Assembly: GCA_020631475.1 (NCBI GenBank)
Contig: JAHDHE010000002.1
Coordinates: 3,803-67,802 of the forward strand
DNA length: 64,000 nt
Origin: Tenacibaculum sp.
GTDB taxonomy: Bacteria; Bacteroidota; Bacteroidia; Flavobacteriales; Flavobacteriaceae
Reading direction: 5' to 3'
In this document: positions 1 to 64,000 of the stretch, one piece after another
Layout: every line of letters begins with the position of its first letter
How positions within the stretch are numbered: the first letter of the stretch is position 1
Translations under genes and position numbers: made by a program
The notes under the pieces: generated by a model
Databases searched by the model: none
The model's input: the letters and a program-made list of their open reading frames with translations, nothing else
What the model was told of the DNA's origin: nothing

Positions 1-355
1 TAAAATAGATGAGCAGCTTAAAACTATTACCTCTCTACAAACTAAAATAGATACTTTAAAAAACGATTTATCTTCATCAATTGAAAAAGAAAATGCTTTT
101 TCTTTTTTAGGCACAACTCTTAACAAAACCACCTACAACACTATTTTATGGAGTGTTATTACTGGTTTATTAATTGGACTTGCATTTTTTATCTATCGCT
201 TTAATAATAGTAACGTAGTTACTAGAGAAACCAAAGATTTATTAGCAGACACAGAGCTAGAGTTTGAGCAATATAAAAAGAATGCTATCGAAAAAGAACA
301 AAAACTACGTAGACAGTTACAAGATGAGATTAACAAACAACGTGGGGTAAGTTAA
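1..355 (+). CDS. Partial (5'-truncated) conserved flavobacterial coiled-coil membrane protein
   Basis: Open frame from nt 2 to TAA at 353-355 (...YNTILWSVITGLLIGLAFFIYRFNNS...EKEQKLRRQLQDEINKQRGVS); one TM helix between coiled coils. Confidence 0.75.
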   Translation, partial: KIDEQLKTITSLQTKIDTLKNDLSSSIEKENAFSFLGTTLNKTTYNTILWSVITGLLIGLAFFIYRFNNSNVVTRETKDLLADTELEFEQYKKNAIEKEQKLRRQLQDEINKQRGVS

Positions 356-382
356 TTTTAATTAGCACCAATACAACAAACA

Positions 383-420
383 AAAAGAGGGCGTCTAAAA
401 TATTTTAGACGCCCTCTTTT
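383..420. terminator. Bidirectional intrinsic terminator
   Basis: Perfect 38-bp palindrome AAAAGAGGGCGTCTAAAAT/ATTTTAGACGCCCTCTTTT between convergent genes. Confidence 0.85.
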
Positions 421-439
421 GTGTGCATAAATTTAACTC

Positions 440-2116
440 TTATGACAACCCTGAAATAACTCCATTATTATCAATACTCATTCCTTCTGATGCAGGAATG
501 GCTGGTAACCCAGGCATACGCATCATTTTTCCTAAAATAGGGATTATGAATTGAGCTCCTGCTGCTATTTCAATTTCACGAACGTTTACAGTAAAACCTT
601 CTGGTTTACCAATTAACTTATCATTATCTGAAAAAGATTTTTGTGTTTTTGCCATACATACAGCAAAATCATTAAAACCTAAACGATCAATTCTACGTAA
701 GTTTAATTCAGCTTTTTTATCATACGTTACACCTATTGCTCCGTAAATTTCTTTAGCAATTGTTTCTATTTTTTCTTTTACAGGGCTTTTCCAATCATAT
801 AATGGTTTAAATTGAGTAGCTTTATTTTCAACTACATCAACTACTGCATTTGCTAAGTTTTTCGTTCCTTCACCTCCTTTTGCCCATCCTTCAGAAACTA
901 CTGCTTTTACCCCTAAGCTAGCACAAGCTTCAATTACAAAATTCACTTCTTCATCAGAATCTGAAATAAATGAATTGATTGCAACTACAGGTTCTATATT
1001 AAACTTACGTATATTTTCAATATGCTTTTCTAAATTCTTAAATCCATTTTGAACACGCTCTACACTTGGTGTATTGTATTCTTCTGATGGAGAACCTCCG
1101 TGATGACGCAACGCTCTAATAGTAGCAACCAACACTACACATTTAGGATTTAATCCTGCATACTGTGATTTTATATTTAAAAATTTCTCAGCTCCTAAAT
1201 CTGCACCAAAACCAGCCTCTGTAACTACATAATTAGATAATGACAATCCCATTTTTGTAGCAATAATTGTATTTGTTCCCTGTGCAATATTTGCAAAAGG
1301 ACCTCCGTGTATAATCGCAGGATTTTCCTCTAAGGTTTGTACTAAATTTGGTTTAATGGCATCTTTTAACAAAATAGCCATTGCATCTTGCGCTTTTAAA
1401 TCACGTGCAAAAACAGGTTTCTTGTCAAAAGTAAATCCAATAAAAATGTTTCCTAAACGTTCTTTTAAATCATCAAAACTAGTAGCCATACAAAGTATTG
1501 CCATTACTTCTGATGCTGGTGTAATATTAAATCCATCTTCTCTAGGAATTCCATTTGCTGTTCCTCCTAAGCCGATAGTTATTTGACGCAGTGCACGATC
1601 ATTCATATCAATCACACGTTTCCATAAAATAGTACGTGGATCGATATTTAAATTATTCGTTTTACTCTGTAAGTTATTATCTATTAAAGCAGATAATAAA
1701 TTGTTTGCTTTTTCTATTGCATTAAAATCTCCTGTAAAATGAAGATTGATATCTTCCATCGGAACAACTTGAGAATATCCACCTCCTGCTGCTCCTCCTT
1801 TTATACCAAAAACTGGTCCCAAAGAAGGTTCTCTCAATACAACTGTAGCTTGTTTACCTACTTTATTCAAACCTTCAGTTAATCCAATAGACACAGTGGT
1901 TTTTCCTTCGCCTGCTGGTGTTGGAGTTAATGCTGTTACCAAAACCAAGTTGTTATTCTTAATTTTCTTATCATCAATCAAGCTTAAAGGTAGTTTTGCT
2001 TTGTACTTACCGTACATTTCTAAATCATCCTCTGTAATATTTAGCTTAGCTGCTATATGCTTTATATGCTTTAAATCTTTTGCTTGAGCAATCTCAATAT
2101 CTGTTAAATACGCCAT
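440..2116 (-). CDS. fhs: Formate--tetrahydrofolate ligase
   Basis: 558 aa; [59 protein letters not shown] motifs. Confidence 0.97.
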
Positions 2117-2278
2117 AGCGAATTGTATAAAATTAGGTTGTTTATTATGCTAAAAAATAGCAGGTAAATATACATAATATAATCACTATAAAACCTGACA
2201 TTTATTAGCATTTTACAACTAATCATATACTAACTAGATAAATATCTTAAAAGAATTGTCCAATCTTTTTTGAAATAC

Positions 2279-2286
2279 TATATTTG
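2279..2286 (+). promoter_or_regulatory. Bacteroidetes -7 promoter box for secDF
   Basis: TATATTTG matches TAnnTTTG, 35 nt before the ATG. Confidence 0.6.
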
Positions 2287-2321
2287 CACGTTTTAAAAAA
2301 AGTCGATTTAAATTATTAAAA

Positions 2322-5303
2322 ATGCAAAACAAAGGTCTTATTAAATTATTTGCTGTCCTGTTTGGATTAGTGAGTTTGTACCAATTGTCGTTTACATTTT
2401 TTGCTAATAAAGTAGAAGATAGCGCAAAAGAGTACTCAAAAGAAAACGTTAAAGATAACAACGGTAGAGAGTTAGCTAGATATGAAAGAAAATATCTTGA
2501 TAGCGTAGCAAATAAAGAAGTATTAAATTTAGGAGTTGCTAAATACACTTACGATGATATCAGGGAGAAAGAAATGAACCTTGGTTTAGATTTAAAAGGT
2601 GGTATTAATGCAATTTTACAAGTATCTGTAAAAGATATCTTAATTGGGTTATCTAACAACTCAAAAAACACTGTTTTTACTGAAGCATTAGCAAAAGCTG
2701 ATGAAGCTCAAAAAGATAGTCAAGAAAATTATTTAGATTTATTCTATAACAACTTCGTAGAATTATCTGCAAACAAAGTAAAGTTAAGCGATCCAAGTAT
2801 TTTTGGAACTAAATCGTTACGTGACAAAATCGACTTTAATAAAACTAACGAACAAGTAAAATCGACTTTACAAGAAGAAATTAACACCTCTATTAATACT
2901 GCTTTCGAAGTATTACGTAGTCGTATTGATAAATTTGGTGTTGTTCAACCAAGCATTCAAAGAATTGGAACTTCTGGACGTATTCAAGTAGAATTGCCAG
3001 GAGCTAAAGATATTGATAGAGTTCAAAAATTATTACAAAGTACTGCCGAATTACAGTTTTGGGAAGTATACACAAATGCTGATGTACAAAACTTTTTCTT
3101 TACTGCAAATGCTAAAGTTGCTGAATTATTAAAAGATGACTCAACTACTGAAGTTGCTAAAGATTCGACGAAATCAGATAGTATTGATGATTTATTAGGA
3201 GAATCTTCAGATTCTACGGAAGTAGCTACTCAGAAAAATTTATTTACATATTTATTTCCTAATGTAGCTCAAAATCAACAACAAATAACATCTTTAGTTG
3301 CGCAAGCAAGAGTACAAGATACTGCTAAAGTTAATAGCCTTCTAGCTAATAAAGAAGTTAGAGCTTTATTACCAGCTAACTTAAAATATGTTAAGTTTTT
3401 ATGGGACTACAAAGCAAATCCTAGTACAGACGGAACAAACGATATTATAAGTTTATATGCAATAAAATCTAACAGAAATGACAAACCTTCTATTGACGGT
3501 GATGTAATTGCTGATGCAAAACAAGATTACGATCAAGTAAGTAAACCGATTGTATCTATGACGATGAACGGGATCGGTACTAAAAAATGGTCTAAGCTAA
3601 CTGGAGAAAACATAGGTAAACATGTTGCTATTGTACTAGACAACTATGTTTATACTGCACCAGTTATTAATGGACAATTAGGTAGTAACTCTTCTATTTC
3701 TGGTGGTTCTATGACTGTTAACGAAGCACAAGATATTGCAACAATTTTAAAAGCTGGTAAATTACCTGCTCCTGCAAGAATGATTCAAGCACAAGTTGTT
3801 GGACCATCTTTAGGTCAAGAATCTATTAATGCAAGTATGTGGTCTTTCGGATTAGCTATCTTATTAGTTTTAGGTTGGATGTTCTTATACTATGGTAGAG
3901 CTGGTTTATATGCAAACATCGCATTATTAGTAAACATCTTATTTATTTTCGGATGGTTAGTATCGTTTAACGCAGTATTAACATTACCTGGTATTGCTGG
4001 TATTATCTTAACCATAGGTATGTCGGTAGATGCGAACGTAATTATTTTCGAAAGAATTAAAGAAGCTTTAAGAGGTGGAAAAAGTTTAGCAACTGCAGTT
4101 GATGAAGGATTTAGTTTTAAAGGAGCTTTATCTGCAATTATTGATGCAAACATTACTACTTTCTTAACTGGAGTTATCTTATTTGTATTCGGAACAGGGC
4201 CAATTAAAGGTTTTGCTTATACTTTAATGTTAGGTATTGCTACTTCATTATTTACAGCAATTTTTATTACTCGTTTATTTATTGATGGAGCTGTTAACAA
4301 AGGAACGAAGTTACCTTTTAACACAAACATTTCTAAAAATTGGTTTAACAATATTAATATTGAATTCTTAAAGAAGCGTAAGTTAGCTTACATCATTTCT
4401 GGATTCTTTATTCTTGCAGGATTAGTTTCAATCTTTACTTTAGGATTAAAACAAGGGGTTGACTTTAAAGGAGGTCGTTCGTACGTTGTACGTTTCGATA
4501 AATCTATGAAAGCTAACGAAGTTGCTTCTTCTTTAAAAGATGCTTTTGGTTCTGCTCCTGAAGTTAAAACTTATGGTTCAGATAATCAATTAAAAATTAC
4601 TACTGCTTTTAAAATTGATGAAGAAGGTAGAGAAGTTGATGATCAAGTACAAACTGCATTATATAACGGATTAAAATCTTACATCGGAACAACTTCTTAT
4701 GAAGACTTTAAACCAGGATTTGAAAAAGCAGAAAATGCAAACGGAATTATGAGCTACATGAAAGTAGAGCCAACAATTGCCGATGATATTAAGCAAGCAG
4801 CTTTATGGGCGGTATTAGGTTCTTTACTTGTAGTATTTTTATATATCTTATTACGTTTTAGAAAAATGTCTTACTCTATTGGTGCAGTAGCAGCAGTATT
4901 CCACGATGTATTAGTGGTATTAGGAGTATTCTCAATTTTCTACAAGTTCATGCCTTTTGACATGGAAATTGGTCAATCATTTATTGCAGCAATTTTAACA
5001 GTAGTTGGATACTCGCTGAATGATACCGTAGTAATTTTCGATAGAATTAGAGAATATGCAGCCGAAAGTAAATCTTTAACTGCTGGTTTAGTAGACAAAG
5101 CATTAAGCAGCACATTAGGTAGAACAATCAATACCTCTTTAACTACATTATTAGTAATGTTAGCTATTTTCTTCTTCGGAGGAGATAGTATTAAAGGATT
5201 TATGTTCGCATTAATCGTTGGTGTAGTTGTTGGTACGTATTCATCATTATTCGTAGCAACACCAATTATGTTCGACGCTTCTAAAAAAGAAGACAAGAAA
5301 TAA
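2322..5303 (+). CDS. secDF: Protein translocase subunit SecDF (fused)
   Basis: 993 aa; LGLDLKGG, GMSVDANV, GVDFKGG, GYSLNDTVVIFDRIRE motifs. Confidence 0.97.
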   Translation: MQNKGLIKLFAVLFGLVSLYQLSFTFFANKVEDSAKEYSKENVKDNNGRELARYERKYLDSVANKEVLNLGVAKYTYDDIREKEMNLGLDLKGGINAILQVSVKDILIGLSNNSKNTVFTEALAKADEAQKDSQENYLDLFYNNFVELSANKVKLSDPSIFGTKSLRDKIDFNKTNEQVKSTLQEEINTSINTAFEVLRSRIDKFGVVQPSIQRIGTSGRIQVELPGAKDIDRVQKLLQSTAELQFWEVYTNADVQNFFFTANAKVAELLKDDSTTEVAKDSTKSDSIDDLLGESSDSTEVATQKNLFTYLFPNVAQNQQQITSLVAQARVQDTAKVNSLLANKEVRALLPANLKYVKFLWDYKANPSTDGTNDIISLYAIKSNRNDKPSIDGDVIADAKQDYDQVSKPIVSMTMNGIGTKKWSKLTGENIGKHVAIVLDNYVYTAPVINGQLGSNSSISGGSMTVNEAQDIATILKAGKLPAPARMIQAQVVGPSLGQESINASMWSFGLAILLVLGWMFLYYGRAGLYANIALLVNILFIFGWLVSFNAVLTLPGIAGIILTIGMSVDANVIIFERIKEALRGGKSLATAVDEGFSFKGALSAIIDANITTFLTGVILFVFGTGPIKGFAYTLMLGIATSLFTAIFITRLFIDGAVNKGTKLPFNTNISKNWFNNINIEFLKKRKLAYIISGFFILAGLVSIFTLGLKQGVDFKGGRSYVVRFDKSMKANEVASSLKDAFGSAPEVKTYGSDNQLKITTAFKIDEEGREVDDQVQTALYNGLKSYIGTTSYEDFKPGFEKAENANGIMSYMKVEPTIADDIKQAALWAVLGSLLVVFLYILLRFRKMSYSIGAVAAVFHDVLVVLGVFSIFYKFMPFDMEIGQSFIAAILTVVGYSLNDTVVIFDRIREYAAESKSLTAGLVDKALSSTLGRTINTSLTTLLVMLAIFFFGGDSIKGFMFALIVGVVVGTYSSLFVATPIMFDASKKEDKK

Positions 5304-5322
5304 TAATTAAATAAATATTTCC

Positions 5323-5359
5323 AAAACCGTTTTGAGTTATTATTCAAAACGGTTTTTTT
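5323..5359 (+). terminator. Intrinsic terminator after secDF
   Basis: AAAACCGTTTTGA...TCAAAACGGTTTT hairpin followed by T tract. Confidence 0.75.
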
Positions 5360-5376
5360 AGTTAATATCAAGCAAC

Positions 5377-5384
5377 TATCTTTG
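5377..5384 (+). promoter_or_regulatory. -7 promoter box for hpt-adk
   Basis: TATCTTTG, 7 nt before the ATG at 5392. Confidence 0.6.
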
Positions 5385-5391
5385 CACTCTG

Positions 5392-6510
5392 ATGAAAATT
5401 ACAAAACTTCACGATTTATATTTTAAAGAATTTATTTCTTCTAACGAACTATCTAACATAGTTAAGTCGTTAGCAGAACAAGTAAAAAACGATTTACCAA
5501 AAGATGAAGTTCCTCTTTTTGTAGGAATTTTAAACGGATGTTTTGTTTTTACTGCCGATTTTTTACGTGAGTATAAAGGCGATTGTGAAATGACTTTTGT
5601 AAAGTTAGCTTCCTACGAAGGAACAACATCAACAGAAAATGTAAAAAAACTGATTGGTATCAACGAAGATTTAACAAATCGGACTGTTATCATTTTAGAA
5701 GATATTATAGATACGGGTACAACCTTACAAGAAATCTATGAAATCTTTAAATCAAAAAATATAAAAGAACTTAAAGTAGTAACTCTTTTCTTTAAGCCAG
5801 ATGTATACCGTAAAGAACTACCAATAAATTATATCGGAAAAAGTATTGAAGATAAATTTATTGTTGGTTACGGATTAGATTACAAAGGTTATGGAAGAAA
5901 CTTGCCTGCTATTTACCAATTAACAACACAACCCAAAATGAAAAATATCGTATTATTCGGCCCTCCGGGAGCAGGAAAAGGTACACAAGCTGAAGTATTA
6001 AAAGAAAAGTACAATTTAGTACATATATCTACTGGAGATGTATTCCGCTTTAATATTAAAAACAAAACAGAATTAGGCTTATTAGCTAAAACCTATATGG
6101 ATGACGGAAACTTAGTTCCAGACGAAGTTACCATTAGCATGTTAAAAGCTGAAGTTGAAAGAAATGCTGATGCTGCAGGTTTTATTTTTGATGGTTTTCC
6201 TAGAACAGAATCTCAAGCAGAAGCTTTAGATGCTTTTTTAGCTGAAAAGAACGAACGTATAAACGGAATGGTTGCTTTAGAAGTACCAGAAGATTTATTA
6301 GTTGATCGTTTATTAGAAAGAGGAAAAACGAGTGGTCGTACCGATGATATGGATGAAAGTAAAATCCGTAATCGTTTTAACGAATACAATACTAAAACAG
6401 CCGTTTTAAAAGATTTTTACCAAGCACAAGGTAATTACTACGGTGTAAACGGTGTAGGGTCTATTGAAGAGATCACACAACGCTTATCTGACGTGTTTGA
6501 CACATTATAA
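5392..6510 (+). CDS. adk: Hypoxanthine phosphoribosyltransferase-adenylate kinase fusion
   Basis: N-half has HPRT motifs (IILEDIIDTGTT, FIVGYGLDY); C-half from Met at 5938 has Adk motifs (GPPGAGKGTQ, HISTGD, FDGFPRT). Confidence 0.92.
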   Translation: MKITKLHDLYFKEFISSNELSNIVKSLAEQVKNDLPKDEVPLFVGILNGCFVFTADFLREYKGDCEMTFVKLASYEGTTSTENVKKLIGINEDLTNRTVIILEDIIDTGTTLQEIYEIFKSKNIKELKVVTLFFKPDVYRKELPINYIGKSIEDKFIVGYGLDYKGYGRNLPAIYQLTTQPKMKNIVLFGPPGAGKGTQAEVLKEKYNLVHISTGDVFRFNIKNKTELGLLAKTYMDDGNLVPDEVTISMLKAEVERNADAAGFIFDGFPRTESQAEALDAFLAEKNERINGMVALEVPEDLLVDRLLERGKTSGRTDDMDESKIRNRFNEYNTKTAVLKDFYQAQGNYYGVNGVGSIEEITQRLSDVFDTL

Positions 6511-6516
6511 ATATAT

Positions 6517-6573
6517 AAGGTTAAAGGTAAAGGGTTAAAGTACTTTTACCTAAAGCCCTTAACCTAAAACCCT
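6517..6573. repeat. Heptamer tandem array followed by its inverted array
   Basis: AAGGTTA-AAGGTAA-AGGGTTA ... TTACCTA-AAGCCCT-TAACCTA-AAACCCT, 7-nt period. Confidence 0.65.
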
Positions 6574-6578
6574 AGAGT

Positions 6579-7568
6579 ATGACTGAAGGAAATTTTGTTG
6601 ACTATATAAAAATCTACGCATCTTCTGGTAAAGGAGGACGAGGATCTGCGCATTTACACCGAGAAAAATACATTACTAAAGGTGGACCAGATGGTGGTGA
6701 TGGTGGTCGTGGAGGTCACATCATTTTACGTGGTGACAAAAGTATGTGGACACTTTTCCATTTAAAATTCAAACGTCATTTTAGAGCAGAATCTGGTGGT
6801 GATGGTAGTGCAAGTAGAAGTACTGGTAAAGATGCTGATGATATTATTGTAAACGTACCACTAGGTACTATTATTCGTGATGCAGATACCGATACTATTT
6901 TACATGAAATTACCGAAAACGGACAAGATGTTATCTTATTAGAAGGTGGTAAAGGTGGTTTAGGTAACTGGCACTTTAAATCGTCTACTAACCAAGCACC
7001 TCGTTATGCGCAACCTGGTATTGAAGGTAAAGAAGGTTGGTTTCGTATAGAACTTAAAATATTAGCTGATGTTGGTTTAGTTGGTTTTCCTAATGCAGGT
7101 AAATCTACTTTACTATCTGTAATTACTGCAGCAAAACCAAAAATTGCTGATTATGCTTTTACAACTTTAAAACCAAATTTAGGGATTGTAGAACATCGTA
7201 ATCATCAAAGTTTTGTGGTTGCTGATATTCCTGGAATTATTGAAGGAGCTGCTGAAGGAAAAGGATTAGGACACTACTTCCTACGTCATATCGAGCGTAA
7301 CTCTGCCCTATTATTTTTAATTCCTGCTGATAGCGATGATATTCAGAAAGAATATGATATTCTATTAAACGAATTGAAAAAACACAACCCTGAATTATTA
7401 GATAAAGATCGTTTATTAGCCATTTCTAAATCGGATATGTTAGACGATGAATTAAAAGAAGAAATTAAAGCGGAGTTGCCTAAAGATGTTGAAACATTAT
7501 TTATTTCGTCTGTAGCACAATTAGGTTTACAAGAATTGAAAGATAAATTATGGGGGATGTTAAATTAG
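6579..7568 (+). CDS. obgE: GTPase ObgE/CgtA
   Basis: Gly-rich Obg domain ([12 protein letters not shown]), [18 protein letters not shown]. Confidence 0.97.
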
Positions 7569-7587
7569 GCATATACCTTTTATTATA

Positions 7588-7619
7588 AAAAATCCCACTT
7601 AATATTAAGTGGGATTTTT
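7588..7619. terminator. Bidirectional intrinsic terminator
   Basis: Perfect palindrome AAAAATCCCACTTAAT/ATTAAGTGGGATTTTT between convergent genes. Confidence 0.85.
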
Positions 7620-7626
7620 ATTTATT

Positions 7627-8466
7627 TTAGTTTTTAAAATCTATTTCTTTTGAGTTCAATAAATCCTGTAGTTCACCAGAAATCTCTATAAAAGGAATGT
7701 CTATTTTTTTATCGCGATGTATATTTATTATCGTTGATATACTTTTAAAATATTCACCATAATTTAACTTTGATTTTGTAATAATAAAATAAAGATCTAG
7801 ATCTTTCATTAAATCATAAATTTTTTCTGTATTTGAAAGTTTTACTTTATTGTCGCCAATTTTTAATTTCTTACCATTAAGAAATTCTACTTTTTTATAT
7901 TTTAATTCTTTTAATTTAGATTTTACATATTCAAAGTTTTTAGCATATAACTTATTTTCTAGTACTTTTATAGGATGCTCTCTAATACCTGGAAAATTGA
8001 TTACAACAACTTCGTCTTTTTTATTTGTCTCTTTTATTGAATTTTTAATATAACTTAATGAACCTTGGTTTTTTAAACCCAAGCCACTTGTTATATTATG
8101 TACACTATTAGTTCTATAAAAAATAGTAGATACTTTAGCGCTACTAATTTCAGATTTTACTTTATCTATGGTAGAGTAGTTAGTTTTTTTATCTGCTAGT
8201 AACAAGACCTTTAACCATGGTATATTTTCTACTTGTAAACTTTTCTTAAATAAAAAAATACTATTACCTAAGTCTCTTATATTAATTAAACTATCTTTTA
8301 AATAAACATTATTTTTCTTATCTACATAAACCTCTAATAACGGAGTTACATAATTCTAGCTATATTTTATTTCAAAATTTTTACTCTTTGGCAATTGAAT
8401 GCTCTGTATTTGCGCCTTACAAACACTGTTTATAAATAACAGTAAAATGACTGTAGCTATTTTCAT
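7627..8466 (-). pseudogene. Exported ExbD/TolR-like protein interrupted by one in-frame TAG
   Basis: ATG at 8466 (MKIATVILLLFINSVCKAQ signal peptide) is in frame with ORF 7627-8205; single TAG at 8356-8358; segment VLLLADKKTNYSTIDKVK resembles the ExbD periplasmic motif. Confidence 0.65.
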
Positions 8467-8598
8467 TATTTAAGAGGGTATTTTAATTCTTCAATTGGTA
8501 TAAACTTTATTCCTTTAAAATTCACTTTTTCTATAGCTTCTTTTAATTTTTCAGAAACGTAATAACTACTTTTTAAATTCGATTTATAAATATCGATT
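8466..8598 (-). pseudogene. Orphan C-terminal remnant of an immunity protein (Imm11/DUF1629-like)
   Basis: DIYKSNLKSSYYVSEKLKEAIEKVNFKGIKFIPIE resembles the 'VSE.LK..IE.....GI.F' tail of these families; no convincing N-terminus. Confidence 0.5.
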
Positions 8599-9336
8599 TT
8601 ATTCATACGCATATATATTAATAGCTTCACAATCATGTTCATTACCATATATCATTAAAGGTTTTTCAATTTCAATTCCATTAAATTCTTTTATTCCTAT
8701 TTGGTCAAAAGCTTTATGAAGTAAAAGATAAGTTTTGAATTTTAATGAATTTAATAAATATTGATATAATTCTGTACTCCAAACAATATCATAGATATCC
8801 AATTCTTCTAAGATGTCATTAATTGTTATTAATTCTTTCCACATTTTTCTATAGTCAATCTTTCCTAATCCATTATATAATTCTTCTTGATAATTAAATT
8901 CAAAATATTCTGGATTCTTCAAAATCGGATAGTTTCCTTTCCCAAATCCACAAAAATATGCATAGGGTTCATAGTTATATTCCAAAAATATTATTTGATT
9001 TTTAAGGTCTTTATTATCAATACTAACTATATTTTTTATCTCTTGAATAGAATTAAGGATATCTATTTTGAATTCTGCTACAATCTCCTTTTCATCAAAT
9101 TCCATTTTTTTTATTTTATCGAAGGCTAAAATCAATCTAGGATTTTTTTTGGCATCATTAATCTTTTTTACCTCATTAGAAGCGTTGTAGAGATTCGTTA
9201 TTGTTCCATCAAGATTAATCTGGTATGGATTTTCGTTTACTAATTTATCAAACATTCCTTCTAGTGAACTATTTTGAAGGTTATTTAAATTAGTCTCTAA
9301 TAAACCTTGAAGGTTATTTTTTATTTCATCGTTCAT
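8599..9336 (-). CDS. Hypothetical protein, probable cognate immunity protein
   Basis: 245 aa, acidic, no signal peptide; starts 3 nt after the toxin stop. Confidence 0.6.
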   Translation of the reverse strand: MNDEIKNNLQGLLETNLNNLQNSSLEGMFDKLVNENPYQINLDGTITNLYNASNEVKKINDAKKNPRLILAFDKIKKMEFDEKEIVAEFKIDILNSIQEIKNIVSIDNKDLKNQIIFLEYNYEPYAYFCGFGKGNYPILKNPEYFEFNYQEELYNGLGKIDYRKMWKELITINDILEELDIYDIVWSTELYQYLLNSLKFKTYLLLHKAFDQIGIKEFNGIEIEKPLMIYGNEHDCEAINIYAYE

Positions 9337-9339
9337 TTT

Positions 9340-11448
9340 TTAATTTGGATAAGTTATTAAATCTGCTATTTGTCCAGAATTTAGGGTTGGGTTAGCAATA
9401 ATCAAATCTCTTATATGTTCAGTAAAACCTATTATAAAATTATAAGCGTCATTTGGATTTGTAATATTATTGTTGTTTTCTAAGATTTCTCTTACTGCAT
9501 TATTATAATGTTGATGTCCACTTAAATGTAAACTAGTTGGTCTAGGGATTCCATTCTGCGCTTCATTTAAATGAAAGTGCTTACTAGCTTTTGCTGCATT
9601 TTGAACTAACTCTTGGCTTTTTTGAGTCCAAGGAATCAAATGATGAGCATGCAGACCAGTTCCAACTGTACCTATAACTTCGGCAAGTTGTCCTCTTCTA
9701 CCAAAATCAATTACTCCATTAACAGCATCAAAGACTAATTTAGTAGTTCCTCCATTTGTTTTGGCTATAGCTTTTAAAAATTTACCAGTTCCGTTAAAAA
9801 CACTAGTAGGAATTACTTTTACAGCTTTTAAGAGTTTTCCTCCTGGTATAATTTCAACAACTAAAAGTCCCGCAGCAAGCCAACGTGAAGTAGGTTGTCC
9901 TGCAAAATCTTTACCATCTATTAATATTTTTATGTCCTCTACTGGCACTACATAAGTACCAAGTACTTTGGCTAGTTCTTGAATTCCGAGCTCAAAAATA
10001 ATTCTTAAATCATCTGAGGTACTACTGGCTTGTTTTATTAAATAGTTAGACCATTCAGAAGAACCAATTGGTTTTATGTAATAATATTTATCATTTCCAC
10101 TTTCTGATGTAAATTTGCTAGCAAGATTACCATTACTATTTAACGATAACTCTGTTGGGCTAGCAATAACAATAGAGCCGTCTTCCATTTTATAATAAAC
10201 TCTAGCACCGTCGGAAGCTATATGCGTATATTTTTGGTCGTCTCTACCGTTAATTTTACCTGGATTATAATTTAATGTTATTTTTATAGGGTCAGTTTCA
10301 GAAAACTTATCTGCTATTGTACCTAACTCTATTTGGCCATTTACAAATATTATTATTTGTTGATCTTCATTAGAAAAAGAACTTAAAACTGTATTACCAT
10401 CAATAGTATAATTATTGGTTATGGTGTAAATATTAAACAAATAATCACTTAAACTTTTTAAGTCATTTAATGATAGGTTATTTGAATTAATAATAGCCTG
10501 AATATTTTCATACAGTTTAGGAAAAACATTATAAATAGTACTTGTTAAGTACTTTGATATATCACTTATATATACATTGTAATCTGCTACTGTTTCTAAA
10601 AAATAAGTGTTGTTGTCGAGCCTATGCTTTATTAATACTAAATCTTCGTTATAGCTTACGAGTGCTGTAGCTGAAGGAGTTTCGTTATTTGTGTCAGAAA
10701 CTCCACCTCCTCCTAAACTTGGGTCTCCATAATTATTATCAAATAGATTTCCATAGTCGCCAGTTCCCGTACTTTCTCCACCCCCTGAGCAATAAGTAGA
10801 TGTATAATAATCATAAACAGTCTCTTTGCCATGACAATCACAAGATGAAGAGCTAGTGTCTGAATGAACTGTACAAGTACAATGTGTAGCTACAATTACA
10901 GTAATTTGAAAACAACTACCTTTACTCTCTGTATTTTTTAACTGAGTTATCGTTTCTGTTACAGGAATTTGATATTTAGGTTTAAATTCTCCATCAGTGC
11001 TTTTTTTATAATGTATTATATACGAATTTTGGCCCTTTGAATTATTTTCAATTATTAAGTTTTCATAGCCCTCTTTTCGTTCTTCTCTTTTAATTAAAAA
11101 AGTATAAGAAGTATAGTTTTCTTTTGCTACTTTTCTAACTTTGTCTGATGCTATTGTAAAGCATTTTCCGTAAACATCAGTAAATTCACTTGAGTTGCCT
11201 TTTGATTGAGTGTTTATAGATTCAAAAAGTCGTTGCATACTTAATTCTTTAACTAAAAAAGTAAAATCTGAATCTTTGTTTAGAGCAGATAAACTACTGT
11301 TTTCAACAGTATAATCTCCTATTTTGATGTTTTGATTTTCAATCGATTCTAATACAATTAATTCCTCTTGTTTACAATTCCACAACAGCAAAGAAAACCC
11401 TAACAATAAGGTTCCGAGTTTTAAAAAATTTGCAGTTTTGTTTTTCAT
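9340..11448 (-). CDS. Lipoprotein-type polymorphic toxin with C-terminal AHH (HNH/EndoVII-fold) nuclease
   Basis: Lipobox-like LLLWNC-KQEE; Cys/His cluster; pre-toxin-like segment (LLVVEIIPGGK); LHAHHLIPW...NGIPRP..HLSGHQHYN. Confidence 0.8.
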   Translation of the reverse strand: MKNKTANFLKLGTLLLGFSLLLWNCKQEELIVLESIENQNIKIGDYTVENSSLSALNKDSDFTFLVKELSMQRLFESINTQSKGNSSEFTDVYGKCFTIASDKVRKVAKENYTSYTFLIKREERKEGYENLIIENNSKGQNSYIIHYKKSTDGEFKPKYQIPVTETITQLKNTESKGSCFQITVIVATHCTCTVHSDTSSSSCDCHGKETVYDYYTSTYCSGGGESTGTGDYGNLFDNNYGDPSLGGGGVSDTNNETPSATALVSYNEDLVLIKHRLDNNTYFLETVADYNVYISDISKYLTSTIYNVFPKLYENIQAIINSNNLSLNDLKSLSDYLFNIYTITNNYTIDGNTVLSSFSNEDQQIIIFVNGQIELGTIADKFSETDPIKITLNYNPGKINGRDDQKYTHIASDGARVYYKMEDGSIVIASPTELSLNSNGNLASKFTSESGNDKYYYIKPIGSSEWSNYLIKQASSTSDDLRIIFELGIQELAKVLGTYVVPVEDIKILIDGKDFAGQPTSRWLAAGLLVVEIIPGGKLLKAVKVIPTSVFNGTGKFLKAIAKTNGGTTKLVFDAVNGVIDFGRRGQLAEVIGTVGTGLHAHHLIPWTQKSQELVQNAAKASKHFHLNEAQNGIPRPTSLHLSGHQHYNNAVREILENNNNITNPNDAYNFIIGFTEHIRDLIIANPTLNSGQIADLITYPN

Positions 11449-11472
11449 AGTTTTTAGTTTTGATTATTGCAG

Positions 11473-11539
11473 CAAACCTAAAAGAAAAACATGAAATAAT
11501 AAAAGGTATAACCGCAATTAAAAATGTAGATTACCGCAA
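11473..11539 (-). promoter_or_regulatory. Toxin promoter (-7 box TAGGTTTG) with upstream TTGCGGT direct repeats
   Basis: CAAACCTA at 11473-11480; ACCGCAA at 11511-11517 and 11533-11539 (22-bp period). Confidence 0.45.
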
Positions 11540-11549
11540 ATATTTATAA

Positions 11550-12044
11550 TCAAAAAACATGCTTCGCTTTTACAAATTCTTTTTTCCAATAATATTCATT
11601 CATAGAAGAAATAATCACTCCCTTTGAAGTAGTGGAATGAATAAATAAAATGTTATCATTATCAACTGAAGTTACCAAACCAACGTGATTAATTCCTCCT
11701 TTTAAACGAGCGATATCAAAAAACAATAAATCACCAACTTTTACATCTTTTAAATCAACTTCTTTTCCTTTTGTACTAATTGCACTTGAAGATCTTGGTA
11801 ATTGAATTCCTACCTGTTTAAACGATGTATTTACTAAACCAGAACAATCCATTCCTTTTTTGGTGGTTCCTCCTGCTTTGTAAGTAACTCCTTTGTAGGA
11901 ATTTGCAATTTCTAATAATTTAGAAACCTTTAAGTTTTCAATTTTAGAAACTACCGCTTTTTTTGGCTGCTCATTTTCAGCAATAATAAACCGATACGTT
12001 ATAAATACAAGAATCGCTATTAATAAGAGTAGTCTTTTATTCAT
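11550..12044 (-). CDS. NlpC/P60 (C40) peptidase
   Basis: GMDCSGL, GDLLFF, HVG, FIHS catalytic motifs. Confidence 0.92.
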   Translation of the reverse strand: MNKRLLLLIAILVFITYRFIIAENEQPKKAVVSKIENLKVSKLLEIANSYKGVTYKAGGTTKKGMDCSGLVNTSFKQVGIQLPRSSSAISTKGKEVDLKDVKVGDLLFFDIARLKGGINHVGLVTSVDNDNILFIHSTTSKGVIISSMNEYYWKKEFVKAKHVF

Positions 12045-12045
12045 C

Positions 12046-12561
12046 TTACAAAACTCTTTTAGCTCTAATAAATGCTTGCGCCCAATATGGTTGCTGTAAT
12101 GAAGTTACAATAACCCCTTTTGAACTTGTTGAATGTATAAAATGAATATTTCCGTTTTTTACAGAAGTAACCAAACCTACGTGATTTACCCTTCCTCTTT
12201 TACGAGTTGTTTTAAAAAATAACAAATCTCCTCTTTTTACTTTTCGCAAAGAAATATCATATCCTTTAGCATACATTTCGCGAGAAGTTCTTGGTATAGT
12301 AACATTACGTTGCTTAAATGCTGTGTGAATTAACCCAGAGCAATCCATTCCTTTTTTAGTAGTTCCTCCATATTTATAGCGAACACCTTTGTATGAAACT
12401 GCTGTCCAAACAATTTTATCTGCTAAAGTTGGAGTTCCTTTAACGTTTGTGTTTTGTTTAATTACTTTTTTAGGTCTCTTATAAGTAACTGTTTTTTTTG
12501 ATGATCCGCATGAAATCATCAAAAAAGAAATACTAAAAATAAATAGCAGTTTTTTTATCAT
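12046..12561 (-). CDS. NlpC/P60 (C40) peptidase lipoprotein
   Basis: Lipobox LMISC; GMDCSGL, HVG, FIHS; tandem paralog of 11550-12044. Confidence 0.92.
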   Translation of the reverse strand: MIKKLLFIFSISFLMISCGSSKKTVTYKRPKKVIKQNTNVKGTPTLADKIVWTAVSYKGVRYKYGGTTKKGMDCSGLIHTAFKQRNVTIPRTSREMYAKGYDISLRKVKRGDLLFFKTTRKRGRVNHVGLVTSVKNGNIHFIHSTSSKGVIVTSLQQPYWAQAFIRAKRVL

Positions 12562-12566
12562 GCTTT

Positions 12567-12639
12567 TGTCAAATCGAGCGCAGTCGAGATTTAATTCTAC
12601 TAATATTTTTTATTCCTCTCGACTGCGCTCGAGAAGACA
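12567..12639. repeat. REP-like hairpin dimer (TGTC tags outward)
   Basis: TGTC-AAATC-GA-GCGCAGTC-GA-GATTT (+, 12567-12592) and TGTC-TTCTC-GA-GCGCAGTC-GA-GAGG (-, 12615-12639). Confidence 0.85.
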
Positions 12640-12642
12640 TAC

Positions 12643-13752
12643 TTATTTTATTCCTTCAACAATTAATTTAGCTGTTTTTTCTGAAGCTCCTTTTCCTCCT
12701 AACTTTTGTTCTAAATCGAAATAATCTAAAAATAATTGTTCTCTTTGTTTTTCTTCAAGAATTTTAGTGAGTTCAGTTTTTAAATTTTCTTTTGTAAAAT
12801 CATTTTGAATCAACTCTTTTACAACCTCACGATCCATTATTAAATTCACTAAAGAAATATATTCTAAAGTAATAATTCGTTTTGCTATTTGGTATGAAAT
12901 ATTACTTCCCTTATAACAAACTACTTGCGGTACTTTAAATAATGCTGTTTCTAAAGTTGCGGTACCTGATCCTACCAAAGCTGCATGAGAAATACTTAAT
13001 AAATCGTACGTTTTATTGCTGATGAATTTCACATTTTTATCGCCAATAATTTCTTGATAAAATGCTGTTGCTTGACTCGGTGCTCCTCCAACCACAAACT
13101 GATAATTCGTAAAATCATCAACCAAAGACAGCATTATTGATAGCATTTTAGTTATTTCTTGCTTTCTGCTTCCTGGTAGTAATGCTATGATTTCTTTATC
13201 ACCTAAATTATGTTCTTTTCTAAATACTATTTCATCAACCTGTTTTCTGTCGGCAATTCCATCAATTAATGGATGTCCTACAAAATTTACATCATAATCG
13301 TATTTTTTATAGAACTCTTTTTCGAACGGCAGAATCACAAACATATCATCTACATCTCGTTTAATATCTTTTACTCTGCCTGCTCTACTTGCCCAAACTT
13401 GTGGAGAAATATAATAATTAGTTCGAATATTTTGTTGTTTAGCCCATTTTGCAATACGCAAGTTAAAACCTGAATTGTCTATTAAAATAAGCACATCAGG
13501 ATTGAATTTAGCAATATCTTTTTTGCAAAAAGAAATCATTCCTAAAATCTTAGGCAGATTCATTAACACTTCAATAAAGCCCATAAAAGCTCGTTCTTTA
13601 TAGTGCTTTACAAGCGTACCTCCTACTTCTTGCATTAAATCGCCTCCCCAAAAACGTATATCAGCATTTGGATCTTCTTTTAACAAAGCCTTCATTAAAT
13701 TTGCTCCGTGTAAATCTCCAGAAGCTTCTCCTACAAGAATGTAATATTTCAT
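12643..13752 (-). CDS. lpxB: Lipid-A-disaccharide synthase
   Basis: GEASGDLHG, YYISPQVWA, VGHPL, LLPGSRKQE, SGTATLE. Confidence 0.96.
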   Translation of the reverse strand: MKYYILVGEASGDLHGANLMKALLKEDPNADIRFWGGDLMQEVGGTLVKHYKERAFMGFIEVLMNLPKILGMISFCKKDIAKFNPDVLILIDNSGFNLRIAKWAKQQNIRTNYYISPQVWASRAGRVKDIKRDVDDMFVILPFEKEFYKKYDYDVNFVGHPLIDGIADRKQVDEIVFRKEHNLGDKEIIALLPGSRKQEITKMLSIMLSLVDDFTNYQFVVGGAPSQATAFYQEIIGDKNVKFISNKTYDLLSISHAALVGSGTATLETALFKVPQVVCYKGSNISYQIAKRIITLEYISLVNLIMDREVVKELIQNDFTKENLKTELTKILEEKQREQLFLDYFDLEQKLGGKGASEKTAKLIVEGIK

Positions 13753-13761
13753 CTCGTTAAA

Positions 13762-14049
13762 TTAGAAAAATTTTAAAGCTAGTGTTAATAAAGCAATGGC
13801 AATAGTAGTCATTAAAACACCTCTTGCTCTATAATCTTGCCTCTTTTTTAAAAACACCCAAAAAACAAATAAGTTAGGTATTGCTGCTAAAGCTAGTACA
13901 GAACCTAAAACTCCGCCTTCTCTTACCATTTTCATAGTTTCGGCAATAGTACCTTGCGAAATATACTCTAAGTATAAAAATAAACCCGCAGCAGTTGCTA
14001 GTATTGATACTAAAACTCCTATTGCTATTTCTTTTTTTATATGTCCCAT
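13762..14049 (-). CDS. Small membrane protein (3 TM)
   Basis: 95 aa hydrophobic ORF overlapping the surE stop, within the surE-lpxB operon. Confidence 0.8.
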   Translation of the reverse strand: MGHIKKEIAIGVLVSILATAAGLFLYLEYISQGTIAETMKMVREGGVLGSVLALAAIPNLFVFWVFLKKRQDYRARGVLMTTIAIALLTLALKFF

Positions 14050-14807
14050 GAATTTAATTTTTGAATTGCATGATGCGCTGTCATATCAAACTGAACAGGA
14101 ACCACTGAAATATATCCGTTTTCTAATGCCCAAATATCAGTATCCTGACCTTTATCTCTATTGATAAATTCTCCTGATAGCCAATAATATTCTTTTCCGT
14201 GAGGGCTTTTTCGTTTTTCAAAATCTTCTTTCCAATACCCGTTTGCTTGACGACAAACACGAATTCCTTTAATATCGTTTTCTTTTAATTTTGGAATATT
14301 TACGTTTAACACTACTCCATCTGGCAAGCCATTTAGTAAAACGTTTAACGTAATTTTTTCGATAAACTTTTTTGCTGCTCTAAAATCAGCATGCCAGTCA
14401 AAATCTAACAATGAAAAGCCTATTGCAGGAATACCTTCTATACCAGCTTCAACAGCTGCACTCATAGTACCAGAATAAATTACATTGATTGATGAATTTG
14501 ACCCGTGATTAATTCCTGACACACATAAATCTGGCGTACGATTTAAAATTTCATTTTTCGCCATTTTAACACAATCGGCAGGAGTACCAGAACAACTATA
14601 TTCAATCTGAGGTCCCTCATCAATCGTAATCGGATTACAATGCAAAACATTGTTTACAGTTATTGCATGTCCCATACCACTTTGTGGACTATCAGGAGCA
14701 ACTACTACAACATCTCCAATTTTGTTCATTATTTCAATAAGCATACGAATACCAGGAGCGGTAATTCCATCGTCATTTGTAACCAAGATTAAGGGTCTTT
14801 CTTGCAT
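14037..14807 (-). CDS. surE: 5'/3'-nucleotidase SurE
   Basis: ILVTNDDGITAPG, GTPADCV, SGINHG, YSGTMSAAVE. Confidence 0.96.
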   Translation of the reverse strand: MQERPLILVTNDDGITAPGIRMLIEIMNKIGDVVVVAPDSPQSGMGHAITVNNVLHCNPITIDEGPQIEYSCSGTPADCVKMAKNEILNRTPDLCVSGINHGSNSSINVIYSGTMSAAVEAGIEGIPAIGFSLLDFDWHADFRAAKKFIEKITLNVLLNGLPDGVVLNVNIPKLKENDIKGIRVCRQANGYWKEDFEKRKSPHGKEYYWLSGEFINRDKGQDTDIWALENGYISVVPVQFDMTAHHAIQKLNSWDI

Positions 14808-14922
14808 AATGTGTTAGTTTAACAACAAATGTAACACAAAAAAAGCATTATTATTTTAACATTTTGTAAAGATAGAATCGTTTATATTATGCGTAAAATT
14901 GTAGTAATCAAACCCAAACATT

Positions 14923-15444
14923 ATGATACGTGTTATAGTTTATGTTACCGTTTTTATCATTTCCGCATTTTTTTCAGTTATAACGGCTCAAAACAAAACA
15001 AGTATTCCCTGTAGTTCACCTGAATATGCACAATTTGACTTTTGGGTTGGTAATTGGGATGTTTATGATGCTAATGATAAATTAATAGGACATAATAACG
15101 TTGTAAGAGTACCCAATGCTTGTGCTATTCAAGAAAACTGGAGTTCTGAAACATCAAAAAGTGAAGGAACAAGTTATAACTACTACAACAAAACTGATAA
15201 TTCTTGGAATCAAGTTTGGATTGACAACTCTGGTTTTTCACTCGAATTAAAAGGTCATTTTAAAAATAACGCTATGGTTTTAAAAAGTAACCTAATTAAA
15301 AGCAACAAATGCAATTACTATAATCTAATTACTTGGACTAAAAACAATGATGGTTCTGTTACACAGGTTTGGGATTACATAAATGAAAATCATAAAAAAA
15401 TTAAAGAAGTTTTTAGAGGAATTTATAAAAAGCACCAAGAATAA
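14923..15444 (+). CDS. Exported hypothetical protein
   Basis: Signal peptide; QFDFWVGNWDV and W.QVWIDN motifs typical of a conserved beta-rich family. Confidence 0.8.
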   Translation: MIRVIVYVTVFIISAFFSVITAQNKTSIPCSSPEYAQFDFWVGNWDVYDANDKLIGHNNVVRVPNACAIQENWSSETSKSEGTSYNYYNKTDNSWNQVWIDNSGFSLELKGHFKNNAMVLKSNLIKSNKCNYYNLITWTKNNDGSVTQVWDYINENHKKIKEVFRGIYKKHQE

Positions 15445-15512
15445 AAAATTGGCATTATTTTAGTAGATTAGCAGTATAAGTAGCACAAAAAATAAAAAAA
15501 GACAGAAGATAC

Positions 15513-17633
15513 ATGAAGACGAAGTTTATCATTCCATTTTTAACATTAACGTTATTATTTTCAAATACCACATATTCTAACTCAATTTCAGACACAAATC
15601 CTGATAAGGATCGAGTAATTGTTTATGTTTTAAAAAATATTTTAGGACGTTATCATTATGTTCAAAAAGAACTAAATGATGAATTTTCTGAACATGTATA
15701 TACTACTTTTATAGATGGACTAGATCCTAGTAAAAGATATTTTACACAAGAAGATTTAAATGAGTTTTCTCAATTTAAATATTTAATTGACGATCAATTA
15801 AGAGATACTAATATTGATTTTTATAAATTAGTTTATAATCGTTTTTTAGAGAAATTAGGTGCTGCTAAAAATAACTATCGTGCTTTATTAGCACAACCTT
15901 TTAATTACAAAAAGAAAGAAGTTATTGATATTGATTATGATAAAATTCCATTCGCTAAAAATGAAATTGAACTAGTTGATTATTGGAGAAAACAATTAAA
16001 ACTATCAGTTTTAAGTAGAATTGAAGATGCCGAAAACTCACAAAATGAAAAAGCAAAAAAAGATGCTAGCTTCAAGAAAAAATCTTTTACCGAGTTAGAA
16101 GTAACTGCAAGAAAAGAAGTTTTAAAAAACATGAACGATTTATACTTACGTATAGATGAGCTTGAAAACTCAGATTGGTATTCTACATTTTTAAATAGTG
16201 TTGTTTCTGGTTTCGATCCACACACTACTTATATGTCACCAAGAAGAAAATCTCGTTTCGATCAAGAAATGTCGGGTAAATTAGAAGGCATTGGTGCACG
16301 TTTACAGAAAAAAGGAATTTACACACATATTGTTGAATTAATTTCTGGCGGACCAGCATGGAAACAAGGTGAGTTAGAAGCTGATGATATTATTTTAAAA
16401 GTTGCTCAAGGTGATAAAGAACCTATAGATATTGTTGGTATGCGTTTAGACGATGCTATTAAATTTATTAAAGGAAAAAAAGGAACTGAAGTACGTTTAA
16501 CCGTTAAGAAAAAAATTGACGGATCAATTAAAGTAATCCCTATTATTAGAGATGTTGTTGAACTTGAAGAAACTTTTGTTAAATCGAGTATAGTTGAAAA
16601 AAATGGTGAAAAGTATGGAGTCATTAACTTACCAAGATTCTATATAGATTTTAATGATTTAAGCCGTAGAGATGCCGCTAAAGACATGGAAAAAGAAATT
16701 GAGCGTTTAAAAAATGAAGATGTAAAAGGTTTAATTGTTGATTTACGTGATAATGGTGGTGGTTCTTTAAAAACAGCTATAGAAATTGGTGGATTATTTA
16801 TTGAAAAAGGACCAATCGTACAAGTAAAATATAGAGGTGAACAACCTTTAGTTAAAAATGACACTGATGCTAAAATTCAATGGGATGGACCTCTAGTAGT
16901 TATGGTTAATGAATTTTCAGCTTCTGCTTCAGAAATTTTTGCTGCTGCAATGCAAGATTACAAACGTGGAGTTATTATTGGAGGCAAACAAACTTATGGT
17001 AAAGGTACGGTTCAGAACGTTTTACCAATTAATCGTTTTTATGAAAAATACCCTAGTGATTTAGGTGCTTTGAAAATGACTATTCAAAAATTCTATAGAA
17101 TAAACGGTGGATCTACGCAAATAGAAGGTGTGTATTCTGATATTTCTTTACCAAGCAGATACAGCTACATGAAATTTGGAGAGCGTGATTTAGATGGGGC
17201 TTTACCTTGGGATAAGGTAAAACAAGCTAAATATACTACAACAAATTCTTATAGTAATTTTGCTGACGTTGTTTATAACAGTAAACAACGAATTATGAAA
17301 GATGATAAGTTTCAAAAAATTAATGATTATGCTAAATGGCTAAAGAAAAATCAAGATGAAAGAGTGTACTCATTAAACTACAACGAGTTTAAAAAAGAAA
17401 GTGAGCAAAAAAATAAAGAAGGCGAACAGTTTAAAGAAGTATTTAAGTTTGATTCTAACCTAACTTTTAACTCACCTAAATACGAACTAGATTTATTTAA
17501 AAAAGACAGTGTTTTAGAAGAAAAGCGTATTGTTTGGCATAAAAATCTTAAAAAAGACATTTACATGAACGAAGCACTTAATGTGTTGAGTGAATTAAAA
17601 ATGAATAAAAATTATACCATTGTAAAACAATAA
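15513..17633 (+). CDS. prc: Carboxy-terminal processing protease (S41, Prc/Tsp)
   Basis: DPHTTY, PDZ GIGA, DLRDNGGGSL, SASASEIFA, TYGKGTVQ. Confidence 0.94.
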   Translation: MKTKFIIPFLTLTLLFSNTTYSNSISDTNPDKDRVIVYVLKNILGRYHYVQKELNDEFSEHVYTTFIDGLDPSKRYFTQEDLNEFSQFKYLIDDQLRDTNIDFYKLVYNRFLEKLGAAKNNYRALLAQPFNYKKKEVIDIDYDKIPFAKNEIELVDYWRKQLKLSVLSRIEDAENSQNEKAKKDASFKKKSFTELEVTARKEVLKNMNDLYLRIDELENSDWYSTFLNSVVSGFDPHTTYMSPRRKSRFDQEMSGKLEGIGARLQKKGIYTHIVELISGGPAWKQGELEADDIILKVAQGDKEPIDIVGMRLDDAIKFIKGKKGTEVRLTVKKKIDGSIKVIPIIRDVVELEETFVKSSIVEKNGEKYGVINLPRFYIDFNDLSRRDAAKDMEKEIERLKNEDVKGLIVDLRDNGGGSLKTAIEIGGLFIEKGPIVQVKYRGEQPLVKNDTDAKIQWDGPLVVMVNEFSASASEIFAAAMQDYKRGVIIGGKQTYGKGTVQNVLPINRFYEKYPSDLGALKMTIQKFYRINGGSTQIEGVYSDISLPSRYSYMKFGERDLDGALPWDKVKQAKYTTTNSYSNFADVVYNSKQRIMKDDKFQKINDYAKWLKKNQDERVYSLNYNEFKKESEQKNKEGEQFKEVFKFDSNLTFNSPKYELDLFKKDSVLEEKRIVWHKNLKKDIYMNEALNVLSELKMNKNYTIVKQ

Positions 17634-17723
17634 AATATATTTTATTGTTTTATTGTTTTACAATCGTATATTTATAGAGGAGTATAAATATTCTTATAGA
17701 AGTTTTATCAATTTTTAAAAAAC

Positions 17724-18347
17724 ATGCTATTTATCAGAAATAAAATTAAAAATTTACTTTACAACGGTCAGTATTACAATAGTTACTTTAATCATTGTAT
17801 TAATAACTATAAAAAAATTGTGAATTATATTACATTGTTTGAAAATATACTAGAAACTAGTAATATTATAAAAACAAATAGTGATATAAACTATTCTAGT
17901 GATGTACAATTTGGTATGCAATTAAGTAAAGTTAGGTCTAAAATTACAGTTCCTAATAGATTAGTGAAAAATCCTAATCTTTGCGATATAATTTTTTACA
18001 AAACAGATCTTGAAAATCAAAAATTTATTGTTGAATTACACTTTTTTAAACAAAAATTAGTCTTTTTTAAATATATATTTCCCCCTACTACGGATAAAGA
18101 AAAAATAAAAAAATTAATACAACATAAATATTTTAATCAAAAGACAAATATAGATATAGAAAAAATTCTAATTACTGACACAAATAAAAACTACATGAAA
18201 CTAGAAAACAGTGTTAATTTTTCTATTTGTTATTTTTCTCTAAATTTTGGGTTTTATAATTTCTTAATTGAAAACAAAAAACAAATTAATCAATGCAAAG
18301 TATCTAAACAAAATTTAGTTTATGATAAATTAAGAGAAACTATATAA
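17724..18347 (+). CDS. Hypothetical protein
   Basis: 207-aa ORF, very AT-rich, no recognisable motif. Confidence 0.6.
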   Translation: MLFIRNKIKNLLYNGQYYNSYFNHCINNYKKIVNYITLFENILETSNIIKTNSDINYSSDVQFGMQLSKVRSKITVPNRLVKNPNLCDIIFYKTDLENQKFIVELHFFKQKLVFFKYIFPPTTDKEKIKKLIQHKYFNQKTNIDIEKILITDTNKNYMKLENSVNFSICYFSLNFGFYNFLIENKKQINQCKVSKQNLVYDKLRETI

Positions 18348-19143
18348 CTGTATTTAATTCTATTCTTACAACCAAACCTTCATTAGCACGAACGTTAAAA
18401 ACAGTATTGTCTTCAAAAATTAAATATTGTCCTTTAACACCAACTAATTTACCTGTGTAAGATTTTTCTTTTACGATATTTAAACTTTTAGGTTTTTCAG
18501 GGTATTGCTCAACAGGAAAATTAATTGTAGTTTCTTTATTGTTTTCTATAAAATATGGTTGAACTTCATCTGGAATAAATGCTCTTAATTTCTCTTGCCA
18601 AGAAACTAAACTCTCATCTTCAATATCATTTTTTAACATCTTACGCCAATTCGTTTTATCAGCAACATGCTCTTTTAAAGCAACCTCTGTAATTCCTGCT
18701 AAATAACGATTAGGAACCTCAACTATTTCAATAGCCTCATGCGCTCCCTGATCTATCCAACGAGTTGGTACTTGTTGTTTTCTTGTAACCCCCACTTTTA
18801 CATTACTCGAATTTGCTAAATACACAATATGTGGTTGCAATTGCACTTTTTTCTCGTACTCTAAATCACGGTCTTCAATACCTAAATGCGCCTTACTTAA
18901 TTCCGGACGCATAATCCAATCTCCAGCATTTGGTGTTTCAAAAAAACAATTCTTGCAAAAACCTTGACGATAAATTTGTTTTTCTAAATGACAATTTAAA
19001 CACTCATAAGTAACAAAATCCATTGTTATTTGCTTACCTATTAACTGATTCATATTTAAAAAATCAGATTTCATATCTAAATAATACTGTACCGTATCTA
19101 AATTTTCGGTAGCCATTTTTTTTAAAACTCCTTGGTATTGCAT
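18340..19143 (-). CDS. DUF2797-family protein
   Basis: CxxC...CxxC, PHIVYLANSS.VKVGVTR, RWIDQGA. Confidence 0.85.
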   Translation of the reverse strand: MQYQGVLKKMATENLDTVQYYLDMKSDFLNMNQLIGKQITMDFVTYECLNCHLEKQIYRQGFCKNCFFETPNAGDWIMRPELSKAHLGIEDRDLEYEKKVQLQPHIVYLANSSNVKVGVTRKQQVPTRWIDQGAHEAIEIVEVPNRYLAGITEVALKEHVADKTNWRKMLKNDIEDESLVSWQEKLRAFIPDEVQPYFIENNKETTINFPVEQYPEKPKSLNIVKEKSYTGKLVGVKGQYLIFEDNTVFNVRANEGLVVRIELNTVI

Positions 19144-19210
19144 GTCTTAAATTTTAGTACTTTTAACTGCAACAAACTTACAGTAAAAAAATTGAATTAA
19201 GAGTTAACCT

Positions 19211-20719
19211 ATGGCGTTTCCATTTATAAATTCTATTATTTCTTGGTTTCTAAAAAAACGTAAACACCAAGTAGAATTATTTTTAAAATACCCTATTGAT
19301 GTTCAAAATGAATTATTAACAAAGCTCTTAAACACTGCTAAAAATACCGAGTTTGGAAAACAACACTCGTTTTCATCAATAAAAAACTATACTGATTTTT
19401 CAAACAAAATACCAATTCAGAAATACGAAAGCATAGAACCTCTTATTGAACGCTGTAGAAGAGGTGAACAGAATTTGTTTTGGCCAACTCCTATTCGTTG
19501 GTTCGCAAAATCTAGTGGTACTACCAATGCAAAAAGTAAATTTATCCCAGTAAGTGATGAAGCTCTAGAAGGATGCCATTTAAAAGCTGGAAAAGACATG
19601 TTGTGTTTATACATAAATAACAATGAAGAAACAGAAATGTTTAAAGGAAAGGGACTAAAATTAGGTGGTAGTACTGCAATATACGAAGACAACAATACGT
19701 ATTTTGGCGATTTATCAGCAATTATTACAGAAAACCTTCCTTTTTGGGCAGACTTTAGCTCTGCTCCTAGTTTAGAAGTTTCGTTAATGGCTGAATGGGA
19801 AACTAAAATGGAAGCTATTATTGATGAAACTATTAATGAAAATATTACAAGCTTAGTTGGAGTTCCTAGTTGGATGCTTGTTCTTTTAAATCGCGTTTTA
19901 GAAAAAACAGGAAAAGATAATATATTAGAGGTTTGGCCAAATTTAGAAGTCTATTTTCACGGTGGCATCAACTTTAACCCGTATAGAGAACAGTACAAAA
20001 AATTAATTCCGAAAGCTGATTTTAAGTATTACGAAACCTATAATGCTTCCGAAGGTTTTTTTGGAATTCAAGATCAAAATAATTCTGATGAATTATTACT
20101 AATGTTAGATTATGGTATTTTCTACGAATTTATTCGGATGAATACATACGACGGAGAAAACTCAAAAGCAATTCCACTTTCTGAAGTTAAAAAAGGTGTT
20201 AACTACGCAATTGTAATTACTACAAATGGCGGACTTTGGCGTTATTTAATTGGCGACACTGTAAAGTTTACTTCAACAGATCCTTATCGCATAAAAATAA
20301 CTGGACGTACCAAACATCATATTAATGTTTTTGGTGAAGAATTAATTATTGAAAATGCGGAAGTAGCTTTAAAAGCTGCCAGCGAAAAAACCAACGCGAG
20401 TATTAAAGACTATACAGTAGGACCGATTTTTATGGAAGGCAAAAACAACGGTGCTCATGAATGGATTATCGAATTTGAAAATCCGCCAGAAAACCTAACT
20501 CTTTTTACTGAACTACTCGACAGCGCTTTAAAAAACTGCAATTCAGATTACGAAGCAAAACGTTATAATAACATGACATTAGCAATGCCAAAAGTACATC
20601 AAGCGCGTAAAGGTTTGTTTTATGACTGGTTAAGTTTAAAAGGAAAGTTAGGTGGACAACATAAAGTACCGAGATTATCAAATACTCGTTGGTTTGTTGA
20701 TGAATTGTTAGAACTATAA
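19211..20719 (+). CDS. GH3-family (acyl-adenylate-forming) protein
   Basis: AKSSGTT, YNASEGF, GLWRYLIGD, GGQHKVPRL. Confidence 0.9.
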   Translation: MAFPFINSIISWFLKKRKHQVELFLKYPIDVQNELLTKLLNTAKNTEFGKQHSFSSIKNYTDFSNKIPIQKYESIEPLIERCRRGEQNLFWPTPIRWFAKSSGTTNAKSKFIPVSDEALEGCHLKAGKDMLCLYINNNEETEMFKGKGLKLGGSTAIYEDNNTYFGDLSAIITENLPFWADFSSAPSLEVSLMAEWETKMEAIIDETINENITSLVGVPSWMLVLLNRVLEKTGKDNILEVWPNLEVYFHGGINFNPYREQYKKLIPKADFKYYETYNASEGFFGIQDQNNSDELLLMLDYGIFYEFIRMNTYDGENSKAIPLSEVKKGVNYAIVITTNGGLWRYLIGDTVKFTSTDPYRIKITGRTKHHINVFGEELIIENAEVALKAASEKTNASIKDYTVGPIFMEGKNNGAHEWIIEFENPPENLTLFTELLDSALKNCNSDYEAKRYNNMTLAMPKVHQARKGLFYDWLSLKGKLGGQHKVPRLSNTRWFVDELLEL

Positions 20720-20721
20720 TT

Positions 20722-21282
20722 ATGAATTCTTTCTTAGAAAAAAATGCTTCTTTATTATTAGAAACACCAGAATTAGCTGAAGCTTTTCAAAATATTATGC
20801 ATTTTGAAAAATATCCTAAGCACCATATTTTGCATGAAGCTGGTAATATTTGTAATCATTTTTACATTATAACTTCTGGTATTGCTCGTGTATTTTATTT
20901 TAAAGAAGATAAAGATATTACGGTTCATTTTTCTGCAGAACAAGAAAGTATTACGACTATTGATAGTTTTATTCAACGAAAAAAAAGCAAATACAATATC
21001 GAAGCTCTTGAAGATTTAGAAGTGTTAAAAATAGCCCATGCCGATTTAGAAAACCTATTTGAATCGAACCCTAAATTCGAACGTTTCGGAAGGCTTTTTC
21101 TTCAACAAATTTATATGGATTTAGTAGAACGAATTGACGATTTACAATTGCATACTGCTCAAGAACGATATCAAATTTTATTAGAAAAAAAACCTTATTT
21201 ATTTCAAAGAGTAGCTTCTAAACATATTGCATCTTATTTAGGAATGACTGCAGAAACTTTTAGTAGAATACGAGGAAAATAG
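20722..21282 (+). CDS. Crp/Fnr-family transcriptional regulator
   Basis: cNMP-binding-like N-terminus; C-terminal HTH IASYLGMTAETFSRIR. Confidence 0.92.
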   Translation: MNSFLEKNASLLLETPELAEAFQNIMHFEKYPKHHILHEAGNICNHFYIITSGIARVFYFKEDKDITVHFSAEQESITTIDSFIQRKKSKYNIEALEDLEVLKIAHADLENLFESNPKFERFGRLFLQQIYMDLVERIDDLQLHTAQERYQILLEKKPYLFQRVASKHIASYLGMTAETFSRIRGK

Positions 21283-21283
21283 C

Positions 21284-21331
21284 TTTCTTGATAATTGTCA
21301 AGAAAATTTAAAATACGACCGAATATCTTTG
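21284..21331 (+). promoter_or_regulatory. Crp/Fnr-type dyad plus -7 box
   Basis: TTTCTTGA-N6-TCAAGAAA (core TTGAT-N4-GTCAA, 21288-21301) and TATCTTTG at 21324-21331. Confidence 0.7.
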
Positions 21332-21351
21332 TGTTATAAATCATAAACAAC

Positions 21352-21892
21352 ATGACAATAGCACAAGAATTACAGAATTTTTACACAGAAAATAATTTTG
21401 CCATAGATGGTGGCGAAAGCGAAAAAACGTTTGCTTTAAAGTTTAAATTTTTCACCTTAAACCTACCTAATTCTCAATTCAGAAAAGATGTAATTCACAT
21501 TCATGATATTCAGCATCTTTTATATAAATGCGATACTACTTGGAAAAGGAGAATCTTTTATTGCTGGATGGGAAATTGCTACTGGATTATGGAAACACAT
21601 GCCTATTGGTTTTATGAGTTTATGGGCTATGGGATTTTCTTTATTAAATTACCCTAAAGAAGTTTTAAAAGGATATAAAGCTGGTTTAAAATGCAAAGGT
21701 ATAATCGATTTGAAATTATCTAAAACACAGCTTTTAAACTTATCTATTGATGAATTGAAACAACTTATTACTAAAAAGAAACCCACAAAAATGAATGTAT
21801 TTCAGTGGTGTATTTTTATATTTTGGATACTTATTAGTGAAATAATTTTTCTATTTCCTTTTCTTTTAATTATTGTTTTATTACTTAGTTAA
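21352..21892 (+). pseudogene. Frameshifted Coq4-like HDxxH protein
   Basis: ORFs 21352-21657 and 21503-21892 join if one A is removed from AAAA at 21544-21547, giving HDIQH...TWKGESFIAGWE. Confidence 0.7.
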
Positions 21893-22351
21893 TATTCTAA
21901 TTGGTAATTGATATTGAGTAGCAACAGGAATTCCTCTTTTTATTCCAGGAGAAATTTGTGGTAGTTTTTTTATCGATTTTTTTAATAAACTATCTAGTTT
22001 AGGTAACTGAAATTTTATTTGTTCTGAAGATGACATTTTTAGAAAATTTATTTTTCCTTTATCGTCAATTAATACATCTATCATAATCGTCTCATCAATA
22101 AAATCTTCTGTAGTAAAATGATGTTGTTTTAAACTAACTGATATTCTTTTTTGAATTTCGCTTCTAAAACAATTCGTTTTTGCTTCATCTATAAGGTTTT
22201 TACAATTATCAAAAGACGGAGAAACATCTACTCTAGTAAAATCAATAACAGTATCAAAATCTTGAGATTTTTGTTTTTTCTCAACCGATAAATAATTACA
22301 TGAACTACATATAATTATTGATAAGATAAAAAAGATATAACAAAACCTCAT
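21881..22351 (-). CDS. Lipoprotein with TonB C-terminal-like domain
   Basis: Lipobox CSSC; PGIKRGIPVATQYQLPI tail. Confidence 0.75.
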   Translation of the reverse strand: MRFCYIFFILSIIICSSCNYLSVEKKQKSQDFDTVIDFTRVDVSPSFDNCKNLIDEAKTNCFRSEIQKRISVSLKQHHFTTEDFIDETIMIDVLIDDKGKINFLKMSSSEQIKFQLPKLDSLLKKSIKKLPQISPGIKRGIPVATQYQLPIRILTK

Positions 22352-22387
22352 CTATTTGATTTTTAGATGAAAGTACAAAAAATACTA

Positions 22388-23641
22388 CTATTCTAAAACC
22401 TCACCTTTCATGAAGTAATATTTTTTAATTTCTTTTAATCTAGATTTTACGTGATTAGTTAATAAAGTATCTCTCTTTTCAAACTTACTCATGTAATTAT
22501 TATAAAGTTCGTAAGCTATTTTCTTGTCTTTGTAAAAATTCTCTGAAGTATTTGCTAACTGATACAAGGCTCTATAATTTTTATGATTCTCTTTTACTGC
22601 TTCTTTAAAAAATTCAATTGCTTTTTTTGCATCATTCGTTTGCAAATTTACATATGCCATTCCGTAGTAACCTTTATCTCTAGGTTCTTTTCCTGTAAAA
22701 ACAGACATTAAATACATAAACTCAGCAGTCTTATAATTTTTATCTTTTAAAGCAATATCTCCAAGATATTCATACGATTTATAATCAGACTGATCTATTT
22801 TTAGCGCCTTATCAAAATATTTTTTGGCGCTGTCTAATTGATTTAGTTTCAAAAAACTTCTCCCTAACATTTTCTGAGTATAAAACTCTTTAGGCTGTAT
22901 AGAATCTAGTTTTTTTAATCTAGTAACAACTTCGTTATAGTTTTTACCTAAAAATAAATTATTTATTTTTAATTTATTCAATTTTATATGATTTGGATTT
23001 ACCTTTAATCCTTTATCTATAAAAATAGTAGCAGAGTCTTTATCTCTTAAAAAAGTATATGCTTTTGCTAACTGATGAATTGCTTTTATATGTTCATTAC
23101 CATATTTAAAAGCGTTTAAAAAACTATTAATCTTAGGATTTCTCTTTTTTAACATCGCATAAACCACTCCTAATTGATAATGATAATTGGCATTTTCTTG
23201 ATCTTTGTTTATTAAAAACTCAAAAGTTTTCTTAGCTTTTAAAGGCTGTTTAGTTTGCAAGTACAATTTACCTAACTGGTAATTTATTAATAAATTATCA
23301 CTGTCTTTTTGAACAATTTTTTCAAAAATTGAAATTGCTTTTTGTAGTTTTCTTTCTTTTTGATATGCTTTTCCTAAATTGACTTTAGTTATATAATCAT
23401 CCTTTAACAACAAAGCTTGTTCATAATATTTTGCTGCTTTTTTATAATCATCAATCGAAGCATAAATTTTAGCAGTTTTTACATTAGTTTTGAATGTTGA
23501 TGGTAATTTTTTAAGCTGTACTAAAGCCTTTTTGTAGCGACCAATAGTTAGCAAACTATCAATAGATTTAAAAGCCGAAGTTTGTGCTTCGGCTTTTATG
23601 AATCCAATTACTATAGCAATAATTAAAATTCTCTTTTTCAT
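22388..23641 (-). CDS. Exported tetratricopeptide-repeat protein
   Basis: Signal peptide; repeated LG..Y...A..F.KA TPR pattern. Confidence 0.88.
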   Translation of the reverse strand: MKKRILIIAIVIGFIKAEAQTSAFKSIDSLLTIGRYKKALVQLKKLPSTFKTNVKTAKIYASIDDYKKAAKYYEQALLLKDDYITKVNLGKAYQKERKLQKAISIFEKIVQKDSDNLLINYQLGKLYLQTKQPLKAKKTFEFLINKDQENANYHYQLGVVYAMLKKRNPKINSFLNAFKYGNEHIKAIHQLAKAYTFLRDKDSATIFIDKGLKVNPNHIKLNKLKINNLFLGKNYNEVVTRLKKLDSIQPKEFYTQKMLGRSFLKLNQLDSAKKYFDKALKIDQSDYKSYEYLGDIALKDKNYKTAEFMYLMSVFTGKEPRDKGYYGMAYVNLQTNDAKKAIEFFKEAVKENHKNYRALYQLANTSENFYKDKKIAYELYNNYMSKFEKRDTLLTNHVKSRLKEIKKYYFMKGEVLE

Positions 23642-23647
23642 ATATTT

Positions 23648-24544
23648 TTAATCCTTATTTGACAACCAAGTCATAATATTTAATAATAATTTATAATTAT
23701 CTTCGGCTCCTTCAGCATTCATTCCTACTTTAAATCGATTTCTTCCTGCCAATTGAGCAGTAAACATTGCTGCTTCACCAAAGAATGCAATTTTCCCTTT
23801 TCCGTATTTCATAATGGCTCCTTGCGATAAGCCTTTCGCTGAAAAGTGTTTTGTTTTTTCTGAAAATCGCCACATGGTATCAGGTAAATGTACTCGCATT
23901 TTCTCATTTGTTTTTAATATTGAAATTGCTTTATTCGGAATTTTAAACGCTTGCCCTGTAAATATTTTTATCGATTCTATCTTTTCATATTCTTCAGCTC
24001 CGTTTATGATTTTATGATTCCCTAGCAATGAGTTTTTATTTGTAAAATCAAATATTCCTCTTCGGTTTTCATCAAATAAAAAGCTATCGTAAAAAGTAAA
24101 TCCAAATGCTTTTGCTAATTTTTCACTCGCGCCAGCAAAAGGCATATGATCTGCAATTAAAAATAAAGAACCTCCTTTTTTAACCCAGCTTTTTACAGCT
24201 TTTATTTCCTCTTTAGAAAAAGCACTTGGTGTTGGCACTACAAAAGGACCTCTAGCATTCTCAATTAAAGCATTTGATATTACCAATACTTTTATCCTCT
24301 CTAGACTCTCTTTAGAAAATTTATCATTAAAACCTTTTACTTTAAAACCTACTTGATTTAAAACATTGGCAAATGGTTTAAACCGATTGTCTTTTGTATG
24401 AAAATTATTATGGGCTTCATCTATATATACCTCAACATTCATTTCTCTTTTTTGAATACTAGGCATATATAATGTATCTGATATTTGTTGTGCCATACCA
24501 GATACATTTATACACAATAACAATACGATTATAAAATACCTCAA
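23648..24544 (-). CDS. Exported GATase1-like (DUF4350-type) protein
   Basis: DEAHNNFH, WVKKGGSLFLIADH, GKGKIAFFGEAAMF. Confidence 0.75.
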   Translation of the reverse strand: MRYFIIVLLLCINVSGMAQQISDTLYMPSIQKREMNVEVYIDEAHNNFHTKDNRFKPFANVLNQVGFKVKGFNDKFSKESLERIKVLVISNALIENARGPFVVPTPSAFSKEEIKAVKSWVKKGGSLFLIADHMPFAGASEKLAKAFGFTFYDSFLFDENRRGIFDFTNKNSLLGNHKIINGAEEYEKIESIKIFTGQAFKIPNKAISILKTNEKMRVHLPDTMWRFSEKTKHFSAKGLSQGAIMKYGKGKIAFFGEAAMFTAQLAGRNRFKVGMNAEGAEDNYKLLLNIMTWLSNKD

Positions 24545-24545
24545 C

Positions 24546-26054
24546 TTACTCTACATTAAATGTAATTGGCAATACATAACCTACTTTTACTTTTTTACCT
24601 TTATGCTCACCTGGTTTCATTTTAGGCAATTTTTCAGCTACTCGAATAGCTTCTTCTTTTAAAATTGGATGAGGTGCACGTGCTTTAATGTCGATAATAC
24701 TTCCGTCTTTATCTATTTTAAACTGTACATAAATTCGTTTCTTACCAGGTTCTAAACCTAAACTATTAGCTAGTTTAACATCAAAATTATTAACTACAAA
24801 CTTCATTATTTTTTTATTGAAACATTCTTTATAATCACCTACACAACCTGGAAATGTTGGTGCTTTTTCTATAATTGCAAATGGCACATCATCTTCATAT
24901 ACTTTTTCACTTTCTTCTTTTACATCTATTTTAACAATATCAAAAACAATTATTCTTCTATTATTAAAACCTTCATGAATTTTAAAGCTTAATGGAGATT
25001 TTTTAGATTCTAATCTGTTTTTTAATTCTAAATACTCTTCTTTTTCTTTAAGTGTAAGATCATTGATTGTTAATTCTTTTGTATTAATTCCTTTTCCTCC
25101 CAAATAAACATCCATATAACTACTTTCAGGAGCTATACTTGGTTCTTTTTCTAAATCAGTATAAACTTTTCTTTTTTCTTTTTTTTGCTCAACTAAAGTT
25201 TTCTCGTTTTCAGAACATGAAGTATAAAATACCATACTAGCCAACAACGGAATTAATAATAAATACTTTAATTGCTTAATTTCTTTCGATTTCTTTTTCG
25301 TCATCATAATAACTCTTTTTTTAATTAATGAATGTTTATAAAATTGATTAATAAATGAAATACTCTCTACCTGAAAAATATCTGAGAGTAAATTATTAAT
25401 GTAATTTTCTTTTGGAGTAGACTTGCTTACAATTGCATCAGAAATATACTCATGCACTAATGAAATACGATTTTGATACACATATACCATTGGATTAAAC
25501 CACATAATGATTCTTAAAAACTCAAAAAATAGTAAATCGAATGTGTGCTTTTGTTGGCTATGTACCAACTCATGTTGAATTATCTTTTCTTGCTTTTCAG
25601 CTGGAATTCCTTTTCCTAAAAAGATATAATTAAAGAATGAAAATGCTTTTGAGTTTTCTGGAAGGAACACTAATTTATAAGACGTTCTTTTTTCACTGCC
25701 ATATTTAAAAATAAGTCGGATAATACGCTGCAACTTTATTATAAAAACTACCAAAAACAATAAAGTTCCTAACCAAAACAACACATCTAAATAATTTATA
25801 GATTGATACCAAGCAGCTTGCTCAATAACTTTTTGAGGTGACAGCACTACTTCTGGTAGTAAAATCGTATATTCTATTGGAACCGCTTTTTGAATTGTTG
25901 GTATTTTTAACAACGGTAACACAAAAGAAATCATTGCGGTACTTAGTAAATACCATCTATTTTTTGTAAAAAATGTTTCTTTGCTTAAAAAGAAATCATA
26001 CACCGCAACAAATAGTGCTTGAAATAATATTACTTGGATAATATAGTTTATCAT
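24546..26054 (-). CDS. BlaR1/M56 peptidase with TonB C-terminal domain
   Basis: N-terminal TMs, AFSFF, HELVH, WFNP, EYISD; C-terminal TonB_C (VQFKIDKDG...YVLPITF). Confidence 0.9.
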   Translation of the reverse strand: MINYIIQVILFQALFVAVYDFFLSKETFFTKNRWYLLSTAMISFVLPLLKIPTIQKAVPIEYTILLPEVVLSPQKVIEQAAWYQSINYLDVLFWLGTLLFLVVFIIKLQRIIRLIFKYGSEKRTSYKLVFLPENSKAFSFFNYIFLGKGIPAEKQEKIIQHELVHSQQKHTFDLLFFEFLRIIMWFNPMVYVYQNRISLVHEYISDAIVSKSTPKENYINNLLSDIFQVESISFINQFYKHSLIKKRVIMMTKKKSKEIKQLKYLLLIPLLASMVFYTSCSENEKTLVEQKKEKRKVYTDLEKEPSIAPESSYMDVYLGGKGINTKELTINDLTLKEKEEYLELKNRLESKKSPLSFKIHEGFNNRRIIVFDIVKIDVKEESEKVYEDDVPFAIIEKAPTFPGCVGDYKECFNKKIMKFVVNNFDVKLANSLGLEPGKKRIYVQFKIDKDGSIIDIKARAPHPILKEEAIRVAEKLPKMKPGEHKGKKVKVGYVLPITFNVE

Positions 26055-26419
26055 GATTTCTTGTTTTTATCTACTTCTTTTAAAATACTCTCTAGTTCGT
26101 TGATATCCATTTTGTTTTCTTTCATAAAAAACGACACCATACTTTTAAATGAACCTCCAAAATATCCGTTCATTAACTTGTGTAAACTTTCATTACTGTA
26201 TTCCGATTTTTCAACTAACGGATGATATACATAACCTCTACCTTTTGGTTGATGCCCTACAAACTCTTTAGTTTCTAAAATTCTAATAATTGTTGAAACC
26301 GTATTGTATGCTGGTTTTGGTGCTGGCAATTCAGCAATTACTTCTTTTACCGATGCAACTTTTAAATTCCATAGCACTTGCATTATCTGCTCTTCTGCCT
26401 TTGTTAATTGTTTGCTCAT
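26051..26419 (-). CDS. BlaI/MecI/CopY-family repressor
   Basis: LTKAEEQIMQVLW, AYNTVSTIIRILETK; start set at MSKQ (26419) because the longer start overlaps the promoter. Confidence 0.92.
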   Translation of the reverse strand: MSKQLTKAEEQIMQVLWNLKVASVKEVIAELPAPKPAYNTVSTIIRILETKEFVGHQPKGRGYVYHPLVEKSEYSNESLHKLMNGYFGGSFKSMVSFFMKENKMDINELESILKEVDKNKKS

Positions 26420-26446
26420 TTTTACTAATTGAAATATTTCTTGACA

Positions 26447-26490
26447 CAAATATAACTAAAAAATTAGTTTGAACTAATTTTTTAGTTATA
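26447..26490 (-). promoter_or_regulatory. Promoter with tandem operator dyads for the BlaI-like repressor
   Basis: TATATTTG (minus, 26447-26454) overlapped by a perfect 19-bp inverted repeat made of two AACTAA-N4-TTAGTT boxes. Confidence 0.75.
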
Positions 26491-26550
26491 AAATTATGTA
26501 ACAAACTGTTTACATTTTCGTCATATTTATAAGAAACCATTAAAAACACT

Positions 26551-27051
26551 ATGGATATATTACTTACCCTTCTAGGATTCTTTTTTGTTTGTTTAGGTAT
26601 AATTGGATCGTTTTTACCAATTTTACCAGGACCTATTACTAGTTGGATAGGACTATTGCTATTGCATTTAACCAAAGTTATTCCACAAGATTGGACTTTT
26701 CTTGGAATTACTTTAGCAATTGCAATACTTATATTTTTCTTAGATTATTTTATCCCTGCAATGGGTACAAAACGATTTGGCGGCACAAAATATGGTGTGT
26801 ACGGTACAACTATTGGATTAATAATTGGCCTATTCTCTCCTATTCCATTCGGAATATTAATAGGTGCTTTTTTCGGAGCATTGATAGGCGAACTTATTTA
26901 CGATAGTAATGATACTAACAGAGCTATAAAAGCTTCATTTGGTGCTTTTATAGGTTTTTTAACCTCTGTAACCATTAAGTTTTCGATTTCTTCAGTATAC
27001 TTTATATTATTTATAATGACGGTTTGGGAATATAAAAACGTTTTATTTTAG
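26551..27051 (+). CDS. DUF456-family membrane protein
   Basis: GSFLPILPGP, G.KRFGGTK.G, Gly-rich TM helices. Confidence 0.85.
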   Translation: MDILLTLLGFFFVCLGIIGSFLPILPGPITSWIGLLLLHLTKVIPQDWTFLGITLAIAILIFFLDYFIPAMGTKRFGGTKYGVYGTTIGLIIGLFSPIPFGILIGAFFGALIGELIYDSNDTNRAIKASFGAFIGFLTSVTIKFSISSVYFILFIMTVWEYKNVLF

Positions 27052-27064
27052 TAGAATTTAGAGC

Positions 27065-27172
27065 AAAAAAAAAGCAACCCATTTCAGGGAAGCTTTCCAT
27101 TGGTTAACAAAACCATGACACTATTTAAAGTGCCTAACAACACAACTAAATGCTACTTTATAAAAAAGCAGC
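27065..27172 (-). ncRNA. Candidate small RNA (~108 nt)
   Basis: Promoter TTG(27205-27203)-N19-TATATTTG(27183-27176); three short hairpins; terminator hairpin plus U9 at 27065-27096. Confidence 0.6.
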
Positions 27173-27270
27173 CTGCAAATATACGCCCTTTTTTAAAACC
27201 TACAAGTTTTTTCTTTTATTTTACAAAAAATGTGAATTTGTTATTCATTGTTTAATTCTTCAATTGATTG

Positions 27271-27278
27271 TATCTTTG
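27271..27278 (+). promoter_or_regulatory. -7 promoter box for lysS
   Basis: TATCTTTG with TTG 20 nt upstream. Confidence 0.65.
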
Positions 27279-27308
27279 CCTCTTCATTAAAAATTATAAA
27301 AAATAACC

Positions 27309-29006
27309 ATGCAATTATCAGAACAAGAAGTTGTACGTAGAGAAAAGTTAGGGAGATTACGAGAGTTAAATATTAACCCGTACCCTGCTGATTTATTTCC
27401 ATTAGATTCAAATTCAAAAAAAATAAAACAGGATTTTGAAGAAGGAAAAAAGGTGGTGATTGCTGGTAGATTAATGAGTCGTCGTATTCAAGGAAAAGCT
27501 TCTTTTGCTGAACTACAAGATAGTGAGGGGCGCATACAAGTTTACTTTAATAGAGATGAAATTTGTACGGGAGAAGACAAGACCTTATACAACGAAGTAT
27601 ATAAGAAATTATTAGATATTGGAGATTTCATTGGAATTGAGGGTGAATTGTTCACAACTCAGGTAGGTGAAAAAACTGTAATGGTTAAAGACTTTAAATT
27701 ATTAAGTAAATCTTTAAAACCACTACCGATACCAAAAGTAGATGCTGAAGGAAATACTTTCGACGGATTTACAGATCCTGAAATGCGTTACCGTCAGCGT
27801 TATGCTGATTTAGTGGTAAACCCACATGTAAAAGAAGTATTTGTAAAACGTACAAAATTATTCAATGCAATGCGTTCATTTTTTAATGATGCTGGTTATT
27901 TTGAAGTTGAAACTCCAATTTTACAACCAATTGCAGGTGGTGCAGCAGCAAGACCATTTATTACACATCACAATGCTTTAGATGTTCCTTTATACATGCG
28001 TATCGCAAACGAATTATACTTAAAGCGTTTAATTGTTGGTGGTTTTGACGGAGTTTACGAATTCTCTAAAAACTTCCGTAACGAAGGAATGGATAGAACT
28101 CATAATCCAGAGTTTACAGCAATGGAAATTTATGTAGCTTATAAAGACTACAATTGGATGATGGATTTCACAGAAAAATTATTAGAACATTGTGCGATTG
28201 CTGTTAACGGAACTACTGAGGCTACATTTGGAGAGCATCAGGTAGATTTTAAAGCTCCATATGCTCGTGTAACTATGGCAGATTCTATTAAGCATTTTAC
28301 TGGTTTTGATATTAACGGAAAGTCTGAAGCTGAGTTATTTGAAGCAGCAAAAGGAATGGGTATCGAAGTTGATGCTACAATGGGGAAAGGTAAATTAATT
28401 GATGAAATTTTTGGTGAAAAATGTGAAGGTAATTACATTCAACCAACTTTTATTACAGATTACCCAAAGGAAATGTCTCCACTTTGTAAAGAGCACAGAG
28501 ATAACCCTGAATTAACTGAGCGTTTTGAGTTAATGGTTTGTGGTAAAGAAATTGCAAATGCATATTCTGAATTAAACGACCCTATAGATCAGCGTGAGCG
28601 TTTCGAAGCTCAATTAGAATTAGCAAAACGTGGTGATGACGAAGCTAGTGAGTTTATAGATCAAGATTTTTTACGTGCTTTAGAGTATGGTATGCCCCCA
28701 ACATCTGGTTTAGGAATTGGTATGGATCGTTTAATTATGTATTTAACAAACAATCCTTCGATACAAGAAGTGTTATTTTTCCCTCAAATGAGACCTGAAA
28801 AAAAAGCCCCTACTGTTAAGTTAAATGATGATGAAAAAGCTGTATTAGCTTTAATTGAAAAAGCTGAAAGAATAGATTTAAATGAATTAAAAACTCAAAG
28901 TGGCTTATCAAATAAAAAATGGGATAAAACTATTAAAGGTTTAACAAAAAATAAACTTGCTAAAGTTGAAAAAACTGACGAAGGTTTAATTGTAGAAGTT
29001 GTTTAG
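27309..29006 (+). CDS. lysS: Lysine--tRNA ligase (class II)
   Basis: RYRQRYADL, GGAAARPF, FRNEG, HNPEFT, YGMPPTSGLGIGMDRL. Confidence 0.97.
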   Translation: MQLSEQEVVRREKLGRLRELNINPYPADLFPLDSNSKKIKQDFEEGKKVVIAGRLMSRRIQGKASFAELQDSEGRIQVYFNRDEICTGEDKTLYNEVYKKLLDIGDFIGIEGELFTTQVGEKTVMVKDFKLLSKSLKPLPIPKVDAEGNTFDGFTDPEMRYRQRYADLVVNPHVKEVFVKRTKLFNAMRSFFNDAGYFEVETPILQPIAGGAAARPFITHHNALDVPLYMRIANELYLKRLIVGGFDGVYEFSKNFRNEGMDRTHNPEFTAMEIYVAYKDYNWMMDFTEKLLEHCAIAVNGTTEATFGEHQVDFKAPYARVTMADSIKHFTGFDINGKSEAELFEAAKGMGIEVDATMGKGKLIDEIFGEKCEGNYIQPTFITDYPKEMSPLCKEHRDNPELTERFELMVCGKEIANAYSELNDPIDQRERFEAQLELAKRGDDEASEFIDQDFLRALEYGMPPTSGLGIGMDRLIMYLTNNPSIQEVLFFPQMRPEKKAPTVKLNDDEKAVLALIEKAERIDLNELKTQSGLSNKKWDKTIKGLTKNKLAKVEKTDEGLIVEVV

Positions 29007-29027
29007 TTTTTATAAAATACAATATAG

Positions 29028-29054
29028 AAAGCAACCTAATTAGGTTGCTTTTTT
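29028..29054 (+). terminator. Intrinsic terminator after lysS
   Basis: AAAGCAACCTAATTAGGTTGCTTTTTT. Confidence 0.8.
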
Positions 29055-29122
29055 ATTTCCCTTCACCCCCCTTGATAAGTATCTTTTTTAATTTATCTTT
29101 TTTTCATTAACTTTAACTAGTT

Positions 29123-31144
29123 GTGAAAAAGCTATTTACATATACACCTTTTTACTATTTACTTTTTTTAATTATTGGAATTATTATTCAATTCCAATGG
29201 AATCTTTGGACGTTTAGTTTTGAAGCTTTATTCACTATTTTTTTATTTTTAATAATCTTATTATTTATTTTTAAACAGCGCTTAAAAATTGCTTTCAGTA
29301 TTACAACAATATTAGTTTTTATACTAGTAGGCATATCCATCATTGCTATTCAAAATCCTAAAAACTACAACAACTACTACTTTAATAATTATCAAAAAGA
29401 AAGTAATGTAATTCTAACCGTAAAAAAGGTTTTAAAACCAGGTAACTATTATAATAAATATGTAGCTAATGTTACACAAGTAAGTTTAGAAGAAACTACA
29501 GGAAAGATTTTACTGAATATTCAAAAAGATAGCGCGCATATCTCTTTACAAGTAGGAAATCAACTCTTTTTAAAACCAGAATTTAAAGAATTAATTCCTC
29601 CATTAAACCCTTATCAATTTAACTACAAAGATTATTTAGCAAAACAACATATTTATCATCAAATATTCACCAACAAAAGTCAATTTAAGAAAACAAATAA
29701 CTCTCGTTTTTCTTTAATAGAATTATCTGCAACTGTTAGAAGAAAAATTCAAACTTCTTTAAAAAAATATAATTTCTCTAAAAATGAATATGCTGTTATC
29801 AATGCTTTATTGCTGGGACAACGTCAAGAAATATCAAAACAATTATTACAAGATTACACCAATGCTGGAGCGATTCATATCCTAGCAATTTCTGGGTTAC
29901 ATATAGGTATACTATTATTAATCTTATCATTTTTGTTTAAACCAATAGAAAGATTTAAATATGGACGCATACTAAAAAGCATCTTAATTATATTATTGCT
30001 TTGGATGTTTGCTTTCATTGCAGGTTTATCAGCATCGGTTGTAAGAGCTGTAACGATGTTTACTTTTGTAGCAATTGGGTCTTCTTTTAAAAAGAAGAAA
30101 ATAATTGAGCATTCGTTAATCAGTTCAATGTTTTTACTCTTACTTATAAAACCACTTTTTTTATTTGATGTTGGTTTTCAATTAAGTTATTTAGCTGTAT
30201 TCGGAATTATTTGGGTGCAACCATTCCTATACAAATTTTGGAAACCTAAACTTTGGTTAGTAGATAATTTTTGGAGATTATTTACAGTATCTGTTGCTGC
30301 ACAAGCAGGAATATTGCCAATCAGTCTATATTATTTTCATCAATTTCCTGCATTGTTTATTTTATCAAACTTGATTATCATTCCTTTTTTAGGAGGTATT
30401 TTAATTGGAGGAATTATTGTTATTATTCTTTCTCTTTTTAACAGCCTACCTCAGTTTATCGTTGACGTATATAGTTGGGTAATTTCTTTAATGAATAAAA
30501 CTGTGGGTTGGGTTTCAAGTCAAGAAGAATTTCTTTTTAAAGAGATATCGATGTCTTTTATTGAAATGATTGTTTGGTATATTTTTATTGTATTAGCGTT
30601 TCAATTTTTAATACACAAAAGAATAAAACAACTTAAATTCTTTTTAATCTCTATTATTTTAGTTCAATCTGTTTATATTTCTGAAGTATTTCAAAGAAAC
30701 AACAAAGAAGAATTTATAGTTTTTCATAAAAGCAGAAAAAACTTATTTGGCATCAGAAACTCAAAAGAGCTAACAGTATATCATAATCTAGATTCTAGTA
30801 GAATAAACTCCGAAAAGTCAATTATTGGTTATAAAGTAAATGAAAATATCAAAAGTAAATCATCACTTAAAAAACCTACATTGTTAAAGTTTAAGTCTGA
30901 TACTATTTTAATTGTTGATAGTTTAGGTATTTATCAGTTTAAAAACATTAAAAACCCGATAGTTATTTTACAAAACAGTCCGAAAATAAATTTAAATCGA
31001 TTAATTAAAAAATTAAACCCTAAACAAATAGTTGCAGATGGCAGTAACTATAAAAGTTATATAAATAAATGGAGAATGACTTGTGTAAAAAGAAAAACTC
31101 CGTTTCACTACACTGGGCAAAACGGAGCTTATATTTTGAACTAA
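29123..31144 (+). CDS. comEC: ComEC/Rec2 competence protein
   Basis: HILAISGLHIG, SVVRA, GFQLSY; multi-TM. Confidence 0.9.
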   Translation: MKKLFTYTPFYYLLFLIIGIIIQFQWNLWTFSFEALFTIFLFLIILLFIFKQRLKIAFSITTILVFILVGISIIAIQNPKNYNNYYFNNYQKESNVILTVKKVLKPGNYYNKYVANVTQVSLEETTGKILLNIQKDSAHISLQVGNQLFLKPEFKELIPPLNPYQFNYKDYLAKQHIYHQIFTNKSQFKKTNNSRFSLIELSATVRRKIQTSLKKYNFSKNEYAVINALLLGQRQEISKQLLQDYTNAGAIHILAISGLHIGILLLILSFLFKPIERFKYGRILKSILIILLLWMFAFIAGLSASVVRAVTMFTFVAIGSSFKKKKIIEHSLISSMFLLLLIKPLFLFDVGFQLSYLAVFGIIWVQPFLYKFWKPKLWLVDNFWRLFTVSVAAQAGILPISLYYFHQFPALFILSNLIIIPFLGGILIGGIIVIILSLFNSLPQFIVDVYSWVISLMNKTVGWVSSQEEFLFKEISMSFIEMIVWYIFIVLAFQFLIHKRIKQLKFFLISIILVQSVYISEVFQRNNKEEFIVFHKSRKNLFGIRNSKELTVYHNLDSSRINSEKSIIGYKVNENIKSKSSLKKPTLLKFKSDTILIVDSLGIYQFKNIKNPIVILQNSPKINLNRLIKKLNPKQIVADGSNYKSYINKWRMTCVKRKTPFHYTGQNGAYILN

Positions 31145-31150
31145 AATTGG

Positions 31151-31669
31151 TTAGTTTGTGCTTTTAAAATTATTAGCAAAATCTTTCCAACTAGAATTTT
31201 TATAGTTATCATTATTAAAAAAAGCTAAAATTTTTTCAAATTGATCCTTTTTTAAATAACCAGGTACTGTTTGAATTAATTTTTGATCAGTATCGAAAAA
31301 TGCTGTAGATGGGTAACTCATTTTACCTTTCATAATAGCTGCTGCTAACTGATGATATTTAGATCGACCTTCTTGTACAAACTTAAAGGTTTTTCCCTGG
31401 AAATTAATATCCTCTTTACCTTCTCCATTCATTTTTACCGCATAATAATTATTATTTATATACTTAATAATTTCATTATCTGCATAAGTCTTTTTATCCA
31501 TTACCTTACACCAATGACACCAATCTGTATATAAATCAACTAAAATTGGTTTAGGATTTTCTTTACTTTTCTCAATTGCTTTTTCAAAACTTACCCAGTT
31601 TATATCGTTTTGTGCAGTAATTTGTAGTGTCCCTACAAATAAAAATGCTAATACTATTAATTTCTTCAT
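31151..31669 (-). CDS. Exported thioredoxin-family protein
   Basis: Signal peptide; YTDWCHWCKVM. Confidence 0.9.
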   Translation of the reverse strand: MKKLIVLAFLFVGTLQITAQNDINWVSFEKAIEKSKENPKPILVDLYTDWCHWCKVMDKKTYADNEIIKYINNNYYAVKMNGEGKEDINFQGKTFKFVQEGRSKYHQLAAAIMKGKMSYPSTAFFDTDQKLIQTVPGYLKKDQFEKILAFFNNDNYKNSSWKDFANNFKSTN

Positions 31670-31703
31670 ATCTCTTAGGTCTCAATAAGTATTCCAAATT
31701 TAC

Positions 31704-31738
31704 AAAAAAACCTGTCAATTTTTTATAATTGACAGGTT
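31704..31738 (-). terminator. Intrinsic terminator after POT transporters
   Basis: AACCTGTCAATT...AATTGACAGGTT hairpin with U tract on the minus strand. Confidence 0.75.
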
Positions 31739-31767
31739 GTATAAGTTTTTTTTAACTTTTAATTGGG

Positions 31768-33531
31768 TTATTTCACCCCATGCATTAGTTTTTTAATCAC
31801 TGGATATAATGCAGCTGATAACACCGCTAAACCTACAGAAACTGCTGTTAAAATCCAGAAGAAAGTGCTCAATCCACTTTCTTGAGCAATTGCTTCAGAC
31901 GATTCTGCAAATACACCAGCTAATTTCATACCAATAGCAACTGCTAAATACCAAATACCAAACATAAATGCGATCATACGACCTGGTACTAATTTAGATA
32001 CATATGACAATGCTACTGGCGACACACATAATTCTCCCATTGTATGGAAAAAATATACTAAAATTAACCAGATCATACTTACTGATGCTGTTTTAGCTCC
32101 TACAGGAATACCTGCTGAACCTATTGCAACACAAGCCATACCTAAACCTAATAATCCCATACCAATTGCCCACTTCATGTTTGCGTTTGGATTATACTTA
32201 CTCTCCCACCATTTAGAAAATAATGGTGCTAGCGTAATAATAAATAATGAGTTTAATATTGAGAACCAAGATGCTGGAACTTCAGTAGTGTCTTTTTGAA
32301 ATTCTGCATATAACATCCAAATTGCAATACCCCAAACAATTATAAAACTTAATGCTAAGAATATGTTTGATAAAGCATATTTACCAAATGTCTTTTTAAA
32401 TAATAGGTATAATACCCAAGTTATAATCCCTAAAGGCACTATAGTCATTAATGAATTTACAATTTTAAAAATTGTTCCTGCACTACCCTCTAAAGTACGT
32501 TGTGTATAATCTTTAGCAAATACGGTAAGTGAACTTGGTGATTGTTCAAAAATTGCCCAGAAGAAAATCGTAACAAAAGCGAAGAAAATTACTGCTAACA
32601 TCCTATCTCTTAATACTGGAGTATATTTAGGAATTCTAATTATTAATAAAGCTAAAAACAACCCTAAAGCTATTAAGATAGCAATGTTAGTACCTGACAA
32701 TCCAGCTATTTCAAATGGAAATAAATTATATTTACCTTCAGATATTTTTGATATCGGATCGTTAAATACCCAAGCTAAACCTAATAAAGAAGAAATAGCA
32801 ATCATTATTTTTTGAGTTCCTGTAAATGGATTTCTTCCTTCTTCATCAGAAGTGTTTTCTGAAGTTACATCATCAATTAGATCAATATTTTTATTTTTAG
32901 GTCCGTCACCAATTTTTCCGAAAATCCCTTGAGCAAACCAGAATTGTAACATTCCGAATAACATAAAGATACCTGCTACACCGAACCCCCAAGACCAACC
33001 GATCTTTTCACCTAAGTAACCACATAATAAAATACCTAAGAAAGCTCCTGCATTTACCCCCATATAAAATATAGTGTAAGCTCCATCTTTCTTTTCAGCT
33101 TTTCCTTCATACATTTCAGATATAATAGAAGTCATATTTGGCTTAAAAAAACCACTACCAATAACTAATAAACCTAAACCTGCATAGATAAAGAATGGAG
33201 TTTCTACCGCCATACAACCATGGCCTAAAGTCATTAATACAGCTCCCCAAACTACAGCTTTACGAATACCAATAACATTATCGGCAAAATAACCACCTAC
33301 CATAGTAGATAAATACACTAATGATGTATATGTACCAAAGATTGCATATGCCCATTCCCTTGGCCACCCCCAACCTTCATCCATTAATGATGCGGTGAAA
33401 AACAAGATTAATAATGCACGCATTCCGTAATACGAAAAACGTTCCCACATTTCAGTAAAGAACAACACAAACAATCCTGCTGGATGCCCTAATACTTTGT
33501 CTTTAAATAGATTTTCAATATCTGTATTCAT
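31768..33531 (-). CDS. POT/PTR-family peptide:H+ symporter
   Basis: EMWERFSYYGMR, FYMGVNAG, GELCVSP. Confidence 0.94.
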   Translation of the reverse strand: MNTDIENLFKDKVLGHPAGLFVLFFTEMWERFSYYGMRALLILFFTASLMDEGWGWPREWAYAIFGTYTSLVYLSTMVGGYFADNVIGIRKAVVWGAVLMTLGHGCMAVETPFFIYAGLGLLVIGSGFFKPNMTSIISEMYEGKAEKKDGAYTIFYMGVNAGAFLGILLCGYLGEKIGWSWGFGVAGIFMLFGMLQFWFAQGIFGKIGDGPKNKNIDLIDDVTSENTSDEEGRNPFTGTQKIMIAISSLLGLAWVFNDPISKISEGKYNLFPFEIAGLSGTNIAILIALGLFLALLIIRIPKYTPVLRDRMLAVIFFAFVTIFFWAIFEQSPSSLTVFAKDYTQRTLEGSAGTIFKIVNSLMTIVPLGIITWVLYLLFKKTFGKYALSNIFLALSFIIVWGIAIWMLYAEFQKDTTEVPASWFSILNSLFIITLAPLFSKWWESKYNPNANMKWAIGMGLLGLGMACVAIGSAGIPVGAKTASVSMIWLILVYFFHTMGELCVSPVALSYVSKLVPGRMIAFMFGIWYLAVAIGMKLAGVFAESSEAIAQESGLSTFFWILTAVSVGLAVLSAALYPVIKKLMHGVK

Positions 33532-33564
33532 ATTTCTGTTATATAGTTTATAAGTTTTTATTTT

Positions 33565-35130
33565 TTAATGTTTTTCTTCAATTAAAATTTCGTCTTCTCC
33601 ACTTTCATCTACATCAACACCATGCATCATTTTCTTTACCAAAGGAGATAGAGCTAATAATAAAATTCCGAAACCTACTCCTGTATATAATAAATACTCA
33701 AATAATTGTAAATAACTTTCTTTTGCTAAGCCAAGATCTGGTGCAGTTCCATTAGATGTATCTACTGATGCTATATTTGCTAAAATTGATGCTATAAATT
33801 CTGAACTAGCTGTTGCTAAAAACCAAACTCCCATCATAAATCCTACTATTTTAGGTGGTGATAATTTAGTTACTGCTGACAACCCAACTGGAGATAAACA
33901 TAATTCTCCACAGGTATGTAAAAAGTATGTTATAACTAACCAAAAGATTGCTACTTTTCCTAATCCAGATGCGTTAATACCTAGCACTAATGATCCAAAC
34001 CCTAAACCTACTAATATTAAAGCTAAAGAAAATTTCACTGCTGTATTAGGGTTATATTTACCTAACTTTACCCATAACCAAGCAAAAACCGGAGCTAATA
34101 AAATAATAAATAACGCATTTAAACTCAAGAAAGTTCCAGCTGCTATTTCTCCTCTATCTAAAACTCTATCAGCAAATAAATTTAATGATGTATAAGCTTG
34201 CTCGAATAATGCCCAAAAAATAACTGTAAAAACAATTAAAATAGTAAGAGCAAATAGCTGCTGCCTAGCTACTTTATCTAATTCTGTTACAGCGTAATAA
34301 ACAATATAAATAACCGATGCTGCTCCCGCAATCATTAACGACATTGAAACTGCTTCGTGCCTTTGTACCATTTGCCAAAAAACAACTGTTGACAATATAC
34401 TTGCTAAATAAATTAACCACTCATTTTTTATACCAAACGTTACTTTATTTAATAACTCAGGAGCACTAGACTCTCCTTTGCCCATTAAATATTTCTTCCC
34501 TACAATGAAAGTGGTCAAACCAAGAGCCATACCAACACCTGCTGCTCCAAATCCATAACTCCAACCATACTCTTCTCCTAACCAAACACAGATAATTGTT
34601 GCTAAAAAAGATCCTAAATTGATTCCCATATAAAAAATAGTAAAACCAGAATCTCTTCTCTTATCACCTACTTTATACAACTCTCCTACTAAAGAGGATA
34701 TATTCGCCTTTAAAAAACCTACTCCTAAAATTATCAATGCCAATGAGAAATAAAACACTTGTAAAGCAGTATTATCTCTCGTTATTTCACCAGTCATTGA
34801 TTCTGTTGCTGCATTACCCTCATAAGCCATACCTAAATGACCCAAAACCAACATAATACCTCCAAAAACAATAGCTTTTCTAAATCCTAAATATTTATCA
34901 GCAATAAAACCACCTATTACTGGAACCGCATATACTAACGCAGCATAACTACCTATTAATAAATTACCTGCACTATCAGAAAATAAATGATATTTTGTTA
35001 AATAAAATATTAAAAGAGCCTTCATTCCATAGAATGAAAAACGCTCCCACATCTCTGTAAAGAATAGTATAAATAACCCTATTGGGTGTCCAAATAATTC
35101 TTTTTCCTTAATAGAAGTTGAATTTGCCAT
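33565..35130 (-). CDS. POT/PTR-family peptide:H+ symporter
   Basis: EMWERFSFYGMK, FYMGINLG, GELCLSPVG. Confidence 0.94.
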   Translation of the reverse strand: MANSTSIKEKELFGHPIGLFILFFTEMWERFSFYGMKALLIFYLTKYHLFSDSAGNLLIGSYAALVYAVPVIGGFIADKYLGFRKAIVFGGIMLVLGHLGMAYEGNAATESMTGEITRDNTALQVFYFSLALIILGVGFLKANISSLVGELYKVGDKRRDSGFTIFYMGINLGSFLATIICVWLGEEYGWSYGFGAAGVGMALGLTTFIVGKKYLMGKGESSAPELLNKVTFGIKNEWLIYLASILSTVVFWQMVQRHEAVSMSLMIAGAASVIYIVYYAVTELDKVARQQLFALTILIVFTVIFWALFEQAYTSLNLFADRVLDRGEIAAGTFLSLNALFIILLAPVFAWLWVKLGKYNPNTAVKFSLALILVGLGFGSLVLGINASGLGKVAIFWLVITYFLHTCGELCLSPVGLSAVTKLSPPKIVGFMMGVWFLATASSEFIASILANIASVDTSNGTAPDLGLAKESYLQLFEYLLYTGVGFGILLLALSPLVKKMMHGVDVDESGEDEILIEEKH

Positions 35131-35134
35131 AGTT

Positions 35135-37279
35135 TTATAAATTGTTTTTAATAAAGTTTGTCATTTTTGTGTACAAATGTAAACGAGTATTACCACCATA
35201 AATTCCGTGATTTTTATCTGGGTACATTCCCCATTCGAATTGCTTATTTGCTTGAATTAATGCTTCTGCCATTCTATATGCATTTTGTACATGTACATTA
35301 TCGTCACCTGTTCCGTGAATTAATAAGTATTTTCCTTTTAATAACTCTGGATAGTTTAAAGGAGAATTCGCATCATATCCTTCTGGATTTTCTTCTGGAG
35401 TTCTCATATAACGCTCTGTATAAATGGTATCATAAAAACGCCATGTAGTAACAGGTGCTACTGCAATTGCTGCAGCAAAAACATCATTTCCCTTTAACAA
35501 GCAATTGGTACTCATATGACCTCCGAAAGACCATCCCCAAATTCCAATTCTTTTAGCATCTACATATGGTAATTCTGTTAATTTTTTAGCTACAGCTATT
35601 TGATCTTCTGTTTCGTGCTTTACCAAATTCATATACGTTACTTTTTTAAAGTCACGTCCTTTTAAACCTGTTCCTCTACCATCAACACAAACAACAATAT
35701 ATCCGTTTTGTGCTAACATTTGATGCCAATAATCATTCGCACTATTCCAGCTATTTTTCACATTCTGTGATCCAGGACCAGAATATTGATACATTAATAC
35801 AGGATACTTTTTATTTGCATCAAAATTAGCAGGCTTAATGGTATACATATTTAAATCGTTTCCATTAATGTTAATTGTAGAAAATTCTTTTTTGCTTAAA
35901 TTATAACCAGCAACAACCTCTTTTAAAGCTGCATTGTCTTTAATTGTTTTTAATACTTTTCCTGCATCATTTCTTAAAGAATATACATTTGGAGTGTTTG
36001 CATCAGAAAACGTATTGATAAAATAGTGCATATTTTTACTAAACGACGCTCTATTTGTTCCTGAAGGATTGCTTAAAAGTTTTTTATTTTCTCCAGCTAA
36101 AGAAACACTATAAACACCTCTATTAATAGATCCGTTTTCTACAGATTGATAATAGATTGTTTTCTTGTCTGCGTCAAAACCATAATAAGAAGTTACCTCC
36201 CAATTACCTTTTGTTACTTGATTAATTAATTCACCTTTTTTATTGTAGTGATAAATATGATTGTATCCATCTTTTTCACTTGTCCAAATAAAACTATTGT
36301 CATTTAAAAAAGTTAAATCATCGGTTACATCAACATACGCTTTATCTGTTTCATTTAAAATTAATGTAGTACTGTATGTTTTAGCATTTATAAAGTACAT
36401 TTTTAAATCATTTTGATGACGGTTTAAAGTACGCACTGATAAAATATTATCATCTTTAGTCCAATTAATTCTTGGTATGTATTCGTATTCTCCAAAAATA
36501 ATTTTTGCAGTTCCGTTAGTAGTTAAAGAATATACATGTAAAGTTACTTTTGCATTATCTTCTCCTGCTTTTGGGTATTTAAATACTTCTTGCGTTGGGT
36601 ATTTTCCTTTACCATACACATCCATAGAAAATGTTTTCACAGCACTTTCATCAAAACGTAAAAATGCAAGATTATTACCGTCTGCACTCCACTCAAACGC
36701 TCTTACAAAACCAAATTCTTCTTCGTAAACCCAGTCGGTAACACCATTTATTATTTCATTTTTCTTACCATCATTTGTAATTTGAACAAGTGTGTTAGAC
36801 GAAAAATCTCTTATAAATAAATTGTTATCTTTCGAGTAAGCTACCCTTTTACTATCTGGTGAAAAAGTTGGTTCCTGAATGTCTTCTCCAATCAGCTTTA
36901 GTGATTTTGTTGCGATATCATACACGTAAAATGTGCCTAAAAAAGAATGACGGAATATTGGCTTGAAGTTAGTTCCTAAAATTAATTTAGTTTCATCATT
37001 ATTAAAACTATATGAGTTAAATGATTTTAAACCATTTAAATCTTTACTATCAACAATTGTAGCTACTTTTTCTAAAGTCTTATAACTATATTTATCTACT
37101 GAAGTTGTTCCGTTATCATAGTTTAATAATGAATAAAAATCTCCATTCATTGAATTTAGAGAATTCATGTAATCGGCTCTAAACGTGCCTTTTTTCCATA
37201 TATCTTCTAAAGAAATATCTTTTTTCTGAGCTTGTAAAAGCGAAGATATCCCTATAAAAAATATTAATATTTTTTTCAT
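35135..37279 (-). CDS. dpp4: Dipeptidyl peptidase IV (S9B)
   Basis: DWVYEEE, GWSFGG, DDNVH, catalytic His; start set at MKKIL signal peptide (37279). Confidence 0.93.
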   Translation of the reverse strand: MKKILIFFIGISSLLQAQKKDISLEDIWKKGTFRADYMNSLNSMNGDFYSLLNYDNGTTSVDKYSYKTLEKVATIVDSKDLNGLKSFNSYSFNNDETKLILGTNFKPIFRHSFLGTFYVYDIATKSLKLIGEDIQEPTFSPDSKRVAYSKDNNLFIRDFSSNTLVQITNDGKKNEIINGVTDWVYEEEFGFVRAFEWSADGNNLAFLRFDESAVKTFSMDVYGKGKYPTQEVFKYPKAGEDNAKVTLHVYSLTTNGTAKIIFGEYEYIPRINWTKDDNILSVRTLNRHQNDLKMYFINAKTYSTTLILNETDKAYVDVTDDLTFLNDNSFIWTSEKDGYNHIYHYNKKGELINQVTKGNWEVTSYYGFDADKKTIYYQSVENGSINRGVYSVSLAGENKKLLSNPSGTNRASFSKNMHYFINTFSDANTPNVYSLRNDAGKVLKTIKDNAALKEVVAGYNLSKKEFSTININGNDLNMYTIKPANFDANKKYPVLMYQYSGPGSQNVKNSWNSANDYWHQMLAQNGYIVVCVDGRGTGLKGRDFKKVTYMNLVKHETEDQIAVAKKLTELPYVDAKRIGIWGWSFGGHMSTNCLLKGNDVFAAAIAVAPVTTWRFYDTIYTERYMRTPEENPEGYDANSPLNYPELLKGKYLLIHGTGDDNVHVQNAYRMAEALIQANKQFEWGMYPDKNHGIYGGNTRLHLYTKMTNFIKNNL

Positions 37280-37391
37280 ATTACCTTGTTGTTTGTGTAA
37301 AAAGTTTGCCAAGTTTACGGAAAAATCAGCAAAAATCATCCCAAAAAGATTAGAAATCCTAAATAAGAAGCCTATTTTAACAGGATTCATT

Positions 37392-37399
37392 TATCTTTG
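37392..37399 (+). promoter_or_regulatory. -7 promoter box for the HMG-CoA reductase operon
   Basis: TATCTTTG, 23 nt before the ATG. Confidence 0.55.
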
Positions 37400-37422
37400 A
37401 GCCACTCAAAATAAACTTAAGA

Positions 37423-38694
37423 ATGTCTAAAATTATTTCTGGATTTTCGAAACTTACTAAAGAAGAAAAAATTGATTGGTTAGCTAAAACATATTTTAAT
37501 AACCAACCCGAAATTATACAAACACTAAAACAATATTGGAATGTTAATGGTGAACTACAACAATTACATGATGATTTTATAGAGAATACCATTTCTAACT
37601 TTTACATGCCATATGGTATTGCTCCTAATTTTGTTATTAACGGACAAGATTATGTAATACCAATGGTAGTTGAAGAAAGCTCGGTAGTTGCAGCAGCTTC
37701 TTTAGTTGCTAAATACTGGAGTACTCGTGGTGGTTTTAAAGCTGAAGTAATTTCTACTACTAAAATTGGTCAAGTACATTTTATGTATTCTGGTGACAAA
37801 AAAGATTTAGAAACTTATTTTAATCAGAGAAAAAGCGAATTATATACAGCTACATCTTCCATAACTAAGAACATGGAAAAACGCGGTGGTGGTATTTTAG
37901 ATATTTTTTTAGTTGATAAAACAGATAAACTCGCTAATTACTATCAGCTTCATGTTACTTTCGAAACTAAAGATAGCATGGGAGCTAATTTTATCAATTC
38001 TTGTTTAGAGGTTATTGCTAAAACTTTTAGACGTAATGATATTGAAATTGTAATGAGCATACTTTCTAACTACGTTCCCGAATGTACAGTTAGAGCAGAG
38101 GTAAGTTGCAAGGTAGAAGATTTAGGTGGAGAAAATCCGCAGAAATTTGCTGAAAAATTTGAGCAAGCTGTTAAAATAGCGGAAATAGAACCTTATCGCG
38201 CTGTAACTCATAACAAAGGAATTATGAATGGTATTGATGCTGTTGTTTTAGCTACTGGAAATGATTTTAGAGCTATTGAAGCCGGTGCACATGCTTATGC
38301 TTCAAAAGATGGACAATATCAAAGTTTAACACATTGTACTGTAAAAGATGGTGTTTTTAAATTTTGGATTGAGATTCCGTTAGCATTAGGTACCGTTGGT
38401 GGTTTAACCTCTTTACATCCTATGGCAAAATTATCGTTAGATATGATGCAAAAACCTAGCGCCAAAGATTTAATGAAAATTATAGCTACTGCTGGTTTAG
38501 CTCAAAACTTTGCTGCATTACGTGCATTGACAACTAAAGGAATTCAGCATGGACATATGAAAATGCACTTGCAAAATATTTTAAATCAACTAGGAGCATC
38601 AGTTGATGAAAAGGAAACAATTACAACTTACTTTGAAGATAAAACAGTTTCTCATAGTGCTGTAGTTGATAAATTTAATGAATTAAGAAAGTAG
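37423..38694 (+). CDS. mvaA: HMG-CoA reductase (class II)
   Basis: EESSVVAA, DSMGAN, THNKGIMNG, GNDFRA, GIQHGHMKMH. Confidence 0.93.
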   Translation: MSKIISGFSKLTKEEKIDWLAKTYFNNQPEIIQTLKQYWNVNGELQQLHDDFIENTISNFYMPYGIAPNFVINGQDYVIPMVVEESSVVAAASLVAKYWSTRGGFKAEVISTTKIGQVHFMYSGDKKDLETYFNQRKSELYTATSSITKNMEKRGGGILDIFLVDKTDKLANYYQLHVTFETKDSMGANFINSCLEVIAKTFRRNDIEIVMSILSNYVPECTVRAEVSCKVEDLGGENPQKFAEKFEQAVKIAEIEPYRAVTHNKGIMNGIDAVVLATGNDFRAIEAGAHAYASKDGQYQSLTHCTVKDGVFKFWIEIPLALGTVGGLTSLHPMAKLSLDMMQKPSAKDLMKIIATAGLAQNFAALRALTTKGIQHGHMKMHLQNILNQLGASVDEKETITTYFEDKTVSHSAVVDKFNELRK

Positions 38695-39098
38695 CTTCGA
38701 CTTCGCTCAGCTACCAAAAAACTAAATGAAGATATGCCTATAGGTTTTGTTTATATTTTAGAATGTTCTGATGGAAGTTTTTATACTGGTAGCACTATCA
38801 ACTTAGAAAAAAGGTTATTTGAACATCATAGCGGACAAGGCGCAAGACATACTAAAGCTAGATTACCTGTTAACTTAGTTTATATAGAAAAGTTTCAAGA
38901 AATTCATCAAGCGTTTTATAGAGAAAAGCAAATTCAAGGTTGGTCTAGAAAAAAGAAAATCGCACTAATTCAACAAAACTACGAACTATTGCCTAAACTT
39001 TCAGAGTGCCAAAACAAAACACACTATAAGTTAAAAAAATTACGCTAGTCATGAAAAAATCCACAAACAATTTGGTAACTGAGCGTAGTCGAAGTTAC
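38691..39098. mobile_element. Candidate mobile cassette: GIY-YIG gene flanked by 28-bp inverted REP-like hairpins
   Basis: GTAGCTTCGACTTCGCTCAGCTACCAAA (38691-38718) vs TTTGGTAACTGAGCGTAGTCGAAGTTAC (39071-39098): 25/28 complementary. Confidence 0.6.
38734..39048 (+). CDS. Small GIY-YIG nuclease (UPF0213/YhbQ-like)
   Basis: FVYIL...FYTGST..RL..H...G...T, A..REKQI.GWSRKKK.ALI. Confidence 0.92.
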   Translation: MPIGFVYILECSDGSFYTGSTINLEKRLFEHHSGQGARHTKARLPVNLVYIEKFQEIHQAFYREKQIQGWSRKKKIALIQQNYELLPKLSECQNKTHYKLKKLR

Positions 39099-40034
39099 AG
39101 CAACGGAAAATTATTATTAACAGGTGAATATGTTGTTCTTGACGGAGCAACCTCTTTAGCTGTTCCAACAAAATTTGGTCAAGATTTAATAGTTAGTCCT
39201 ATAAAAGAACAGCAACTTGTTTGGGGAAGTTTTACTAATACTGGCGAATGCTGGTTTGAAGCGAGTTTCGATTTACCAAAACTTAGACTAACCTCTGCAA
39301 CATTTAATTCTAACAAGGAAGGAAGTGCTGAATTCATTGCTGAAACTTTACGTGATATTTTATTAGAAGCAAAAGAACTAAATCCACAATTTTTAAATTC
39401 TGACAGCGGATTTGTTGTAAAAACCAACTTAACATTCCCAAAAGATTGGGGATTAGGAAGTTCATCAACTTTAATAAATAATATTGCTACTTGGGCAAAT
39501 ATAAACCCATTTACCTTGCTATGGAATGCTTTTTCTGGTAGTGGTTATGATATTGCTTGTGCAAGTCATAACTCTCCTATTTTATATCAATTAGAAAACA
39601 ACCTCTCGTCTCCGCTCGAGATGATACCAAAAATTGAAGAGGTGAAGTTCAATCCTAATTTTACAGATGAATTGTTTTTTGTGTATTTAAATCAAAAGCA
39701 AAACAGCAGAGAGGGAATTGCACAATACAAACAACACAAAGAAGAGGCAAAAACATTAATTTCTGAAATTAATAACTTAACTCAAGAGTTTTTAAAAGTT
39801 GACTCATCTAAAAGTTTAAACAAAATAATTGTTGAGCACGAACGTATTATTAGTTCAATTATAAAACAAGGACCTGTAAAAAAACAATTGTTTTCTGATT
39901 ATTTCGGAGAGATAAAAAGTTTAGGTGCTTGGGGTGGAGATTTTATTTTAGCTACCGGAAGCGAAGACAGTATTAAATATTTTAATAATAAAGGATACAA
40001 CACTGTTATTCCTTATAAAGAAATGGTTTTATAA
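39051..40034 (+). CDS. GHMP kinase (GYDIA type, putative phosphomevalonate kinase)
   Basis: GKLLLTGEY, WGLGSSS, SGSGYDIAC, KSLGAWGGDF; two REP-derived in-frame peptides. Confidence 0.88.
   Translation: MKKSTNNLVTERSRSYSNGKLLLTGEYVVLDGATSLAVPTKFGQDLIVSPIKEQQLVWGSFTNTGECWFEASFDLPKLRLTSATFNSNKEGSAEFIAETLRDILLEAKELNPQFLNSDSGFVVKTNLTFPKDWGLGSSSTLINNIATWANINPFTLLWNAFSGSGYDIACASHNSPILYQLENNLSSPLEMIPKIEEVKFNPNFTDELFFVYLNQKQNSREGIAQYKQHKEEAKTLISEINNLTQEFLKVDSSKSLNKIIVEHERIISSIIKQGPVKKQLFSDYFGEIKSLGAWGGDFILATGSEDSIKYFNNKGYNTVIPYKEMVL
39601..39626 (-). repeat. Degenerate REP-like hairpin inside the kinase CDS
   Basis: Minus strand TATC-ATCTC-GA-GCGGAGAC-GA-GAGGT; read as NLSSPLEMI on the plus strand. 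Confidence 0.7.
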
Positions 40035-40044
40035 ACATATTATT

Positions 40045-40110
40045 AGGTCTCGACTGCGCTCGACCTGACAAATTAATTTTTAAAATGTCTCCTCGAGCGC
40101 AGTCGAGAGG
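40045..40110. repeat. REP-like hairpin dimer (TGTC tags inward)
   Basis: TGTC-AGGTC-GA-GCGCAGTC-GA-GACCT (-, 40045-40070) and TGTC-TCCTC-GA-GCGCAGTC-GA-GAGG (+, 40086-40110). Confidence 0.85.
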
Positions 40111-40120
40111 TTTTCAATAA

Positions 40121-41332
40121 ATGAAAAAAGTAATAATCGTTGGCGGTGGTGCTGCAGGATATTTTACAGCAATTAACGCTAAAGAAGCTAATCCTGATTT
40201 GGATATTACCATTCTCGAAAAAGGAAAAGAGGTTTTACAAAAAGTTAAAATTTCTGGAGGTGGAAGATGTAATGTTACCCATGCTTGTTTTGAACCTAAA
40301 GAACTTACTAAATTCTACCCTCGTGGTGAAAAAGAATTATTAGGTCCTTTTCATCAATTTATGACAGGTGACACTTTTGAGTGGTTTGACAACAAAAATG
40401 TTCCTTTAAAAATAGAGGAAGATAACCGTGTGTTTCCTGAAGCAAATACTTCGCAAGCAATTATTGATTGTTTTCAGAATGAAGTAGACAACTTAGGAAT
40501 TAAAGTATTGAAAAACCATGGTGTAAACTCAGTTTCTCAACAAGATGATAAATGGATTATCCATACAAAACAAAAACAGTTTGAAGCTGATTTTTTAGTG
40601 ATTGCAGCAGGAAGCTCAAAAAAAGTGTGGGATTTATGCAAAACCCTAGATCACACTATTATTGAACCTGTCCCTTCTTTATTTACCTTTAACATAAAAG
40701 ACAAACGAATTATCGATTTGGGCGGTATCGCTGTACCAAATGCAGAAGTGAAATTAGTCGGAACTAATTTAGAAAATTCAGGACCTTTATTAATTACCCA
40801 TTGGGGATTAAGTGGACCTGCTATTTTAAAACTATCAGCTTTCGGGGCAAGAATTTTAGCTGACAAAAATTATCAATATGACGTAAAAGTTAATTGGCTA
40901 GGTCAAGATTTTGATTCGGTTTTAGAGGAACTTCAAAATTTAAAAAAATCACAACCTAAAAAACAAGTGAATTTAAAATCTCCTTTTGCTGATATTCCTC
41001 GTCGTTTATGGGAACGTTTTGTTGCTGCATCAGAAATTAAAACCAATCAGAATTGGGCAGATTTAAGTAACAAACATTTAAACAATTTAACAAATCAATT
41101 AACCAAAGGATTATTTAACGCTAACGGAAGAACTACTTTTAAAGATGAATTTGTAACCGCTGGTGGTGTAGATTTAAAAGAAATAAACTTTAAACGTTTT
41201 GAAAGTAAAAAACATAAAAACTTGTTTTTTGTTGGTGAAGTTTTAAATATTGATGCTGTTACAGGCGGATTTAACTTTCAAAATGCTTGGACTGGAGGAT
41301 ACATTTGTGCAAAAAGCATTGCTGAACAATAG
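40121..41332 (+). CDS. HI0933/YhiN-family flavoprotein oxidoreductase
   Basis: GGGAAG, KVKISGGGRCNVT, THWGLSGP, VTAGGV, TGGFNFQ.AW. Confidence 0.92.
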   Translation: MKKVIIVGGGAAGYFTAINAKEANPDLDITILEKGKEVLQKVKISGGGRCNVTHACFEPKELTKFYPRGEKELLGPFHQFMTGDTFEWFDNKNVPLKIEEDNRVFPEANTSQAIIDCFQNEVDNLGIKVLKNHGVNSVSQQDDKWIIHTKQKQFEADFLVIAAGSSKKVWDLCKTLDHTIIEPVPSLFTFNIKDKRIIDLGGIAVPNAEVKLVGTNLENSGPLLITHWGLSGPAILKLSAFGARILADKNYQYDVKVNWLGQDFDSVLEELQNLKKSQPKKQVNLKSPFADIPRRLWERFVAASEIKTNQNWADLSNKHLNNLTNQLTKGLFNANGRTTFKDEFVTAGGVDLKEINFKRFESKKHKNLFFVGEVLNIDAVTGGFNFQNAWTGGYICAKSIAEQ

Positions 41333-41343
41333 ATTTACAACAT

Positions 41344-41385
41344 AAAAAAAGTCCATTTACTAAAATTTAGTAAACGCACTTTTTT
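41344..41385. terminator. Probable bidirectional terminator
   Basis: Imperfect hairpin with A and T tracts between convergent genes. Confidence 0.6.
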
Positions 41386-41403
41386 ATTTAGCTTAGTTTT
41401 ACA

Positions 41404-41850
41404 CTAAACTACAGCTGATGCCTTCATTGATTTTCTATAAAGAAAAGAATTAAATATATTTCTCTTCCCGAAATTATTAATAGACTTCGCGTTTATAAAT
41501 TTTAAGAATATTTTTTTACTTACTCCAAAATACTCATAAGTATTACCATCAGTAAAAGTTACTTCTAGCAACATACTTTTATGTTTATAATCCGCTACTT
41601 TAAATTCGGTAATTGTAGTATTATAGGCTTCTAAGTTATCTTCTTTAGTTTTTGGCGCTATGCTAACTAAAAAATGATATCCATCTATAATTTTAGTACT
41701 TACCTCCTCTGCTTCTAACTTTTTTTCTTCTTCTAAAAATTTATCAGGATGCCATTCTTTAACCAATCCTCTATAAGTTTTTTTCAACTCCTTTAAGTCG
41801 ATAGCTCCTTCTACATTAAAAAGCTTTTTATATTCTTTTATTCGCTTCAT
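41404..41850 (-). CDS. J-domain / KTSC-domain protein
   Basis: LKKTYR.LVKEWHPDK (J-domain HPD); C-terminal LEVTFTDGNTYEYFGV (KTSC-like). Confidence 0.85.
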   Translation of the reverse strand: MKRIKEYKKLFNVEGAIDLKELKKTYRGLVKEWHPDKFLEEEKKLEAEEVSTKIIDGYHFLVSIAPKTKEDNLEAYNTTITEFKVADYKHKSMLLEVTFTDGNTYEYFGVSKKIFLKFINAKSINNFGKRNIFNSFLYRKSMKASAVV

Positions 41851-41972
41851 TTATATGAAATAATTTAGCCCGCGAAATTAATCATAATATCTGAATATGA
41901 GACAGAAAGCTCATTAAATTTAAAAGCAACTTATTTTGTTTCTATTTTTTAAAAACATACTTTTATACGGTA

Positions 41973-42749
41973 ATGAGAAATGAAACTTTTATTGAATTTT
42001 GGCTTCGTGATGCAACGCAAATTTTGCTACGCTACCTTTTTATAGCGGGTATTGCTTTTATTATTTTTTACATCTTATTTAAAAAAGCTTTTTGGTTTAG
42101 AAAAATTCAGAAAAAACTACCAAAATTAAAAGACTACAAGAGAGATATTGTGTACTCATTTATTTCTGTTTCAATATTTGCAACGGTAGCTCTTTTTGTT
42201 TTTTACTACTTAATTTCTTACACAAATATTTATTTTGATTTTAACGAATACGGAACAGTATATTATATTTTAAGCTGGTTTTGGATGTTCTTTTTACACG
42301 ACACCTACTTTTATTGGATACATCGTATGATGCATCATCCAAAACTATATAGAAAAATTCATTTAATACACCATAAATCTACCAATCCTTCGCCTTGGAC
42401 AGCTTATGCTTTTCATCCTTTTGAAGGTTTTTTAGAAGCATTAATAGCCCCTTTAATAGCTTTTACTTTACCTGTACATATTTCTTCTTTTAGCTTATTT
42501 TTCTTGTTTCAAATTATATATAATGTATATGGTCATTTAGGGTTTGAATTGTACCCAAGAAAATTTCATAAAACATGGATTGGAAGATGGATAAACACAT
42601 CGGTTGCTCATAATTTACATCATAAAAAATTTGATGGAAATTATGGTTTATATTTTCTTTTTTGGGACAGAATTATGGGAACCGTTAGAGAAGATTACAA
42701 TAAAACTTTTGATGAAACTACTGCTAAAAAAGTAATTAATAACTCATAA
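41973..42749 (+). CDS. Sterol desaturase / fatty-acid hydroxylase family
   Basis: His boxes HRMMH, HLIHH, HLG, HNLHH. Confidence 0.9.
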   Translation: MRNETFIEFWLRDATQILLRYLFIAGIAFIIFYILFKKAFWFRKIQKKLPKLKDYKRDIVYSFISVSIFATVALFVFYYLISYTNIYFDFNEYGTVYYILSWFWMFFLHDTYFYWIHRMMHHPKLYRKIHLIHHKSTNPSPWTAYAFHPFEGFLEALIAPLIAFTLPVHISSFSLFFLFQIIYNVYGHLGFELYPRKFHKTWIGRWINTSVAHNLHHKKFDGNYGLYFLFWDRIMGTVREDYNKTFDETTAKKVINNS

Positions 42750-43353
42750 CAGTACCATAATATAATAGCTGAAAGGTTTTGACATCTAATAATAAACAAT
42801 TCATCGCCATCATCATTCCGTAGTTAGATTTATCGTAAAAAAGATATTCGAAATAATTTATTTCTTTTTCATACTCGTAATAAGTTGCAGTTGTTTTAAA
42901 CTTATCGTTATAAAAATTTTCTAATTGAGATAACTGATGCACATTTATTTTAACCGAATAATTATACAAACTATCTAATTTAACTTTTAGTTTTCGACCT
43001 TTTGATGATAGTTTTCCAGTAGCACTAAAAAGCGTTTTTTCGTATTTATCTTTAGCTAGTAACTCATAAAAAATCATTTCGGTATTCACTTCTTTTTGAA
43101 TACTTTCAATATATTTTGACAAGTTATTTGATAATCTATTTAATTCACTAATTCTAACTTTAGTTTTCTGAAACATTAAAGGTTTTTTTTCTGCTTGTTT
43201 TTCAAAAAAAGCAGTTCTTCCTTGTATTATTTCATCATTAATACGAATAGCATCAACAATAGATTTGTGCGCAGTGAATGTTTTATATTTGTGCTGAGAC
43301 GCGCAGTTTAAAGAAATTAAACCAATAATTAGCAAAACAAATTTTCCTTTCAT
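42736..43353 (-). CDS. Hypothetical lipoprotein, possibly GldM N-terminal-like helical domain
   Basis: Lipobox-like SLNC; helical pattern SNNLSKYIESIQKEV...KGRKLK.KLD reminiscent of GldM_N. Confidence 0.55.
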   Translation of the reverse strand: MKGKFVLLIIGLISLNCASQHKYKTFTAHKSIVDAIRINDEIIQGRTAFFEKQAEKKPLMFQKTKVRISELNRLSNNLSKYIESIQKEVNTEMIFYELLAKDKYEKTLFSATGKLSSKGRKLKVKLDSLYNYSVKINVHQLSQLENFYNDKFKTTATYYEYEKEINYFEYLFYDKSNYGMMMAMNCLLLDVKTFQLLYYGTVMSY

Positions 43354-43409
43354 AAAAATATTTTTTTTTACAAGATACTATGTTTTTACTAATTATTATA
43401 AGTGCTGAA

Positions 43410-43697
43410 TTATTCTTCTTCGTAGCAATTAAAAACTATCGAATATCCGTATTCTACAGCTTCATTGTATAATTCTTTTTGCTCTTCTTCTTCAACGTCA
43501 TTTACAGAGTCTAAGCTAAAATATTCTTCCTCTATTTCTGTAACTTTCCACCCTTCATCTTTAATGTAAAATTTGGCAAGTTTTAAAGCTCCTTCTATAT
43601 CTTTATAATCAATATATAAACTTACATAAGCTCCGATTACTTCATCGTAATGTTCTGATGATTTTTTTGGTTTTGCTAAGGCATTTATTAAAAACAT
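43410..43697 (-). CDS. Hypothetical acidic protein
   Basis: 95-aa ORF co-oriented with neighbours. Confidence 0.7.
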   Translation of the reverse strand: MFLINALAKPKKSSEHYDEVIGAYVSLYIDYKDIEGALKLAKFYIKDEGWKVTEIEEEYFSLDSVNDVEEEEQKELYNEAVEYGYSIVFNCYEEE

Positions 43698-43714
43698 AAT
43701 TTATTTTTTATTGG

Positions 43715-43948
43715 TTAGGCTAATTCTCCTCTATGTGGTTTTAGAGCATCTCTAAAAATTTTCATATTGCTTTCATCAACTATAATAAAAGCTATGGTAT
43801 GCATTGGGTTGATTTTAAAGAAATCAACCTCATCGTATGGCAAACTATCTATTTGCGCAAATTCTTTTAAATGAACACAATGATGTTTTGCGGTTTCTAA
43901 TCCGTCAGGACCTTTAAAATCCCAAATTAGTTTTATTTTTCTACTCAC
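43715..43948 (-). CDS. Conserved hypothetical protein
   Basis: 77 aa; KLIWDF.GP...TA.HH..HL.EF, RDALKPHRG. Confidence 0.75.
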   Translation of the reverse strand: MSRKIKLIWDFKGPDGLETAKHHCVHLKEFAQIDSLPYDEVDFFKINPMHTIAFIIVDESNMKIFRDALKPHRGELA

Positions 43949-43966
43949 AATTATCGTTTAAAAGCA

Positions 43967-44001
43967 CAAAAATACCCAATTCAATTTTGAAAAGGGTATT
44001 T
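43967..44001 (-). terminator. Intrinsic terminator after the serine hydrolase
   Basis: AAATACCC...GGGTATTT hairpin with U tract on the minus strand. Confidence 0.6.
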
Positions 44002-44025
44002 AATCAACTAACTAATCAAAGAAAA

Positions 44026-45072
44026 TTACTTTTTCTCTTTTAAGGTGTACATATATGATTTAAAAATCTGAATTAATTTTTGAGTAGAAGAACCAGAAGA
44101 TGCGTTAAAAGTAAAACTAATTGTTAATTTTAATTCTGGGAAGTATGCTACTGCAGAACGAAATCCGTCAATTGCACCATCGTGACCATAAACTACCATA
44201 CCGTTAAAATCATCAACAGTAATTCCCATTCCCATTTTATCTTTAGGAGTTGTCATTAACTTTAAGCTACTTTCTGAAATCAGCTTACCCGTAAAAAGTG
44301 CATTATAAAATGTGTTTACATCTTTGGCGTTTGATATAATTCCGCCAGCTCCCATTGTACCTATTAAGTTTGTATGAAATGTTATTGGATGCCATTGGTT
44401 ATTTTCTGGATAATAACACATTGCTTCGTTTTTAGAAAAATTGATGTCTTTTCCAAAATCAGTATTTGTTAAATTTAGTTTCTTGCTAATTCTATTTTTA
44501 AGAATTTCTCTAAAAGTTAGTTTATCTAAATCTTCTGCTATGTAGGCTAATAAAATATAATTAGAATTTGAATACTCTGTTTTAGTACTCGGTTTAAACA
44601 AGCTGTTATAGCTCTTTATTTTAGCTAACATTTCAGTTCTACTCCTTGGTTCGCTAATCCAAACTTCAAAACCTCTATCTGCTGTAATATTATAAATTCC
44701 GCTCCTATGATGTAACATATCTGAAATCGTAATATTTTCAGCATTAGGAATTTCAGGAAAATATGTTTTCAATTTATCATTTACAGATAATTTACCTTCA
44801 TCAACCATTTGCAAAATAATTGTGGCTGTAAATGTTTTACTAATAGAGCCTATTCTGTATTTAGTTTCAGAATTGTTCTTTTTATCTAAATCTAGATTCG
44901 CAAAGCCAATTGACTTTGTATAAAAATTCTCTCCATCTTTTAAAATAGAAACAGTACCCATCGCAGTTTTTTCTTTTTCGTAAGAGGATAGTAGGTCATC
45001 TAAATTCTGAATTTGAGAACAGCTTACAAAAGAGCATACGATTCCTATTAGGAGTAAAAATCCTTTTTTCAT
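44026..45072 (-). CDS. Serine hydrolase (beta-lactamase/PBP-like)
   Basis: SxxK (SISK), YSN, HDG motifs; signal peptide. Confidence 0.9.
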   Translation of the reverse strand: MKKGFLLLIGIVCSFVSCSQIQNLDDLLSSYEKEKTAMGTVSILKDGENFYTKSIGFANLDLDKKNNSETKYRIGSISKTFTATIILQMVDEGKLSVNDKLKTYFPEIPNAENITISDMLHHRSGIYNITADRGFEVWISEPRSRTEMLAKIKSYNSLFKPSTKTEYSNSNYILLAYIAEDLDKLTFREILKNRISKKLNLTNTDFGKDINFSKNEAMCYYPENNQWHPITFHTNLIGTMGAGGIISNAKDVNTFYNALFTGKLISESSLKLMTTPKDKMGMGITVDDFNGMVVYGHDGAIDGFRSAVAYFPELKLTISFTFNASSGSSTQKLIQIFKSYMYTLKEKK

Positions 45073-45103
45073 AATAAAAAGCTTTAAGAGTTTATAAAAC
45101 TGA

Positions 45104-45460
45104 CTATTTGTTTTTAAAAGTCAAACCTATAAGACCAAGTCTTGCTATTAAGAAAACCAGCATTCCAAAAGTTGGAGTTAATAATGCTATTTTTAATCCA
45201 CCAGCTAAAACAGATGGGGCTATACTTGTCGCAATTGCCATTGCATCAAAAGCGCCAATCATCCCCAACATGAAACCTAAAAACCCAAAAACTAACGCAA
45301 ATAAACTAATATGCTTAATTAATGATGTTGTTTTTTGATTTTCATCACCTTTTAAAAATACTTTTACAATTAATGCAATACAGATAATTAACATTAATAG
45401 CATCGGGTACATAAACATTGGACCTCCTTCATTTAAGAAATTGAAAAATAAGAAATTCAT
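45104..45460 (-). CDS. Short MotA/TolQ/ExbB-like membrane protein
   Basis: EGG..M, GFLGFMLGMIGAFDA, AGGLKIAL. Confidence 0.8.
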   Translation of the reverse strand: MNFLFFNFLNEGGPMFMYPMLLMLIICIALIVKVFLKGDENQKTTSLIKHISLFALVFGFLGFMLGMIGAFDAMAIATSIAPSVLAGGLKIALLTPTFGMLVFLIARLGLIGLTFKNK

Positions 45461-45597
45461 AATTTTTGTTTTTAAAGTTATTATGCTTCAAATGTATTTT
45501 TAATCTTAATTGTTTTATATTAAAATAGACGAATCAAAATTAAGGAACTATAAATAACCAATTTACATCTAGTTTCAGTAAAAAGTAAAAAATGTGT

Positions 45598-45627
45598 ATT
45601 TCATCTATAATTAAGCTAATTTCATCT
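45598..45627. promoter_or_regulatory. Putative LytTR-binding direct repeat
   Basis: ATTTCATCT at 45598-45606 and 45619-45627 (21-bp period) between divergent genes. Confidence 0.55.
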
Positions 45628-45672
45628 TATAAGATATTATAATATCTAAAAAAAGTTGATATTGCAATAGAT

Positions 45673-46731
45673 ATGTTTAAACAATACCATAAATTAAATT
45701 TTCTTTTAGAAATTGTTATCCATTTTATTTTCTGGATAACAGTATACTATTTTTACAACTATTTTTTAGGCTATGGAAGCCTTAACACTGCATATGTAAA
45801 CAATTTCTCTTTGTTTTTAATGCCTGTTACCATTAGTATTAGTTATTTTTTTTATTTCTTTTTAATTCCCAATTATTTACTTAAAAAAAAGCAAGGTTTA
45901 TTTTTCTTATACACAATATACACCTTTATTATTTCTTTTTTCTTCATTGTTCTTTCTATACTATATGGTTTAGTTTTTTCTGAAAAATTTAAACTTAACG
46001 ATTATACACCAATTACCAAAGGTGTTATTTTTATAATTTTAGGAATCTACTTTATTGTTTTTATCGTTATTACAATAACTTTAGTAATACATAATTATAA
46101 ATCAACTTTAAAAAGCGAAGATTTAAAGAATAAATTTTTACAAACTCAACTACAATTAAAAGAGCAAGAATTGAAGTTTTTAAAAATGCAGATTCATCCT
46201 CATTTTTTATTCAATACCTTAAACACTTTATACGGGTTTGCATTAAAAAAATCTGATGCTGCTCCTGATATGATTTTAAAACTATCTAACCTTCTTGATT
46301 ACATATTGTATCAAGTTGACAAACCTTCAGTGCTTTTATCGGATGAAATAAAACATATAGAGAATTATATTGCTTTAGAAAAAATGCGTTTTCAAGAAAG
46401 CTTAGAGGTTAATTTCACTAAAGAACTGCATGTTGAAAATATTGAAGTACCACCTATGCTTTTACTACCTTTTATTGAAAACTCTTTTAAACATGGAATT
46501 CAAATAAATGATGTTTTAAAAGTTGATGTTTTTTTAAAAACAAGCAATAATCAGTTAGATTTCACAGTAAAAAACACAGCTAAAAAACACGTGCAAACAA
46601 AAAGCGGAATTGGTTTAGACAACATAAAAAAACGTCTTAAAATGTTATTTAACTCTAACTACACTTTAAATATTCTTCAAGAAGAAAACACTTTTAATGT
46701 TGAACTTAAAATCCCATTAAAAAATGTCTAA
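45673..46731 (+). CDS. LytS-type sensor histidine kinase
   Basis: QIHPHFLFNTLN, PFIENSFKHG, GIGLDN. Confidence 0.93.
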   Translation: MFKQYHKLNFLLEIVIHFIFWITVYYFYNYFLGYGSLNTAYVNNFSLFLMPVTISISYFFYFFLIPNYLLKKKQGLFFLYTIYTFIISFFFIVLSILYGLVFSEKFKLNDYTPITKGVIFIILGIYFIVFIVITITLVIHNYKSTLKSEDLKNKFLQTQLQLKEQELKFLKMQIHPHFLFNTLNTLYGFALKKSDAAPDMILKLSNLLDYILYQVDKPSVLLSDEIKHIENYIALEKMRFQESLEVNFTKELHVENIEVPPMLLLPFIENSFKHGIQINDVLKVDVFLKTSNNQLDFTVKNTAKKHVQTKSGIGLDNIKKRLKMLFNSNYTLNILQEENTFNVELKIPLKNV

Positions 46732-47431
46732 GAAAATAACTTGTGTAATTGTTGATGACGAACCCATAGCTAGAGAAATAATTACTTCATTTGTACAAAA
46801 AACATCTTCGCTCAAATTAATAAAAACTTGTAAAAATGCCATGGAGGCTGTTAATTTCACTCAAGAAAATAATGTCGATTTATTTTTCTTAGACATTAAT
46901 ATGCCAGAAATTAACGGACTTAGTTTAGCAAAAATAATTGGAGATAAATCTAAAATAATTTTCACAACTGCTTATCGTGATTATGCTGTAGACGGATTTA
47001 ATTTAAATGTAGTTGACTACTTATTAAAACCTATTGCTTTCGAACGTTTTTTTGAAGCTATTCAAAAAGTAAATTCAGCTTTTATACCATTAGAAATAAA
47101 AGAAAAAAGCATTGAATCTAAAAATTACATCTTTGTGCGTTCTGATCGTAAAATGGTAAAAATAAATTTTGAAGAAATTTTATATATTGAAAGTTTAGGT
47201 GATTATTTAAAAGTTTTTTTAGAGAATAAAACAGTTATAACAAGAGAAACAATGAATAATATAGAAAGTAAATTACTTATAAATAAATTTATTCGAATTC
47301 ACCGATCATATATTGTTTCTTTAAATAAAATAAGTTCTTACACAAATGAATTTATTGAAATCAATAAAAAAGCATTACCTATTAGCAGAAGTTATAAAGA
47401 AAGCGTTTTACAAAAATTAGCAGAAGTGTAG
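46724..47431 (+). CDS. LytTR-family response regulator
   Basis: VDDE, FLDINMP, DYLLKP, FIRIHRSYIV. Confidence 0.94.
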   Translation: MSKKITCVIVDDEPIAREIITSFVQKTSSLKLIKTCKNAMEAVNFTQENNVDLFFLDINMPEINGLSLAKIIGDKSKIIFTTAYRDYAVDGFNLNVVDYLLKPIAFERFFEAIQKVNSAFIPLEIKEKSIESKNYIFVRSDRKMVKINFEEILYIESLGDYLKVFLENKTVITRETMNNIESKLLINKFIRIHRSYIVSLNKISSYTNEFIEINKKALPISRSYKESVLQKLAEV

Positions 47432-47465
47432 TCTAAATTTTATCTTTACCGCAAAATTTAGACTT

Positions 47466-48545
47466 TTGAACACATCACAATTTATTTACAAAAACATAGA
47501 GAAAGTAATTGAAAAAGCAACATTTACATGGCAAACACCAAGTAATATAGCTTTGGTAAAATATTGGGGAAAAAGTAATCCGCAAATTCCTAAAAATGCC
47601 TCTATAAGCTTTACATTAAATAACTGTAACACTATAACAACTATCGATTTTGAAAAAAAATCGAAAAATACAGTTGCAGATTTCGAGCTATTTTTTGAAG
47701 GAAAAAAGAAAGATGATTTTAAACCAAAAATTGCTGAATTTTTTAAAAGAATAGAAGAATACTGCTCTTATATTCTAGACTACAAAATGACTATTAGCTC
47801 AGAAAATTCATTTCCTCATAGTAGTGGAATAGCTTCATCTGCAAGCGGAATGAGCGCGATAGCAATGTGTTTAATGAGTTTAGAAAAAGAATTAAATCCA
47901 AGTTTAAATCAAGAATTTATCAACAAAAAAGCATCTTTTTTAGCTCGTTTAGGATCTGGAAGTGCTAGTAGAAGTATAGAAGGACCATTGGTTGTTTGGG
48001 GAACTCATTCGAAAATTGAAGGGAGTTCGGATTTATTTGGTGTAAAATTTCCTTATGATGTACACCCGATTTTTAAAAATTATTGTGATACTATTTTACT
48101 GGTTGACAAAGGCGAGAAACAAGTTTCATCTACAGTTGGCCATAATTTAATGCACAATCATCCTTATGCAGAACAACGATTTAAACAAGCTAATGAAAAT
48201 TTAGGAAAACTTTCGGAAATTCTTCAAAATGGCGACATAAAAAGCTTTATTAATTTAGTAGAAAGTGAAGCCTTAACATTGCATGCAATGATGCTTACTA
48301 GCAATCCTTATTTTATTTTAATGAAATCAAATACTTTGGAAGTTATTAATAAAATATGGCAATACCGAGAAGAAAATAATAGCAATATTTGTTTTACTTT
48401 AGATGCTGGAGCAAACGTTCATATTCTATACCCAAACTCAGAAAAGACTGAAATAGAACTATTTATTAAGAACTCCTTAGCAGAATTCTGTCAAAAAAAT
48501 CAGTATATTTGTGATAATGTGGGTTTTGGTGCAAAACCGCAATAA
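47466..48545 (+). CDS. mvaD: Diphosphomevalonate decarboxylase
   Basis: SNIALVKYWGK, GIASSASG, RLGSGSASRS, FTLDAGANVH. Confidence 0.93.
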   Translation: MNTSQFIYKNIEKVIEKATFTWQTPSNIALVKYWGKSNPQIPKNASISFTLNNCNTITTIDFEKKSKNTVADFELFFEGKKKDDFKPKIAEFFKRIEEYCSYILDYKMTISSENSFPHSSGIASSASGMSAIAMCLMSLEKELNPSLNQEFINKKASFLARLGSGSASRSIEGPLVVWGTHSKIEGSSDLFGVKFPYDVHPIFKNYCDTILLVDKGEKQVSSTVGHNLMHNHPYAEQRFKQANENLGKLSEILQNGDIKSFINLVESEALTLHAMMLTSNPYFILMKSNTLEVINKIWQYREENNSNICFTLDAGANVHILYPNSEKTEIELFIKNSLAEFCQKNQYICDNVGFGAKPQ

Positions 48546-48564
48546 CCTTAAATTCCCTTCCATC

Positions 48565-49059
48565 ATGAAAAAATCAACATTAATAATAGCGATACTAATT
48601 AGTTCCATAACATTTTCTGCTGTAGCCCAAGATACAATTTGGTTTGATAAAAATTGGCAAGAAACTACCGAAGGAAATCATGAATATTACAGACCAAATC
48701 CTAAAAAAATAAAAGACGGTTTTTGGATTGTTGATTATTATAAAAGCGGACAAATTCAAATGGAAGGATATAGTACAATTAACAAACCTGACGAAGAAAT
48801 ATTTGACGGTTTAGTAATTTACTACCACGCTAACGGAAAACCTTTTCATAAAGCAAATTATAAAAACGGAAAACTAGATGGAGTTCGTAAAGTTTTTTAT
48901 GAGTCTGGCGAGTTAAAAGAACAGGGGAAATATGCTGATGGTAAACGAGAGGGTGTTTGGAAAACTTTTTATAAAAATGGCAAAATCGAAACTAAAGGTA
49001 AATACAGAGACAATGAAAAAGTTGGCGTTTGGAAAACTTTTTATAAAAACGTGTACTAG
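48565..49059 (+). CDS. Exported MORN-variant (YwqK-like) repeat protein
   Basis: Signal peptide from MKKST (48565); repeated YY.NG...G.Y.DGK..G.WK. Confidence 0.85.
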   Translation: MKKSTLIIAILISSITFSAVAQDTIWFDKNWQETTEGNHEYYRPNPKKIKDGFWIVDYYKSGQIQMEGYSTINKPDEEIFDGLVIYYHANGKPFHKANYKNGKLDGVRKVFYESGELKEQGKYADGKREGVWKTFYKNGKIETKGKYRDNEKVGVWKTFYKNVY

Positions 49060-49110
49060 CTTGTAAACTAACATATTTACCTGTACTTTTGTTAAGTAAT
49101 TAAAACATCT

Positions 49111-50037
49111 ATGAAAGGACCTTTATTTTACGCAAAAATTTTACTTTTTGGTGAATACGGAATAATTAAAGACTCTAAAGGGTTAGCTATTCCGTTTAAT
49201 TCATACAAAGGGGCGTTAAAATCTGCAAATAATTTATCTGGAGAAGCTCAAAAATCAAACGAAAGTTTAGCTAAGTTTTATAACTATTTAGCAAATTTAA
49301 ATTCAGATTTAGTTTCTTTTGATTTAATTTCTTTAAAAAAAGATATAGAAAACGGAATGTATTTCGATTCTTCTATCCCACAAGGGTACGGAGTTGGAAG
49401 TTCTGGAGCGCTTGTGGCTTCAATTTACGATCAATATGCAAACGATAAAATTACTGTTTTAGAAAACTTAACGCGCGATAAACTGTTAACACTAAAACAA
49501 ACTTTTTCTTTAATGGAATCTTTTTTTCATGGAAAAAGCTCTGGATTAGACCCTTTAAATTCATATTTAAGTTTACCTATTTTAATCAACTCAAAAGAAA
49601 ATATTGAACCTGCTGGAATTCCATCTCAAAAAGAAGGAAAAGGTGCAGTATTCTTATTAGACTCTGAGCAGATTGGGGAAACAGAACCAATGGTGAACAT
49701 TTTTATGAATAAGATGAAAAATGAAGGTTTTCGTAAAATGATTAGTGAAGAATTCTCACTACATACTGATGCTTGTATCGAAGATTTCTTAAAAGGAAAT
49801 GTTAGCTCATTATTTGGCAATGTTAAAAAATTATCTAAGGTCGTTTTAGCCAACTTTAAACCAATGATTCCTTCTGCTTTTCATAAAGTTTGGGAAAAAG
49901 GAATTCAAACTAACGATTACTATTTAAAACTTTGCGGTTCTGGTGGTGGTGGTTACATTTTAGGTTTTACTGAAGATTATCAAAAAGCAAAAAACACTTT
50001 AAAAGATTATAAATTAGAGTTGGTGTATCGTTTTTAA
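49111..50037 (+). CDS. mvk: Mevalonate kinase
   Basis: KILLFGEY, PQGYGVGSSGA, HGKSSGLDP, KLCGSGGGG. Confidence 0.9.
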   Translation: MKGPLFYAKILLFGEYGIIKDSKGLAIPFNSYKGALKSANNLSGEAQKSNESLAKFYNYLANLNSDLVSFDLISLKKDIENGMYFDSSIPQGYGVGSSGALVASIYDQYANDKITVLENLTRDKLLTLKQTFSLMESFFHGKSSGLDPLNSYLSLPILINSKENIEPAGIPSQKEGKGAVFLLDSEQIGETEPMVNIFMNKMKNEGFRKMISEEFSLHTDACIEDFLKGNVSSLFGNVKKLSKVVLANFKPMIPSAFHKVWEKGIQTNDYYLKLCGSGGGGYILGFTEDYQKAKNTLKDYKLELVYRF

Positions 50038-50049
50038 ATTACTTTCTAA

Positions 50050-50967
50050 ATGAGTACATTTAAAGTAAATACATTAGTCAAAAAAATTTTCAGTCTTCTA
50101 TCAGTTGTTAGAGGATATAATATTTTAGTATTAATAGCAGCCCAATATTTGGCTGCTATTTTTATTTTCTCAGAGCATAAATCTGTTAAACCAGTGCTTT
50201 TCGATTGGCATTTATTATATTTAGTAATAGCCACTGTATCGGTAGTTGCAGCTGGGTATATTATTAATAATTTTTACGATAAAAATGCCGATAAAATAAA
50301 TCGTCCAATAAAAACCGGATTAGATTCTTATGTAAAGCAAGAAACCAAATTATCATTATATTTTTTCTTAAATTTTGTAGGTTTTGGTTTTGGGTGGTTG
50401 GTATCATGGCGAGCTGCGTTCTTTTTTGCTTTTTATATTTTCGCAATTTGGTTTTACTCACATAAGCTAAAAAAATATCCTTTTGTTGGTTTAATAAGCG
50501 TTACAACACTAACCATTTTACCTTTTTTTGTAATTTTTGTTCATTATAAAAATTTCTCGAAAGTTATTTTTGTACACGCCATTTTTCTTTTTTTGGTTAT
50601 CATGATTCGTGAATTAATTAAGGATTTAGAAAACATAAAAGGGGCTATTGCAAATAACTACAATACATTTCCTGTAAAATATGGAGAAAAAAACACAAAA
50701 AAAACAATAATTCTTTTAATGACATTAACACTTGTACCTATTGGAATATTATTTAATTATCCGGCAATAGAATACATGAAATATTATTTTTACTTAGCTG
50801 CAATTACTTTAATTATTATTGGTTATTATACATGGAAAGCATCAAAAATAAATCAATATAGGTTAGCACATAATCTTTTAAAAATATTATTATTAATAGG
50901 TGTTTTTAGTTTATTATTTATTGATAAATCTTTAATTTTAGACAAAGTAGTTGAGGTTTTAGATTAA
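50050..50967 (+). CDS. UbiA-superfamily prenyltransferase (DGGGP-synthase-like)
   Basis: GYIINNFYD...D.INRP and RELIKDLEN..G motifs; multi-TM. Confidence 0.85.
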   Translation: MSTFKVNTLVKKIFSLLSVVRGYNILVLIAAQYLAAIFIFSEHKSVKPVLFDWHLLYLVIATVSVVAAGYIINNFYDKNADKINRPIKTGLDSYVKQETKLSLYFFLNFVGFGFGWLVSWRAAFFFAFYIFAIWFYSHKLKKYPFVGLISVTTLTILPFFVIFVHYKNFSKVIFVHAIFLFLVIMIRELIKDLENIKGAIANNYNTFPVKYGEKNTKKTIILLMTLTLVPIGILFNYPAIEYMKYYFYLAAITLIIIGYYTWKASKINQYRLAHNLLKILLLIGVFSLLFIDKSLILDKVVEVLD

Positions 50968-51013
50968 AAATCAAATAATTGACTTACATTTGCCCACTTT
51001 TTAAAATTTAAAC

Positions 51014-51934
51014 ATGAATTCAAAAAACTCGTCGAGAGGACGACAAGCTGGAAAGAACAGCAATCCTCAAGAAAAAAAATCATTTAGAACTGATAAATCT
51101 GATAGAAATAGTAATTCTTCTAGCAAAAAAAGATTTGCAACTAGCTCTTCTGATAATAAAAAACAATTTAAAAGAGATTTTAAAAAATATCAACCAAATA
51201 AATCAGTTCAAAAAACAACTGAAAGTACTGGTATTCGTTTAAACAAATACATTTCAAATTCTGGAATTTGCTCTCGTAGAGAAGCAGATACTTATATAGA
51301 GCACGGTAGTGTTACTGTTAACGGAGATTTAGTAACCGAAATGGGTTACAAAGTTCAACCTGATGATGAAGTTCGTTTTGATGGAACTTTAATTTCTATT
51401 GAAAAAAAGCGTTATATCATCCTAAATAAACCAAAAAACTATATTACTACCATGGAAGATGATCGTGGTCGTAAAACAGTAATGGAAATTATTGCTGGAG
51501 CTACTAAAGAACGTATTTACCCTGTTGGAAGATTAGATAGAAACACCACTGGATTATTGTTATTTACCAACGATGGTGAGATGGCTAAAAAACTAACCCA
51601 TCCTAAACATAATGTTCGTAAATTATATCATGCTTCTTTAGATAAAAAACTAACGTTATCTGATTTAGATAAATTACGTGGTGATGTAATTATTGAAGGT
51701 AAAAAAGTATTTATTGATGCTGTTTCTTATGTAGAAGGGGAAAGAAAAACAGAAGTTGGAATTGAAATTCACTCTGGTAGAAACCGTATTGTACGTAAGA
51801 TTTTTGAAAATTACGGATATACCGTTAAGAAATTAGACCGTGTAGTTTTTGCAGGTATGACTAAGAAAAATTTACCAAGAGGTAGATGGAGAGAGTTAAC
51901 AAGTCAAGAAGTAAATAACTTACAAATGATATAA
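51014..51934 (+). CDS. RsuA/RluB-family pseudouridine synthase
   Basis: S4 domain RLNKYI..SG.CSRREAD; GRLDRNTTGLLLFTNDG. Confidence 0.93.
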   Translation: MNSKNSSRGRQAGKNSNPQEKKSFRTDKSDRNSNSSSKKRFATSSSDNKKQFKRDFKKYQPNKSVQKTTESTGIRLNKYISNSGICSRREADTYIEHGSVTVNGDLVTEMGYKVQPDDEVRFDGTLISIEKKRYIILNKPKNYITTMEDDRGRKTVMEIIAGATKERIYPVGRLDRNTTGLLLFTNDGEMAKKLTHPKHNVRKLYHASLDKKLTLSDLDKLRGDVIIEGKKVFIDAVSYVEGERKTEVGIEIHSGRNRIVRKIFENYGYTVKKLDRVVFAGMTKKNLPRGRWRELTSQEVNNLQMI

Positions 51935-51966
51935 AAAAAATCCCGAGTTTAAAACTCGGGATTTTT
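51933..51966. terminator. Bidirectional intrinsic terminator
   Basis: AAAAATCCCGAGTTT-A-AAACTCGGGATTTTT between convergent genes. Confidence 0.85.
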
Positions 51967-51968
51967 AT

Positions 51969-52340
51969 TTATTGCTTTTCTTTCTTATGGTCGTTTTGCA
52001 CTTCCTCATCTCTATATTTACAACAACCATGTAAATTGTCATAAACTTCTTTTGGTGCTTTAAAAACATCTGTATCATGACCTACATTTGCTACACTCTG
52101 CTTAACCGTAGCTACATCAGTTTTACGTTCATCAATAATTAAATTTAATTGATGTGTTTTTACATTCCACAATGCATACTTTACTCCTTTTGAGTTTAAT
52201 GCTGCCTTTTCTATTCTACTTTTACACATCATACAAACACCATCTACATCAAAAGAAACTTTTGCGTTCTTCTTCTTTTTTTGTGCAGAGACTGATACTC
52301 CTAAAAATAAAACTGCTATTAATAATACTATTTTTTTCAT
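51969..52340 (-). CDS. Exported heavy-metal-associated (HMA) domain protein
   Basis: GVCMMCKSRIE; LHGCCKY. Confidence 0.9.
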   Translation of the reverse strand: MKKIVLLIAVLFLGVSVSAQKKKKNAKVSFDVDGVCMMCKSRIEKAALNSKGVKYALWNVKTHQLNLIIDERKTDVATVKQSVANVGHDTDVFKAPKEVYDNLHGCCKYRDEEVQNDHKKEKQ

Positions 52341-52341
52341 T

Positions 52342-54597
52342 TTAATCTATTTTAAATCTTAATCCTGTATAAAAATTACTTCCAAAAATTGGCGCGTACA
52401 CAATAGTTGTATCAAAACTTGAGCCAAAAGGATCATCGCTTGCCAATATAGGATTTTTTTGTTTATAATTTGTAATATTCTCTGCTCCAGCATATATCTC
52501 GAATTTCTTAGAAAACACTTTTGTTATCTGAGCGTTTAATAAATTATAGCTGTTTGAGTACTCTGATAATTGATATTGAGCTGGATTTTGAGATGTATTT
52601 GGTAGTCGTTGCTTACCAATCCAATTATAGGTTACATCAAATTTCCAGTGTGCATCATTTTCTTGCTTATTTGTTTCATAAGAAACATTGGCGAAAAATC
52701 GATGTTTTGCTTGTAATGCTTTCGCTGCATTTCCTGATTTAAAATCTGTATTTACATCATAATATTTGTACGAAAATCGTGTGTTAAAAAATGGAATAAT
52801 ATTCTGATTCACTTCTACCTGAAAACTATTCGCTACACTTTTTCCATCTAAATTATAAAATGAAATCTCTTGCGGATTTTCCCAATCTACCACAACTTGG
52901 TTATCAAAATCTGTTCGGTAAAAATCAAAGGTAATATCTCCTTTTCTACCAAACAACTTATACCCTTGCAAAAAAGACACACCATAATTCCAAGCAACTT
53001 CAGGATCTAAACCATAAATTTTACCGTTTGCATTATCAATATTAATCTGCCTAGAAGATGCAAATAATTGTTGATTTTCTGCAAAAACATTAGCACTTCT
53101 TTTACCTCTACCAACCGAAGTTCTAAACACTCCTTTTTCCCAAGGAGAATATCTTACATGTAAACGAGGTGTTAAAAAGGTTCCTAATAAATTATGATTA
53201 TCTACCCTAATTCCTGCAGTAATACTTATATCATCAGAATTATCGTAAGCATATTCAAAAAATGTTCCTACAGATGTTTCGTTTCTATTATAATTATTTA
53301 TTTGAGGAGTAGTTTTTACCATTTCGTCATATTTGTCGTAAGTAAAACTTAAACCTGTTTTAAACTTATGACGCGTATCTCCAATAATTGAACTAAATAA
53401 AAAATTACTATAAAAACTTTGATGCTGAATATCATAATCTCTTAAACCAAAATATGAGTCTTGTTTATGATTGCTATAAGCAGCTTGTAAACCCATACTT
53501 TGAAAAGGTAAATCAGGAAAAACGTATCCTAATTTTGCCGAAGTTTCAAACCTTTTACTCTTGATTTCACTACCCCAAATTGAAGATGAACCTTTATCTG
53601 TTTTAGGATTGAAATTAATTTGCCCTACTTGTTTATCGTCGTTTAAATATCTAAAATTAACAAAACCTATCCATCCCTTTTCGGCATCGGTATATTGCCA
53701 ACGGTTCATTATATTAATTTGTTTTGCTAACGGGTTATCTAAAAAACTATCGTTGTTTTTATCAAACTTTTCTCCTCTATGGTTAGTGTGCACATAAATT
53801 CCTGTTTGCCATTTATCACTCACTTTTTGATTAAAATGTGTGTTTAGCTCCAACCTTCCTCCTAACGCTCCATAAGTATTTAAAAAGAATTTATCATCTC
53901 TCGATGGCTTTACTAACTCAGCATTAATTTGTCCTGAAACACTCTCAAACCCATTAATAACACTTCCTGCTCCTTTTGTAATCTGTATACTTTCTACCCA
54001 TGTTCCTGGTGTAAATGTTAATCCGAATGCTTGCGCTGCTCCTCTAATTGACGGAATATTCTCTTGAGTAATTAATAAATATGGACTTGTTAAACCTAAC
54101 ATCTGAATTTGCTTTGTTCCTGTTAAAGCGTCAGAAAAATTAACATCAATCGATGGGTTTGTTTCAAAGCTTTCAGATAAATTACAACAAGCAGCTTTTA
54201 ATAATTCTTCACTATTAATAGTTACTAAATTCTGTGCTTGCAAGTATGATCTTTGCGTTGCGCTCTTTTTAGCGTTTATCGAAACTTCTTTTAATGTATT
54301 ACTTTCGGTAATAAAATGATGAATCGGTTTTAAATCATTAATTGTTAACGTATCTGTTTTATATCCTACAAAACTAACAACTAGTTTTTTATATGTTGAT
54401 TTATAAGGTATCGTAAACCAACCTTTCTCGTTAGTTGTTACGCCTAAATTTGTGTTTAACCAATAAACACTTGCTCCGTAAACGCCTAAATTATCTTTAG
54501 GGTTATTTTTATCCATAATCATTCCTTTAAAAGTTTCTTGCGAAAATGATGCAGATGCTATTAGTATAAAAATACCGACCAATAAATTATTTTTCAT
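52342..54597 (-). CDS. TonB-dependent receptor (likely metal uptake)
   Basis: KAACCNLSESFETN plug, ESIQITKG, C-terminal GLRFKI; flanked by HMA and HYC_CC_PP genes. Confidence 0.9.
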   Translation of the reverse strand: MKNNLLVGIFILIASASFSQETFKGMIMDKNNPKDNLGVYGASVYWLNTNLGVTTNEKGWFTIPYKSTYKKLVVSFVGYKTDTLTINDLKPIHHFITESNTLKEVSINAKKSATQRSYLQAQNLVTINSEELLKAACCNLSESFETNPSIDVNFSDALTGTKQIQMLGLTSPYLLITQENIPSIRGAAQAFGLTFTPGTWVESIQITKGAGSVINGFESVSGQINAELVKPSRDDKFFLNTYGALGGRLELNTHFNQKVSDKWQTGIYVHTNHRGEKFDKNNDSFLDNPLAKQINIMNRWQYTDAEKGWIGFVNFRYLNDDKQVGQINFNPKTDKGSSSIWGSEIKSKRFETSAKLGYVFPDLPFQSMGLQAAYSNHKQDSYFGLRDYDIQHQSFYSNFLFSSIIGDTRHKFKTGLSFTYDKYDEMVKTTPQINNYNRNETSVGTFFEYAYDNSDDISITAGIRVDNHNLLGTFLTPRLHVRYSPWEKGVFRTSVGRGKRSANVFAENQQLFASSRQINIDNANGKIYGLDPEVAWNYGVSFLQGYKLFGRKGDITFDFYRTDFDNQVVVDWENPQEISFYNLDGKSVANSFQVEVNQNIIPFFNTRFSYKYYDVNTDFKSGNAAKALQAKHRFFANVSYETNKQENDAHWKFDVTYNWIGKQRLPNTSQNPAQYQLSEYSNSYNLLNAQITKVFSKKFEIYAGAENITNYKQKNPILASDDPFGSSFDTTIVYAPIFGSNFYTGLRFKID

Positions 54598-54653
54598 TTT
54601 TATATATCATATTAAATTTTACAATTCTTAAATTTTAAATAAGAACTCTAAAA

Positions 54654-55067
54654 TCATATGATAAAAACTTCGTGAAGCACCTGAATATCTTTTACTAAAT
54701 CAGGTGGAGAATAATATTCATGTGATGTTACTTGCTTTTCAAAACCTTGAAAAACTGATTGATAAGCATTATAAAATGCTAAAACTATTTTTAGTTTATC
54801 AAAACTAACATCATCTAAAGAATGTTTTTGAAATTCATCTTGACCATCAATTTGATGAACTTCATCTTTACAACATTTTTTCTTCTTTGTAACAGTAGCA
54901 CATTTATCTACACCACCATCACTATTACAGGTATCAGCTTTACCTAAATAAGAAACATCAACTAAATAATCACCACAATAATGCTTTTCTACCGTAAAAG
55001 AAAAGGTAGAAAACAGCACTAAAAATGCTAATACTGATGATACTATTTTAGTTATTATTTGTTTCAT
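54654..55067 (-). CDS. HYC_CC_PP-family protein
   Basis: HYC, CC and PP motifs; start set at ATG 55067 because the -7 box TAACTTTG lies at 55074-55081. Confidence 0.85.
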   Translation of the reverse strand: MKQIITKIVSSVLAFLVLFSTFSFTVEKHYCGDYLVDVSYLGKADTCNSDGGVDKCATVTKKKKCCKDEVHQIDGQDEFQKHSLDDVSFDKLKIVLAFYNAYQSVFQGFEKQVTSHEYYSPPDLVKDIQVLHEVFII

Positions 55068-55175
55068 TGACTGCAAAGTTACGAAAAATCAAAAATCTAT
55101 TTTTTAAAACAATTGTTAAATCTATTTTTGTAAGTTATAAACCTTAATTACGAACTAGGTATTAAACTTTTAAAA

Positions 55176-55628
55176 ATGAACTTACAAGCATTAAAAAATA
55201 ACATAGATAACATCTCAGAAAATAATTCTACCAAAGAAGAAAAATTGCAACAAATATGTGATTATTTAGCTTCTGAAATTTCGTACTACGATTGGGTAGG
55301 TTTTTACTTTAAAAATGGAGATAAAAACGAATTAAAATTAGCGCAGTTTAATGGAGAACCAACCGACCATACAATTATACCTTTTGGAAAAGGAATTTGC
55401 GGACAAGTAGCTGTTAGTAATAAAAATTTTGTTGTGCAAGATGTTAGTGAGCAAGACAACTATATTTCTTGTGGATGGAAAGTAAAATCTGAGATTGTAA
55501 TTCCAATTTTTGTTAGCAATGAAAACATTGGTCAAATAGACATTGATTCTCATACCGTTAACCCATTTACAGCAGATGATGAAGCTTTATTAGAGTATAC
55601 TTGTAAAAAAGTAGCAAATTTTATATAA
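55176..55628 (+). CDS. GAF-domain protein (free Met-R-sulfoxide reductase-like)
   Basis: WVGFY, I.FGKGICG, YISC, SEIVIP, IDIDS. Confidence 0.85.
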   Translation: MNLQALKNNIDNISENNSTKEEKLQQICDYLASEISYYDWVGFYFKNGDKNELKLAQFNGEPTDHTIIPFGKGICGQVAVSNKNFVVQDVSEQDNYISCGWKVKSEIVIPIFVSNENIGQIDIDSHTVNPFTADDEALLEYTCKKVANFI

Positions 55629-55711
55629 TTTTTACGTAATCGTTTGATTGTTAGGAATATTTTTCTTTAATTTGGGTAATATTTACTAACACTGCTTAAT
55701 TCCCCTTTATT

Positions 55712-55837
55712 ATGAGCAACAAAGAATACCCAACTTACGCTGCATTAGGCAACGCCAATGCTCGTAATACCACTCAACAATCTTTTTACGAAAAATTTAC
55801 AATGTGGTTTCGTGATTTCTTAGAAAATGCTGAATAA
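55712..55837 (+). CDS. Small hypothetical protein (41 aa), absent from the ORF track
   Basis: MSNKEYPTYAALGNANARNTTQQSFYEKFTMWFRDFLENAE; followed by its own terminator. Confidence 0.6.
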   Translation: MSNKEYPTYAALGNANARNTTQQSFYEKFTMWFRDFLENAE

Positions 55838-55857
55838 CATTTTCTATTTTATCGTAC

Positions 55858-55897
55858 AAAACACCACCAAAAACCTAGTAGTTTTGGTGGTGTTTTT
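55858..55897 (+). terminator. Intrinsic terminator
   Basis: AAAACACCACCAAAA...TTTTGGTGGTGTTTT. Confidence 0.8.
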
Positions 55898-55946
55898 ATT
55901 TAATAATAAACCAAAACAATTTATTGTATAACCTTTACTGTTTTAG

Positions 55947-55976
55947 TAGTTTTGCTAGCTTAACAACACAACAACA
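55947..55976 (+). promoter_or_regulatory. purH -7 box and short leader carrying TAACAACACAAC
   Basis: TAGTTTTG at 55947-55954; 12-mer at 55961-55972 shared with 5921-5932 and 27135-27146. Confidence 0.6.
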
Positions 55977-57503
55977 ATGAACACTACAAAAACTATTAAA
56001 TCGGCACTAATTTCTGTCTTTCATAAAGATGGTTTAGAACCAATTGTAAGAAAATTAAATGACCTTGGAGTTACTATTTATTCTACCGGAGGAACTGAAA
56101 AATTTATTAAAAACCTAGGTATTGATGTTGTACCTGTTGAAGATGTTACTTCATACCCATCAATATTAGGTGGACGTGTAAAAACATTGCATCCAAAGGT
56201 TTTCGGAGGAATTTTAAACAGACAAGATCATGATGGTGATATTGCCGAAATGCAAGAATACAACATTCCTCAACTAGATGTTGTTATTGTAGATTTATAT
56301 CCTTTTGAAAAAACAGTAGCTTCAAATGCACCAGAACAAGATATTATTGAAAAAATTGATATCGGAGGAATTTCTTTAATTCGTGCTGCTGCTAAAAACT
56401 TTAAAGACACCGTTATTGTTTCTTCTATGGATCAATACGAAGCCTTTTTAAATTTAATTTCTGAAAACAACGGAAATACAACTATTTCTGATAGAAAAAA
56501 GTTTGCTGCTAAAGCTTTTAATATTTCTTCTCATTACGATACAGCTATTTTTAATTATTTTAATGAAGATGAAGTAGCTTATAAAGCGAGTAAAACAACT
56601 TCTAAAACTTTACGTTACGGAGAAAACCCACATCAAAAGGGGTATTTCTTTGGCGATTTAGATGCCATGTTTGATCAATTACATGGTAAAGAATTAAGTT
56701 ATAATAATTTATTAGATGTAGATGCTGCTGTAAACTTAATGAATGAGTTTAAAGGTGAAGATCCAACATTTGCTATTTTAAAACACAACAATGCTTGTGG
56801 TTTTGCACAAAGAAAAACAATTTATCAAGCTTATGTCGATGCTTTAGCTGGTGACCCAGTTTCAGCTTTTGGTGGAATTTTAATTTCAAACTCAAAAATA
56901 GATAAAGCTACTGCTGAAGAAATTCATAAATTATTTTGTGAAGTAGTTATCGCTCCTTCTTATGATAATGATGCTTTAGAGGTTTTAAAAGGCAAGAAAA
57001 ACAGAGTTTTATTAATTCAAAAAGAAGTTGAATTACCTAAGCAAACAGTTCGTACAGCATTAAACGGAGTGTTAATTCAAGATAAAGATTATATTACTGA
57101 TAAGTTAGAAGATCTTTCTTATCCCACAAACAAAAAACCTAGTAATAGTGAGTTAGATGATTTATTATTTGCTTCTAAATTGTGTAAAAACACAAAGTCT
57201 AACACTATTATTTTAGTAAAAAATAAGCAATTGTTAGCTGGTGGAACTGGACAAACAAGTAGAGTTGATGCTTTAAAACAAGCGATCGACAAAGCAAATA
57301 GTTTTAATTTTGATTTAAACGGAGCTGTAATGGCGAGTGATGCATTTTTTCCATTTCCAGATTGTGTAGAAATTGCAAATAATGCTGGAGTAAAAAGTGT
57401 AATTCAACCAGGTGGCTCTATCAAAGATCAATTAAGTATTGATTATTGTAATAACAATGAAGTTTCAATGGTTTTTACAGGAACAAGACATTTTAAACAT
57501 TAA
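55977..57503 (+). CDS. purH: Bifunctional AICAR transformylase/IMP cyclohydrolase
   Basis: GGRVKTLHP, IDIGG, LRYGENPHQ, ASDAFFPF, QPGGS, RHFKH. Confidence 0.97.
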   Translation: MNTTKTIKSALISVFHKDGLEPIVRKLNDLGVTIYSTGGTEKFIKNLGIDVVPVEDVTSYPSILGGRVKTLHPKVFGGILNRQDHDGDIAEMQEYNIPQLDVVIVDLYPFEKTVASNAPEQDIIEKIDIGGISLIRAAAKNFKDTVIVSSMDQYEAFLNLISENNGNTTISDRKKFAAKAFNISSHYDTAIFNYFNEDEVAYKASKTTSKTLRYGENPHQKGYFFGDLDAMFDQLHGKELSYNNLLDVDAAVNLMNEFKGEDPTFAILKHNNACGFAQRKTIYQAYVDALAGDPVSAFGGILISNSKIDKATAEEIHKLFCEVVIAPSYDNDALEVLKGKKNRVLLIQKEVELPKQTVRTALNGVLIQDKDYITDKLEDLSYPTNKKPSNSELDDLLFASKLCKNTKSNTIILVKNKQLLAGGTGQTSRVDALKQAIDKANSFNFDLNGAVMASDAFFPFPDCVEIANNAGVKSVIQPGGSIKDQLSIDYCNNNEVSMVFTGTRHFKH

Positions 57504-57582
57504 TAATTTTAGTTACAAAACATTACATATTTTTAGTTAGATTTGTAATATTCCACTTAAATTAAAGAAATAACAATATCAT

Positions 57583-58611
57583 ATGGGTTTTTTCGACTTT
57601 ATGACTGAAGACATTGCGGTTGATTTAGGAACTGCAAACACGTTAATTATACACAACGGAAAAGTTGTTATTGACAACCCCTCGATCGTTGCTCGTAATA
57701 GATTGACTGGTAAAATTATTGCCACAGGTCATGAAGCCAACAGAATGCAAGGAAAAACTCATGAAAACATAAAAACTATCCGTCCGTTAAAAGATGGAGT
57801 TATTGCAGATTTTCAAGCTTCTGAAGAAATGATTAAGGAATTTGTAAAACAAATTCCTGCCATAAAGAAAAAACTTTTTCCACCATCATTACGAATGGTA
57901 ATTTGTATTCCTTCTGGAATTACTGAGGTTGAAAAACGTGCTGTTATTGATTCAGGTCGTCATATGAACGCCAAAGAAATCTATTTAATTTACGAACCAA
58001 TGGCTGCAGCTATTGGTGTAGGTGTTGATATTATGGAGCCAAAAGGAAACATGATAATTGATATAGGTGGTGGTACAACAGAAATTGCAGTTATTGCTCT
58101 TGCTGGTATTGTATGTGATCAGTCTGTAAAAGTTGCAGGTGATTTATTTACTAGTGACATTATGTACTACATGCGTACCCAACACAATTTACATGTTGGA
58201 GAAACTACTGCTGAAAAAATCAAGATAAAAATTGGTTCAGCTACTGAAGATTTAGACAGTCCACCAGACGACATGATGGTACAAGGACGTGATCTTTTAA
58301 GTGGAAAGCCAAAACAAGTACAAGTTTCTTATCGTGAAATTGCAAAAGCTTTAGATAAATCTATTTTGCGTATCGAAGATGCAGTAATGGAAACCTTATC
58401 TAAAACTCCACCAGAATTAGCTGCTGACATCTACAATACAGGTATTTATTTAGCTGGGGGCGGTTCTATGCTAAGAGGTTTAGATAAACGTTTATCTAGA
58501 AAAACAGATTTACCTGTTTACGTTGCCGAAGACCCACTACGTGCTGTAGTTCGCGGAACTGGTATTGCATTAAAAAATCTTGAAAAATACAAATCTGTAT
58601 TAATCAAATAA
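57583..58611 (+). CDS. mreB: Rod shape-determining protein MreB
   Basis: DLGTANT, RPLKDGVIAD, DIGGGTTE, LAGGG. Confidence 0.97.
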   Translation: MGFFDFMTEDIAVDLGTANTLIIHNGKVVIDNPSIVARNRLTGKIIATGHEANRMQGKTHENIKTIRPLKDGVIADFQASEEMIKEFVKQIPAIKKKLFPPSLRMVICIPSGITEVEKRAVIDSGRHMNAKEIYLIYEPMAAAIGVGVDIMEPKGNMIIDIGGGTTEIAVIALAGIVCDQSVKVAGDLFTSDIMYYMRTQHNLHVGETTAEKIKIKIGSATEDLDSPPDDMMVQGRDLLSGKPKQVQVSYREIAKALDKSILRIEDAVMETLSKTPPELAADIYNTGIYLAGGGSMLRGLDKRLSRKTDLPVYVAEDPLRAVVRGTGIALKNLEKYKSVLIK

Positions 58612-58627
58612 AATTGAATGATTATTT

Positions 58628-59455
58628 ATGCAACAGCTCTTTTATTTCTTTCAGAAGAATAAGTATTTCTTATTTTTTCTATTTCTTGAGATTATAGCTG
58701 TTGCATTAATAATTAACAATCACTCTTTTCATAAAAGTAAAGTCATCAGTTCAACAAACTATATTACTGGTGGAATTTATGAAAAATATTCAGAGGTTTC
58801 AGAATATCTAAGTTTAAAAGAAAGAAATAAAAATCTTACTGTAGAAAATACTATTTTAAAAAATAAGTTAGAAAAACTATATTCATTTATTGATAGTGTT
58901 ACTATAACTAAAATTATAGATACATTAAATTATAATCAGCAGTATAAATATATTAATGGGAAAATAATAAATAACTCCTATAATAAATCGGATAACTTCA
59001 TTACAATAAATAGAGGCTCTACAAATGGCGTTTCCTCTGAAATGGCTGTTATAAACAATAAAGGATTAATTGGTATTACTGATAATGTAAGTCCTAAATA
59101 CGTTAGAGTACAATCTATTTTAAATTCAAATAGTAAAATTAATGCTAGCTTTAAAAACAGTAACCATTTTGGTACTCTATTATGGAATGGAAAAGACTAT
59201 AATATTGTCCAATTAACCGATATTCCTCGTCAAGCAATATTTAAGGTTGGTGACACGATTATAACCGGAGGTAGATCAACTATATTTCCGAAAGGAATTC
59301 CAATAGGAACTGTTGCTAATATCCCTGAAAAACTATCGGCTACAAATACTATTGACATAAAATTATTCAATGACATGTCTAATCTAGGTCATATTTATAT
59401 TATTACAAATCTTAATAAAGAAGAAATAAAAACAGTAGAAAACAAAAATGAATAG
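58628..59455 (+). CDS. mreC: Rod shape-determining protein MreC
   Basis: TM plus coiled coil; GDTIITGG..IFPKGIPIG; operon position. Confidence 0.93.
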   Translation: MQQLFYFFQKNKYFLFFLFLEIIAVALIINNHSFHKSKVISSTNYITGGIYEKYSEVSEYLSLKERNKNLTVENTILKNKLEKLYSFIDSVTITKIIDTLNYNQQYKYINGKIINNSYNKSDNFITINRGSTNGVSSEMAVINNKGLIGITDNVSPKYVRVQSILNSNSKINASFKNSNHFGTLLWNGKDYNIVQLTDIPRQAIFKVGDTIITGGRSTIFPKGIPIGTVANIPEKLSATNTIDIKLFNDMSNLGHIYIITNLNKEEIKTVENKNE

Positions 59456-59954
59456 AACAGTTTATATCGTTTTTTTATTTGCTTTTTTCTTGCTATTGCA
59501 AGTTGTAGTACTTAATAACATTCTATTTTTAGGATATATAAACCCTTATTTATACATCACTTTTGTTTTTCTATATCCACTAAACACAAATCGTTTTCCT
59601 TTTTTAAGTTTAGCTTTTTTACTAGGTTTATGTATAGATGCTTTTTCTAATTCTGGTGGCGTGCATGCTTTTTCAATATTATTTATAGCTTACATTCGAT
59701 TATTTTTTATTCGAACAATTTTAAAAAAAACAACCTCTGATTATTTATTATTCAACTTACGATTAGAAACGTTTGATAAAGTTTTTAATTATACTGCTAT
59801 TTTAACAGTAATACATCATTTTATCTTATTTAGTTTAGTTAATTTTAGTTTTTATAATTTATATGACGTGCTTGTTAATACACTTTTTTCAAGTGTTTTT
59901 ACATTAATCTTATATTTTCTAGGTAGTTTTATATTTAGAAAAAAACTCATTTAG
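59448..59954 (+). CDS. mreD: Rod shape-determining protein MreD
   Basis: Hydrophobic; F.LGL.ID.F; between mreC and mrdA. Confidence 0.88.
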   Translation: MNRTVYIVFLFAFFLLLQVVVLNNILFLGYINPYLYITFVFLYPLNTNRFPFLSLAFLLGLCIDAFSNSGGVHAFSILFIAYIRLFFIRTILKKTTSDYLLFNLRLETFDKVFNYTAILTVIHHFILFSLVNFSFYNLYDVLVNTLFSSVFTLILYFLGSFIFRKKLI

Positions 59955-60009
59955 AGTTAATAACATAATTGTAAAATATATTTTTTTATTAATACCTGTA
60001 TAACAATAA

Positions 60010-61893
60010 ATGAAACGAAGTTTCTTACTTATTTTCTTAATTGCTCTTGTTGGATTAATCTATATTATTAGATTATTTCAACTACAAATTATACGTGGAG
60101 GAAATCAAAATCCTATTCAAGGATCTACTATTAAGATTGAATACGATTACCCAGAGCGGGGTTACATATTTGATCGTAACGGAAAACTTTTGGTTGCAAA
60201 TCAATTATCATATGATGTAATGGTAATTCCTAAAGAAGTTGAACCCCTTGATACACTTGAGTTCTGTAACCTATTAAAAATAACAAAAGAAGATTTTAAA
60301 AAACGTTTTAAAAAAGCTGAAAGATATGCTCGTTGGCTACCATCAAAATTTTTAAAGCAACTAGCTAAAGAAGATTTTGCTTACTTACAAGAAAAGCTAC
60401 CAAAATACAAGGGATTTTATATTCAAAAACGTATTATTAGAAACTACCCTATCAAATCCGCTGCAAATGTTGTTGGGTTTATTGCTGAAGTAAACGAACA
60501 AAAAGCAAGAACAAATAATTACTACGAACAAGGTGAGTTAATAGGTAAACTAGGGGTTGAAAAACAATATGAAAATATTCTTAGAGGTGTTAAAGGTAAA
60601 AAACGCTTTAAAAGAAACAATTTAAATAAAATAACTGGATCATTCAAAAATGGTAAATATGATACTTTAGCTGTTGCTGGAAAAGATTTAACATTAACAA
60701 TTGATAGCGACCTACAACAATATGGTGAATTATTAATGAAAGGAAAAAGAGGAGGAATTGTTGCTCTCGAACCAAAAACAGGTGAAATTTTAGCTTTAAT
60801 TACCGCACCTTCTTATGATCCCAATTTATTAGTCGGAAGAAAAAGATCACCCAATTCAGTTAAATTATTCAACGACACTATTAATATACCTACATTTGAT
60901 AGAGGCTTACAAGCTATGTATCCTCCGGGGTCACCTTTTAAAATTATAAACGGACTTATTGCCCTACAAGAAGGTGTAATCGATAAAAACTTCTACACAT
61001 ATTGCCATCATGGATATCGTTACGGTAATAGAAAAAATGAATTTATGGCTTGCCATTGCGGAATAGTAAACAGACCTATTCGATTAAAAACAGCCATTGC
61101 CAAATCTTGCAATAGTTATTTTTCAACTGCTTATAAAAAAATCATCGACAAATATGAAAACCCAGATATCGGAATTGAAAACTGGAGTAAGCATGCTAAA
61201 AGTTTTGGGTTAGGAAATTATCTTGGTTATGATTTACCTTCTGGTCAACCTGGTAGAATTCCCGATACTAAATTTTACAAAAGATGGTATAAAAGAGGTT
61301 TAAGAACTACCTACACAATATCCAACGCCATTGGGCAAGGTGAAATAGAAACCACCCCTATGCAACTTGCTAACATGACTGCTGCCATAGCTAATCAAGG
61401 TTATTTTCATACGCCTCATATTGTAAAAAAAATAGATAACAAATCGATAACAGATTCTATTTATACAATAAAAAGGAACACTACAATAGATCCCAAACAT
61501 TTTCCAATTGCAATTGAAGCAATGCATGAAGTGTTTACTTACGGAACAGCAAAGTGGTTTCAAGTTAAAGGTTTAGACATTTGTGGAAAAACAGGTACTG
61601 CAGAAAATAAAATAAAAGTTATTGACGGAAAAAAAGTACAAGCTCCAGACCATTCTATACTAATAGCCTTTGCTCCTAAAGACAATCCAAAAATAGCTAT
61701 GGCTGTATATATTGAAAATGGAGGCTACGGCGCTACTTTCGCTGCTCCAATTGCTAGCTTAATGGTTGAAAAGTATTTAAAAGGAACTACCTCAAGAAAG
61801 CAATTAGAAGCCAGAATGAAAAATGCTAACTTGCAAAAAGAATATGATAAATTAATTCCAAAAATAGATACTCTTGAGACAGGAACGAAATAA
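60010..61893 (+). CDS. mrdA: Penicillin-binding protein 2
   Basis: RG.IFDRNG, SPFK (SxxK), SCN, KTGT. Confidence 0.95.
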   Translation: MKRSFLLIFLIALVGLIYIIRLFQLQIIRGGNQNPIQGSTIKIEYDYPERGYIFDRNGKLLVANQLSYDVMVIPKEVEPLDTLEFCNLLKITKEDFKKRFKKAERYARWLPSKFLKQLAKEDFAYLQEKLPKYKGFYIQKRIIRNYPIKSAANVVGFIAEVNEQKARTNNYYEQGELIGKLGVEKQYENILRGVKGKKRFKRNNLNKITGSFKNGKYDTLAVAGKDLTLTIDSDLQQYGELLMKGKRGGIVALEPKTGEILALITAPSYDPNLLVGRKRSPNSVKLFNDTINIPTFDRGLQAMYPPGSPFKIINGLIALQEGVIDKNFYTYCHHGYRYGNRKNEFMACHCGIVNRPIRLKTAIAKSCNSYFSTAYKKIIDKYENPDIGIENWSKHAKSFGLGNYLGYDLPSGQPGRIPDTKFYKRWYKRGLRTTYTISNAIGQGEIETTPMQLANMTAAIANQGYFHTPHIVKKIDNKSITDSIYTIKRNTTIDPKHFPIAIEAMHEVFTYGTAKWFQVKGLDICGKTGTAENKIKVIDGKKVQAPDHSILIAFAPKDNPKIAMAVYIENGGYGATFAAPIASLMVEKYLKGTTSRKQLEARMKNANLQKEYDKLIPKIDTLETGTK

Positions 61894-63151
61894 CATATTT
61901 GCTGGAATTGACTGGATGCTTGTTTTGCTATATATCTTGTTGGTTGGTTTTGGTTGGATGAATATTTACGCAGCTTCTTCTACAGATTCATCAAGAGAAG
62001 TTTTTGATTTCTCTACCAAATACGGAAAGCAATTAGTTTTTATTTGCTTAAGCATTCCTGTTATTATATTTATCCTTTTTTTTAACTCAAAATTTTATGA
62101 GCAATTTTCTAGTGTACTATACATTCTATCCCTAGTGTTACTTGCAGGAGTTTTTGTTTTTGGAAAAAAAATAAATGGTGCCACTTCTTGGTATAATTTT
62201 GGAAGAATTGGATTACAACCTTCTGAATTCTCAAAATCTTTTACTGCTTTAGCGCTTGCTAAATTAATGAGTGACCGTCAGTACAATTTAAAGCTTTTAA
62301 AAAATCAAATGAAAGCTTTTATTGTAATATTTTTACCAGCTTTTTTAATTGCATTGCAACCCGATATGGGATCTGTTTTAATCTATTTCGCATTCTTTTT
62401 TGTTTTAAATAGAGAGGGATTAACATTAGCTTATATACTATTCGGAGCCATATCAATCATATTATTTTTGCTAACCATATATTTTGGTGCCAAATGGATT
62501 CTTATAATTTGCTTATCAATATTAACAATAGGCGTTTTATATGGCTTTTATAAAAACAAACGATTTATCCGATTTAATGCTATTAAAATAATTAGCCTAT
62601 ATCTATTCACAAGCATTTTTGTTTTTGGTATTGGCTATACTTATGATAATATATTAGAACAGCATCAAAAAGACAGATTTAATATTCTTTTAGGTAAAGT
62701 TAAAGACACTCGAGGAATAGGGTATAACTCCCATCAATCAGAATTAACCATAAGTTCGGGTGGATTTTTAGGAAAAGGTTTTTTACAAGGAGATAGAACT
62801 CAAGGAGATTTTGTTCCAGAACAACATACCGATTATATTTATAGTACTGTAGGTGAAGAATGGGGGTTTTTAGGAAGTTCAAGCGTAATAATATTATTCA
62901 TACTACTACTCTATCGAATTATTTATCTAGCAGAAACACATACCAATAAATTTGGCAGAATATATGGTTACGGAATCGCATCTATTCTTTTCTTTCATCT
63001 AATAGTAAACATAGGTATGGTTATCGGATTACTACCTACTATAGGAATTCCTCTACCTTTCTTTAGCTATGGAGGATCTTCACTATGGGGCTTTACCATC
63101 TTACTTTTTATTTTTATTAGGTTAGATGCCCATAAAAAATACGATTGGTAA
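61874..63151 (+). CDS. rodA: Rod shape-determining protein RodA
   Basis: QPSEF.K, QPDMG, PEQHTD, PFFSYGGSS. Confidence 0.95.
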   Translation: MRQERNNIFAGIDWMLVLLYILLVGFGWMNIYAASSTDSSREVFDFSTKYGKQLVFICLSIPVIIFILFFNSKFYEQFSSVLYILSLVLLAGVFVFGKKINGATSWYNFGRIGLQPSEFSKSFTALALAKLMSDRQYNLKLLKNQMKAFIVIFLPAFLIALQPDMGSVLIYFAFFFVLNREGLTLAYILFGAISIILFLLTIYFGAKWILIICLSILTIGVLYGFYKNKRFIRFNAIKIISLYLFTSIFVFGIGYTYDNILEQHQKDRFNILLGKVKDTRGIGYNSHQSELTISSGGFLGKGFLQGDRTQGDFVPEQHTDYIYSTVGEEWGFLGSSSVIILFILLLYRIIYLAETHTNKFGRIYGYGIASILFFHLIVNIGMVIGLLPTIGIPLPFFSYGGSSLWGFTILLFIFIRLDAHKKYDW

Positions 63152-63192
63152 TTGTTATTTAATTTGTTTTAGGTATGTTTTAGGGAAGAAAT

Positions 63193-63222
63193 AAAAAAGG
63201 GCTTCAATCTCTTGAAACCCTT
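63193..63222 (-). terminator. Terminator downstream of the tRNA
   Basis: AAGGG.TTCAA...TTGAA.CCCTT hairpin with U tract on the minus strand. Confidence 0.6.
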
Positions 63223-63233
63223 GTTATTCTTAG

Positions 63234-63306
<73 letters not shown>

Positions 63307-63446
63307 ATTTGCGGTTGCAAATATACATCCTTTTCTTTCTTATATCCAAATAAAACATCATTTATTTTACAACTATTTTATAACTACCACCATAACAGTA
63401 CAATAAAAAACAATAAATCTTAAGTAAAACAACTTATCTTTGCAGC

Positions 63447-64000
63447 ATGACACATAAATCAGGATTTGTAAATATTATTGGTAACCCAAATGTTGGTAAA
63501 TCAACATTAATGAATGCACTAGTTGGTGAAAAACTATCTATCATAACTTCTAAAGCGCAAACAACTCGACACCGTATTTTAGGTATTGTAAATAATGAAG
63601 ATTATCAAGTTGTTTTTTCTGACACTCCAGGGATTATTGAACCAGCATACGAACTACAATCATCAATGATGGATTTTGTGAAATCTGCCTTTGAAGATGC
63701 AGATGTGCTTATTTATATGGTTGAAGTTGGAGAAAAAGAACTTAAAAACGAAGCTTTCTTTAAAAGAATAATCCATAGTGAGATTCCAGTTATTTTACTG
63801 CTAAATAAAATAGATAAATCTTCTCAAGAAGAAGTTGAAGAAAAAATAGCCTATTGGAGAAACAAAGTACCAAACTCTTTCGTTTATGTAATTTCTGCTT
63901 TAGAAAAATTTAATGTAGATACCGTTTTTAATAAAATTGTAGAATTACTTCCTGAAGCACCAGCTTTTTATCCTAAAGATCAACTAACTGATAAATCTGA
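63447..64000 (+). CDS. era: GTPase Era (3'-truncated by window)
   Basis: MTHKSGFVNIIGNPNVGKSTL, QTTRH, DTPG, NKID. Confidence 0.95.
   Translation, partial: MTHKSGFVNIIGNPNVGKSTLMNALVGEKLSIITSKAQTTRHRILGIVNNEDYQVVFSDTPGIIEPAYELQSSMMDFVKSAFEDADVLIYMVEVGEKELKNEAFFKRIIHSEIPVILLLNKIDKSSQEEVEEKIAYWRNKVPNSFVYVISALEKFNVDTVFNKIVELLPEAPAFYPKDQLTDKS

What the first reader, a model, noticed from the sequence alone, without database searches (positions are those of the whole stretch)
27065..27205. Candidate sRNA with a 12-nt seed antisense to purine-gene start regions
Seen: on the minus strand, a consensus promoter (TTG-N19-TATATTTG, the same -7 box as the tRNA gene) points into a gene-free gap ending in a hairpin plus U9. 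The RNA folds as hairpin GCUGCUUU/AAAGUAGC, an unpaired AUUUAGUUGUGUUGUUA, then hairpins GGCACU/AGUGUC and UGGUU/AACCA. The unpaired GUUGUGUUGUUA is the exact complement of TAACAACACAAC, found 4 nt before the purH ATG (55961-55972) and 5 nt before the internal adk ATG (5921-5932). Both are purine-nucleotide genes. Inference: a trans-acting translational regulator of purine metabolism. I do not recognise it as a named RNA family.
Basis: partly seen in the sequence, partly recalled or inferred. Interest (0 to 1): 0.85.

Follow-up and report, generated by a model that had tools for sequence, protein, structure and literature searches.

The report
Flavobacterial nucleotide-supply small RNA
A conserved, apparently undescribed hairpin-rich sequence found across the family Flavobacteriaceae is predicted to be a small RNA whose exposed seed matches the start regions of purine- and pyrimidine-synthesis genes and the leader of the RNA-degrading enzyme PNPase, so it likely ties making new nucleotides to recycling old RNA.

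Summary
The minus-strand element (promoter box, three hairpins, terminator; fold z -3.8) is conserved with covarying stems across Flavobacteriaceae. It was not found in other families searched, nor in Rfam or the papers searched. In most genera it lies just 3' of tRNA-Asp; here it has its own predicted promoter.

The seed GUUGUGUUG is nearly invariant. Its complement lies at the starts of 6 of 18 nucleotide-synthesis genes versus 2 of 1372 others (rpe, serA), always on the sense strand. Across genomes, strong sites occur in 64/124 orthologous leaders where the seed is canonical, 2/30 where it has changed, and 0/22 in outgroups.

New: the pnp (PNPase) leader carries complements of both the seed and a second conserved segment in about 26 of 27 genomes. 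G-U pairs are favoured and several matching changes occur, but three pre-registered compensation predictions failed.

Best model: a trans-acting sRNA that likely blocks translation of de novo nucleotide genes and remodels the pnp leader. Transcription and direction of effect are not shown.

The parts
27176..27205 (-). Predicted Bacteroidota housekeeping promoter: TTG (27205-27203), 19-nt spacer, TATATTTG -7 box (27183-27176)
   Evidence: Sequence. A TAnnTTTG-type box was found at the same place in 22 of 24 loci scanned (21 TAnnTTTG, one TATATTCG); L002 has TATATTTA and L024 was not called. Consensus TAnnTTTG from PMC7366714 passages.
27065..27172 (-). Predicted small RNA, about 107 nt; 5' end inferred at the first base of hairpin 1
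   Evidence: Fold, alignment, covariance-model hits. Transcription not shown.
27152..27172 (-). Hairpin 1 (variable sequence, conserved pairing; absent or replaced in some tRNA-linked loci)
   Evidence: 6 of 7 pairs change on both sides among 21 same-genus sequences
27135..27151 (-). Unpaired seed region; core GUUGUGUUG at 27146-27138
   Evidence: Core invariant in 21 of 21 and present in 84 of 94 distinct family sequences
27117..27134 (-). Hairpin 2 (fully variable sequence, conserved pairing)
   Evidence: 3 of 8 pairs change on both sides in A1; 8 of 8 in the model-fitted A3
27101..27115 (-). Hairpin 3 (GGUU...AACC), variable loop
27092..27103 (-). Second conserved segment CCAAUGGAAAGC, complementary to the pnp leader; overlaps hairpin 3 and the terminator stem
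   Evidence: Pattern present in 87 of 94 distinct sequences; duplex with pnp leaders
27065..27096 (-). Predicted intrinsic terminator with a 2x2 internal loop and U9 run
55961..55972 (+). Seed-complementary site 4 nt before the purH start codon, right behind a TAGTTTTG promoter-like box
5921..5932 (+). Seed-complementary site 5 nt before the internal adk ATG (5938) of the fused hpt-adk frame 5392-6510
27309..29006 (+). lysS, divergent neighbour (clade-specific linkage; not the regulated gene)
26551..27051 (+). DUF456 gene, convergent neighbour, also beside a tRNA-Asp-linked copy (L163)

Best explanation
This conserved hairpin-rich element carries an invariant unpaired seed complementary to the start regions of nucleotide-synthesis genes and, with a second segment, to the pnp leader; it is predicted to be transcribed as a trans-acting small RNA that likely blocks ribosome loading on those synthesis mRNAs and would open a hairpin in the pnp leader. 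Shown by sequence: the structure, the family-wide conservation, the strand- and function-specific target sites, and their loss where the seed changes. Inferred step 1: the RNA is made from its own promoter in the Tenacibaculum/Polaribacter/Lutibacter clade, and elsewhere as the 3' trailer of pre-tRNA-Asp. Inferred step 2: GUUGUGUUG pairs with CAACACAAC within about 25 nt before the start codon, or in codons 2-5, of purH, purF, purD, purM, purK, guaA, carB, carA, pyrF, adk, gmk, rpe and serA, which would repress translation. Inferred step 3: on pnp the seed docks on a CA-rich loop, then CCAAUGRRAAGC displaces the 3' arm of the leader hairpin. I put raising PNPase output at about 45%, a trap for the RNA at 30% and repression at 25%. 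Net effect: a single RNA would shift the cell between de novo nucleotide synthesis and recycling of RNA to NDPs.
For: Fold z -3.82. Stem covariation: 9 of 27 pairs change on both sides in a plain MAFFT alignment, 0 of 500 shuffles as high, slid controls far lower. The seed stays fixed while the flanking stems change. In G000 the 9-mer lies at -35..+18 of 6 of 18 nucleotide-synthesis genes (class set by protein motifs, identities checked) and 2 of 1372 others; 8 sense, 0 antisense, 0.45 expected; 8 of 18 in the top 2% of duplex energies, Fisher p 5e-10. Orthologous purH/purD/purF/guaA/purM/carB leaders with duplex of -11 kcal/mol or stronger: 64 of 124 (37 canonical-seed genomes), 2 of 30 (8 changed-seed genomes), 0 of 22 (6 outgroup genomes). 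pnp leader: site-2 duplex of -10.8 or stronger in 26 of 27 genomes, seed duplex of -14 or stronger in 25 of 27. Cognate pairs beat non-cognate ones (permutation p 1.5e-4 and 5e-5). Non-Watson-Crick oppositions are G-U 32 versus A-C 6. Matching changes in G138, G179, G191, G043, G306 and G151. The changed seed of G194 pairs with its own guaA start at -19.1, stronger than any of 1390 G000 background leaders. No pnp-leader sites in 6 outgroup genomes.
Against: No transcript shown. One metatranscriptome gave two short contigs of relatives covering only 27063-27113, without strand. In the F. psychrophilum map (PMC9723704) the RNA is not among the independent transcripts, and only a 32-nt 3' segment is called after tRNA-Asp; I did not verify that this strain carries the RNA there. 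Many tRNA-linked loci have a terminator-like hairpin between tRNA and seed. Pre-registered predictions of compensating pnp-leader changes failed in 3 of 3 testable site-2 cases: G071 pairs only through G-U, G052 has a mismatch, G067 a bulge. G192 was uninformative and G065 and G193 could not be tested. Only 3 of 19 leaders in changed-seed genomes reach the top 1% with their own seed. Canonical-seed genomes G010, G022 and G085 have few strong sites. 4-5 of 150 shuffled seeds match the enrichment; the five best shown all retain GU-rich cores similar to the real seed. Predicted opening of the pnp start region is small (0.51 to 0.57; 13 up, 3 down of 32) and nil in G000, whose leader hairpin is poor. 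In F. psychrophilum pnp and purF mRNAs share one fine expression cluster, which fits same-sign control or plain growth-rate control better than opposite-sign control. Genomes are related, so all p-values overstate.
Confidence: 0.62

Rival explanations
1. The RNA is a trans-acting repressor of the nucleotide-synthesis genes, but the pnp leader is a trap rather than a target: rpsO-pnp transcripts bind the RNA at two or three segments and inactivate it, so that pur genes are derepressed when rpsO-pnp is highly transcribed.
For: Extended multi-segment pairing that also engages the terminator stem and U-tail in several cofold models. The sites lie 40-260 nt from the pnp start codon. pnp and purF mRNAs co-cluster in F. 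psychrophilum. An intercistronic trap is known for chbBC and ChiX (PMC13501541 passage).
Against: The leader keeps its own covarying hairpin that masks site 2 and exposes the seed match, which looks like a switch acting on pnp itself; a trap would not obviously need it.
Confidence: 0.18
2. The RNA's original and main job is PNPase homeostasis (pairing with the pnp leader), and the CA-rich sites at nucleotide genes serve another purpose, such as an RNA-binding protein, an unstructured translation enhancer, or nucleotide-sensitive early transcription just behind the promoter.
For: pnp pairing persists in changed-seed genomes (G191, G179, G138, G043) where most pur sites are absent. Many sites lie in the first 20 nt behind a TAnnTTTG box. 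Shuffled seeds give a mean AUC of 0.70, so these leaders are generally C/A-rich.
Against: Sites are lost in genomes whose seed has changed though they keep the genes. Sites also occur away from promoters: internal adk, glnA 3' end, coding codons. The changed G194 seed matches its own guaA.
Confidence: 0.12
3. The RNA stabilises or activates all its partners (pur, pyr, pnp), for example by shielding mRNA 5' ends from nucleases, instead of repressing them.
For: Most sites are at the extreme 5' end of short-leader or leaderless mRNAs. pnp and purF are positively co-expressed in F. psychrophilum.
Against: The sites abut or overlap the start codon. The characterised Bacteroidota sRNAs GibS and FopS that bind there repress (PMC7366714, PMC11697453 passages).
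Confidence: 0.06
4. The element is only a bidirectional terminator or a cis-element of lysS, DUF456 or tRNA-Asp, and the complementarity is a by-product of low-complexity GT/CA sequence.
For: It sits at a convergent gene end. Weak Rfam hits are to terminator parts only. A/C-rich sequence is common in these genomes.
Against: The element moves between lysS and tRNA-Asp contexts intact. Unpaired segments are more conserved than stems. Strand- and function-specific sites and two-site pnp pairing.
Confidence: 0.02

Closest known systems
GibS, FopS (RF04319) and MasB sRNAs of Bacteroides thetaiotaomicron
   Same: Trans-acting sRNAs of the same phylum. GibS and FopS use single-stranded seeds to pair with translation-initiation regions and repress; GibS has two seeds (PMC7366714, PMC11697453 passages). 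MasB is known here only from a review passage.
   Different: Different sequence. The FopS model scores 18.9 bits against a cut-off of 56, on the terminator end only, and the published FopS seed consensus differs. Different family (Flavobacteriaceae), different targets (nucleotide synthesis and pnp, not glycan use), four-hairpin fold.
SraG of Escherichia coli
   Same: An RNA that pairs with the rpsO-pnp intergenic leader and takes part in PNPase homeostasis (PMC5029454 abstract and outline).
   Different: SraG is cis-encoded antisense and represses pnp. This RNA is encoded elsewhere, pairs discontinuously at two or three segments, and also has a multi-gene target set.
3'ETS-leuZ of Escherichia coli
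   Same: A functional RNA from a tRNA 3' trailer (PMC13501541 passages); most family members here sit directly behind tRNA-Asp.
   Different: 3'ETS-leuZ is a sponge for RyhB and RybB. This RNA appears to target mRNAs, has its own terminator, and in one clade has left the tRNA and has its own predicted promoter.
PurR regulon of E. coli and ZMP/ZTP (pfl) riboswitch
   Same: Cover a similar set of purine, carbamoyl-phosphate and one-carbon genes. PurR regulon content is recalled, not from a call; the pfl gene list is from a PMC2864571 passage.
   Different: Those act through a DNA-binding protein or a cis riboswitch. No ZMP/ZTP riboswitch was found in G000 (59% complete) or at purH. PurR was not searched for.
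DsrA/RprA/ArcZ activation of rpoS (recalled, no call)
   Same: An sRNA invades one arm of a leader hairpin and frees the other arm, as predicted for the pnp leader.
   Different: Hfq-dependent in enterobacteria. Here activation is only weakly supported by accessibility calculations.

Membership tests
Any Rfam 15 family | Covariance-model score at or above the gathering threshold | tested here: not met
   Window: only a tRNA. 20 homologous loci: only tRNAs. 14 target loci: only the S15-Flavobacteria leader of rpsO. E-value scan: best hits on the element 21.2/55 bits (Phe_leader) and 18.9/56 (FopS).
FopS/GibS family | R1/R1' seed sequence and single 5' stretch plus terminator fold | tested here: not met
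   RF04319 far below cut-off; published R1' consensus differs; this RNA has four hairpins
F. psychrophilum Rfp1-89 RNAs | Sequence identity with a listed independent transcript | tested here: not met
   The seed string occurs once in 9 readable supplements, in the unrelated antisense Rfp1; one site-2 spelling gave none. Cells over 400 characters are cut and the SI appendix could not be read.
Trans-acting base-pairing sRNAs | Discrete transcript with its own 5' and 3' ends | tested here: inconclusive
   Promoter box and terminator conserved; RNA contigs partial and unstranded; F. psychrophilum map does not call it
Trans-acting base-pairing sRNAs | Conserved single-stranded seed | tested here: met
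Trans-acting base-pairing sRNAs | Conserved, functionally coherent complementary sites on unlinked mRNAs | tested here: met
Trans-acting base-pairing sRNAs | Compensatory change between seed and target | tested here: inconclusive
   Retrospective cases and cognate advantage, but 0 of 3 testable pre-registered predictions showed strict compensation
Trans-acting base-pairing sRNAs | Measured effect on target translation or stability | not testable with these tools
   Needs genetics or in vitro translation
Cis-antisense pnp regulator (SraG type) | Encoded opposite the rpsO-pnp intergenic region | tested here: not met
   RNA on contig C47, pnp leader on contig C53; the G-U bias favours pairing over a paralogous copy on the opposite strand
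tRNA-trailer-derived RNAs (3'ETS type) | Located in the 3' trailer of a tRNA gene and released by processing | tested here: inconclusive
   Location met in 19 of 29 family loci examined but not in this genome; processing untested

The most novel reading that the evidence does not exclude
Flavobacteriaceae run their de novo purine and pyrimidine regulon through a tRNA-Asp-trailer-derived RNA whose level is set by PNPase. When nucleotide pools are high or PNPase is slow, the RNA accumulates, shuts off pur/pyr/car/serA/rpe translation and switches on pnp by strand displacement. This would make RNA turnover itself the sensor of nucleotide supply, in place of a PurR-type protein or a riboswitch.
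Probability: 0.25. Interest if true: 0.92.

Novelty: new variant of a known kind. Interest (0 to 1): 0.8.

Why it matters
In the searches run here I found no description of how Flavobacteriaceae, major degraders of organic matter in sea, soil and fresh water, control nucleotide synthesis, and no family-wide sRNA regulon for them. This gives a concrete regulator, a target list and the exact pairing positions, testable in Flavobacterium johnsoniae. An sRNA that covers a PurR-like gene set, is coupled to PNPase and travels as a tRNA trailer in most genera would be a new combination. It would also be one of few cases where sRNA-target co-evolution can be read from genomes alone.

Tried and rejected
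Rfam: no family.

Literature: ten full-text searches were answered and none showed a description of this RNA. Subscription papers and the SI appendix of PMC9723704 were not visible and may bear on novelty.

Earlier findings of this scan: nothing relevant.

Counting CAACACAAC-N0-20-ATG over 80 genomes was uninformative: it is not tied to genes, and the built-in reversed control shares the motif.

Sequencing runs X1 and X2 hold small shares of the stretch and are unstranded contigs of relatives; they are no evidence of transcription.

F. psychrophilum TSS table: its windows reach only about 10 nt into transcripts; no CAACACAAC hit and one uninformative related hit. pnp is not in supplement file 8.

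RNAalifold on the MAFFT alignment missed hairpin 2 because of misalignment; I set the pairs by hand. Pair counts on A3 are fitted to the model.

A lysS leader role was rejected because the element lies upstream of the lysS promoter-like box and leaves lysS in other genera. A CsrB-like decoy on the plus strand was rejected because it would be a single copy, folds worse and has no U-tail on that strand. Hits outside the family (11 of 140, 2 of 16) were read and lack the site-2 segment. In one search my parser cut the seeds of G115 and G191 badly, which lowered their scores; they were kept in the counts. serA orthologues were found with my N-terminal query in only 1 of 5 genomes.

Full report
Observation. 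The minus strand 27175-27066 folds into hairpin 1, a 17-nt unpaired stretch, hairpins 2 and 3, and a terminator with a U9 run (-33.9 kcal/mol, z -3.82). The plus strand folds at -19.5. The 12-mer occurs exactly three times in the window: in the element, before purH and before the internal adk start. The neighbours are lysS and a DUF456 gene. No Rfam family reaches its cut-off.

Conservation. A DNA search of 40 relatives found the intergenic region in the same genus, and the element was read in 24 loci including this one. In 21 aligned sequences the unpaired GTTGTGTTG and most of the 3' segment are invariant while hairpins 1 and 2 change sequence. For the structure I set by hand, 9 of 27 pairs change on both sides; 0 of 500 shuffles reach this and slid controls are far lower. 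Of the 80 loci searched, 42 matched the model; most are labelled Tenacibaculum, Polaribacter, Lutibacter, Wenyingzhuangia, Ochrovirga, Aureivirga, Urechidicola or other Flavobacteriaceae, and the Tenacibaculum pelagium copy is identical to the window's. Model R1 found 63 of 150 family genomes. The broader model R2, run on 20 of the 87 negatives, hit 17, of which 16 are recognisable homologues on reading. In a phylum-wide draw 10 of 10 family genomes matched; the 11 weak hits among 140 other genomes lack the second conserved segment, as do the 2 weak hits among 16 other-family genomes of the order. The core seed is in 84 of 94 distinct sequences and the second segment in 87 of 94 (a few loci are counted twice with different ends). 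Of 29 family loci read, 6 lie beside lysS, 19 lie just 3' of tRNA-Asp(GTC) on the same strand, and 4 beside neither. Many tRNA-linked loci have a U-rich hairpin between tRNA and seed.

Targets in this genome. In G000 (1.66 Mb, 59% complete) the seed complement, or a close variant, lies on the sense strand at the starts of purH, adk, purF, purD, purM, purK, carB, rpe and serA, and in codons 2-5 of guaA and pyrF. For a fair test I defined 18 nucleotide-synthesis genes by recalled protein motifs and scored all 1390 simply called ORFs. The 9-mer is at 6 of 18 versus 2 of 1372, with 8 sense, 0 antisense and 0.45 expected. Eight of the 18 fall in the top 2% of duplex energies (Fisher p 5e-10). Six of the 18 (nrdA, ndk, the first ATG of hpt-adk, pyrC, thyA, cmk) show no signal. 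Shuffled seeds give a mean AUC of 0.70, and 4-5 of 150 equal the real seed; the five best shown are GU-rich near-copies. purN, purL, purC, purE, purB, purA, guaB and others were not found in this incomplete genome.

Targets across genomes. Orthologous leaders of purH, purD, purF, guaA, purM and carB were fetched and scored against the canonical seed. Strong sites occur in 64 of 124 leaders from 37 genomes with the canonical seed, 2 of 30 from 8 genomes with a changed seed, and 0 of 22 from 6 other-family genomes. Site content is patchy gene by gene, and G010, G022 and G085 have few sites despite a canonical seed. Three of the changed-seed genomes appear to be close relatives, so the independent events number about six. 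With their own seeds, 3 of 19 leaders in five changed-seed genomes reach the top 1% of a G000 background; the best is G194 guaA at -19.1. rpe carries a strong site in 4 of 5 genomes tested, the exception being changed-seed G191.

The pnp leader. Searching G000 for complements of the second segment found TTTCCATTGG 16 nt upstream of a seed match, in the order an antiparallel duplex needs, 60 and 44 nt before the PNPase start. The same two sites are in the rpsO-pnp intergenic region across the family: site-2 duplexes of -10.8 or stronger in 26 of 27 genomes and seed duplexes of -14 or stronger in 25 of 27. Of eight further genomes, six show both sites (one 250 nt upstream), one has a degenerate site 2 and one was only partly printed. 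Six other-family leaders show none. Cognate RNA-leader pairs score better than non-cognate ones (p 1.5e-4 and 5e-5, overstated by kinship). Departures from Watson-Crick are G-U 32 versus A-C 6, with 16 other mismatches, of 297 positions; 15 of the G-U lie at one position. This favours RNA-RNA pairing in this orientation over a paralogous copy on the other strand. Matching changes are visible in G138 (both sites), G179, G191, G043, G306 and G151. Against this, I wrote predictions beforehand and none of three testable site-2 predictions showed strict compensation: G071 stays paired by G-U, G052 has a mismatch, G067 a bulge. The leader on its own is predicted to fold so that site 2 is paired (mean unpaired 0.34) and the seed match is open (0.85) in 32 leaders. 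Blocking the two sites raises start-region accessibility only from 0.51 to 0.57, and not at all in G000. In 25 leaders the hairpin shows G-C/U-A and U-A/C-G/G-C alternation at two positions, though the script chose the best register.

Expression. Not shown. Two contigs of relatives in one seawater metatranscriptome cover only the 3' 50 nt and have no strand. In the F. psychrophilum transcriptome (PMC9723704; passages and parts of supplements read) the RNA is not among the independent transcripts. Only a 32-nt segment is called after its tRNA-Asp, which borders restriction-modification and hypothetical genes; I could not check whether that strain keeps the RNA there. The rpsO-pnp intergenic region is transcribed in that strain. 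pnp and purF share a fine expression cluster; purH, guaA and purD do not.

Mechanism. Shown: structure, conservation, site distribution and correlated loss. Inferred: transcription, pairing, and repression of the synthesis genes because the sites abut or cover the start codon, as for GibS and FopS in Bacteroides (PMC7366714 and PMC11697453, passages). Also inferred: loop docking and strand displacement on pnp, whose sign is open. The most novel reading is that PNPase sets the RNA's level and so acts as the nucleotide sensor; this rests on general knowledge of PNPase and on no call.

Comparison and novelty. It works like a multi-target trans sRNA. It shares its pnp partner with E. coli SraG (PMC5029454, abstract and outline) and its tRNA-trailer position with 3'ETS-leuZ (PMC13501541, passages), and it covers a gene set like the PurR regulon (recalled). 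It is a member of none of these. No ZMP/ZTP riboswitch was found in G000. Weinberg 2010 (PMC2864571, passages) lists Flavo-1, 6S-flavo and Actino-pnp, none of which matched in Rfam scans. PMC13750123, PMC11212332 and PMC10989914 (passages) gave nothing on it. Ten literature searches found no description. Verdict: a real, probably undescribed, family-wide sRNA candidate with a nucleotide-supply regulon; new variant of a known kind; interest 0.8.

Noticed in passing
window 5392-6510 (+): hpt and adk are one open frame (372 aa) with an internal adk ATG at 5938, and the seed site is the linker. Fused in 3 of 5 relatives; in G314 they are separate genes with an ACACAAC right after the hpt stop.
   Followed up: partly
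L197 (G000:C45, about 4358-4400, +): The 3' untranslated end of glnA (GlnII type) carries a seed-complementary site just before its terminator. Also in G006, not in G155 or G191. It could be a 3'-end sponge or a further target.
   Followed up: partly
L191 (G000:C98:13606, +) and L298-L322: guaA appears leaderless: a TAnnTTTG-like box sits 3 nt before the ATG in most family genomes. The seed site is written in codons 2-5 (MQQHN/MQHN).
   Followed up: partly
L155, L168, L249/L262/L267, L391/L404, L396/L405: Several genomes hold two or three copies of the RNA, some with repeated tRNA-Asp genes or tRNA 3' fragments, as expected if tRNA-Asp is an integration site.
   Followed up: no
L155-L178, L242-L248: In tRNA-linked loci a hairpin with a U7-U8 run, often extendable by TTGC/GCAA pairing, lies between tRNA-Asp and the seed. 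It may act as a leaky or conditional terminator that sets the RNA's level.
   Followed up: no
G000 ORF ranking: Further high-ranking start regions: an EngB-like GTPase, PEP carboxykinase, rpiB, nrdB, gmk, carA, pyrG, an aspartate aminotransferase, P5C dehydrogenase and an NhaC-family transporter. They may be additional targets.
   Followed up: partly
window 55713-55838 (+): A 41-codon open frame between the upstream gene and the purH promoter region.
   Followed up: no
L421 (G063): About 190 nt are inserted in the pnp leader: the two RNA-pairing sites lie about 250 nt upstream, while a GACCATTG arm remains near the start codon.
   Followed up: partly
L458 (G138): The purM match contains one TAA stop.
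   Followed up: no

What the first reader, a model, noticed from the sequence alone, without database searches (positions are those of the whole stretch)
38691..39098. GIY-YIG nuclease gene bracketed by inverted REP-like hairpins: candidate non-transposase mobile/REP-maintenance system
Seen: a 104-aa GIY-YIG gene with no metabolic link interrupts the HMG-CoA reductase-GHMP kinase operon. It lies between 28-bp inverted repeats whose three differences are one compensatory stem pair (G:C to A:T) and the free triloop base. The left repeat contains the mvaA stop codon and the right one lies in the first codons of the kinase, so the insertion leaves both genes intact. The polarity matches the empty dimer at 40045-40110. 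Known: classical REPs are tied to HUH/Y1 RAYT transposases flanked by their REPs, and small GIY-YIG enzymes include structure-specific nucleases. Inference: here a GIY-YIG nuclease holds the RAYT-like position and may nick or spread these hairpins.
Basis: partly seen in the sequence, partly recalled or inferred. Interest (0 to 1): 0.85.

Follow-up and report, generated by a model that had tools for sequence, protein, structure and literature searches.

The report
Hairpin-flanked nuclease, cousin of Ssn
A tiny nuclease gene sits between two copies of its own DNA hairpin at a spot that relatives leave empty or fill with other hairpin-flanked genes; it likely cuts single-stranded DNA beside that hairpin, as the published Ssn enzymes do, but comes from a separate branch with a different hairpin, and its cassette likely moved recently between related species.

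Summary
Observation confirmed: a 104-aa GIY-YIG gene between 28-bp inverted hairpins (3 differences, as described). The layout and the RAYT comparison are already published for the Ssn family (Chenal 2025, PMC11893778), and this scan has noted such cassettes on other DNA. This protein, however, lies outside the SsnA clade (100/99 support; E 3e-7 to Neisseria SsnA), and its hairpin fails the published SRM motif. Its clade is flanked by NGGT-tagged hairpins (25 of 30 loci); a sister clade has TGTC-tagged ones (31 of 31). The junction is a hot spot: of 89 relatives, 50 are empty, 11 carry this clade, 3 a classical Ssn, 3 a Y1 transposase and 8 a gene-less dimer. One species pair shows recent cassette-limited transfer (dS 0.07 against 0.37–0.50 in the flanks). 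Partial hairpin copies join mostly on the tag side (21 vs 5 genomes, mode 3 nt before the tag, SsnA's cut position). Cutting and self-mobility are untested. New variant of a known kind.

The parts
38691..38718 (-). Left hairpin: TGGT tag (gene-proximal), 6-bp stem, GAGCGAAGTCGA core with a C-GAA-G triloop. Its far foot overlaps the mvaA stop codon.
38734..39048 (+). 104-aa single-domain GIY-YIG nuclease, 'clade A'. Y7, Y17, R27, H31 and E64 are invariant in a 41-sequence alignment; C-terminal EC.N motif; dN/dS 0.03-0.16 where computable.
39040..39051 (-). Possible decayed half of an inner right hairpin (11 bases match with one gap), at the place where G014, G024, G278 and G078 keep an inner hairpin. 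Inferred, weak.
39071..39098 (+). Right hairpin: TGGT tag (gene-proximal), core GAGCGTAGTCGA. Translated as VTERSRSY at the kinase N-terminus, replacing the native start seen in empty alleles.
37423..38694 (+). Host gene: HMG-CoA reductase (mvaA), left neighbour
39051..40034 (+). Host gene: GYDIA-family GHMP kinase, right neighbour; the junction 5' of it is an insertion hot spot in the genus
39598..39627 (-). Context: decayed in-frame hairpin of the GTC type inside a kinase loop; not part of the cassette
40045..40110 (.). Context: gene-less dimer of TGTC-tagged hairpins (the sister clade's type); not the cognate hairpin of this nuclease

Best explanation
This is a nuclease gene with its own cognate hairpin, and the enzyme is likely an Ssn-like site-specific single-strand endonuclease that would bind the NGGT-tagged hairpin and cut about 3 nt 5' of the tag. 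Shown: anatomy, clade-to-tag pairing, position outside the SsnA clade, empty and alternative occupants of the site, purifying selection. Inferred: host repair of such nicks (trimming back to a neighbouring GNA mini-hairpin and rejoining, or strand-displacement copying) builds the local hairpin arrays and seeds scattered copies. Inferred: the cassette moves between related species by host recombination over short tracts rather than by a transposase reaction. Inferred: this copy is a reduced array that lost its inner hairpin pair and kept the outer two because they supply the mvaA stop and the kinase N-terminus.
For: SsnA catalytic positions Y6/Y17/E64 correspond to invariant Y7/Y17/E64 here. 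AF2 model pLDDT 89.7, nearest folds UPF0213 then Slx1. Tag pairing in genome loci: clade A 83 GGT vs 2 GTC hairpins (25 of 30 loci GGT only), clade B 77 GTC vs 0 GGT (31 of 31); metagenome clade A 158 GGT vs 5 GTC, 136 other. In SsnA the bases just 5' of the stem govern cleavage. Genus: at least 4 GGT hairpins in 13 of 16 carriers vs 1 of 105 non-carriers. Partial-copy joints: 25 loci in 21 genomes on the tag side vs 6 loci in 5 genomes on the other side, sign test p 0.0025 by genome; leader length mode 3 (7 of 25) (corrected in 87). G255 vs G274: nuclease dS 0.07, flanks 0.50 and 0.37; 100 of 135 informative flank sites of G255 side with the empty G194, switching at -423/-419 and between +2 and +44. 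G205, G278 and G078 keep inner and outer hairpins at this junction.
Against: No biochemical test. The protein is only 35% identical to SsnA and could be structure-specific like Slx1. The 5' bias of joints could come from the GNA mini-hairpin alone, which is exonuclease-resistant and forms on one strand only (PMC13037366 passages; our core has G-T where that paper has G-C). Leader lengths are spread (0-11 nt; 10 of 25 are over 3), and 10 further loci could not be classified. Carrier counts include hairpins next to the gene (all listed copies in G221 and G246), and kin are not independent. TGTC hairpins are also abundant (11 or more) in 18 of 104 genomes without clade B (counted by hand), so hairpins outlast or do not need the enzyme. 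The cassette ends lie at the 3' feet of the hairpins, not at the predicted cut sites. Lateral transfer rests mainly on one species pair.
Confidence: 0.68

Rival explanations
1. Self-propelled element: the nuclease actively drives homing or transposition of its cassette (nick-primed copying and capture at gene junctions), a transposase-free analogue of RAYT/REP.
For: At least 11 changes of state on the kinase tree. Cassette-limited transfer tract. 13 host bases lost and no target duplication in filled vs empty sisters. Tandem gene copies in G171 and G232. The same junction is used by Y1 transposases and classical Ssn.
Against: GIY-YIG enzymes are hydrolytic, with no known strand-joining step (established knowledge). 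One clade-A copy per genome as a rule. 12 of 16 genus carriers are at one site. An empty allele has no hairpin to cut, so no drive is evident. No relatives found in viral contigs. Empty-site contigs in three runs are from 85-91%-alike relatives, not the same strain.
Confidence: 0.15
2. Domesticated or generic host nuclease (UPF0213/Slx1-like, DNA repair or restriction of incoming ssDNA); the hairpins are passive targets that grow by replication slippage.
For: Best structural and sequence matches are UPF0213 and Slx1. Strong purifying selection. SsnA modulates transformation in Neisseria.
Against: YazA/YhbQ-type genes have no flanking hairpins (5 of 5 rows) and form their own group (99/96). Clade A is patchy (16 of 121 genomes, 2 of them pseudogenes). 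Several joints fuse two different hairpin types, which slippage does not produce (e.g. G402).
Confidence: 0.1
3. The hairpins are spread by a RAYT/IS200-type Y1 transposase and the nuclease is cargo.
For: Y1 transposases occur in the genus, even at this junction. The genome is only 59% complete, so one may be missing.
Against: Those Y1 genes are flanked by unrelated ATAG/ATTG-type hairpins. No Y1 was found in G000 by family or protein search. The tag follows the nuclease clade. Di Nocera 2013 found no RAYT flanked by CGTC units.
Confidence: 0.04
4. One old insertion at this junction, inherited vertically and lost many times; no present-day movement.
For: Close homologues are syntenic, and G000 vs G247 dS is alike for nuclease and flanks (1.09 vs 1.15 and 1.14). 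The same junction is filled in three other genera.
Against: Empty sisters keep native start and stop bases that filled alleles lack, so they are not deletion products. dS 0.07 in G255/G274. 68 of 75 metagenome loci are elsewhere.
Confidence: 0.03

Closest known systems
Ssn family (SsnA of Neisseria meningitidis, CDD cd10448) with NTS/SRM hairpins; Chenal et al. 2025, PMC11893778
   Same: Single-domain ~100-aa GIY-YIG gene flanked by inverted, 5'-tagged imperfect hairpins; same catalytic positions; dispersed copies; the authors already liken it to IS200/RAYT-REP.
   Different: Outside the SsnA clade (stem 1.06, 100/99); E 3e-7 to Neisseria SsnA against the paper's 1e-10 criterion; NGGT tag and GNA-triloop core instead of CGTC; no SRM match at up to 2 mismatches; activity untested.
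RAYT / TnpA(REP) with GTAG REPs and BIMEs (PMC3479197 passages; PMC2817692 listing only)
   Same: Gene flanked by its own tagged imperfect hairpins, arrays of alternating hairpins, gene-less dimers elsewhere; here the same junction is used by both kinds.
   Different: RAYT is an HUH/Y1 enzyme with a phosphotyrosine intermediate and strand transfer; this is a hydrolytic GIY-YIG with no PF01797 match.
CGTC-tagged REP superfamily (Di Nocera et al. 2013, PMC3733652 passages)
   Same: The sister TGTC hairpins fit the CGTC/TGTC tag; reported in Bacteroidetes; described as lacking a dedicated transposase.
   Different: The NGGT-tagged type was not seen in the passages read; here each tag pairs with a nuclease clade.
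UPF0213 proteins (YazA, BH0048 1ZG2, EF2693 1YWL) and Slx1
   Same: Closest solved structures (E 1.6e-15; Foldseek 8e-6).
   Different: Housekeeping-type context, no flanking hairpins, separate tree group (99/96).

Membership tests
Ssn (cd10448) | Small single-domain GIY-YIG with the SsnA catalytic residues | tested here: met
   104 aa, PF01541 only; Y7, Y17, E64 invariant (SsnA residues)
Ssn (cd10448) | Homology to Neisseria SsnA at E < 1e-10 over 75% of its length | tested here: not met
   N. gonorrhoeae homologue (L095, first ~4 residues missing) vs query: 34.6%, 41 bits, E 3.4e-7 at dbsize 1e6; all 34 Ssn-clade rows give 1e-15 or better. Three clade A and two clade-B-side rows pass marginally (1e-13 to 8e-11), so the cut-off is fuzzy. 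The N. meningitidis protein itself was not available.
Ssn (cd10448) | Inside the SsnA clade | tested here: not met
   Ssn rows form one side of a long branch (100/99) without the query. Ssn+A+B together vs UPF0213 has 99/96; Ssn+A as sisters is not rejected (p-AU 0.47). The root is unresolved (the UvrC outgroup is too long).
Ssn (cd10448) | Top CDD assignment cd10448 | not testable with these tools
   No CDD library is held
Ssn (cd10448) | Flanking SRM motif | tested here: not met
   No match at 0-2 mismatches in 38200-39600 and no exact match in G000. The motif also misses most Flavobacteriaceae Ssn-clade loci, so this test is narrow.
Ssn (cd10448) | Flanked by inverted, oriented hairpins with a conserved 5' tag | tested here: met
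Ssn (cd10448) | Site-specific cleavage of ssDNA 5' of the hairpin | not testable with these tools
   Needs purified protein; indirect footprint only
RAYT / IS200-IS605 TnpA | HUH motif and catalytic Tyr (PF01797) | tested here: not met
   Only PF01541 matches
RAYT / IS200-IS605 TnpA | Gene flanked by its own tagged REPs | tested here: met
   Analogous layout
Classical IS/MITE | Terminal inverted repeats with target-site duplication | tested here: not met
   Filled vs empty sisters: no duplication, about 13 host bases missing, 1-4 nt microhomology
UPF0213 (YazA/YhbQ type) | Inside the YazA/YhbQ group, hairpin-free housekeeping context | tested here: not met
   Separate group 99/96; references lack hairpins

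The most novel reading that the evidence does not exclude
Small GIY-YIG nucleases outside cd10448, each with its own tag-specific GNA mini-hairpin, are the missing mobilisers of non-GTAG REPs: nicking 3 nt before the tag creates, multiplies and inserts the hairpins (also in frame into genes) and lets the cassette home between species without any transposase, competing with RAYT and Ssn cassettes for the same junctions.
Probability: 0.3. Interest if true: 0.75.

Novelty: new variant of a known kind. Interest (0 to 1): 0.45.

Why it matters
It extends the Ssn principle to a second enzyme branch with hairpins that the published motif misses. It offers a natural matched pair (GGT vs GTC tag on the same core) to test how a 100-residue protein reads a tag, and possibly new ssDNA cutters. 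The joint asymmetry and the cassette-limited transfer make directly testable an open question raised in 2013 and 2025: what spreads CGTC/TGTC-type REPs, which have no dedicated transposase.

Tried and rejected
Whole-window repeat finder missed the pair among AT-rich noise. Single-protein scan of genome contigs gave only 2 loci. No clade A relatives in viral contigs. ViennaRNA gives no excess stability. No RNA holder listed. Reads laid on 4 of 20 runs show the filled form near-identical in X2 (possibly the source) and 94-96% alike in X10/X11, and empty joints only in 85-91%-alike contigs, so no excision in the same strain is seen. My first idea, in-place inversion of each hairpin core, was dropped when loci with both inner and outer hairpins turned up. 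My first reading that the protein groups with UPF0213 came from midpoint rooting; the careful tree separates them. Rooting with UvrC failed (branch 6.1). One search mislabelled the six 3'-side loci as 'untagged' and its printed p-value is wrong; one search holds the corrected test. Higher nuclease than kinase identity across genera (67-77% vs 51-58%) was not used as transfer evidence because mvaA is equally conserved. Literature searches for this branch found nothing beyond Chenal 2025: (open-access library only), plus 12 of 14 supplements searched for UPF0213/cd10456/YhbQ with no hit. Figure 5a of that paper is an image and could not be seen; it may show hairpin-flanked proteins outside the shaded clade.

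Full report
Observation. The anatomy is as reported. A 104-aa ORF at 38734-39048 carries only a GIY-YIG domain and lies between mvaA and a GYDIA-family GHMP kinase. The repeats at 38691-38718 and 39071-39098 differ at three places: one stem pair and the loop base. The tagged core occurs twice in the window and never in 100 shuffles. Read on its tagged strand each repeat is TGGT + stem + GAGCGNAGTCGA + stem, and both tags point at the gene. Named homologues are mostly Flavobacteriaceae. The genome is 59% complete.

Prior art. Chenal et al. 2025 (PMC11893778; I read parts 1-6 of 11, supplement 12 whole, and passages of others) describe Ssn: single-domain GIY-YIG proteins of CDD family cd10448 flanked by hairpins (NTS/SRM), cutting ssDNA just 5' of the hairpin, with the bases before the stem governing cleavage. 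From their oligo lengths (37 nt = 6 before the cut + NTS of 28) I infer a cut 3 nt before the tag. They already liken NTS-ssnA-NTS to IS200/RAYT-REP. The general idea of the finding is therefore published. Di Nocera 2013 (passages) notes that CGTC/TGTC REPs lack a dedicated transposase.

Is it an Ssn? It works like one by anatomy, but it fails three membership tests. In trees of 114 and 41 proteins, the Neisseria gonorrhoeae and Azospirillum SsnA homologues, together with a second small nuclease of this same genome (G000:C9), form one side of a long branch (100/99) that excludes the query. The query scores E 3e-7 against Neisseria SsnA, and its hairpins do not match SRM at up to 2 mismatches. 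It is not a housekeeping UPF0213 either, although those are its nearest solved structures: YazA-type rows group apart (99/96) and have no hairpins. A sister relation to Ssn is not rejected (p-AU 0.47). The catalytic residues are invariant, the model is confident (pLDDT 89.7), and dN/dS is 0.03-0.16 in the 15 of 28 pairs where dS is not saturated.

Cognate hairpin. Two related clades share the core but not the tag. Clade A (the query's) has 83 GGT, 2 GTC and 16 other hairpins at 30 genome loci; clade B has 77 GTC, 0 GGT and 1 other at 31 loci. In metagenomes, 63 of 65 distinct clade A loci with full flanks have a hairpin within about 200 nt, 38 on both sides, against 4 of 80 control windows; only 7 of 75 lie at mvaA or the kinase (5 duplicates of 80 dropped). 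Across 121 genomes of the genus, 13 of 16 clade A carriers have 4 or more GGT hairpins against 1 of 105 others. These counts include copies next to the gene, two carriers were assigned by identity, and kin are not independent. All 17 clade B carriers have 11 or more GTC hairpins, but so do 18 of 104 non-carriers (counted by hand). In G000 the GGT type exists only as the two flanking copies; the 16-17 scattered copies, including 40045-40110, are GTC type, and no clade B gene was found in the assembled part. No Y1 transposase was found there either.

The site. I read the junction 5' of the kinase in 89 of the 116 genus genomes with a kinase hit. Fifty are empty (one cut by a contig end), 11 carry clade A (2 broken), 8 a gene-less TGTC dimer, 3 a classical Ssn with NTS-like hairpins, and 17 something else, of which 3 are PF01797 Y1 transposases with their own hairpins. 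Clade A needs at least 11 changes on the kinase tree (92 rows, three from other genera). Filled and empty sisters differ by the cassette plus about 13 host bases, with no target duplication; the hairpin supplies the upstream stop and the kinase N-terminus. Empty alleles keep those bases, so they are not excision products. The clearest movement: G255 and G274 share the nuclease at dS 0.07 but their flanks at 0.50 and 0.37. In the flanks, 100 of 135 informative sites side G255 with the empty G194, and the switch lies within about 15 bp on the left and 44 bp on the right of the cassette (sites counted by hand from the output).

Polarity. Tags pointing inward are the minority (2 of 38 two-sided metagenome loci, against 27 pointing outward). 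G205, G278 and G078 hold an inner outward-tagged pair plus one or both outer hairpins in the same positions as here, G205 with the identical overlap of the mvaA stop. I infer that G000 lost the inner pair; 39040-39051 may be a remnant.

Footprint of nicking. Two mirror-image pattern searches over 401 family genomes gave 58 and 44 matches of adjacent same-strand cores. I fetched 40 distinct loci and added 3 held earlier, leaving out repeated matches of one array and two that were not clear copies (G350, G442). In 25 loci (21 genomes) a truncated hairpin is joined to a few bases plus the tag of the next. In 6 loci (5 genomes) the mirror joint occurs; 4 are whole copies and 10 are unclassified (two loci fall in two classes). 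Sign test p 0.0025 by genome. The leader is 3 nt in 7 of 25 and 3 or less in 15. Some joints fuse two different hairpin types, which simple slippage does not give. This fits a nick 3 nt before the tag followed by trimming to a GNA mini-hairpin. But GCGNAGC mini-hairpins resist exonucleases by themselves (PMC13037366 passages), so the bias does not prove enzyme action.

Mechanism and verdict. Most likely a selfish or half-domesticated nuclease-hairpin cassette: tag-specific ssDNA nicking (inferred from homology, tag pairing and footprint), hairpin growth through host repair (inferred), and lateral spread by short-tract host recombination (inferred from one clear pair and the patchy tree). That GIY-YIG enzymes hydrolyse and do not join strands is established knowledge, which is why I rank active transposition lower. 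RAYT biochemistry is cited from passages of PMC3479197. The label RPE for in-gene palindromes is partly recalled. Earlier notes of this scan (231 findings hold the search words) reached the same 'Ssn cousin' reading on other DNA; I had found the paper and the branch before reading them. New variant of a known kind; interest 0.45.

Noticed in passing
window 39598-39627 (kinase loop after ILYQL): In-frame decayed GTC-type hairpin. Relatives carry different hairpin types and orientations in the same loop (G241, G247, G209, G014, G205, G278) or none (G001, G011), like Rickettsia in-gene palindromes: repeated independent insertion into one protein loop.
   Followed up: partly
G000:C9:650-919 (L002): Second small GIY-YIG gene of the SsnA clade, with a CGTC-tagged hairpin upstream and a decayed one downstream, between genes that look like bioD and bioA (names by eye, not tested); its hairpins are missed by the published SRM motif.
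   Followed up: partly
L066, L035, L039, L043; L108, L113: In-frame fusions of the nuclease to the downstream kinase in G247, G078, G079 and G141 (411-445 aa); clade B nucleases run into long ORFs in G199 and G206.
   Followed up: no
L182, L017, L202: Y1 transposases with ATAG/ATTG-type hairpins at the same junction in G206, G017 and G275.
   Followed up: partly
L090, L094, L109, L110, L114; L045, L049; L039, L043, L047, L078: Further nuclease subgroups with the same outer hairpin but longer or altered loops (long inserted stems; a GAGGCTCTCGA-like core), suggesting more enzyme-hairpin pairs.
   Followed up: no
window 12560-12640: Second gene-less TGTC dimer, tags pointing outward.
   Followed up: no
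G280:C1:52900-54500: Array of about 25 GGT hairpin units at 60-bp period.
   Followed up: no
mvaA 3' end in the genus (L013, L016, L019 and others): In many relatives mvaA continues in frame into a further ~150-residue domain that I labelled DinB-like by eye (not tested); G000 lacks it.
   Followed up: no
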